A stretch of 29,694 nucleotides of DNA from a virus (lineage: Duplodnaviria; Caudoviricetes): IMG/VR virus record IMGVR_UViG_3300033067_000467, positions 1-29,694 of that record; one strand, written 5' to 3'. The first letter of the stretch is position 1, and each line of letters opens with the position of its first letter. Of the stretch, positions 1 to 29,694 are shown piece after piece. A program made the translations under genes and the position numbers. A model generated the notes under the pieces. That model worked only from the letters and a program-made list of their open reading frames with translations. It had not been told where the DNA came from and searched no databases.

Positions 1-49
1 AGCGTGAACTGCCGGGGGCGTGACCAACACCTAACGACCAGGAGTTGAT

Positions 50-289
50 ATGGCTGATTCTACGCCGCGCGACCTGCCCCCCTACGACGCCGAGGCGATC
101 GCGTTCGGCCGCAGGCGCAACCACCGGGCCGTCCTCAAGCGGATGGACGAGATCGTCGCCCTGATCCGCAGGTACGACCTGTGGGACATGGGCGATGGCC
201 TTGGCGGCCCGATCCTCGACGGGCTACGCGCCCGCAGCGAACGGCCCGCGCCTAGCCGGTTTGGCTTCGACGACTGCGCCGACCGATGA
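50..289 (+). CDS. hypothetical phage protein (79 aa)
   Basis: AGGAG RBS at 40-44 before the ATG; stop overlaps the next start (ATGA, 286-289). Confidence 0.7.
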   Translation: MADSTPRDLPPYDAEAIAFGRRRNHRAVLKRMDEIVALIRRYDLWDMGDGLGGPILDGLRARSERPAPSRFGFDDCADR

Positions 290-993
290 CATGGGTCAAG
301 CTCGACGACGGGTTCGCCGACCACCCGAAGGTCGCCGCCGCCGGGCATGTCGCCGCGTGGGTCTACGTCGCCGGGCTCTGCTACTGCTCCCGGCAACTCA
401 CGGACGGGTTCATCCCGACGAGCGTGCTGCGCCGCCTGACCGACGTGCCCAAGCCGGAACAGCACGCGGCCCGGCTCGTCGAGGTGGGCCTGTGGGAGAC
501 GTGTGACGGCGGATGGTGCGTCCACAACTACGCCGACCACCAACGCACACGCGAGCAGGTTGACGCCGACCGGGAGAAGTGGCGGGAGAAGAAGAAGAAG
601 CAGCGCAACACCACCGTTGTCCCCGGGGGACACTCGGGGGACACTCCGGGGAGTCCCCGCGATGTCCCTCCACCAGAGACAGAGACAGAGACAGAGACAG
701 AGGTTTGTAGTGGTTCTGTCTCAAGTCTTTCGCGCACGAACGGGCGAAACGGCACGGACCTCGACCCCTTTGAGAACGATCCTCGCTGGGTCCGACTTGC
801 TGACACGATGGAGAGCCGGGACGAGTCTCGTGCGAACACGTTCCGAACGATCCGACGGCTCATCAACAAGGAAGGCATCGCCGACCACCTCGTCGATGCA
901 GCGGCAGGGCAGACCATCGCCAAGGACGGCGCGGGCCTCGGCTACCTGACGATGATCGTCCGCGACTGGTACGACGCGAGGACCGGGGTGTGA
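286..993 (+). CDS. phage replication initiator protein (lambda O-like / actinophage RepA-like)
   Basis: N-terminus MTWVKLDDGFADHPKV...YCSRQLTDGFIP...LVEVGLW...VHNY..HQ, typical of phage replisome organisers; basic coiled segment, low-complexity linker (ETETETETE) and helical C-terminal domain. Confidence 0.8.
   Translation: MTWVKLDDGFADHPKVAAAGHVAAWVYVAGLCYCSRQLTDGFIPTSVLRRLTDVPKPEQHAARLVEVGLWETCDGGWCVHNYADHQRTREQVDADREKWREKKKKQRNTTVVPGGHSGDTPGSPRDVPPPETETETETEVCSGSVSSLSRTNGRNGTDLDPFENDPRWVRLADTMESRDESRANTFRTIRRLINKEGIADHLVDAAAGQTIAKDGAGLGYLTMIVRDWYDARTGV
618..702. repeat. iteron-like GGGGACA/TGTCCCC repeats plus (AGAGAC)x4.7; putative replication origin inside the initiator gene
   Basis: TGTCCCC 618-624, GGGGGACACT 625-634 and 636-645, GGGGAGTCCCC 648-658, TGTCCC 663-668, then AGAGAC tandem 675-702. 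Confidence 0.6.
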
Positions 994-1001
994 CCGTCCG
1001 C

Positions 1002-1030
1002 TTGACCGCGTCCCACCCGACGCGTAGCAT
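1002..1030 (+). promoter_or_regulatory. sigma70/SigA-type promoter with palindromic spacer
   Basis: TTGACC (1002-1007), 17 bp, TAGCAT (1025-1030); CGCGTC-N6-GACGCG at 1007-1024. Confidence 0.7.
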
Positions 1031-1036
1031 GATCCT

Positions 1037-1162
1037 GTCGCTGACCCTCCCAAGTGAGTCGACGCACGACCGGCCCCCGCCAAGCTCCGCCCGAGCCCCA
1101 CGGGGGCCGGTCCGCGTCCCGAGACGCGAAGAACCCCCGGTCATCGGGTCCGGGGGTCCTTC
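1037..1162 (+). ncRNA. candidate structured small RNA with anti-Shine-Dalgarno loop
   Basis: Follows the promoter, has no credible ORF, and forms four consecutive hairpins (1037-1063, 1068-1112, 1113-1128, 1128-1162); loop region ACCCTCCCAAG. Confidence 0.55.
1128..1162. terminator. intrinsic terminator, probably bidirectional, ending the late operon
   Basis: GAAGAACCCCCGG...CCGGGGGTCCTTC 13-bp stem (G-U pair on minus-strand RNA, A-C mismatch on plus) between convergent units. Confidence 0.7.
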
Positions 1163-1231
1163 ACGGTCATTCTCGATACGGAGTCCCATCCGCATCACAG
1201 CCCATCTGGAGCTGCGTGCGGCAGCGTACGC

Positions 1232-1954
1232 CTACGGCTTCTTCTCGTCAACGACGCGACGACAGCCACGCTCGGCCGTGTCGGCCTGCATCTCGCGGTA
1301 CTCGCCGCCACGCTTCAAGAACCACGCCTTCAGCTCGTCGAGCTTCTCGTCGATGATCTTCTCGCACTCTTCCGGGGTCACGTCGGGTTCCTCCACGATC
1401 GGGGTCAGGATCTCGTTCACACGCGCGACGAACGCCGGCCACGGAAAGTTCGGGCCTGGGTCGTAGTGACCGGACTGGCCGTACGCAGCACTCACGCAGA
1501 CGTGCCCTGTGAGCCCCCAGGCGCCCGCCTTGACCTCGTCGGCCCCAAGGTACCGGGCCGGGATCGCGTGCCTGTGACACCACGCTGCGACGGTCTGAGC
1601 GGCGTTCTCCAAAGCGGCGGTCGAGTAGGCGTCGGACCAGTCAGCGGTCGTCTGGCTCGCCCGACCGGCGATCTCGAGGTGGAGGCCGTCGTCGTTCGCG
1701 CCGGCTGCGCCGTTCGTCCGGTTGTCGTCGGGGGCGCAGCGGATGATCGAGTTGTCGTCGACGCAGATGTGCGCGGAGCCGACCGACCCGGACGCGTCGA
1801 GCGCGGCCTTCGACGAGAAGAACGCCGCGACCCCTTCCGCGGCAGATGACCCTTCGCCGGTCTCGGCCGTGTGGATCACGATCAGGCGGACGGTCCCGGC
1901 CCGCGGCTTCTGGTAGTAGGCCGCACGGTAGGGCAGGTCGTCGAGGTCGATCAT
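1232..1954 (-). CDS. endolysin, N-acetylmuramoyl-L-alanine amidase (Amidase_2-like), 240 aa
   Basis: Likely start MIDLDDLPY at the ATGA overlap with the upstream stop; zinc-amidase motifs IVIHT, SAH, HLEI, GH, HYDPGPNFPW. Confidence 0.9.
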   Translation of the reverse strand: MIDLDDLPYRAAYYQKPRAGTVRLIVIHTAETGEGSSAAEGVAAFFSSKAALDASGSVGSAHICVDDNSIIRCAPDDNRTNGAAGANDDGLHLEIAGRASQTTADWSDAYSTAALENAAQTVAAWCHRHAIPARYLGADEVKAGAWGLTGHVCVSAAYGQSGHYDPGPNFPWPAFVARVNEILTPIVEEPDVTPEECEKIIDEKLDELKAWFLKRGGEYREMQADTAERGCRRVVDEKKP

Positions 1955-3234
1955 GCGACTTCGATCCGGCCGGTGATCGACACGACGTCCGACGTCGCGA
2001 ATGTGATCGGCGACGTCGAGTGCAGGTTCGTCCACACGGTCGTCTCGCCGCCGAACACGACAGCGCCGCGGCCGTTCGCAGTGACGAGCGCCGCAAGGTT
2101 CGAGTCGGACGCGTCGTAGATCGCGAGGTTCAACGGGACCATCCGCGACGCGACCGACGTGACCCCGCCCGGCAGGGTGAACGTCCAGAAGTTCGCGCCC
2201 GAACCCCACACGGTCGTCCCGCCGCCACGCAAGTAGATCCCGAACTCGACGATCTTGCCGTACTGCCACCACCAGCCGGTCAACGTCCCGTTCCCGATGT
2301 CTGGCGCGGTCCCGCCTGCTGCCGCCCACGTCGGCGTGTACGCGGTCGATGCTTCTCCGGCGAAGTGCGCGGCGACCACACTCCCGGCGGCGATGCCGAG
2401 CGTCCCGACCTGCGCCCACTTCACCCCGACCGTCTCGCCCGAATCGGCAGCGAGGACCAGGCCGTCCGCGTCGATCGGCAGGACGTCGAGCGTCCCGGCG
2501 GCAGATGCCGACACGAGCCCGCCCTTGTCGATGTCGGTCACCCCGGCGATCTTCGCCGCGGTCACCGCCTCGGCGGCGAGGCCGTCCGTCGCGACCTGCC
2601 CCCACTTGTTGCCGGTCGCCTCGCCCGAATCGGCGATGAACACCTGGCCGTCCGTGCCGACCGCGAGCGCCGAGAACGTGTTCGTCCCCGTCGCCGTCGC
2701 CAGCCCGCCCTTCGCGATACCGGACAGGCCCGAGATCGACTGTGGGGTCAGCAACGCCCACTTCTGGCCGGTCGCCTGCGCCGAATCCGCGACCCGCACA
2801 TGGTTGTTCGTCCCGACGGCGAGACGAGCGAGTACCCCCGCCGACGTCGCAACAAGCGAATCGCCCTTCGTGGTCACGAGCCCGACCGTCTGCGACGCCG
2901 TGTAGTTCGCCTCGTCGATGTCGATCGACGTCAAGCACAGCTCGACCGTCGCCGACCCTGGCGTATGCGCGACGCCCGTACCTGGCGACGCCGAGTCGTA
3001 CCCGCGAGTCTCGATCGTGACCGTCGAACCCGTCCGCGACTCGCACAGGATCTTCTCTTCGTTCGCCGTGCCACGATCGACGACGACAGCGAACGACCCG
3101 GACGCGCCGGTCGGCCATCCGGTCGTCGCCGACAGGCCGAACGTGTCGCCCGGCGACGACGTCGCACCCGACAGGCCAGACGTGACGGTCGCCGCGACGG
3201 CAGACCCACTGTAGGAACGACGCTCGTACGACAT
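1951..3234 (-). CDS. tail fibre / minor tail protein
   Basis: Thr/Gly/Ala-rich; three KG...ADS...G.KW repeats; C-terminal YTPTW...IGNGTLTG...GK.V...FTLP fibre-tip-like domain. Confidence 0.75.
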   Translation of the reverse strand: MSYERRSYSGSAVAATVTSGLSGATSSPGDTFGLSATTGWPTGASGSFAVVVDRGTANEEKILCESRTGSTVTIETRGYDSASPGTGVAHTPGSATVELCLTSIDIDEANYTASQTVGLVTTKGDSLVATSAGVLARLAVGTNNHVRVADSAQATGQKWALLTPQSISGLSGIAKGGLATATGTNTFSALAVGTDGQVFIADSGEATGNKWGQVATDGLAAEAVTAAKIAGVTDIDKGGLVSASAAGTLDVLPIDADGLVLAADSGETVGVKWAQVGTLGIAAGSVVAAHFAGEASTAYTPTWAAAGGTAPDIGNGTLTGWWWQYGKIVEFGIYLRGGGTTVWGSGANFWTFTLPGGVTSVASRMVPLNLAIYDASDSNLAALVTANGRGAVVFGGETTVWTNLHSTSPITFATSDVVSITGRIEVA

Positions 3235-5120
3235 CAGGTGACCCTCACTTCTTTCAAGGTGGCGACGAACGTGCCGTCATAGCCGCCGCGGCTCCGGGCA
3301 CGCTTGCCGTACGGAACCCACTGGTAGTCCTCGACGATCACCCGGTAGGTCGATGCGCCTTCCTGGTACGACGTGACCGTCTTCGCCTCATGCAACCCGA
3401 TCAGCCGGTCGCGTTCGTCGTCGACCTTGATCGTACGCCGATGCTCGTTCCCTGCGATCACGTTCTCGTGCAACAACAACGGGACGATGATCCGCCGGCC
3501 ACCGACCGACGACGGCTCCGCACGCAACACCCACCGTTTGATGACCGGCGTATCGGTCCCGTCGCCAGACACGGACAGGCGCACCTCGAACGTCTCGGCC
3601 CGGACAAGGTTCGTCGACCATGACCGTTGCTCGCCACGCACCGCCGACGTCGCGAGCTCGGCGCCGAGCACGACGGCCGTGGACTGCTGATCGGTCGCGA
3701 GGGACGGCGCATACGAACCGGCACCGGCCGCGGTCGTCACGTCGAGCTGCACTGCCGTCTTCAAGTGCGGCAGGCCGTACGAGCACCAGCCGGTCGTCAA
3801 CGAACCTTCGGTGACGTACCCGGCCGCGTCTTCGGCGTAGCAGCCGACCGACGCGACCGTGAACACGCGCCGGCCAGCGAACGTGACGGCCGATAGGACC
3901 GCCCCTTGCGTCTCCGCGTACAGGTCCGACGCCCACGCGGGGGTCAGGTCGGCAGTGAACGTCCGCAAGTCGATCCGGCCGAGACCCGTCGATGACGAGT
4001 CCTGGTTCGTGAGCCCGAACCATACGAACCGTTCTTGCGGCTCGAAGCAGTAGACCGGGCTGTCGGTCGGGATCAGGTCGCCGAACGCCGAGATGTTCCC
4101 CGACTGGTCGAGCGCCGCATACCGGACGCCCTGGTCGGTCCCGACGAGCAGCCCACCGAGGTAGCCGCACATCGAACGGGCGACCTCGCCGTCGGGGAGT
4201 TCACCGGCGACGACGAGCGCGTCGAGTGCCGTCGCGTTGTCGGCGAGGCCAGTCCGGTAGATGATGCTCTTGTCGCCCGCATACCCGGACGCGTAGATCG
4301 CGTTCGGTCCTTCGGCCACGTCGGTCCATGCCCAGCCGGTGTTGACGAAGAACGTCCCGGTGTTGAGCGCGTCGGTCACCGCGGTCGGTGGCGCCTCAGT
4401 CGACGCCTTGTTGTTGTAGAGGTAGACGCCGTTCGCAGTGAACAGGCGCCCCTTCGCGTAGCGGACGAGACTGCCAGGGTTCGTGCCCGTCGGGTGCCAC
4501 TTCGCGTACGTCGTCCCGGCTGTCGTCGTGTAGTAGAGGTTCGTCCCGTCGATCACCCACACGTTCCGGCCGTCTGTTGCGATCGACTGAGGTGACGACA
4601 GCGCCGTGCTCGCTGCCGTCACCTCAGTCCATGACGACAGGTCGGCGCTCCGGTACAACTTGTCGTTGTCGAGCATGTAGACGTACGACCCGGCGACCAC
4701 CACGCGAGCGTTCGACCCAGCCGCCGCCTTCGCCTGCGTCACGGAAGGCAGCAGGCGAAGCTCGCCGTACGTCCACGGGTCGAGGCCCTTCGACGTACGG
4801 AACCGCTTCCGGGTCGAGACCGTCCCGCCGTCCTGGTCGGTCAGGTCGAGGTACGTCTGGCCCGCGCCGCCATGCCACGACGACTGGGCACGCGGCCACA
4901 GATCTTCCGGGTTGAGGGTCTGTTCGCCCGGCTCGGTGCTGCTGTCGGCCTGTTGGCGTGTCGCCGGGATCGAACGGTGCGAGAACGCGCCCGACTCCCA
5001 GTCGATCATGTAGCCGACACCGCCGAGGTTGACGTGGTAGTCGTTCCCGGTCGGCGACGACGAGACCGTCCCCGTCCAGAACGGGTCGGAGAAGAACCCG
5101 GTGATCGCGTAGGTGGTCAT
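3234..5120 (-). CDS. tail nozzle / tubular protein B-like virion protein (628 aa)
   Basis: Beta-rich, propeller-like sequence; SSWHGGAGQ and SKGLDPW motifs; lies directly after the adaptor-like gene. Confidence 0.6.
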   Translation of the reverse strand: MTTYAITGFFSDPFWTGTVSSSPTGNDYHVNLGGVGYMIDWESGAFSHRSIPATRQQADSSTEPGEQTLNPEDLWPRAQSSWHGGAGQTYLDLTDQDGGTVSTRKRFRTSKGLDPWTYGELRLLPSVTQAKAAAGSNARVVVAGSYVYMLDNDKLYRSADLSSWTEVTAASTALSSPQSIATDGRNVWVIDGTNLYYTTTAGTTYAKWHPTGTNPGSLVRYAKGRLFTANGVYLYNNKASTEAPPTAVTDALNTGTFFVNTGWAWTDVAEGPNAIYASGYAGDKSIIYRTGLADNATALDALVVAGELPDGEVARSMCGYLGGLLVGTDQGVRYAALDQSGNISAFGDLIPTDSPVYCFEPQERFVWFGLTNQDSSSTGLGRIDLRTFTADLTPAWASDLYAETQGAVLSAVTFAGRRVFTVASVGCYAEDAAGYVTEGSLTTGWCSYGLPHLKTAVQLDVTTAAGAGSYAPSLATDQQSTAVVLGAELATSAVRGEQRSWSTNLVRAETFEVRLSVSGDGTDTPVIKRWVLRAEPSSVGGRRIIVPLLLHENVIAGNEHRRTIKVDDERDRLIGLHEAKTVTSYQEGASTYRVIVEDYQWVPYGKRARSRGGYDGTFVATLKEVRVT

Positions 5121-6001
5121 GCGCGCTTCAAGTTCGGGTACTGGCCCGACAGGCGGGTCGCTTCTGCCGCGACACGACGGGCACGGTACGCGTAGAGGTT
5201 CTGGCCGGCGCGAGCCGTCGCACCTTGCGGGACGTCAGCCGACCGGCGCGTCTCGGGCTGGCCTTCGATCTGCACACGTTGCGACTCGCGCATCCCGAGC
5301 AGGCGTGCGGCCGCGCCGAGCGGCGGGATATCCAACGCTGTCGTCGGCAAGCCCGTCACGGTCGCGACGTTGTCGGTCAGGCCGGTCAGCTCCGCGAACG
5401 GGGCCTTGTACCAAACCTGCAACCGCCTGCCCGGCTCGAGGGTCTGATCGAGGAACAGTGCCGGGCCGTTCGGGATCTCCGCTGTCGGAGCACCGTAGAG
5501 CCAACGGTACGGGACCCGCGGGTATCGGTTCTCCGGGCCGGTCTCGTCGTAGCGGACATCCCACACGTCGAGGACATCATCGGCTGACAGGTCGTAGACG
5601 TACGACGTCGCCGACGACGTCAACGTCTTCGTCTTCATCTGGTAGAGGCCACTGCCCGACAGGCCCCGTAGCTCTTGCTGCAACGCCTCAAAGATGGCGA
5701 AATCTGAGAACCGCGGGTTGACGGCGACGACCGCCCCGTCAACCTGTGCTGCCGCGTCCGAACCTTGCTGGCCCCGCTCGACCGTCGCAGTCCGGGTCGG
5801 ATGGTCGATGTCCCACACGTACGCGACCTCGAGGCCGCAGCAGAGCAGGTCGCCGTGAGAGATGTCCGACGTGTCGTAGTTGAACGCCCACGTCGACGCC
5901 CCCGCGGAGACGGCACCGTCGAGCTTGTTCAACGGCTCGCGCGACGAACCCATCAGGTGACGGCGAGTCTCGTGGATCAGGTCAGCGGTCGTGACCGTCA
6001 T
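5117..6001 (-). CDS. head-tail adaptor / tail tubular protein A-like (294 aa)
   Basis: Likely start MTVTTADLIHETRRHL at an ATGA overlap; helical termini with a beta insert, typical of podovirus adaptors. Confidence 0.6.
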   Translation of the reverse strand: MTVTTADLIHETRRHLMGSSREPLNKLDGAVSAGASTWAFNYDTSDISHGDLLCCGLEVAYVWDIDHPTRTATVERGQQGSDAAAQVDGAVVAVNPRFSDFAIFEALQQELRGLSGSGLYQMKTKTLTSSATSYVYDLSADDVLDVWDVRYDETGPENRYPRVPYRWLYGAPTAEIPNGPALFLDQTLEPGRRLQVWYKAPFAELTGLTDNVATVTGLPTTALDIPPLGAAARLLGMRESQRVQIEGQPETRRSADVPQGATARAGQNLYAYRARRVAAEATRLSGQYPNLKRA

Positions 6002-6417
6002 GCGACGTCCTTGATGATCCCAGCGTCGGTGAGCGCCGCGGCAGTGTCTTCGACTTGTGCGCGTGACGCACCGTGCCGTGCCATCGTTGCACGATTGTCG
6101 ATGTCGAACTGATCTTCCGGTTCGCTCCGCTCGAGCAGTTCGGCGTCTTTCGTGTGGGGCGGCTGCATCCCGGCCTGGCGGAGCCGCTTGTATGCCGGGA
6201 GGTCCTTGTTCAGTTTCGCTTCGCGTGCGTCGGCCGCACGGACCCCATGTCGCTTGTTCGGGAGTGCGCCGGCACCGATGTAGAGCCCGCGGCCGAGGAC
6301 CTTGACGAGCGGCGCGGCCGCGCATCCGAGGCATGACAGGGTTGGCGTGTCATCGAAGCCGTGCGTGACGTCTTCTTCGTTGCCGCACTGTTCGCAACGG
6401 TAGGTGTAGAGGGGCAT
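5998..6417 (-). CDS. FmdB-family zinc ribbon protein (139 aa)
   Basis: MPLYTYRCEQCG...CLGC signature; TGATG overlap with the upstream gene. Confidence 0.8.
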   Translation of the reverse strand: MPLYTYRCEQCGNEEDVTHGFDDTPTLSCLGCAAAPLVKVLGRGLYIGAGALPNKRHGVRAADAREAKLNKDLPAYKRLRQAGMQPPHTKDAELLERSEPEDQFDIDNRATMARHGASRAQVEDTAAALTDAGIIKDVA

Positions 6418-6758
6418 CAGAGCACCGCCTTTGCGAGCAGGTCGAACAGGCCGATCAGCGCGCCGCACGCTGCACCGCCGAGGATGAGCCCACGGTAGAG
6501 GGCCTTTTCGGCGTTGTGTCCGAACGAGAAGCGGGTCCCTCCAGGGACGCGCATGACGTACGGGTTGGTGGGCTTGTCGGCGAACTGGCGCTTCGGTGGG
6601 GGGCTGCCTTGCTTGGACGGTTCGGTGACCCATACGGTCCCGACGACCTTGCCGTCTTTGAGGTCGTCGCGTTCGATCCAGACGTTCTTTGCGTCGTCGA
6701 TGACGTCGTACTCGACCCAATCGGCGGTGCGGCGACGTTCGGTGCGGTTGACGGCCAT
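6417..6758 (-). CDS. hypothetical protein with C-terminal hydrophobic helix (113 aa)
   Basis: Start MAVNRTERR just after the upstream stop with a GGAG RBS; hydrophobic tail LILGGAACGALIGLFDLLAKAVL. Confidence 0.65.
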   Translation of the reverse strand: MAVNRTERRRTADWVEYDVIDDAKNVWIERDDLKDGKVVGTVWVTEPSKQGSPPPKRQFADKPTNPYVMRVPGGTRFSFGHNAEKALYRGLILGGAACGALIGLFDLLAKAVL

Positions 6759-6759
6759 G

Positions 6760-7197
6760 TCAGTCGCTCCCGGTGAGGTCACCGCGGACATGACGGATGA
6801 TGCGCCGCAACGCCCGCGCTTCGGTCTTGACCGCAGCCTGGAGGGCCCGCACTGCGTTGGAAAGCTGCGCGGCGGTGAGCGTGCCGGGCGCGATGTCGGC
6901 CGCGTCGATGATCTGTTGCAGTGCGGCCATCGCGGCGGCGAGCCGCTGGTCGATCGTGTCGGCGTTCTGCCACGGCGCGGCGGGCAGGGTCGGGTCTGCA
7001 ACGGCGGCGCGCCATGCGTTGAGTGTCGCGGCGGATGGTGCCGGGTCGACGTTGTACCGCCAGACCAGTTCGGTGACTGCCTCGTTCGCGTACGACAAGT
7101 CGGGTGTCGGCATCGCCGTCTGCTTCGCCCGGTACTCGGCGTCGCGGACGTTGGCGAGGATCGTCCCGGCGGGGAGTGGTGCCGTGTATTCGATCAT
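6760..7197 (-). CDS. hypothetical helical protein, possible fibre chaperone (145 aa)
   Basis: Start MIEYTAPLP at a TGATG overlap after the fibre gene; Ala-rich coiled-coil C-terminus. Confidence 0.6.
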   Translation of the reverse strand: MIEYTAPLPAGTILANVRDAEYRAKQTAMPTPDLSYANEAVTELVWRYNVDPAPSAATLNAWRAAVADPTLPAAPWQNADTIDQRLAAAMAALQQIIDAADIAPGTLTAAQLSNAVRALQAAVKTEARALRRIIRHVRGDLTGSD

Positions 7198-8411
7198 CAC
7201 GTCACCTTCGGGATGTGGGTCAGCGTCGCTGTACGCATTGTCACCGATTGGGTGTCGGTCGTGCCGCCCGACGCGACTTTGAGGTCGATCGACAGGTCGT
7301 TCGTGTTGACGTTCAAGCCGCTGCTGATCGCACCCGACCAGACAAGCAGCGTGCCGACAGCATGAAGGCCGTCCGCGACGTTTGACGTCGTGCCGGAGAC
7401 GGCGAGCAGACCCACACCGTAGATCCCGAGATTGGTCAGCGACGTCGAATCGGCGCACGCGAGGGTGATGTCGAGCATCCAGTTCCGGGCCGTAGCTGAC
7501 GCCGCAAGCGTTGACGTCGCCCCGCTGACATACACAGACCCGACAGTGTTCGCGCCGATCGACCATGTGTACGCGAGCGAGCCGCCCGAGTTGTTGACCA
7601 TCGTCCCGTGAACTTGGAGACGGAGCGTGTCGCCCAGGCTCAGCGTCCCGGCAGCGACCGTCAGGGCACTGTTCAGGACGCTCGTCGAGGTTGTTTCGGT
7701 CGTCCACCCCGACGACGACGAGATCGTCTTCGTCGTATGGTTCGTCGCGATGACACGCGATGCGTACTTCCACGATGGGTCCGTGCCACCGAAAATCGAC
7801 TTGCCTGCTCCACCGACCGCGAACCGCGTGTTCGTCGTCGCGTCACGGACGACGAAGTCGCCGCGGGTCGTTGTCGGGGCGAGCGCATCGAACGCCGCCG
7901 CGGCGGTCGACTGGCCGGTGCCGCCGTCAGCGATCGGAACGTCGGTCCCGCCCGCATGGAAGATCCGGTTCCCCTCGACAGCGAGGACACCCGCCGACGA
8001 ACGAGCAAGGGTCGTGTCAGACGCATGGCCGATGTTGACCGCCGTGAACTGCGGCGAATCCCCGGTCCCGAGCCCCAGATTCGTCGCTGCCGCAGCAGCG
8101 GTGGACGCGCCCGTGCCGCCGTCAGCGACCGCAACATCGGTCGAACCGGGCGCGTAGTAGTCGGTCCCCGCAGCCGCCGCCGACAAGACACCCGACGTGA
8201 GCTTCGCCAAGCCCGAGATCGTCGCCGACTTGATGAGCTTCCCGGTCGTCCCATCGAACAGGACGACCTCAGATGCGACCGACGACGCCGGACCGACAAC
8301 ATCGCCGGACCCACCGCCACCGCCGCCGACCGACGTGACCCGCAACGCCTGGTTCACGTCGTCGTAGACAGCGCCGAGGACACCGTTCGCGTCAGTTGCG
8401 TTCTTTGCCAT
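7197..8411 (-). CDS. tail fibre-like virion protein (404 aa)
   Basis: GDVVGPASS...FDGTTGKLIK module, two TDV..ADGGTG.STAAAA repeats and a beta-rich C-terminal domain. Confidence 0.75.
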   Translation of the reverse strand: MAKNATDANGVLGAVYDDVNQALRVTSVGGGGGGSGDVVGPASSVASEVVLFDGTTGKLIKSATISGLAKLTSGVLSAAAAGTDYYAPGSTDVAVADGGTGASTAAAAATNLGLGTGDSPQFTAVNIGHASDTTLARSSAGVLAVEGNRIFHAGGTDVPIADGGTGQSTAAAAFDALAPTTTRGDFVVRDATTNTRFAVGGAGKSIFGGTDPSWKYASRVIATNHTTKTISSSSGWTTETTSTSVLNSALTVAAGTLSLGDTLRLQVHGTMVNNSGGSLAYTWSIGANTVGSVYVSGATSTLAASATARNWMLDITLACADSTSLTNLGIYGVGLLAVSGTTSNVADGLHAVGTLLVWSGAISSGLNVNTNDLSIDLKVASGGTTDTQSVTMRTATLTHIPKVT

Positions 8412-8590
8412 CAGACGAACACGATCCGCAGCGACGCCGTCGCCTCGTCATAGCAACGGCGGAGCACTTCATCGAACCCGAGACTGCTCCCGCCAGGCCC
8501 GGCCGCGGCGACCACTTCGGTCGTCGCGAGCTGGCCGTAGGTCGCGTCGCTGTCGTCGTAGCTGTAGGCGAGCACGCCGTTCGCGTCCAT
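8411..8590 (-). CDS. 59-aa protein made of two copies of a motif shared with the next gene's N-terminus
   Basis: TGATG overlaps on both sides; MDANGVLAYSYDD...FDEVLRRCYDEATASLRIVFV. Confidence 0.7.
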   Translation of the reverse strand: MDANGVLAYSYDDSDATYGQLATTEVVAAAGPGGSSLGFDEVLRRCYDEATASLRIVFV

Positions 8591-11500
8591 CAAGCCCTCT
8601 GAATCAGTCGAGACGCAACGGGCGTCAACTTGATCCACGAGCCAGCGCGAATCTTCGCATCGGACGCGTGAGCGGTCGCCTGTGCCATCTTCAACTGGAA
8701 CGTCCCGGCCGTCGACCCGATCGTGACGAGTCCACGCGGGTTGCACCCGTCAAGCGTCGCCGTCCCTTCGGCGCCGACGTCGTAGTTCCCGGTCGACACA
8801 CGCGCAAGCCACTGCGACGAGTCGGCAGCGATCGACGTCTTCGGGCCGAACGGGCCCCACGTGATCGACGCGCCGGTCGGCATCGTCCAACCGAGGCTGA
8901 TGTCAGCGGACGGATCGGCAGAGAACGCCACGAACCCTTCGAGGATGTACGACGTATTCGCAGCGACCGGGACCGAAAGGACACTGTCGTTGACATGGGT
9001 CGTCGAGTTGTTGACGGCAGTCCCGTCAGATGTACGGACCGCAGTCAGCGTCATCGGCGCCTGGTCGATGTAGTTCCGTGAGTTCGCCGACGAGGTCATC
9101 AGGATGTCGTTGCCGATGTCGTACGTGTTGTTGCCGTAGGTGGTCGGCCAGACGATCGCGGACGGCGACGCTTCGTTGATGAACACGCGGACAGGGTCGG
9201 TGTAGCCGAGGCCGGTCGTGCTGTCGTAGTACGGGTCCCACACCCACCGGGCCGAGTTCCCCGTGAACGTGACGGACTTCATGTTCGACCAGTTCTCAGC
9301 CGAGAGCAGGCCCTTGAAGATCCCGGTCCGGTAGCCCTCTGCAGCCCAGGTGCTGTCAGTCGCGGTTACATCGACGGTGCTTGTCCCGTCGCGCGTCGTG
9401 GAGATCTTGAACGTCGTCGTCGACTGCCAGTCCACGAAGTAGACGGTGTTCGCCGTCACGCCCGACGCGCTCGTCACCGCCGAGAACACGATCGGCTGCC
9501 CGTCTCGCAGGCCATGCGCGCCCGACGTCGTGAACACGTTCGTGGTCGTGTTGCAGGTGATGTCGCCCGCTTGGAGGTTCGAGCTCGCCCCGTTGCTGTG
9601 GTTGATCTGATCGCACTTCGCGTGGAACGCGTTGCCTGTGATCGTCAAGCCGTTGACGAGTCGACCGACGGCGCCCTTGACGCGAATCGCCGGGTTCAGG
9701 TCGCCGCCGCCGGCACCGTTGTTGAAGACGTTGTTGGCGATCGTCATGTCGGTGACGTACGCGTCGTCGCAGTTCAAGAAGATCCACGCGCCCGACCCGT
9801 CTGTCGAGTCGTAGCCGGGGGCGTTGTCGAGGTAGTTCCCGACGATGCGGTGACCGCCGCCCGAGATGACGATGTGAGCGAAGCCGTGGCCGTAGGTCGT
9901 GACCCCAGACGAGATGGTGTCTGCGACAGCGCCCGAGAACGGGTGGCAGTTCACGATCCCGCACGTTGCGGCGGTCACCCAGAAGTTCACGTCGCAACGG
10001 ACAGCCTTCGTGTCCTCGAGGAGGCAGTCGGCGGCGTCCTTGATCCAGAACCCTGTGGTGTAGGCGGGGTAGGTAGTTGAGCCGAGCGTACCGATTCCGC
10101 CCATCGCACGCGACGACACGACGTTGCAGTCCTGCGCGTTGTTGGCCCTTGCGAGGATCGCTGTCGAGGTCGCGCCGCTCAGGGTGATCGCCGTGTCAGC
10201 GCGGGCGTTCGCGCGTGTCGTCGCGAGCGAAATCGTGTCCGCGTCGACACGGATGACGTAGTAGTCGTACCCGGCGGTCACGCCACCCAGGCCGTTCAAC
10301 GTCACGACGTTCACGAGTTCCAAGTCGGTCAGACCATGCGACGTTTTCGTCAGCGTGTTCCCCGACCGGGTCCACCCGGTGATCGACGTCGTGTCCTGCC
10401 CGATCGAGAACATCGGGAACATGCCTGAACCGTCTTCGGCGACGGAGAACCGGCCGGTGCCGGCGACCGGGCCGTGAACGCTGACCTCGCGGAACTGTGT
10501 CTCGCGGCCGTTGACAAGCACGACACCGCGAGTGCAGAGGCCGGCGGCATCGAACGAGACGCCACGGCAGAACTGGAACGTCTTGTTGCCGTCGTCAGCC
10601 GCTTCGTTGCCACGTTCGGGAGGCCCCTCGAATGTCGCGACCCACGGCATCGCTGCAGCGGCCGTGAACTTCGCGGTCGTGTGCGACGACATGTTGTGCG
10701 TCTGGCGGGGCGCGCCTTCCGTCACAACCGAGAGGCATTGCTGGTCGAAGAAGATCGGTCGGGTGACGGCGATGTTCGCGCCGGGCGGGAGGACGATCGT
10801 GTCGCCTTCGCCGGCCGCTGCGAGGACGGCATCCATCGCCGTGTCGTTCGACGACGCGTTCGTCCCGTCGAGGTACAGGCCCCACCGTTCGTCGCCCAGG
10901 TGGATCTCGTTGCCGTTGCGGCGGGGCTGCCAGGTGATGCTCGACCCGTCGTAGACCGGGATCTCGCCAAGGGCAGGAGCGGACGCTTCCCACGTTGTGC
11001 CGCGCACCTTCACAACCGTTGTCGCGTTCGACCCTTGCGACGCGGTCACGTCACCCGTAAGCGCGCCACGGGACAGGACCGACCCGGTCGCGACGATCGA
11101 CGAACCGTCCGCGGTGACCGTCGCGATCGGCAGCTTCTCGAACCCGATCGACGTCGATCCGACAGTCGGTGCCACCGTGTTCGTGCAGCGCCAGATCCCC
11201 GAGTTCGACGTCCCCGCCGAGACAGGCACCCATGCGCCGACGAACTCGCCGGTCTGATCGTTGTCGGTCGCACGCGCCCACGCGCCAGCCGCCGTGACAT
11301 AGACGCCGTTCTCGGCCGGGGCGGTCTGCCCGGTCAACAGGACACGCGACGTCGACGTGAGCACCCCGTCGATGGTCTGCTCGCCAGTCAGCGACACGTT
11401 CGACGTCGCCGCACACGCAACCGCGGACTTCCAGACGATCCCGGTCGAGAGGGCCGTCGCGTACGCCTGGGACGCAGCCGGGCTCCCGTCCGAGAGGGTG

Positions 11501-12510
11501 ACTGTCCCGGTGAACGTCGTCCCGCCCGCATCGACCACATGGCGCCACGCCGAGTCGACGTACGCCTCGAGCTGGTCGGTCGTCGTGTTGTAGACCGTCA
11601 TCCCCTCGACGGGGGTGAGGGCGTTGCGTTGCGTCGTCGTGAGACGGTTGAGGATCAGGGCCTTGTCGGTCGCTTGCAGGTCGATCGACGCGTCGTCGTT
11701 GGGGGCCGTGTCGATCGTCGTGCCGCCGACCGCGAGGGCGCCCATGTGCTGCGACTTGTACGCGCCGGTCTGGAACGCCCACGGGTCGTCGGCGGCGTTG
11801 CCGCCATCGGCGAGGTAGAACCCGGTCGCCTTCACGATCTGCCCGCCGCCGAACGCGCCGCCCACGGCGAGGTCGGCAACGAACGAACGGGCGTCGGTGA
11901 TGACTCCGCCGATCACGCCGACATGCGCGTACATGCCGATCGCGAGTGGGGTCGTCAACCCGGCCGCAGCATCCCAATGGAGCCACACTGCGGTCTGTTC
12001 GTCGGGTGGGTTCGCGCCGGTCGGCGCCGCCGAGATCCGCAGGCCGACGAGACGTGCAGCGGTCGCGTCGAGCGACGGCCGCACATAGATCATCTGCGCG
12101 TCGTGGATCTCCCCATCGGCGACCAGCGACGCCTTGTAGTCGACAGCGAGCGACACATGACTGTCGATCCAGTCGTCCGGTTCCCGGTCGGCCGTCACGA
12201 CCACCTGCGTGCCGAGCTCGGCGAAATCCTGGGCTGTATCGCCGTGGTTCCACGTCGCGCCCGCGTCGTGGGCGATGTCGGACGTGCCTTCCTGGGCGCG
12301 GCTGATCGTCGCGGTCGGTGAGTCAGCAGTGTGCGACGTGACGTAGACGATCTCGTAGTCGCCGTTCGCGTCGAGGATCGTGATCGCCGCATAGTCGGGC
12401 GCTGCGACCCGCCCCATCCGCGACAGGTTCGCCGACGTGAGCGTCGTCGCCCCTGCGGCCAAGTCGGTCGTGAGCGTCCCTGCGACATTGTCGAAACGGA
12501 GCCGTGCCAT
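8590..12510 (-). CDS. tailspike / receptor-binding protein with pectate lyase-like beta-helix (1306 aa)
   Basis: Fibre modules (LTTTQRNAL...YNTT; WKSAV..A...LTGEQTIDGV...QT..AENGVY), beta-helix entry motif NDTAMDAVLAAAGEGDTIVLPPG and Asn-ladder repeats (IVGNY, IANNVF, ITGNAF, FTGNS). Confidence 0.8.
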   Translation of the reverse strand: MARLRFDNVAGTLTTDLAAGATTLTSANLSRMGRVAAPDYAAITILDANGDYEIVYVTSHTADSPTATISRAQEGTSDIAHDAGATWNHGDTAQDFAELGTQVVVTADREPDDWIDSHVSLAVDYKASLVADGEIHDAQMIYVRPSLDATAARLVGLRISAAPTGANPPDEQTAVWLHWDAAAGLTTPLAIGMYAHVGVIGGVITDARSFVADLAVGGAFGGGQIVKATGFYLADGGNAADDPWAFQTGAYKSQHMGALAVGGTTIDTAPNDDASIDLQATDKALILNRLTTTQRNALTPVEGMTVYNTTTDQLEAYVDSAWRHVVDAGGTTFTGTVTLSDGSPAASQAYATALSTGIVWKSAVACAATSNVSLTGEQTIDGVLTSTSRVLLTGQTAPAENGVYVTAAGAWARATDNDQTGEFVGAWVPVSAGTSNSGIWRCTNTVAPTVGSTSIGFEKLPIATVTADGSSIVATGSVLSRGALTGDVTASQGSNATTVVKVRGTTWEASAPALGEIPVYDGSSITWQPRRNGNEIHLGDERWGLYLDGTNASSNDTAMDAVLAAAGEGDTIVLPPGANIAVTRPIFFDQQCLSVVTEGAPRQTHNMSSHTTAKFTAAAAMPWVATFEGPPERGNEAADDGNKTFQFCRGVSFDAAGLCTRGVVLVNGRETQFREVSVHGPVAGTGRFSVAEDGSGMFPMFSIGQDTTSITGWTRSGNTLTKTSHGLTDLELVNVVTLNGLGGVTAGYDYYVIRVDADTISLATTRANARADTAITLSGATSTAILARANNAQDCNVVSSRAMGGIGTLGSTTYPAYTTGFWIKDAADCLLEDTKAVRCDVNFWVTAATCGIVNCHPFSGAVADTISSGVTTYGHGFAHIVISGGGHRIVGNYLDNAPGYDSTDGSGAWIFLNCDDAYVTDMTIANNVFNNGAGGGDLNPAIRVKGAVGRLVNGLTITGNAFHAKCDQINHSNGASSNLQAGDITCNTTTNVFTTSGAHGLRDGQPIVFSAVTSASGVTANTVYFVDWQSTTTFKISTTRDGTSTVDVTATDSTWAAEGYRTGIFKGLLSAENWSNMKSVTFTGNSARWVWDPYYDSTTGLGYTDPVRVFINEASPSAIVWPTTYGNNTYDIGNDILMTSSANSRNYIDQAPMTLTAVRTSDGTAVNNSTTHVNDSVLSVPVAANTSYILEGFVAFSADPSADISLGWTMPTGASITWGPFGPKTSIAADSSQWLARVSTGNYDVGAEGTATLDGCNPRGLVTIGSTAGTFQLKMAQATAHASDAKIRAGSWIKLTPVASRLIQRA

Positions 12511-12884
12511 CAGTCATCGCCTCCGTAGGCTTCGGTGCCGAACGCGCCTCCGCCGTACCCGGCGCCCGCGGTCGAGTCGTCGGGCGGCGGCTCTACGCCC
12601 CAGCCGGTCACGGTGTACCCGGCGGCGGTGAGCGCCGCGGCTTCGGCGGCAGAGACCTCGCTGATTGTCCCGCCCTGGTAAGCGCGGACGATCGCAGCGT
12701 CGGTCGTCGGGTCGGGGTTCGATTCGACGAATGTGCCGTCAGCGAGCGAGAAGACGTTGACGGGTCGGGTCCCGACGCGCAAGAACCGGCCGAGCAGCGT
12801 GGTCGGCGAGTTCGGCCGTGCCCGGTCTGCGGCGGTGAGCCTTGCGATCTCGTCCCGTGCGGGAGGCGAGAAGGTATAGGTCAT
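12510..12884 (-). CDS. hypothetical virion-associated protein (124 aa)
   Basis: Coupled to neighbours by TGATG overlaps; YTFSPP...YQGG...VSAAEAAALTAAGY pattern; GYGGGAFG..AYG tail. Confidence 0.7.
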   Translation of the reverse strand: MTYTFSPPARDEIARLTAADRARPNSPTTLLGRFLRVGTRPVNVFSLADGTFVESNPDPTTDAAIVRAYQGGTISEVSAAEAAALTAAGYTVTGWGVEPPPDDSTAGAGYGGGAFGTEAYGGDD

Positions 12885-13108
12885 CAGGCCGACTTCTTGC
12901 GTGCGCGGCGAGCCTTCGGTGCGGGCTCGGCAGCCGGTTCCGGCTCCGGTTCGGGTTCCGGCTCGAGGACGGCAGGCGCGGCGCCCGCGGCCTTGCGTGC
13001 CCGGAACTCATCGAACGTGAACCGCCGGCCACAGGACCGACAGGTGACCTCTACGCCGAGAGCTTCGTACACCTCATCGGAGAGACAGTCGGGGCAAGAC
13101 AGAGCCAT
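12884..13108 (-). CDS. small zinc-finger protein (74 aa)
   Basis: MALSCPDC...CRSC, PE-repeat linker, basic tail; AAGGGA RBS. Confidence 0.7.
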   Translation of the reverse strand: MALSCPDCLSDEVYEALGVEVTCRSCGRRFTFDEFRARKAAGAAPAVLEPEPEPEPEPAAEPAPKARRARKKSA

Positions 13109-13118
13109 CAGGTGTCCC

Positions 13119-13538
13119 TTACGCGGAGATGGTGACTTCGACAGCAGCCGACGTCGACCCGGCATGGACGCCATCGGCAGATGCCGAGTAGACCGCCGTG
13201 TAGTCGTACGTCCCGGCCGCAGGGGTCGAGTCGGACAGGGTTGCGACACCGTCTACGAGATTGGCGGTCCCGAGCGACACGGCGTCGGCGAAGAACTCGA
13301 CCACGTCTGCTTCGTCGGTCGGGGTACGCCATGTCGAGGAGACGGTCGCGGTCATGTCGACGTTCGCGGCGGCGGTGACCGTCGTGTCCGCGATCGTCAG
13401 GACCGTCGTGGTTGCGACAGGCCCGACCGCATTGCCGTTCACGATCGTGCGGTACTCGTCGTCGTAGCGGCAGTACGCCCAGTCGCCGAGCCCCATGTCG
13501 ACGTCGGCTCGGCCGCACACGTCACAGAGAAGAGCCAT
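13119..13538 (-). CDS. Ig-like domain protein with N-terminal CxxC, possible capsid decoration
   Basis: ATTTVLT...MTATVS...VEFF...LGTANLVDGVATL...AGTYDYTAVYS...STSAAVEVTI matches the bacterial Ig-like group 3 pattern; AAAGGA RBS; follows the capsid gene. Confidence 0.75.
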   Translation of the reverse strand: MALLCDVCGRADVDMGLGDWAYCRYDDEYRTIVNGNAVGPVATTTVLTIADTTVTAAANVDMTATVSSTWRTPTDEADVVEFFADAVSLGTANLVDGVATLSDSTPAAGTYDYTAVYSASADGVHAGSTSAAVEVTISA

Positions 13539-13562
13539 CAGGATTCCTTTCCCAAGCGGAAG

Positions 13563-13588
13563 GCCCCCCGGCCCGAAAGCCGGGGGGC
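13563..13588 (-). terminator. hairpin terminator/attenuator after the major capsid gene
   Basis: Minus strand GCCCCCCGGC-TTTCGG-GCCGGGGGGC, UUCG-containing loop, weak U tail. Confidence 0.7.
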
Positions 13589-13601
13589 GCCCCTACTCCG
13601 A

Positions 13602-14591
13602 TCAGGTGTTCGTGCCGATCGAGCTGGCCGTGATCGCCTGGTACATCGCCGCCTCGCGGTAGGCGCCGTACCCGCCGAACCAGTACCAGCCGACACCCGA
13701 GAACCGGGACAGCACGTCCGTCACCGGGATCGCCCGGATGTTCGGCTGCGGACCCGACTTCGACTGGCTGTACGCCTTCGACACGGCCTGACGTCCCGTC
13801 ACGGTCGTGAAGTAGACGTCGATCGTGCCGGTGCTTCCGAGACCGTCACCGGCATCGGCGATGGTCCGACAACGTGGCGTCTCGACCCAGTTCACGCCGC
13901 CGAACACGCCGATCGACGAGAGCTGCAGCGGGTCGAGCGTGTCCGACGACGAGTACGCCGCCGACCAGTTGCCCGTGCCCGAGTCCTGCTGGAAGTCGTA
14001 CGACACGTCCGGGTGGATGTAGCCGGTGTACGCGTTCCCGCTGTTCGGCGTGACGTTCGCGCCACGCAGCTTCGCGGTCAGGTACCGGGCGAACGCGCCC
14101 GTGAACACGTCTGCGACGTCAACCTGGTTGTTGGCGTTCTCCGTGCTCGTCGGCGACGCCCACTTCCGGTTTGTCCGCTCCGTGCCCGTCTTGCCCTGCA
14201 CGACGTCGCGTGCGAGGGAGTCGAGCGAGATCGCCGCGTTCCGGCCGATCAGCTCGGCCGCGATCGGGTCAAACGGAAGGATGTAGCCGGCGCCGGTCAG
14301 GACGGGCGACATGCGGACGGCGTTGCCGTACTCGGAGAGGGTCACAGTGACCGTACCGGACAACATGTCCTCGGGGGTCACGTCGTCGGTCTCGTTGATG
14401 GGGATGGTGCCGTTCGACAGGTCGACCATCTGACGGAACGTGATGGTCGTGCCGGGGTGGTCGACGGCCATCGGGGACACGTCCGCGACGGCATCGAAGT
14501 GCATCTGAGGCCAGAGGGCGTAATCGACCGCGAGGTTGTACGCGGTAACGTTCCAGCCGACATCAGCGCGAGTGGTGGTGTCGATTGCCAT
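13602..14591 (-). CDS. major capsid protein (N4-gp56-like, HK97 fold)
   Basis: GTTITF, VTVTLSEYGNAV, GRNAAISLD, YIHPDVSYDF, IGVFGGVNWVET, D.L.RF..VGWY motifs; GGAGG RBS; follows the scaffold. Confidence 0.9.
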   Translation of the reverse strand: MAIDTTTRADVGWNVTAYNLAVDYALWPQMHFDAVADVSPMAVDHPGTTITFRQMVDLSNGTIPINETDDVTPEDMLSGTVTVTLSEYGNAVRMSPVLTGAGYILPFDPIAAELIGRNAAISLDSLARDVVQGKTGTERTNRKWASPTSTENANNQVDVADVFTGAFARYLTAKLRGANVTPNSGNAYTGYIHPDVSYDFQQDSGTGNWSAAYSSSDTLDPLQLSSIGVFGGVNWVETPRCRTIADAGDGLGSTGTIDVYFTTVTGRQAVSKAYSQSKSGPQPNIRAIPVTDVLSRFSGVGWYWFGGYGAYREAAMYQAITASSIGTNT

Positions 14592-14615
14592 GATGGATGC
14601 CTACCTCCGTAGGGC

Positions 14616-15110
14616 TCAGCGACCCACCCACGAAGAACCGTCAGGCCCGGCCGTGATCGCGTTGCCGACAAGCTCCCCACGCCGCCGCAGGTCTTCTGCG
14701 ATCTGCTGGGGAGTCATGCCACGCTTGAGCGTCTCGTCCGGGGACGACATTGCCGACACGCCACCGTTCGGCGCGGCGGCGGTCTGCTGCCACGCGTCCC
14801 GCACTTCAGGCGAGATCGTCTGCGTCTGCTGCTGCCCGACGATGCCGAGCTCTGCTGCCTTCGCGGCGATCTCTTCGACCGGACCCTGGTAGTTCTCGGC
14901 GAAGAACTTGCCTTGCGGCGAGTTCACGTCGATGCCGGCAGTCGCAAATGCGGCTTCCCGGCGGGTCCGGTTGAGTTCGGCCTGTGCTTCTGCGGCTGCT
15001 GCCTTCGCTGTGGCCGCTTCGGCTTGTGCGGACTTGAGGGCGTTGCGTAGCCCTTTCGGGCTGGCGTCGTCGTCGTGGTCCTGGTCGTCTTCGAGGATGG
15101 TGTCAGACAT
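14616..15110 (-). CDS. capsid scaffolding protein (164 aa)
   Basis: Acidic N-terminus MSDTILEDDQDHDDD then coiled coil; directly upstream of the capsid gene. Confidence 0.75.
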   Translation of the reverse strand: MSDTILEDDQDHDDDASPKGLRNALKSAQAEAATAKAAAAEAQAELNRTRREAAFATAGIDVNSPQGKFFAENYQGPVEEIAAKAAELGIVGQQQTQTISPEVRDAWQQTAAAPNGGVSAMSSPDETLKRGMTPQQIAEDLRRRGELVGNAITAGPDGSSWVGR

Positions 15111-15282
15111 AGGTGGTTGCACCCCTTCACGGATACGCGCGCCACCTGGGGGTCGGGGCGCGGAGAGGATCGACCTGCGATTACTCGGACCAGGCGCCGG
15201 TCGACGCGCCTGCCGGTAGACACTGGCCCCATGCCTGGGGCTACACAGACCTCGCCGCGTGTCGGACGCCGAGCCGGTACCT

Positions 15283-15313
15283 GGATATTTGCACAGGTCG
15301 TGCAGAAAGTCAA
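15283..15313 (-). promoter_or_regulatory. putative late promoter with TGCAC-N5-GTGCA palindrome
   Basis: Minus strand TTGACT, 17 bp, AAATAT; same element upstream of the terminase. Confidence 0.55.
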
Positions 15314-16320
15314 GAACCCGGCGTGGCCCCAAGCCCGACAACGCCGCGCTGCCCGGCCGCGAACCCGCCCGACCCCTCGTACTGGGCACGCTTCGACCGT
15401 TGACGCCGAGCGATGTATTCCTGCGCTCGGGCGTCGCCGGTCACGGCCGCGAGCTGCTGGTCCCGGCCGACACCGGCCGTATCGCCCGCCTGCTGCGCGA
15501 ACAGGTCCTCGTTTGCGACGAGGCTCCCGAACGCCTGACCGGCCTGCCCAGGGTCGAGACGCGACCCGACCATCTCGGCCTCGGCCGTCGACAACGCACC
15601 GAACCCGGCGTTCTGTGCTTCGGCGCCGATCTGACCCGACCGCCACATCTGCTCGATGCGGGACTGGGCACGGTCGGGGTCGAGCCAGAACTGGGCGAGA
15701 AGGTCGTCGCCGACACCGTAGAGGCGCTTCAACTCGGCGGCGACACCGCCCGACTGCTGCGCCGCCTGGTAGGCCATCTGGACGCGTGCGCCGACCTCGT
15801 TGGCCGACACGCCCTGGATCAACCACTGCTGGCGTTCCTGGTTCGAGTAGATGTTCTGCGCGCCGATTGTGCGGAGCGCGTCGAACGTGCGGTTCTCGTA
15901 CTCGATGATCTGCGCGGGTGACCACGCATGGCCCTGCTGCTGTAACGCCTCGTACGCCGGGAAGCGGTCCTTGAACTCCTTGCGGCCACGCATCTCGAAC
16001 TCGATGATCCCGATCGCATCCGACGACGCGCCGAGCTCCTTGTACCGCTTCCACGCCCACGGGGCGAGCGACCCCAGCCCGAACTCGTCTTGGAGCCACT
16101 TCACCAGGACCGTGTACGCCGGATCGATCGGCGTCCCGCCGCCACCGCGTCCGCCGCCAGGGTTGTAGCGGTCCTCGCCGCCAGTGTGCCGGTCCCGGCC
16201 ATGACGGCCGCCTTCGCTCCCGTTGCGCGTGCCGCCACCGCGGCCTCCCGTGCCGCCACGGTACGGGTCGGTGTTGTCGTGCCGTCCCGTCCCGGTCCCG
16301 CCACCTTCTGCGCCGGCCAT
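15310..16320 (-). CDS. internal virion protein (336 aa)
   Basis: Gly/Arg-rich disordered N-terminus, helical body (FKDRFPA, YENR, LDPDRA); lies between portal and scaffold. Confidence 0.6.
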   Translation of the reverse strand: MAGAEGGGTGTGRHDNTDPYRGGTGGRGGGTRNGSEGGRHGRDRHTGGEDRYNPGGGRGGGGTPIDPAYTVLVKWLQDEFGLGSLAPWAWKRYKELGASSDAIGIIEFEMRGRKEFKDRFPAYEALQQQGHAWSPAQIIEYENRTFDALRTIGAQNIYSNQERQQWLIQGVSANEVGARVQMAYQAAQQSGGVAAELKRLYGVGDDLLAQFWLDPDRAQSRIEQMWRSGQIGAEAQNAGFGALSTAEAEMVGSRLDPGQAGQAFGSLVANEDLFAQQAGDTAGVGRDQQLAAVTGDARAQEYIARRQRSKRAQYEGSGGFAAGQRGVVGLGATPGS

Positions 16321-17678
16321 CAGGCGTACCTCCCCATCGCTGCGCCGAGCTGGCGCGTCAACTGGAACGCCGCGTCACGAGCGTTCGCGGTCTTCCCCCA
16401 CCCGTACCTGGCATCTTCCATGAGGGTCGACGCCCACTCGTCGAGGCTCATCGGTTGCGGCTTGCCCTTGTCGTTCCGGTTCGTGAGCGGCCGGGCGTAC
16501 TTCGGGTCGGTCAAGTCGATCTGATTCGCGTCGACCTCGAGCAGATGCGAAGCGGCCTGAATGTACGGGTCGGCGATGTCGCGCAAGGTGATGCCCTTGT
16601 CGATCTCGTCGGCGAACGCCGGGAACATCGCCTTCGCGACCTGCCGGAAGTGCTGTTCGACACCTTCGATCGTCGTCTTCCCGGCGAGGATGTCGCGTGC
16701 GAACTGGTTGGCGCGCTTGTCGGGAGATCCGACGCCGTACTGGGCGGCGAGGTTCTTCACCTTCGTTTCGGTGTCGCCGATCTGGCCGGCTGCTTTCGGG
16801 TTGTAGCGCGTCTCGGCGAGCACCGCCCGTTGCAGGTCCTCTTGGCGCCATCCGAGCCGCAGCGACTGGAACGCGATCAGCTTGAGGCGCTCGTCGCTGA
16901 TCCCGGCACCGAGGCGGGACGACAGGCCGGTGATGTCGGTGATGCGCTCGTTGAGCTGGCGTGATGCTTCGGCCGGGTCGGTGCTGTAGAGCGCGTCCCA
17001 CTTGCGTTGCGCGGCCGAGTGCGACTGCCACCAGGTCGTCTCTTGGAGCTTGGCGAAGAACTCGTTCCAGCCCCATCCGTTCTTCGATGCGTCGCGCAGG
17101 AGCGGCCCGACTTCGGGGTTGTCCATCAGCCACGAGAACGCACCGAACTTCTCGTCCTGTGCGGCGGCGTACTGGGGATCGGTTGCGTCGGGCGGAGCCG
17201 AGTTGTCGGGGATCGTCCCCGTGATCGCGTTGCCGGTGTCGGTACCGGCGGCACGGTACCCCTGCCCGAACTGCGCGTTGTCGCTGATGTAGTTCTGCGC
17301 CAGCGACCAAATCTGATTGCCGTAGTCGGTGCCGCCCGAGTAGGTCTGCCACTCGGTCGCCGCGCCGAGCGACGCGGTCGGATTCCCGGCCATGATCGAC
17401 GCGAGGATCGTCGGGTAGTGGCCGTTGCGGAGCGTGTGGACCGTCGCCTGAATGCCGTGCTCGGCGGTGTCGTACTCGCGGACGCCGATCGAGTTGATCG
17501 TCCCGGTCTCGCCGTAGCCGCCCTGCGTGGTCGCGAGCGGGTTCCATCGGGCGCGGGTGCCTTCGCGGTCGATCCATGCCGAGATGAACGCCATGTTCGT
17601 TGTCGTGACCGGCGCGCCGAGCGCGACGAGCAGCGCCTGGGACCATCCGCCCTTCGTCGTGATCGTTTGGTCAGCCAT
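16320..17678 (-). CDS. internal virion protein with N-terminal lysozyme-like peptidoglycan hydrolase domain
   Basis: AWIDREG...WNPLATT...NSIGVREY...GIQATVHTLRNGHYPTI resembles a lysozyme-superfamily domain; helical C-terminal part. Confidence 0.65.
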   Translation of the reverse strand: MADQTITTKGGWSQALLVALGAPVTTTNMAFISAWIDREGTRARWNPLATTQGGYGETGTINSIGVREYDTAEHGIQATVHTLRNGHYPTILASIMAGNPTASLGAATEWQTYSGGTDYGNQIWSLAQNYISDNAQFGQGYRAAGTDTGNAITGTIPDNSAPPDATDPQYAAAQDEKFGAFSWLMDNPEVGPLLRDASKNGWGWNEFFAKLQETTWWQSHSAAQRKWDALYSTDPAEASRQLNERITDITGLSSRLGAGISDERLKLIAFQSLRLGWRQEDLQRAVLAETRYNPKAAGQIGDTETKVKNLAAQYGVGSPDKRANQFARDILAGKTTIEGVEQHFRQVAKAMFPAFADEIDKGITLRDIADPYIQAASHLLEVDANQIDLTDPKYARPLTNRNDKGKPQPMSLDEWASTLMEDARYGWGKTANARDAAFQLTRQLGAAMGRYA

Positions 17679-18585
17679 AGTTCACACCGATCGTGTCGAG
17701 CAGCTTGGCGTAGAAGTCGGCCGCGCCGTGCGCTTCGACGCCGCCGGGGTCCGAGCGTTGCGCGAAGTCTGCCGCGGCCGTGTTCATCGACGGGGCGTCA
17801 TAGACACTCGGCGCAGACGCCGCTGCCGCTGCACCTTTTGCCGTCTCCCCATCGAGCGAGAACGGCGCCGACGCACCTCCGGCCATCGCCGCGTCCTGCT
17901 GCTGGCTCACCGCCCACGACGAATACTGCGACGAGCGGACGGTCTGCATGTACGCCGAGACGAACTGGCTGCGCTCTTCGTCGGTCAACTTCCGGCCGAG
18001 TGTCGCCGACGCCACATCGTCGGCCGTGCGGGCCACGTCACGGGCATTCGGGAGGCGGTAGATCAGCGGGGTCGACTGGCCTTGGCCGGTATCCTTCGCC
18101 GCTTCGGGCGGGTTCTGCGACAGCCACGACAGCGCCTGCGACGCCGACTGGCCGTGCAGGTTCGCGTGGCTCAACACAGCCTCGTACGCCTGTGCCTCGG
18201 TACGGGTCCACACCCCGAACTTCGAGACCTCTTTCGGGTCGAGCAGCCCGGCCTGGATCAGCTTGCGTTGCATCCGTGCGATCGTCTCAGGCGAGTAGCC
18301 GACCGGGGCGAGCTGATCGCCGTCGACGTAGAACTGGTAGGCGTAGCCGTTGCGTGCGCCCGACATGCCGTTCTGGCCGGCCATGACGCCGGTCGTGCCG
18401 GTCTCGCCGGGGCCGGACAGGTAGAGCGGAGACCACCGCGAGTTCCAGGCGATGCCCGGCCGGTCGAACCGTCGCGGTACGGGCGGCGTGAACGTCGGGG
18501 TCGAGATCCCGAACGGCAGACTGATCGTGCTGTCGTCCGCGACGACCGGAGCGCCACCACCCTCGTACTTGCTTGTGTCAACCAC
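17671..18585 (-). CDS. internal virion protein with possible peptidoglycan-binding-like motif
   Basis: IARMQRKLIQAGLL...FGVW...EAQAY resembles PG_binding_1; GTG start overlapping the upstream stop. Confidence 0.55.
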   Translation of the reverse strand: MVDTSKYEGGGAPVVADDSTISLPFGISTPTFTPPVPRRFDRPGIAWNSRWSPLYLSGPGETGTTGVMAGQNGMSGARNGYAYQFYVDGDQLAPVGYSPETIARMQRKLIQAGLLDPKEVSKFGVWTRTEAQAYEAVLSHANLHGQSASQALSWLSQNPPEAAKDTGQGQSTPLIYRLPNARDVARTADDVASATLGRKLTDEERSQFVSAYMQTVRSSQYSSWAVSQQQDAAMAGGASAPFSLDGETAKGAAAAASAPSVYDAPSMNTAAADFAQRSDPGGVEAHGAADFYAKLLDTIGVNYG

Positions 18586-21500
18586 CTGCGCCTACCCCCG
18601 TGCCGAGAATCTCGTTCGTCTCGTCCATCTTGCCCTCTCGGGAGAACACCTCGTCCCACACGGGCGAGAACGTGTGGTAGTCGTCGATGATCCGCGATGC
18701 CGAATCTCGCAGCCACGCGCGGATCGGTGCTGCTGCGTCCGCTTCGGCGAACGATGCGAGCCCTGCCGCTTTCGCCGACGCGAGCGCCTTGTCCCGCAAC
18801 GTCAGGTAGATCCCGATCGCCTCGACCGTCTTGTTCCCGGCGAGGCGCTTGTCGGTCGTTGCCTTACGGAACGAGTCGATCACCGCATCCCACTGTCCGC
18901 CCGGCTGGTATTGCAGGTGCGTACGGTCTACGACGTCGGTACGCCAGCCGGGGAAGTCCTTCGAGATCGCAGGCTTCACGACGTCGCGCAAGTACGCGGA
19001 CTGTTCGGCGGTAAGCGTGTCGGGCATCTTCTGGCGGATGCGGTCGTAGACGGCCGACGCGACCCGATGTTGCGCGAGCGCGACCCAGTCAGCGAACCCT
19101 TGCTCGTTGTCGGCGAGCGCGACCCGGTCCCCGGTGCGGATCTCGCGCAGATACTCGGTGTAGGAGAAATCATCGTTCGTCTGCGCGCCACCATCGAACA
19201 GCAGCGGGTAGATGTCCGGGTATCGCTTGACGACGCCCTTGTTCTGGCCGACCCAGTCGGCCATCGGCTTCGTCGGCTGCAACCCGTAGACCCGAGGGTA
19301 CGAACCGGGCTGCAACGCGAGCAGCACGTCGTCGCCGTACTTCTGCATCATCTGGAACGCCGCGCCAGACGGGTCGCGCGACAGGGCGTCGCGGTAGTCG
19401 TCCTTGATGACGTTCAGCATGAACACGGTCCCGTCGCGGCGGTCCTCGTAGATCATGTTGAACTTCGGCGACGCAGGCGACGCGAACTGCACCATGCCAC
19501 GCACGAGCCACAACGACTGTGCCTTCCGGCGTGCGTCACGCTGCAGACGGTCAACGTCTTCCGGGTCGGTCATGTCGTACTCGCCCGACGACCCGAGATA
19601 GACGGCAACGTCCCGCACTGACTGGGCGAAGATCCGCTCCTGCTCGGGCGACCGGCCCGTACCCGGCACCAGGCCAGACATGCGGAGCTTCTGCGCCCAC
19701 CCCGGCATCAGGGCCTCGAGCCAACCAGACTGCACGTCGGTCTCGCCGTACGGCATGATGATGTCGCGAGCCCAGTTCCAGTCGGGCGTGTCAGGCAGGA
19801 TCGCCGCGGCCGGGATCGACAGTGCCGGGCCGAGACCGGGCATCCCCTGTGACGCGAGGTTCAGGCCGCTCACCGGGGCGGTCAACGGGATCGGCACGCC
19901 AGCGATCGCCTCGTTCACGAACGTCGACCCTGGGATCGGCATCATCAGTTCGCCGGTCGTCGGGTCACGCGTGAAGATGTCCTCGCCTGTGCCGGTCACG
20001 AACTTGTTGATCTGGTCGAGACGCCACGGCACCCGCGGGTTCGCAGACGCGAGCGCCGCCCACCTGGTCACGACTTCCTTCCATGCTTCGCCGAACGGGA
20101 CGACGAACCGGAGGATGTCGGACAGTTGCCCGCGTTCCGAGATGTCGTACAGCAGCTTCTTCGTCTCGTTGAGGGCCTTGAACTTCGCGTGGGCGTCGAG
20201 CTCGCGCAATGTCAGGTCGCCGCCAGGTCCCATCCGTGGGCGGAGCCGCTTCGCCAGTTCGGCCGGCGCCCCATCGACAAGGACACGCTGGACTTCCGGG
20301 TCGACGTACGGGAACACCCGCTCGACCTCACGCCAGTACGAATCCATGAACTGCGGGTGACGCGACAGCTTGTTCGTCGGCGTCGACATGAGGGCTTCCA
20401 TCGTCCGGTCGACGGCCTGGTCCCACCAGCCGAGCACCCGGCCGCCGTTCGTGGAGCGGGTACGGACGGTGATGTGGCCTTTCACTTCTTCGGGGCCGAT
20501 GCCGTCGCGGGCCATGTTGTCGAGATGTTCCGACAGGGCTTGCGATGCGTTGCGCCGGGCGGTGAAGTCGCCGATCGGTTCGCCGTTGAAACGGCCGGAT
20601 GCGACCGCGTCGACGAGGCTGTCGTCGCCTGCGGTCTTGATGCGGATGCGGTCGTAGATCGAATCGACGTAGGCGCGGCGGGCGTTCGGGTCGGCCATCG
20701 CTCGGGCGTAGTCGTCGCCGAACGTCGCGAACTCGTCGGCGTACTGGCGTCCTTCGTTCTCGATCCAGCGCAACGTCTCTTCGGGGCCTGCGCCCGACAG
20801 CATGTCTTGCGCGGCCTTGCGTGACAGTTGGTCGCCGTGCAACTGGTGGATCTCGCCGGCCCATGACTCGACGAAGTCGTCTTCGCCGCGCACGACGAGA
20901 CGGTGAAGGCCGAGCTGCTGGACGGCAGGGTCGCCGTAGCGGCCGCGGCCATGAGCGGACGCCTGGTAGATCTCCGACGTGCGGTCGCGTGCCTGTTCGA
21001 TCATCGACTGGCCGAGCACGTCGTCGGAGAGCCGCCGGTTCTCTAACGCGTCGGAGAACGCGCGCATCAACAGGTTTGCATCCGGGTTGCCTGCGGCGTC
21101 TTCGATGCGGTAGCCGAGCGTGGTGAGCGCCCGCTGGATCCGGTTCTGTGACGCGAGGTTCGACAGGTCCGGGTCGGCGATGACCGTCGCGAGCCACGAC
21201 ATCGGATGGTGGAACGCGGACGGCCCGCCATTCGCTGCGATACGGATCTGTTCTTCGCCGACAACACGCATCGGCCATGCGAGCCGCATCAACTGTGCGG
21301 GCTTCCACAGGTCGTTAAAGATGAAGTCGGTCGCGACGACAGCACGGTCGAACCACTGGCCGCTTGTGGTCGTGTGGTTCAGGTACCGGCCGAACATCGA
21401 CGCGTGGCGGCGGATCGCACGCGGGTCGGGCATCGGGACGAGCGAGTTGATCCCTTCGGACAACAGGTGCGGGCCGTCGAGCGTGATGTGTTCCCCGCCG

Positions 21501-23140
21501 ACAGTGACTGCATCGACCGTGACGTTCCGGCCGATCTCGTCGGTGAAGTACCGGGACGCCTCACGCGACGTGTTCGCGAACATGCGGGTCATGGACCGTG
21601 CGGCACGCTCGTCGACGCCGTACTCGGTGAGCAGACTCCGCTCGATGCGGCCCATCGCCCATTCGGCCGTGTCGAACAGGCCTGCGCGGGTCGTCGCGTC
21701 TGCGACGCGCTGCCAGAGGATGTCACGGTCGGCTTGGTTGACCTTCCCGTTGACGAGCGCATCGTCGAGTGTCTTCCACACCTGGTTCTTGTCGTCGAGA
21801 TGCAGAACGCGGCCGGGGAGCGTGTGCAACAGTCGGATGTCGTCCATGCGACGGTGCGTCCGGTAGCCGAGCTCGTTGATCTGCATGATCTTGCGGGCGT
21901 TCGGGACGTGCTCGAGGTCGATGCCGAGCGCGCCGTGCAGCAACGCCCGGACGTCGTCGGGGTTGTCGGCGTTGCGGAGCGCGTTGACGAAGTCGATCGG
22001 GACGTCAGAACCAAGTGCCTCGTGTAGTGCACGGCCGTCGGTCGTGACGGCGATCCGGTCGATGACGGCGCGGCCACGGGACGATTCGAGCCACTGCAAT
22101 GCTGACTGGCCGTCGACTGCACGCGCGACAGAGTCGTACCCGCCGGCTGCTTCGATCACAGCCTGGCGTGCGCCGGGCGATGCGAGTAGATCATCGAACG
22201 ACCGGCCGGTCTGCGTCGCGAGGTCGGTGAGCAGCGCCGTCTCGCGGGCGCTCTTCGCGACGTCGACGGCCTTCTTGCCTTGCTTGACGGCAGCGGCCGC
22301 ATCGAACAGGGCGTTCGCCGGGTCGATCTTCGTCGTGTAGCCGAGGTCGATCGTGCCCGACAGCAACTGGTAGGCCGTCGTCCCTTCGTCGGTGAACGCC
22401 GACGCGACCGCACGCCCAGGGGTCAGGGCGCGGCCCCTGGACGTGATCCCACGGACGCGACGCTGCTGACGTACCGCTTCGGCCGCAGCGTCGCTGCCCG
22501 TGAAGAACCCGCCGCCCGTGTCTTCACCTGACAACGTCTGGAACAGGCTCGTTCCGCGGAACAGGTCGCCCGTCGATGCCGAGTAGTCGCGCGTCGAAGG
22601 GTCCCCGCCCGGCAAGATCCCGTTGCTGTCGGGCTGGATCGACTGGCTCAGGTTCATCAGGGCGTTCGTGCCGAACTCGGTCGGGAACGACACCACTGCC
22701 GTCGTGTCGCGCGTCACGTTCTTCACGAACGACATCGGGCCGTCGAACCAGCCAGACCCGGACGACACCTTCCCGACGAGCGGGTTGTCCTTGATCTGCG
22801 CTGTCGCGATCGCCGCCTGCACCGACCCGAGGAACGATTCTTCGGTTCCGGTACGGGACTGCAACTGGGCGACACGATCCGGCGACAGGACCTTCGCGAC
22901 CGATACGAACTCGTCAGCGTCGGCCGAGATGCCCTCTTGCGCGAAGTTGTAGAGCAACGACGGAACGACCCGCAACTGCGGCGCGACCTGCAGATACGAC
23001 GAGATCAGCTCGGTCTGCTGCTTCGTCAGCTCCGGGTTCCCTGCCGCCGACTCGAACGTCGTCTGCTGCGTCTGCGCGAGATACCGCCGCCGATAGAGAG
23101 CATCGAGTTCCTGCTGGGTCGCGAGCCAAGGTGTCGGCAT
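18578..23140 (-). CDS. large internal virion / DNA ejection protein (~1520 aa)
   Basis: Likely start MPTPWLATQQ right after the upstream stop; size, helical composition and position fit T7 gp16-like ejection proteins. Confidence 0.65.
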   Translation of the reverse strand: MPTPWLATQQELDALYRRRYLAQTQQTTFESAAGNPELTKQQTELISSYLQVAPQLRVVPSLLYNFAQEGISADADEFVSVAKVLSPDRVAQLQSRTGTEESFLGSVQAAIATAQIKDNPLVGKVSSGSGWFDGPMSFVKNVTRDTTAVVSFPTEFGTNALMNLSQSIQPDSNGILPGGDPSTRDYSASTGDLFRGTSLFQTLSGEDTGGGFFTGSDAAAEAVRQQRRVRGITSRGRALTPGRAVASAFTDEGTTAYQLLSGTIDLGYTTKIDPANALFDAAAAVKQGKKAVDVAKSARETALLTDLATQTGRSFDDLLASPGARQAVIEAAGGYDSVARAVDGQSALQWLESSRGRAVIDRIAVTTDGRALHEALGSDVPIDFVNALRNADNPDDVRALLHGALGIDLEHVPNARKIMQINELGYRTHRRMDDIRLLHTLPGRVLHLDDKNQVWKTLDDALVNGKVNQADRDILWQRVADATTRAGLFDTAEWAMGRIERSLLTEYGVDERAARSMTRMFANTSREASRYFTDEIGRNVTVDAVTVGGEHITLDGPHLLSEGINSLVPMPDPRAIRRHASMFGRYLNHTTTSGQWFDRAVVATDFIFNDLWKPAQLMRLAWPMRVVGEEQIRIAANGGPSAFHHPMSWLATVIADPDLSNLASQNRIQRALTTLGYRIEDAAGNPDANLLMRAFSDALENRRLSDDVLGQSMIEQARDRTSEIYQASAHGRGRYGDPAVQQLGLHRLVVRGEDDFVESWAGEIHQLHGDQLSRKAAQDMLSGAGPEETLRWIENEGRQYADEFATFGDDYARAMADPNARRAYVDSIYDRIRIKTAGDDSLVDAVASGRFNGEPIGDFTARRNASQALSEHLDNMARDGIGPEEVKGHITVRTRSTNGGRVLGWWDQAVDRTMEALMSTPTNKLSRHPQFMDSYWREVERVFPYVDPEVQRVLVDGAPAELAKRLRPRMGPGGDLTLRELDAHAKFKALNETKKLLYDISERGQLSDILRFVVPFGEAWKEVVTRWAALASANPRVPWRLDQINKFVTGTGEDIFTRDPTTGELMMPIPGSTFVNEAIAGVPIPLTAPVSGLNLASQGMPGLGPALSIPAAAILPDTPDWNWARDIIMPYGETDVQSGWLEALMPGWAQKLRMSGLVPGTGRSPEQERIFAQSVRDVAVYLGSSGEYDMTDPEDVDRLQRDARRKAQSLWLVRGMVQFASPASPKFNMIYEDRRDGTVFMLNVIKDDYRDALSRDPSGAAFQMMQKYGDDVLLALQPGSYPRVYGLQPTKPMADWVGQNKGVVKRYPDIYPLLFDGGAQTNDDFSYTEYLREIRTGDRVALADNEQGFADWVALAQHRVASAVYDRIRQKMPDTLTAEQSAYLRDVVKPAISKDFPGWRTDVVDRTHLQYQPGGQWDAVIDSFRKATTDKRLAGNKTVEAIGIYLTLRDKALASAKAAGLASFAEADAAAPIRAWLRDSASRIIDDYHTFSPVWDEVFSREGKMDETNEILGTGVGAGG

Positions 23141-23141
23141 G

Positions 23142-23558
23142 TCACATGCCGACCATGTCGAGGTACTCAAGCAGCCCGCGCATGTCTTCGGTCGGGTTCG
23201 CCTGGTACATGCCGCGCAGCTTCGCGGTGACGAGCGCCTCGGGAGTGACGCCGCGTGCGGTCGGGGTTGTCGGGTCGGGGCCGGGGCCGGGACCGAACGG
23301 CATCCCTGCGGTGATCGGCTCGTCGGGTCGCATGGTCGGCGCGCCGATCGCGACGGACGGGTCGCCTGGGGGCGGCAGCGGGTTCTCTTGCGGGAGCGGG
23401 ACGGCTTGCTGTGCTCGTTCTTGCGCGGCGGCTGAGCCGTATTGGCGGGACGGCATCGCCTGGACGCGTTGGGTCGACAGGTCTGAACGGTTCGGGTACT
23501 GGGTCCCTGGCGTCCCGACTCGACGACCACCCGAACGGCCCGGCTGACCGGCCATCAT
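23142..23558 (-). CDS. Pro/Gly-rich protein following the portal
   Basis: ATGA overlap with the portal stop; PT.RPDEPITAG...GPGPG motif that I recall from post-portal genes of similar phages. Confidence 0.7.
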   Translation of the reverse strand: MMAGQPGRSGGRRVGTPGTQYPNRSDLSTQRVQAMPSRQYGSAAAQERAQQAVPLPQENPLPPPGDPSVAIGAPTMRPDEPITAGMPFGPGPGPDPTTPTARGVTPEALVTAKLRGMYQANPTEDMRGLLEYLDMVGM

Positions 23559-25333
23559 GCACCGCCAACTGCGGCCATGCCGGCCTGCTGCCCGTTACGG
23601 AGCGTCATCAACATCGACGCGAGGTTCTGCTGCGACGGCTGCGCCGCACCGATCGCCGGTTGCGGCTTCGCAAGGCCCGGCATCTGCTCCGGTCCCGGCG
23701 GACCAGGCGGCGCCTGCTGTGCCGCGGCCGCGGCCTGCTGCTCCTTGAACTTCTGATCGACCTTCAAGTACGCCTCGGCCAGTTCGGCACGGTCCTGCTT
23801 CACGGTCCGCATCAACTCTGCGAGCGGCCCAACGAACGACGGGTCCTGCGCCGCACGAGTCTGCACCGCCGACAGCAACGCATCGTTCAACCGTTCGGTC
23901 ACGATCCGGTCACGTTCCGACTCGGCATCCTCGACGAGCGGGTCGATCGACATGAACGACTCCTTGCTCATCACGCCCGCGCCGACACGCTGCAACCCGC
24001 CGATCACCAGTTCCTGCTGGTCGACACCGGCCATCGAGTAGGCAACGACGTTGTCGTCGGTCTCCCACACTTCGTCCGGGTCGTAGGTGATCTGCCCGAG
24101 CGACGACGACACGAACGACACCGTCTTACGGCCCTTGAAAAACGCCTTGTCGATCGCGATCGCGATCTTGTTCTCTTCCTGTAGCGACGCCTCGAAAAGC
24201 TGCTGGACCTCTTGGAGCTCGAAGTCGATCGTCGCGGACAGGATCGCGTCGCCGCGCCGGCCGGTACGGACAGACGTGGTCGACTCGCCACCGAACTCGG
24301 CCGGGGTCGCGGTCTGGACCCGGATGTTGCGTTCCAACTGGTTCGTGAGACTCATCCCGAACGGCGACGGCGTCGGCGCGAACTGGGCGATCGAACCGTT
24401 CTGGACCTCGCCGATCACGCCGCGGAGCGGGTCGGCGATCTGGACGATCTTGCCCTGCCCGTCCTGGTTGTTGAACCACGTCTCAGGCCAGACCGACCGT
24501 TGCATCCCGATCAGTTCAAGCGCGAACAGTTGCGCCTGCGCCTGGTACATGCCGATCGCATGGAACAGGCGAGGGATCGACTTCGCGAGCGACACCCGCC
24601 CGGCGACGACCGCGAGGGGGCGGCCCGCCAAGTTCGGGAGGCGTTGCGCCTCGACGACCGCACCGCCTGCGTGGTAGCCGATCCCCGAATAGGCGTCGCC
24701 GTCGCCGCAGACGACGAACACGCACTCGTCAGCATCGACGTACTCGAGGACGGTGAACTGCGTGTCGGGCTTGCAGTCACGCTTGTTGACCATCCCCGAA
24801 CAGGCAGGCCACAGTTGGCGGATCTGCGCGAGGGGCATCTTGTACGCGTAGATCACATTGTCGGGTACGAGCGTCGACGCGTCGGTCGGCGGCGGGAGGC
24901 ACGTCGCAGGGTCGCGTACCTTCCAGGTCGGTCGGCCGGTAGCGAAGTCGGGGCGGATCATCACCGCGGACGCGTCATAGGCGACAGCATGGCGGGCACG
25001 TTCCCGCATCTTCAACTGCATCCGTTCCTCGGACCACCATCCGAGGTTGATCTGGCGGCGTTGCCGGGCCAGGTTCTCCGACCGTTTGATCGACGACCGC
25101 AGCTCGGGGTACTTCACGGTCGGCATCGTCGACGCGATCCGCATCGCCTTCTGATCGACGGTCTGCGCGATCAGGTTCGCGACGGCAGGCTTCTCCGACT
25201 GGTTGATCTCGGGGAGCGGGATCGCCATCTCCCCGCCGATCACCGAACGCAGTTCGAGCATCGCAGCATGGGCGGCGCCGAGGTTCTTGCGGCGATCCTC
25301 GTACATGTTGAAGATCTCTTCCGCCGACTTCAT
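23555..25333 (-). CDS. portal protein (592 aa)
   Basis: Follows the terminase; VANLI, VRDP, SVRTGRRG motifs; Gln/Pro-rich tail; GGAGGA RBS. Confidence 0.85.
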   Translation of the reverse strand: MKSAEEIFNMYEDRRKNLGAAHAAMLELRSVIGGEMAIPLPEINQSEKPAVANLIAQTVDQKAMRIASTMPTVKYPELRSSIKRSENLARQRRQINLGWWSEERMQLKMRERARHAVAYDASAVMIRPDFATGRPTWKVRDPATCLPPPTDASTLVPDNVIYAYKMPLAQIRQLWPACSGMVNKRDCKPDTQFTVLEYVDADECVFVVCGDGDAYSGIGYHAGGAVVEAQRLPNLAGRPLAVVAGRVSLAKSIPRLFHAIGMYQAQAQLFALELIGMQRSVWPETWFNNQDGQGKIVQIADPLRGVIGEVQNGSIAQFAPTPSPFGMSLTNQLERNIRVQTATPAEFGGESTTSVRTGRRGDAILSATIDFELQEVQQLFEASLQEENKIAIAIDKAFFKGRKTVSFVSSSLGQITYDPDEVWETDDNVVAYSMAGVDQQELVIGGLQRVGAGVMSKESFMSIDPLVEDAESERDRIVTERLNDALLSAVQTRAAQDPSFVGPLAELMRTVKQDRAELAEAYLKVDQKFKEQQAAAAAQQAPPGPPGPEQMPGLAKPQPAIGAAQPSQQNLASMLMTLRNGQQAGMAAVGGA

Positions 25334-25638
25334 GCTTCCTCCACGGGTTCGTACGTCGCGGCGAAGAGGTCAGGCTTGCACGGGTAGAACTCGCCTTGTA
25401 CGCCGCGGATGATCCAGTCGCCGATCTCGGCCCGCATCGCCCCCTCTAGCGTCTGGACGATGGCGTATGCGGCCTCATTGTCGGCGTCCTGTCGACATGC
25501 GAGTCGTCCGCCGTTACCGCAGACCCACGCCCATAGATCGCCGCCCTTGTTCTCGTTCCACGGAGCGGGCGGCATTGCTTCGGTGTACGCACCGAAACGG
25601 CGTGCTTCGATAACGACGGGCTTCTTACGGAACTTCAC
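25330..25638 (-). CDS. conserved phage protein of the RKKPVVIEA...GEFYPCKPD family
   Basis: KFRKKPVVIEA, TLEG, GDWIIRGVQGEFYPCKPDLFAATYE motifs; GTG start with GGAGGA RBS. Confidence 0.85.
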   Translation of the reverse strand: MKFRKKPVVIEARRFGAYTEAMPPAPWNENKGGDLWAWVCGNGGRLACRQDADNEAAYAIVQTLEGAMRAEIGDWIIRGVQGEFYPCKPDLFAATYEPVEEA

Positions 25639-25769
25639 GCTTCCTCCACGTCACTGTTCGCGTACGCCTCGACATAGAGCAGTTCGGGGTCCTCGCCTGC
25701 GTGGGCACGGGTGAGCAGCGCGAGAAGCTGCGGGCCGTGGATCACCCACCAAGAGTCGATCCCGTTCAC
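25635..25769 (-). CDS. 44-aa hypothetical protein (not in ORF track)
   Basis: GTG-start MNGIDSWWVIHGPQLLALLTRAHAGEDPELLYVEAYANSDVEEA fills the gap exactly, with GTGA overlaps at both ends. Confidence 0.7.
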   Translation of the reverse strand: MNGIDSWWVIHGPQLLALLTRAHAGEDPELLYVEAYANSDVEEA

Positions 25770-26377
25770 GCGATCCTCCGATCACGGCCGATCCACGACG
25801 GCCGGGACGGCATCTGCAGCGGCGCACGGTTCGTGCGAAGGTCCTGCACCTGCTGATACCACCACTTCCACACGAACCAGAGCGCCATCACCAAGTCTTG
25901 CTTCGGTGCTTTCATCATCTTGCCGGTGATCGGCGACAGGGCCGGTGGGCGCCACGCCCGCAACTGGTTCAACAGGGGCGTCATCCGCTCGCGGGACAGG
26001 TCATCACCCCATGGGATCGACACCTCACGAGCAATGAACGAACGGTTCATCTGCGCCGTCCCGAACACCTCATCGGCCTTGTTCATACGGGTCGTATGGG
26101 GCCGGACCTCGAAGCCTACCTCTGCGGCGATCGCATGGAGGCGATCGTCGTTCCCGAGGCCTTTCTGCTGGGCGTCGATCTCGATGATGACGACAGACGG
26201 CCGGTACTTGCGGGCGTACTTGTCGATCAGGCTCAACAGCTCTTCGGTCTTGTTCAGCCCGTATTGCACTTCGGCGTCGACGACGTAGAGCTTCTCGGCC
26301 GTGACCGTACAGGCGATGATCGCCGTCCCGCCGCCGAGGGCCGGGTCGAACCCGAGGACAGTCTGCCCGTCGATCAT
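25766..26377 (-). CDS. terL: terminase large subunit, nuclease (RNase H-like) domain as a separate ORF
   Basis: VLGFDPA, VIIEIDAQQK, HTT..NK, QDLVMALWF acidic motifs. Confidence 0.85.
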   Translation of the reverse strand: MIDGQTVLGFDPALGGGTAIIACTVTAEKLYVVDAEVQYGLNKTEELLSLIDKYARKYRPSVVIIEIDAQQKGLGNDDRLHAIAAEVGFEVRPHTTRMNKADEVFGTAQMNRSFIAREVSIPWGDDLSRERMTPLLNQLRAWRPPALSPITGKMMKAPKQDLVMALWFVWKWWYQQVQDLRTNRAPLQMPSRPSWIGRDRRIA

Positions 26378-27555
26378 GCGGCGGTCACGAGCCCGAACGT
26401 GCGGGTCGTATCTAGGCAGTTCTCGACCGCGTCACCGAACGTCGACGACAGCGACGTCTTCGGTTCCTGTTCGTACTGTGCCGCCCACGCGTCCGGGCCG
26501 ACCGTCCGCTTCTGACGGTCCATCTTCACGATCGCGAGGTCCATCAGCTCTTCGGGTGTCAGCTTCGACACGTCGATGTTGTGATCTTCCATCAGCCATG
26601 CGGCCGGGACCCGCGGCACGAACCTATTGCGCCGGTCGTCCCAACAGGTCGCCGGCCACGACACGAGATGGTCGACGACACCCTCGTCGAGCAGCCGTTC
26701 GTAGATGTCGCCCTGGCCGATGCGCGTCCCGCAGATGAAGATCCGCAACGGCTTCGACGGCGTCCCACGGTTGAAGTACGTCTGGCGGAGGATCTTCAGA
26801 TATCGGGCGGTCTGCGACAGCGACACGGTCGACTGGACGTCATCGACGATCAGGGTGTCGGCACGCGACCCGTACGCTCGGGACAAGATCGCATAAGCGG
26901 CGATCGTCGGGTCCTTCGCGTCGTTGTTCGAGCCCATCACGGTCAGGCGCCCGCCACCCCACGGCTTCTTGTGGTTACGTTCCTGGCCCGGCTCGTAGAA
27001 CGGCCCGTACCGGGCGACCAACGCCGAGAAGTCCGCGGTCTCGTTCCCGACGAGCACTTCCGTCTCGTTACGGAACCGCTTGGAGATCTGCGTCACGAAG
27101 TCATCGACGAGCGACGACGCCTCCGAGACGTACATGATCCGATGGTCCGGGTCCTCAGCGACCGTGCGGGTCACCCAGTCGAGGATCACCGACGACTTCC
27201 CCGACCCCGGCCACACGTTGAACATCGTGATCTCGCCACGTTCCGTCGCGTCGAGCGCCTCAGCGAGCGCCAACTGGTGCGCGAGATGCCGACGGTGGCA
27301 GTACCGGGCCGACCAGTCCGCCATCGACAGGTTGTCATCCGCCCGAGGGCGGCGCCGATGCCTGTGCAGCGACTCGGTGACCTGACCGGCCCACACCGGG
27401 AACTTCCGCCGGTGGTACTGGTACGACTTGTCGGAGAACCCGACGACAGCGAGCGCATCCTTGATGGTCATCCCATCCGACACCAGCTCGAGGACCCGGT
27501 CGCGTTTCAGTTGCGCGGCCTTGTACCTCTTCACCGTCGGCGACGCCTCATCCAC
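26374..27555 (-). CDS. terL: terminase large subunit ATPase domain with N-terminal HTH
   Basis: Walker A PGSGKS, Walker B LIVDD, coupling motif GTR, YEQEP; N-terminal VLELVSDGMTIKDALAVVG HTH; likely leaderless GTG start at 27555. Confidence 0.85.
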   Translation of the reverse strand: MDEASPTVKRYKAAQLKRDRVLELVSDGMTIKDALAVVGFSDKSYQYHRRKFPVWAGQVTESLHRHRRRPRADDNLSMADWSARYCHRRHLAHQLALAEALDATERGEITMFNVWPGSGKSSVILDWVTRTVAEDPDHRIMYVSEASSLVDDFVTQISKRFRNETEVLVGNETADFSALVARYGPFYEPGQERNHKKPWGGGRLTVMGSNNDAKDPTIAAYAILSRAYGSRADTLIVDDVQSTVSLSQTARYLKILRQTYFNRGTPSKPLRIFICGTRIGQGDIYERLLDEGVVDHLVSWPATCWDDRRNRFVPRVPAAWLMEDHNIDVSKLTPEELMDLAIVKMDRQKRTVGPDAWAAQYEQEPKTSLSSTFGDAVENCLDTTRTFGLVTAA

Positions 27556-27559
27556 GCGC

Positions 27560-27582
27560 GGATTATTGCACACCCTGTGCAA
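27560..27582 (-). promoter_or_regulatory. putative late, leaderless promoter with TTGCAC-N5-GTGCAA palindrome
   Basis: Minus strand TTGCACAGGGTGTGCAATAATCC; AATAAT ends 6 nt before the GTG. Confidence 0.55.
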
Positions 27583-27586
27583 GAAC

Positions 27587-27615
27587 GTGACACATGGCCC
27601 CGACCCTGCCACAAT
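27587..27615 (+). promoter_or_regulatory. promoter for the Tad1-like operon
   Basis: GTGACA, 17 bp, CACAAT with a TGn extension; AAGGAG RBS downstream. Confidence 0.5.
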
Positions 27616-27647
27616 CAGCCGAGAACACCGACAACAAGGAGCACGCA

Positions 27648-27977
27648 ATGCACCAGCCCTACGTCAACGCCTTCCGACTCGACGAGAACGGCAAGCCAGC
27701 CGGTGGCTCGTCGCACGCGACCGGCATCCAGATCGAGTGGCAGAACGGGCCGCTCGGCGCACCCGACGACCCCGAACGCAAGGAGCCGAACGGCGCGTTC
27801 GTCCAGACGATCATCGCCATCGCACGCGACCGCATCCAGTGGTACAACGACAACGGGTTCGCGTGCCGCGAGAACTCCTGTGCGATCACCAAGCTCGACG
27901 AGGCGCAGCACTGGCTCAACGACCGCACGAATCGGCGCACCGCGCAGGGCGTCGAAGGCACCCACCAGGGGAACTGA
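27648..27977 (+). CDS. tad1: Tad1-like anti-Thoeris/anti-CBASS nucleotide sponge (109 aa)
   Basis: WQNGP...NG...IARDRIQWY...FACRENSCAITKLDEAQHWLNDRT.RR...GVEGT matches the Tad1 pattern as I recall it (FQxG...DRL..FQ...F..RENA.A.T..EEAL.W...R...R..RGV.GT). Confidence 0.8.
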   Translation: MHQPYVNAFRLDENGKPAGGSSHATGIQIEWQNGPLGAPDDPERKEPNGAFVQTIIAIARDRIQWYNDNGFACRENSCAITKLDEAQHWLNDRTNRRTAQGVEGTHQGN

Positions 27978-28015
27978 CGGCAGCCCTAACCGCTATGCCC
28001 GTGCCAGGAGGAACC

Positions 28016-28207
28016 GTGATCGAATCCGCCTACCCGACAACCGCCGCCGCCACGATCCGCAAACTCGGCCGCACGATCCACGAACCCGAGCTCGGCGTCC
28101 GGGCCGCGACGATCACCGAACGCAACCCCGAATGGGCCGCACGCATCCGCGACCTGCTCGTCGCCCTCGCCGGCCACGCCGGCTGGTCCGAAACCGGCAG
28201 CCGATGA
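28016..28207 (+). CDS. hypothetical protein (63 aa)
   Basis: AGGAGG RBS before the GTG at 28016; ATGA overlap with the next ORF. Confidence 0.55.
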   Translation: MIESAYPTTAAATIRKLGRTIHEPELGVRAATITERNPEWAARIRDLLVALAGHAGWSETGSR

Positions 28208-28311
28208 AACCCGCCAAGATCGCCGCCGGCCTCGCAGCCGGCCTCGCAGCCGGAACCATCGTCTACGCAGCCCTCTGCCACGCCCTCGCCCGAGCCTGGG
28301 GCCAATGGTAA
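28204..28311 (+). CDS. 35-aa membrane peptide
   Basis: MKPAKIAAGLAAGLAAGTIVYAALCHALARAWGQW; overlaps both neighbours. Confidence 0.5.
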   Translation: MKPAKIAAGLAAGLAAGTIVYAALCHALARAWGQW

Positions 28312-28508
28312 CCCGACACCGCCCCAACCAAACCCGAGCACGCCACGAACCACCCCGCGGCTACACCGCCGTCACCTGCTGGTGCGAACAGAACATCGTC
28401 CACGTCCCCGAACGATGGATCATCAACCTCCGCACCGACACCTGCGGCCAACCCAACTGCCACCCACCCGCCGGAACCCCCGACCCCACCTACCCCTGGC
28501 CGTACTAA
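28305..28508 (+). CDS. small Cys-rich protein (67 aa)
   Basis: CWC...CGQPNC possible metal site; last ORF before the non-coding region. Confidence 0.5.
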   Translation: MVTRHRPNQTRARHEPPRGYTAVTCWCEQNIVHVPERWIINLRTDTCGQPNCHPPAGTPDPTYPWPY

Positions 28509-28778
28509 AACCCCAGGTCAGAAGGGGGTTGACAGCCATGATTAGAATCTAGGAAGAGCGGCGCGCACGCGCGGCAAGGGGACAGAGCCACCAGGCCCCC
28601 CACACCAGCCGCCCCAAGCAGCCGAAACCCGGCGTACCCATGTCTTCGCTTCGTTATCGGTAGCGCGCTCGAGCACACCCAACACACAGCGAGGGTCCAA
28701 AATCGACCGACCCACAGTACGAGTCACACCCCTTACAGGGGTGCCGGCCGGGTCGGGCACTGTGCCCGGTCAAACGTG

Positions 28779-28845
28779 TGTGTAGTCACGGGCTGACTAC
28801 TCATGTTCAGGTCGGTTGGGTGAGTAGTCCGAGGTTGACTACTCA
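28779..28845. repeat. two tandem palindromes TG(A/T)GTAGTC-N7-GACTACTCA, period 42 bp
   Basis: 28779-28803 and 28821-28845, each followed by TG.TC(A)GGTCG. Confidence 0.85.
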
Positions 28846-28911
28846 TGCTCGGTCGATACCTGGGGGGGTATGTGTTTCCACCGCTCTAAGGGCTCGCAAC
28901 CTCACACAATG

Positions 28912-28961
28912 TGACGTGATCTGACGTGATCTGAGACAACCTGACGTGAACTGACAGGAGT
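28912..28961. repeat. five phased 10-bp repeats, consensus TGACGTGA(T/A)C
   Basis: TGACGTGATC, TGACGTGATC, TGAGACAACC, TGACGTGAAC, TGACAGGAGT. Confidence 0.8.
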
Positions 28962-29050
28962 TACGTTCTCCCCCGGGTGCTGTGGCCTGGTGTTTCGTGG
29001 GTCTGTGTTGTGCTGTCGGGTGAGTGTGACGGATGTCACGTTGTGGGGGC

Positions 29051-29079
29051 TTGACAGCTTGGGGTGGGTGGCGCATGAT
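29051..29079 (+). promoter_or_regulatory. sigma70/SigA-type early promoter
   Basis: TTGACA, 17 bp, CATGAT; followed by leader hairpin GCACCGG-N8-CCGGTGC (29087-29108) and GGGAGG RBS. Confidence 0.7.
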
Positions 29080-29128
29080 GCTCGTGGCACCGGACGTCTG
29101 ACCGGTGCGTGACCTTGGGAGGGTTGAT

Positions 29129-29694
29129 ATGAGTGACCGTGCAAGCTACAGAGAACGACGCGAGGCGCGCGCCGAACGGCTCCGGACGTGGGCGGATTCG
29201 CGCGAGCAGAAGGCCGAGGCGGCTTTGGCGAAGGCGCACGGCATGGCCGATGCGATCCCGTTCGGGCAGCCGATCGCCACAGATCACTACTCGGCGGGTC
29301 GTGACGTCCGCTACCGGGAACGGATGCGGTCGACGATGGCGCGCGGCTTCGAGCATGTCAAGAAGGCCGAAGAGATGCGCCGTCGTGCCGAAGAGATCGA
29401 ACGTCAGGCGGCACGGTCGATCTACTCGGACGACGGCGACGCTGCCGACAAGCTGCGGGCGCGTATCGCCGAGCTCGAAGCGGCACGCGCCCGCATCAAC
29501 GCGTTCAACGCGTCATGTCGGAAGGGCACGCCGGACGCGTCGCTGTTGGACGAACGGCAGCGACGTGACCTGATGTCGCTGGTGAAGCACGCTTCCTACC
29601 AGCTGCGCAAGGGCGGCCAATTCCCCGCGTACGCGACGAGCAACCTTGCCGGCCGGATCAAGAAGGATCGGGACCGGCTCGCGGCGATGGAAGC
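29129..29694 (+). CDS. DUF3560-domain protein, 3' truncated by window end (not in ORF track)
   Basis: Manual translation MSDRASYRERREARAERLRTWADSREQKA...ADAIPFGQPIATDHYSAGRD...IYSDDGDAADKLRARIAELE...YATSNLAGRIKK; IPFGQPI..HYS is the DUF3560 signature. Confidence 0.8.
   Translation, partial: MSDRASYRERREARAERLRTWADSREQKAEAALAKAHGMADAIPFGQPIATDHYSAGRDVRYRERMRSTMARGFEHVKKAEEMRRRAEEIERQAARSIYSDDGDAADKLRARIAELEAARARINAFNASCRKGTPDASLLDERQRRDLMSLVKHASYQLRKGGQFPAYATSNLAGRIKKDRDRLAAME

Follow-up and report, generated by a model that had tools for sequence, protein, structure and literature searches.

What does the intergenic stretch between the replication-initiation-like gene (rep) and the endolysin gene of this phage encode, where a run of consecutive hairpins follows a promoter of its own and one loop carries the complement of a Shine-Dalgarno (SD) sequence found near the other end of the record? 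The first-pass annotation had proposed a trans-acting phage small RNA that silences a distant early gene. The window, by which we mean the whole 29,694-nt record analyzed here, is a tailed-phage genome of 66.6% GC; its late genes run leftward from terminase to endolysin, and a short early region runs rightward (Table 1). When the ends of the record were joined, positions 29694 and 1 read in frame, placing the stop codon of the DUF3560 gene at window positions 5 to 7, and 20 aligned DUF3560 homologs stop 1 to 9 residues past the window's last codon. The in-frame ends and the homolog end positions together make it likely that the record is circular or was circularly assembled. Because the record closes in frame, the predicted target, DUF3560, would stand at the head of the same early region that has the candidate RNA at its tail, ∼1.6 kb away if the record is circular, so the target is not distant after all. 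No integrase or repressor was found among 27 scanned ORFs, which are not the complete ORF set. The nearest cultured capsids are those of Streptomyces phages (33 to 37% identity), a likeness from which the host is probably an actinobacterium.

Table 1. Features of the candidate RNA, its predicted target, and their surroundings (window coordinates)
Feature	Position	Strand	Basis and remarks
Early genes in order, rightward	DUF3560 (from 29129), 79-aa ORF (50-289), rep (286-993)	+	
79-aa ORF between DUF3560 and rep	50-289	+	No family match; weak predicted binding, -5.6
Replication-initiation-like gene (rep)	286-993	+	PHROG 2447, E = 5.5e-34; last early gene before candidate RNA
Sigma-70-type promoter TTGACC-17-TAGCAT	1002-1030 (TTGACC, 1002-1007; TAGCAT, 1025-1030)	+	Promoter scan
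6-bp inverted repeat in promoter spacer, CGCGTC-CCACCC-GACGCG	1007-1024		Same stem as H3
Predicted small RNA, ∼126 nt, four consecutive hairpins	1037-1162	+	Fold; z = -5.0; no Rfam match
H1, weak 5' hairpin, -7.1 kcal/mol	1037-1063	+	Open loop CCUCCCAA at 1046-1053
11-nt seed	1044-1054	+	Exact complement of 29114-29124; contains CCUCCCAA
H2, 12-bp perfect stem, C/A-rich internal and apical loops	1068-1112		More stable on minus strand
H3, 6-bp hairpin	1113-1128		Fold
H4, likely two-way intrinsic terminator, weak U tails	1129-1162		Sequence; between convergent rep and endolysin; no call in terminator scan
Endolysin gene (Amidase_2)	1232-1954	-	Last late gene; convergent on hairpin element
7-nt partial match CTTGGGA before Ig-domain gene	13550-13556	-	Probably not a target
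Early promoter TTGACA-17-CATGAT, before target leader	29051-29079	+	Promoter scan
Early mRNA 5' leader hairpin, -12.3 kcal/mol	29087-29108	+	Fold
Predicted pairing site: SD region 29114-29124 and flanks on both sides of AUG 29129	29109-29137	+	Duplex prediction
DUF3560 gene, predicted target	29129-29694; stop at 5-7 if circular	+	E = 2.7e-29; charged protein, ∼190 aa

Several features elsewhere in the window were observed in the course of this work. Terminase large-subunit homology is split over two adjacent ORFs (25766 to 27648, minus strand; phrog_38 positions 291 to 522 and 548 to 715). Inside or beside this region lies a rightward gene (27587 to 27977, plus strand; ATG at 27648 with a good ribosome-binding site [RBS]) that has its own promoter-like site, GTGACA-17-CACAAT with an extended -10, and whose product resembles the anti-Thoeris sponge Tad1 (PDB matches at E = 1e-9; PF24729 at E = 1.4e-4, below the cutoff). 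A 102-aa gene (25330 to 25638, minus strand; phrog_419, E = 5e-30; faint PGDYG match) is reminiscent of Tad2-type sponges, but a PDB search returned no Tad2-type match for it. Two 31-nt repeats at 28778 to 28850, each an inverted repeat around TGAGTAGTC/GACTACTCA and partly kept in the related phage X2, are operator-like or origin-like; short direct repeats of the TGACGTGA type at 28901 to 28955 are possible iterons; and at 28524 to 28542, GGGGGTTGACAGC-CATGAT resembles the early promoter (29046 to 29079) minus most of its spacer.

The near-consensus promoter reported directly after rep was confirmed by our scan. It is the sole promoter-like site in positions 1 to 3000, where 0.1 was expected, and one of three in the entire record on both strands (1002, 27587, and 29051); two of these three precede the candidate RNA and its target. 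From the usual promoter spacing, transcription presumably starts near 1036 to 1037, at the base of H1. The CGCGTC/GACGCG stem of the promoter spacer recurs in H3, and this palindrome could be a protein-binding site controlling the promoter.

Downstream of the promoter, the absence of a credible ORF held up, since the only plus-strand start within the stretch is a GTG at 1054 with no upstream SD sequence, and the four back-to-back hairpins were likewise recovered. Rfam covariance models run over the entire window (4227 families, E ≤ 1) gave no matches, including to RsaE, RNAIII, and C4. The description of the H1 loop as presenting the full 11-mer stood in part. The loop is open, with CCUCCCAA unpaired at p ≥ 0.95 in folds starting at 1034 to 1037 and at 0.74 to 0.98 in the fold of 994 to 1235, but the open part is 8 nt rather than all 11, and H1 itself is marginal: it is lost in the fold of 1035 to 1170, where the loop is still single-stranded. 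That the stretch ends in a terminator could not be upheld as described. The terminator scan made no plus-strand call at H4, and the tail of this hairpin, which would work in both directions, is weak on either strand.

We then compared the candidate RNA with the start regions of the record. The 11-mer CTTGGGAGGGT occurs exactly twice when up to 1 mismatch is allowed, in reverse at 1044 to 1054 and forward at 29114 to 29124 (shuffle mean, 0.26), which leaves a single complement, at the SD sequence of a gene that is indeed DUF3560; the next-best complement matches before starts are 8 and 7 nt. Across 28 start regions that we picked ourselves, the DUF3560 leader ranked first both with the full RNA and unfolding costs included (-16.4 versus -10.0 kcal/mol for the next) and with the 5' domain alone (-15.5 versus -9.2 kcal/mol). 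The predicted duplex engages 1037 to 1054 on both sides of the AUG, plus 1058 to 1060. The leader was also the best non-self window of 2964 windows of 70 nt (-20.2; next, -16.0; mean, -3.3). Extending the leader to take in its own 5' hairpin brought the net energy to -15.0, which does not improve on the strongest background windows (-16.0, -15.6, and -15.2). Depending on how the window over the leader is placed, the energy lies anywhere between -15.0 and -21.7, and first place across the genome therefore hinges on that choice. When sites were ordered by hybrid energy only, eight others equaled or outscored the target window. The partial match before the RBS of the Ig-domain gene is present in the sequence, but it makes a weak target (-8.5 versus -16.4 kcal/mol for DUF3560 with the full RNA). 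We rejected the Ig gene as a second target on energy, and the suggestion of several targets is weak.

Part of any such match is expected of a C-rich sequence facing an SD sequence, and GGAGG occurs in 8 of the 28 start zones. When CCUCC was kept constant between random flanks, 1643 of 200,000 trials (∼0.8%) produced a perfect match of at least 11 nt; this figure was obtained after the fact and needs scaling up by the small number of loops eligible for selection. Shuffling everything except CCUCC reached the net energy in 15 of 600 trials and the hybrid energy in 2 of 600. Fixing the whole 11-mer gave a different outcome for the flanks, whose pairing was equaled in 288 (net), 69 (hybrid), and 65 (structure kept) of 600 trials. 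The two G-U pairs said to extend the duplex toward the AUG are present, but pairing beyond the 11-mer is thus nonsignificant, and for the same reason we set aside the extra pairing blocks (1058 to 1067 with 29105 to 29113, and 1037 to 1042 with 29132 to 29137) as strong evidence. A wider survey covered 168 promoter-like sites in 104 GC-rich loci (1.44 Mb, partly redundant, window included): 7 sites had CCUCC in the first 40 nt, 2 of them looped, and only the 1002 site joined a looped CCUCC to an 11-nt match before a start codon. By these sequence comparisons, the match to the SD sequence of the first early gene is better than chance, in a case that rests on one genome.

Because the promoter lies ∼6 nt before the base of H1, the target ranks first of 28 start regions, and the match beats the generic anti-SD null, a trans-acting plus-strand RNA directed at the DUF3560 RBS is the reading that fits best, much as the first-pass annotation had it. 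Against this reading, X2 replaces the promoter and the outer 5' arm of H1, and H2 and H4 suit the minus strand better. Weighing both sides, we give an even chance that 1037 to 1162 is a C-rich-loop small RNA, made from its own host-type promoter, that pairs with the DUF3560 RBS and dampens the gene after an initial burst. Under this model, host RNA polymerase would fire two promoters upon DNA entry, the early one at 29051 and that at 1002, and DUF3560 would be translated at once, before the RNA is present. As the stable RNA accumulates, its loop would dock on the SD sequence and the weak H1 would open, allowing up to 18 contiguous RNA bases to pair on both sides of the AUG. Initiation would then be blocked, and a probable establishment protein would be made only briefly; in a cell already holding the phage, still less DUF3560 would be made. 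H4 would end both the small RNA and the opposing late transcript.

The hairpins could instead mark where the convergent early and late transcripts both end, as stabilizing stems plus a terminator that works in two directions, with the anti-SD match arising by chance or as a leftover. We regard this explanation as possible, if somewhat unlikely. The element does sit between the convergent rep and endolysin genes, and it folds more stably on the minus strand (-43.0 versus -33.6 for H2; -21.5 versus -18.8 for H4; whole-stretch z, -6.0 versus -5.0) because positions that are A-C mismatches in the plus-strand H2 and H4 pair as G-U when the minus strand folds. This predicted asymmetry fits the 3' end of a late transcript but also follows from the C/A-rich loops. 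The nonsignificant flank pairing points the same way, as does X2, in which the element travels with the lysis side: the X2 contig matches the window over 709 to 986 and over 1041 to 2598 (45 differences and 1 gap in the latter), 987 to 1040 is replaced by 249 other letters, and neither this promoter nor H1's outer 5' arm is retained at 80%, while the loop region lies inside the aligned part. A terminator would nevertheless leave unexplained both the rare promoter just before H1 and an 11-nt exact SD match behind another rare promoter, a coincidence at the ∼0.8% level of the anti-SD null. In addition, a 228-nt contig of X6 (depth, 2.3) matches 1023 to 1119 (1 difference, 3 gaps) yet diverges beyond, before H4. 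X2 and X6 are the only related assemblies covering the element. The part that they share with the window, 1041 to 1119, comprises the loop, H2, and half of H3 between differing flanks; its retention lends weak support to a kept element and is equally a sign of module boundaries.

Other relatives bear less directly on the choice. Seven of the eight listed runs contain part of the stretch; X2, X5, X6, and X7 were compared over 1 to 2600, and X1, X2, X4, and X6 over 28300 to 29694. X5 and X7 do not cover the element. X2, X4, and X6 have no coverage of 29114 to 29124, and short matches are invisible to this comparison, so it indicates neither loss nor conservation of the target site. The X2 contig departs from the window sequence after 28881, and arithmetic on two contigs of like depth suggests that X2 has ∼10 kb of early region where the window, from 28881 round to its first position, has 0.8 kb; the record may come from a genome that has shrunk considerably or from an assembly that collapsed. 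X1, which may be the source sample, was not counted as support. It showed a second allele at 29010 to 29110, in which a shared early promoter is followed by a different leader hairpin, CCGGAC-GGGT-GTCCGG, and then by the same TGCGTG (30 of 133 loose letters visible). Searches of viral contigs with DUF3560, the endolysin, a tail protein, and the rep C-terminal domain found no relatives with DNA context, and the 18-nt H1 core had 0 exact copies there. The loci found with rep (47), the capsid (80), and DUF3560 (80) were distant. By blastn, element and leader had no homolog in the first 210 loci. Metagenome contigs yielded 3 distant endolysins, with the best gene (L048) followed by tRNA-like sequence and host-like genes, and genome contigs yielded 12 distant rep loci. 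No GenBank phage matched the element, the leader, the rep C terminus, or DUF3560 in any meaningful way.

Pairing in cis is an improbable alternative. Here, an early mRNA would read through rep to 1162, and its 3' end would fold back on its own 5' RBS as a long-range switch. Loop and target do share a strand and stand at opposite ends of a single early region, some 1.6 kb apart if the record is circular, and no terminator was called between rep and H1. Against such a switch, a dedicated promoter sits in front of H1, and ribosomes would presumably be on DUF3560 well before transcription reaches the 3' end; the record may also be short of early genes that are present in a relative. Quite improbable, too, is a general anti-SD RNA acting on many G-rich RBSs of host or phage, with DUF3560 as merely the best local match. 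All predicted plus-strand loops are C-rich, RsaE-type UCCC-loop RNAs have many targets (PMC2790875), and the loop region is retained in X2, where the early region differs from that of the window after 28881. In the 5'-domain scan, however, five other start regions compared there that contain GGAGG stayed between -1.0 and -3.1 kcal/mol, and the Ig start came to -5.7. It is scarcely credible that the 11-mer is the relic SD sequence of a leftward gene behind the endolysin and no antisense seed: on the minus strand it is an SD-type word, and X2 has its 249 other letters directly after it in the leftward direction, but the next minus-strand start in the window is spaced 15 nt from GGAGG, with a frame that runs antisense to rep, and H4 would stop late transcription before the 11-mer.

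Returning to the trans-acting RNA, we asked what its target might do. Structural look-alikes of DUF3560 include a 65-member cluster, 85% of which also carry ArdcN as a fusion, and relatives of DUF3560 are found on 84 plasmids, 52 of them conjugative. In the one examined, an IncW plasmid, the relative has a gene for a zincin-like metallopeptidase on one side and, on the other, ssb and a gene for a TrfB-related regulator; we infer that the metallopeptidase and TrfB-related genes are ardC and ardK (for ArdC, see PMC7213743). In plasmid R388, negative feedback acts on ardC and ssb, whose expression climbs just after transfer (PMC3937220). An entry-stage or establishment role for DUF3560 is therefore plausible, by guilt by association only. 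We found no solved structure of a DUF3560 relative and no described function in the mostly open-access literature searched; the available part of PMC6965323 merely names DUF3560, as a plasmid gene hit by CRISPR spacers.

The candidate RNA is uncatalogued, and its type of mechanism, a C-rich loop on an SD sequence, is already known. In the same mostly open-access literature, we found no description of this RNA and no report of phage anti-SD noncoding RNAs acting on early genes. A defined target is on record for few phage small RNAs, and the examples in the available part of PMC12197685 come from proteobacterial phages. If the preferred reading is true, the locus offers a compact, directly testable RNA-target pair in a phage of a probably actinobacterial host, and a case in which RNA, instead of the protein repressors employed by plasmid R388, times the expression of an establishment-type gene. 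A role open to testing would then also suggest itself for the unexplained hairpin of the cultured cluster K mycobacteriophages that carries a reverse copy of their Start-Associated Sequence (SAS). A more far-reaching proposal strikes us as doubtful: in a miniature phage that has just three recognizable early genes and in which neither repressor nor integrase was detected, an RNA feedback loop would run the early program, with the anti-SD RNA at the tail shutting off translation of the head gene and throttling rep through polarity. This arrangement would confine expression to entry, control copy number, and provide superinfection immunity with no need of a protein repressor, and the RNA would belong, together with the cluster K reverse SAS, to a class of anti-SD hairpin RNAs that recurs among phages and has yet to be described.

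How does the candidate compare with known systems? Type I toxin-antitoxin RNAs target short hydrophobic toxin peptides, whereas DUF3560 is a charged protein of ∼190 aa. The phage RNAs sar, OOP, and aQ lie antisense to their targets at the same locus, and antisense RNAs of the sar and OOP kind have long perfect complementarity; the candidate, unlike them, is at a separate locus, on the same strand as its target, with an 11-nt perfect match. C4 is the first gene of the c4-icd-ant operon, which C4 RNA represses. Unlike C4, the candidate lies at the tail of the early region with its own promoter, has DUF3560 rather than icd or ant as its predicted target, and lacks an Rfam C4 match; no icd/ant family match was found among the 27 scanned ORFs. 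Likenesses to these phage RNAs are also apparent. sar (P22), OOP and aQ (lambda), and 24B_1 (Phi24B), the last a processed 20-mer, are small phage RNAs that lower phage gene expression by base pairing (PMC12197685), and the candidate is a small phage RNA predicted to do the same. As with C4 of P1 and P7, it would be a phage RNA on the same strand as its target, with short complementarity, acting on an early operon of its own genome (PMC8198154).

The cluster K mycobacteriophages provide a parallel in arrangement. Each cluster K1 genome has one reverse SAS (PMC3203893), and in Adephagia (L223, 30650 to 30715) the lone reverse copy sits between genes 92 and 93, where a long hairpin is predicted that has it in a 10-nt apical loop (CCUCCUAUCC). 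PMC11373665 places the apparent start of late transcription in this interval and, in its available part, calls the role of the SAS unknown. The candidate is likewise a single, intergenic, reverse copy of an RBS motif. It differs in having one full target and a sigma-70-type promoter, whereas the SAS precedes many genes: we counted 16 forward SAS sites in the 31.6 kb of Adephagia scanned versus one forward copy of the 11-mer here (up to 1 mismatch). By blastn, the element had no meaningful match among GenBank phages.

The closest resemblance in mechanism is to the C-rich-loop RNAs RsaE and RNAIII of Staphylococcus aureus and to the CyaR loop of Salmonella, with which the candidate shares an unpaired UCCC loop, a 5' hairpin, a 3' terminator-like stem, and predicted pairing to an SD sequence (PMC2790875). 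It departs from these RNAs in being phage encoded and GC rich, with one dominant predicted target in its own genome and no Rfam match. Two features of the class have their counterparts at this locus, where UCCC falls in the unpaired CCUCCCAA and the predicted duplex covers the SD sequence of the DUF3560 leader.
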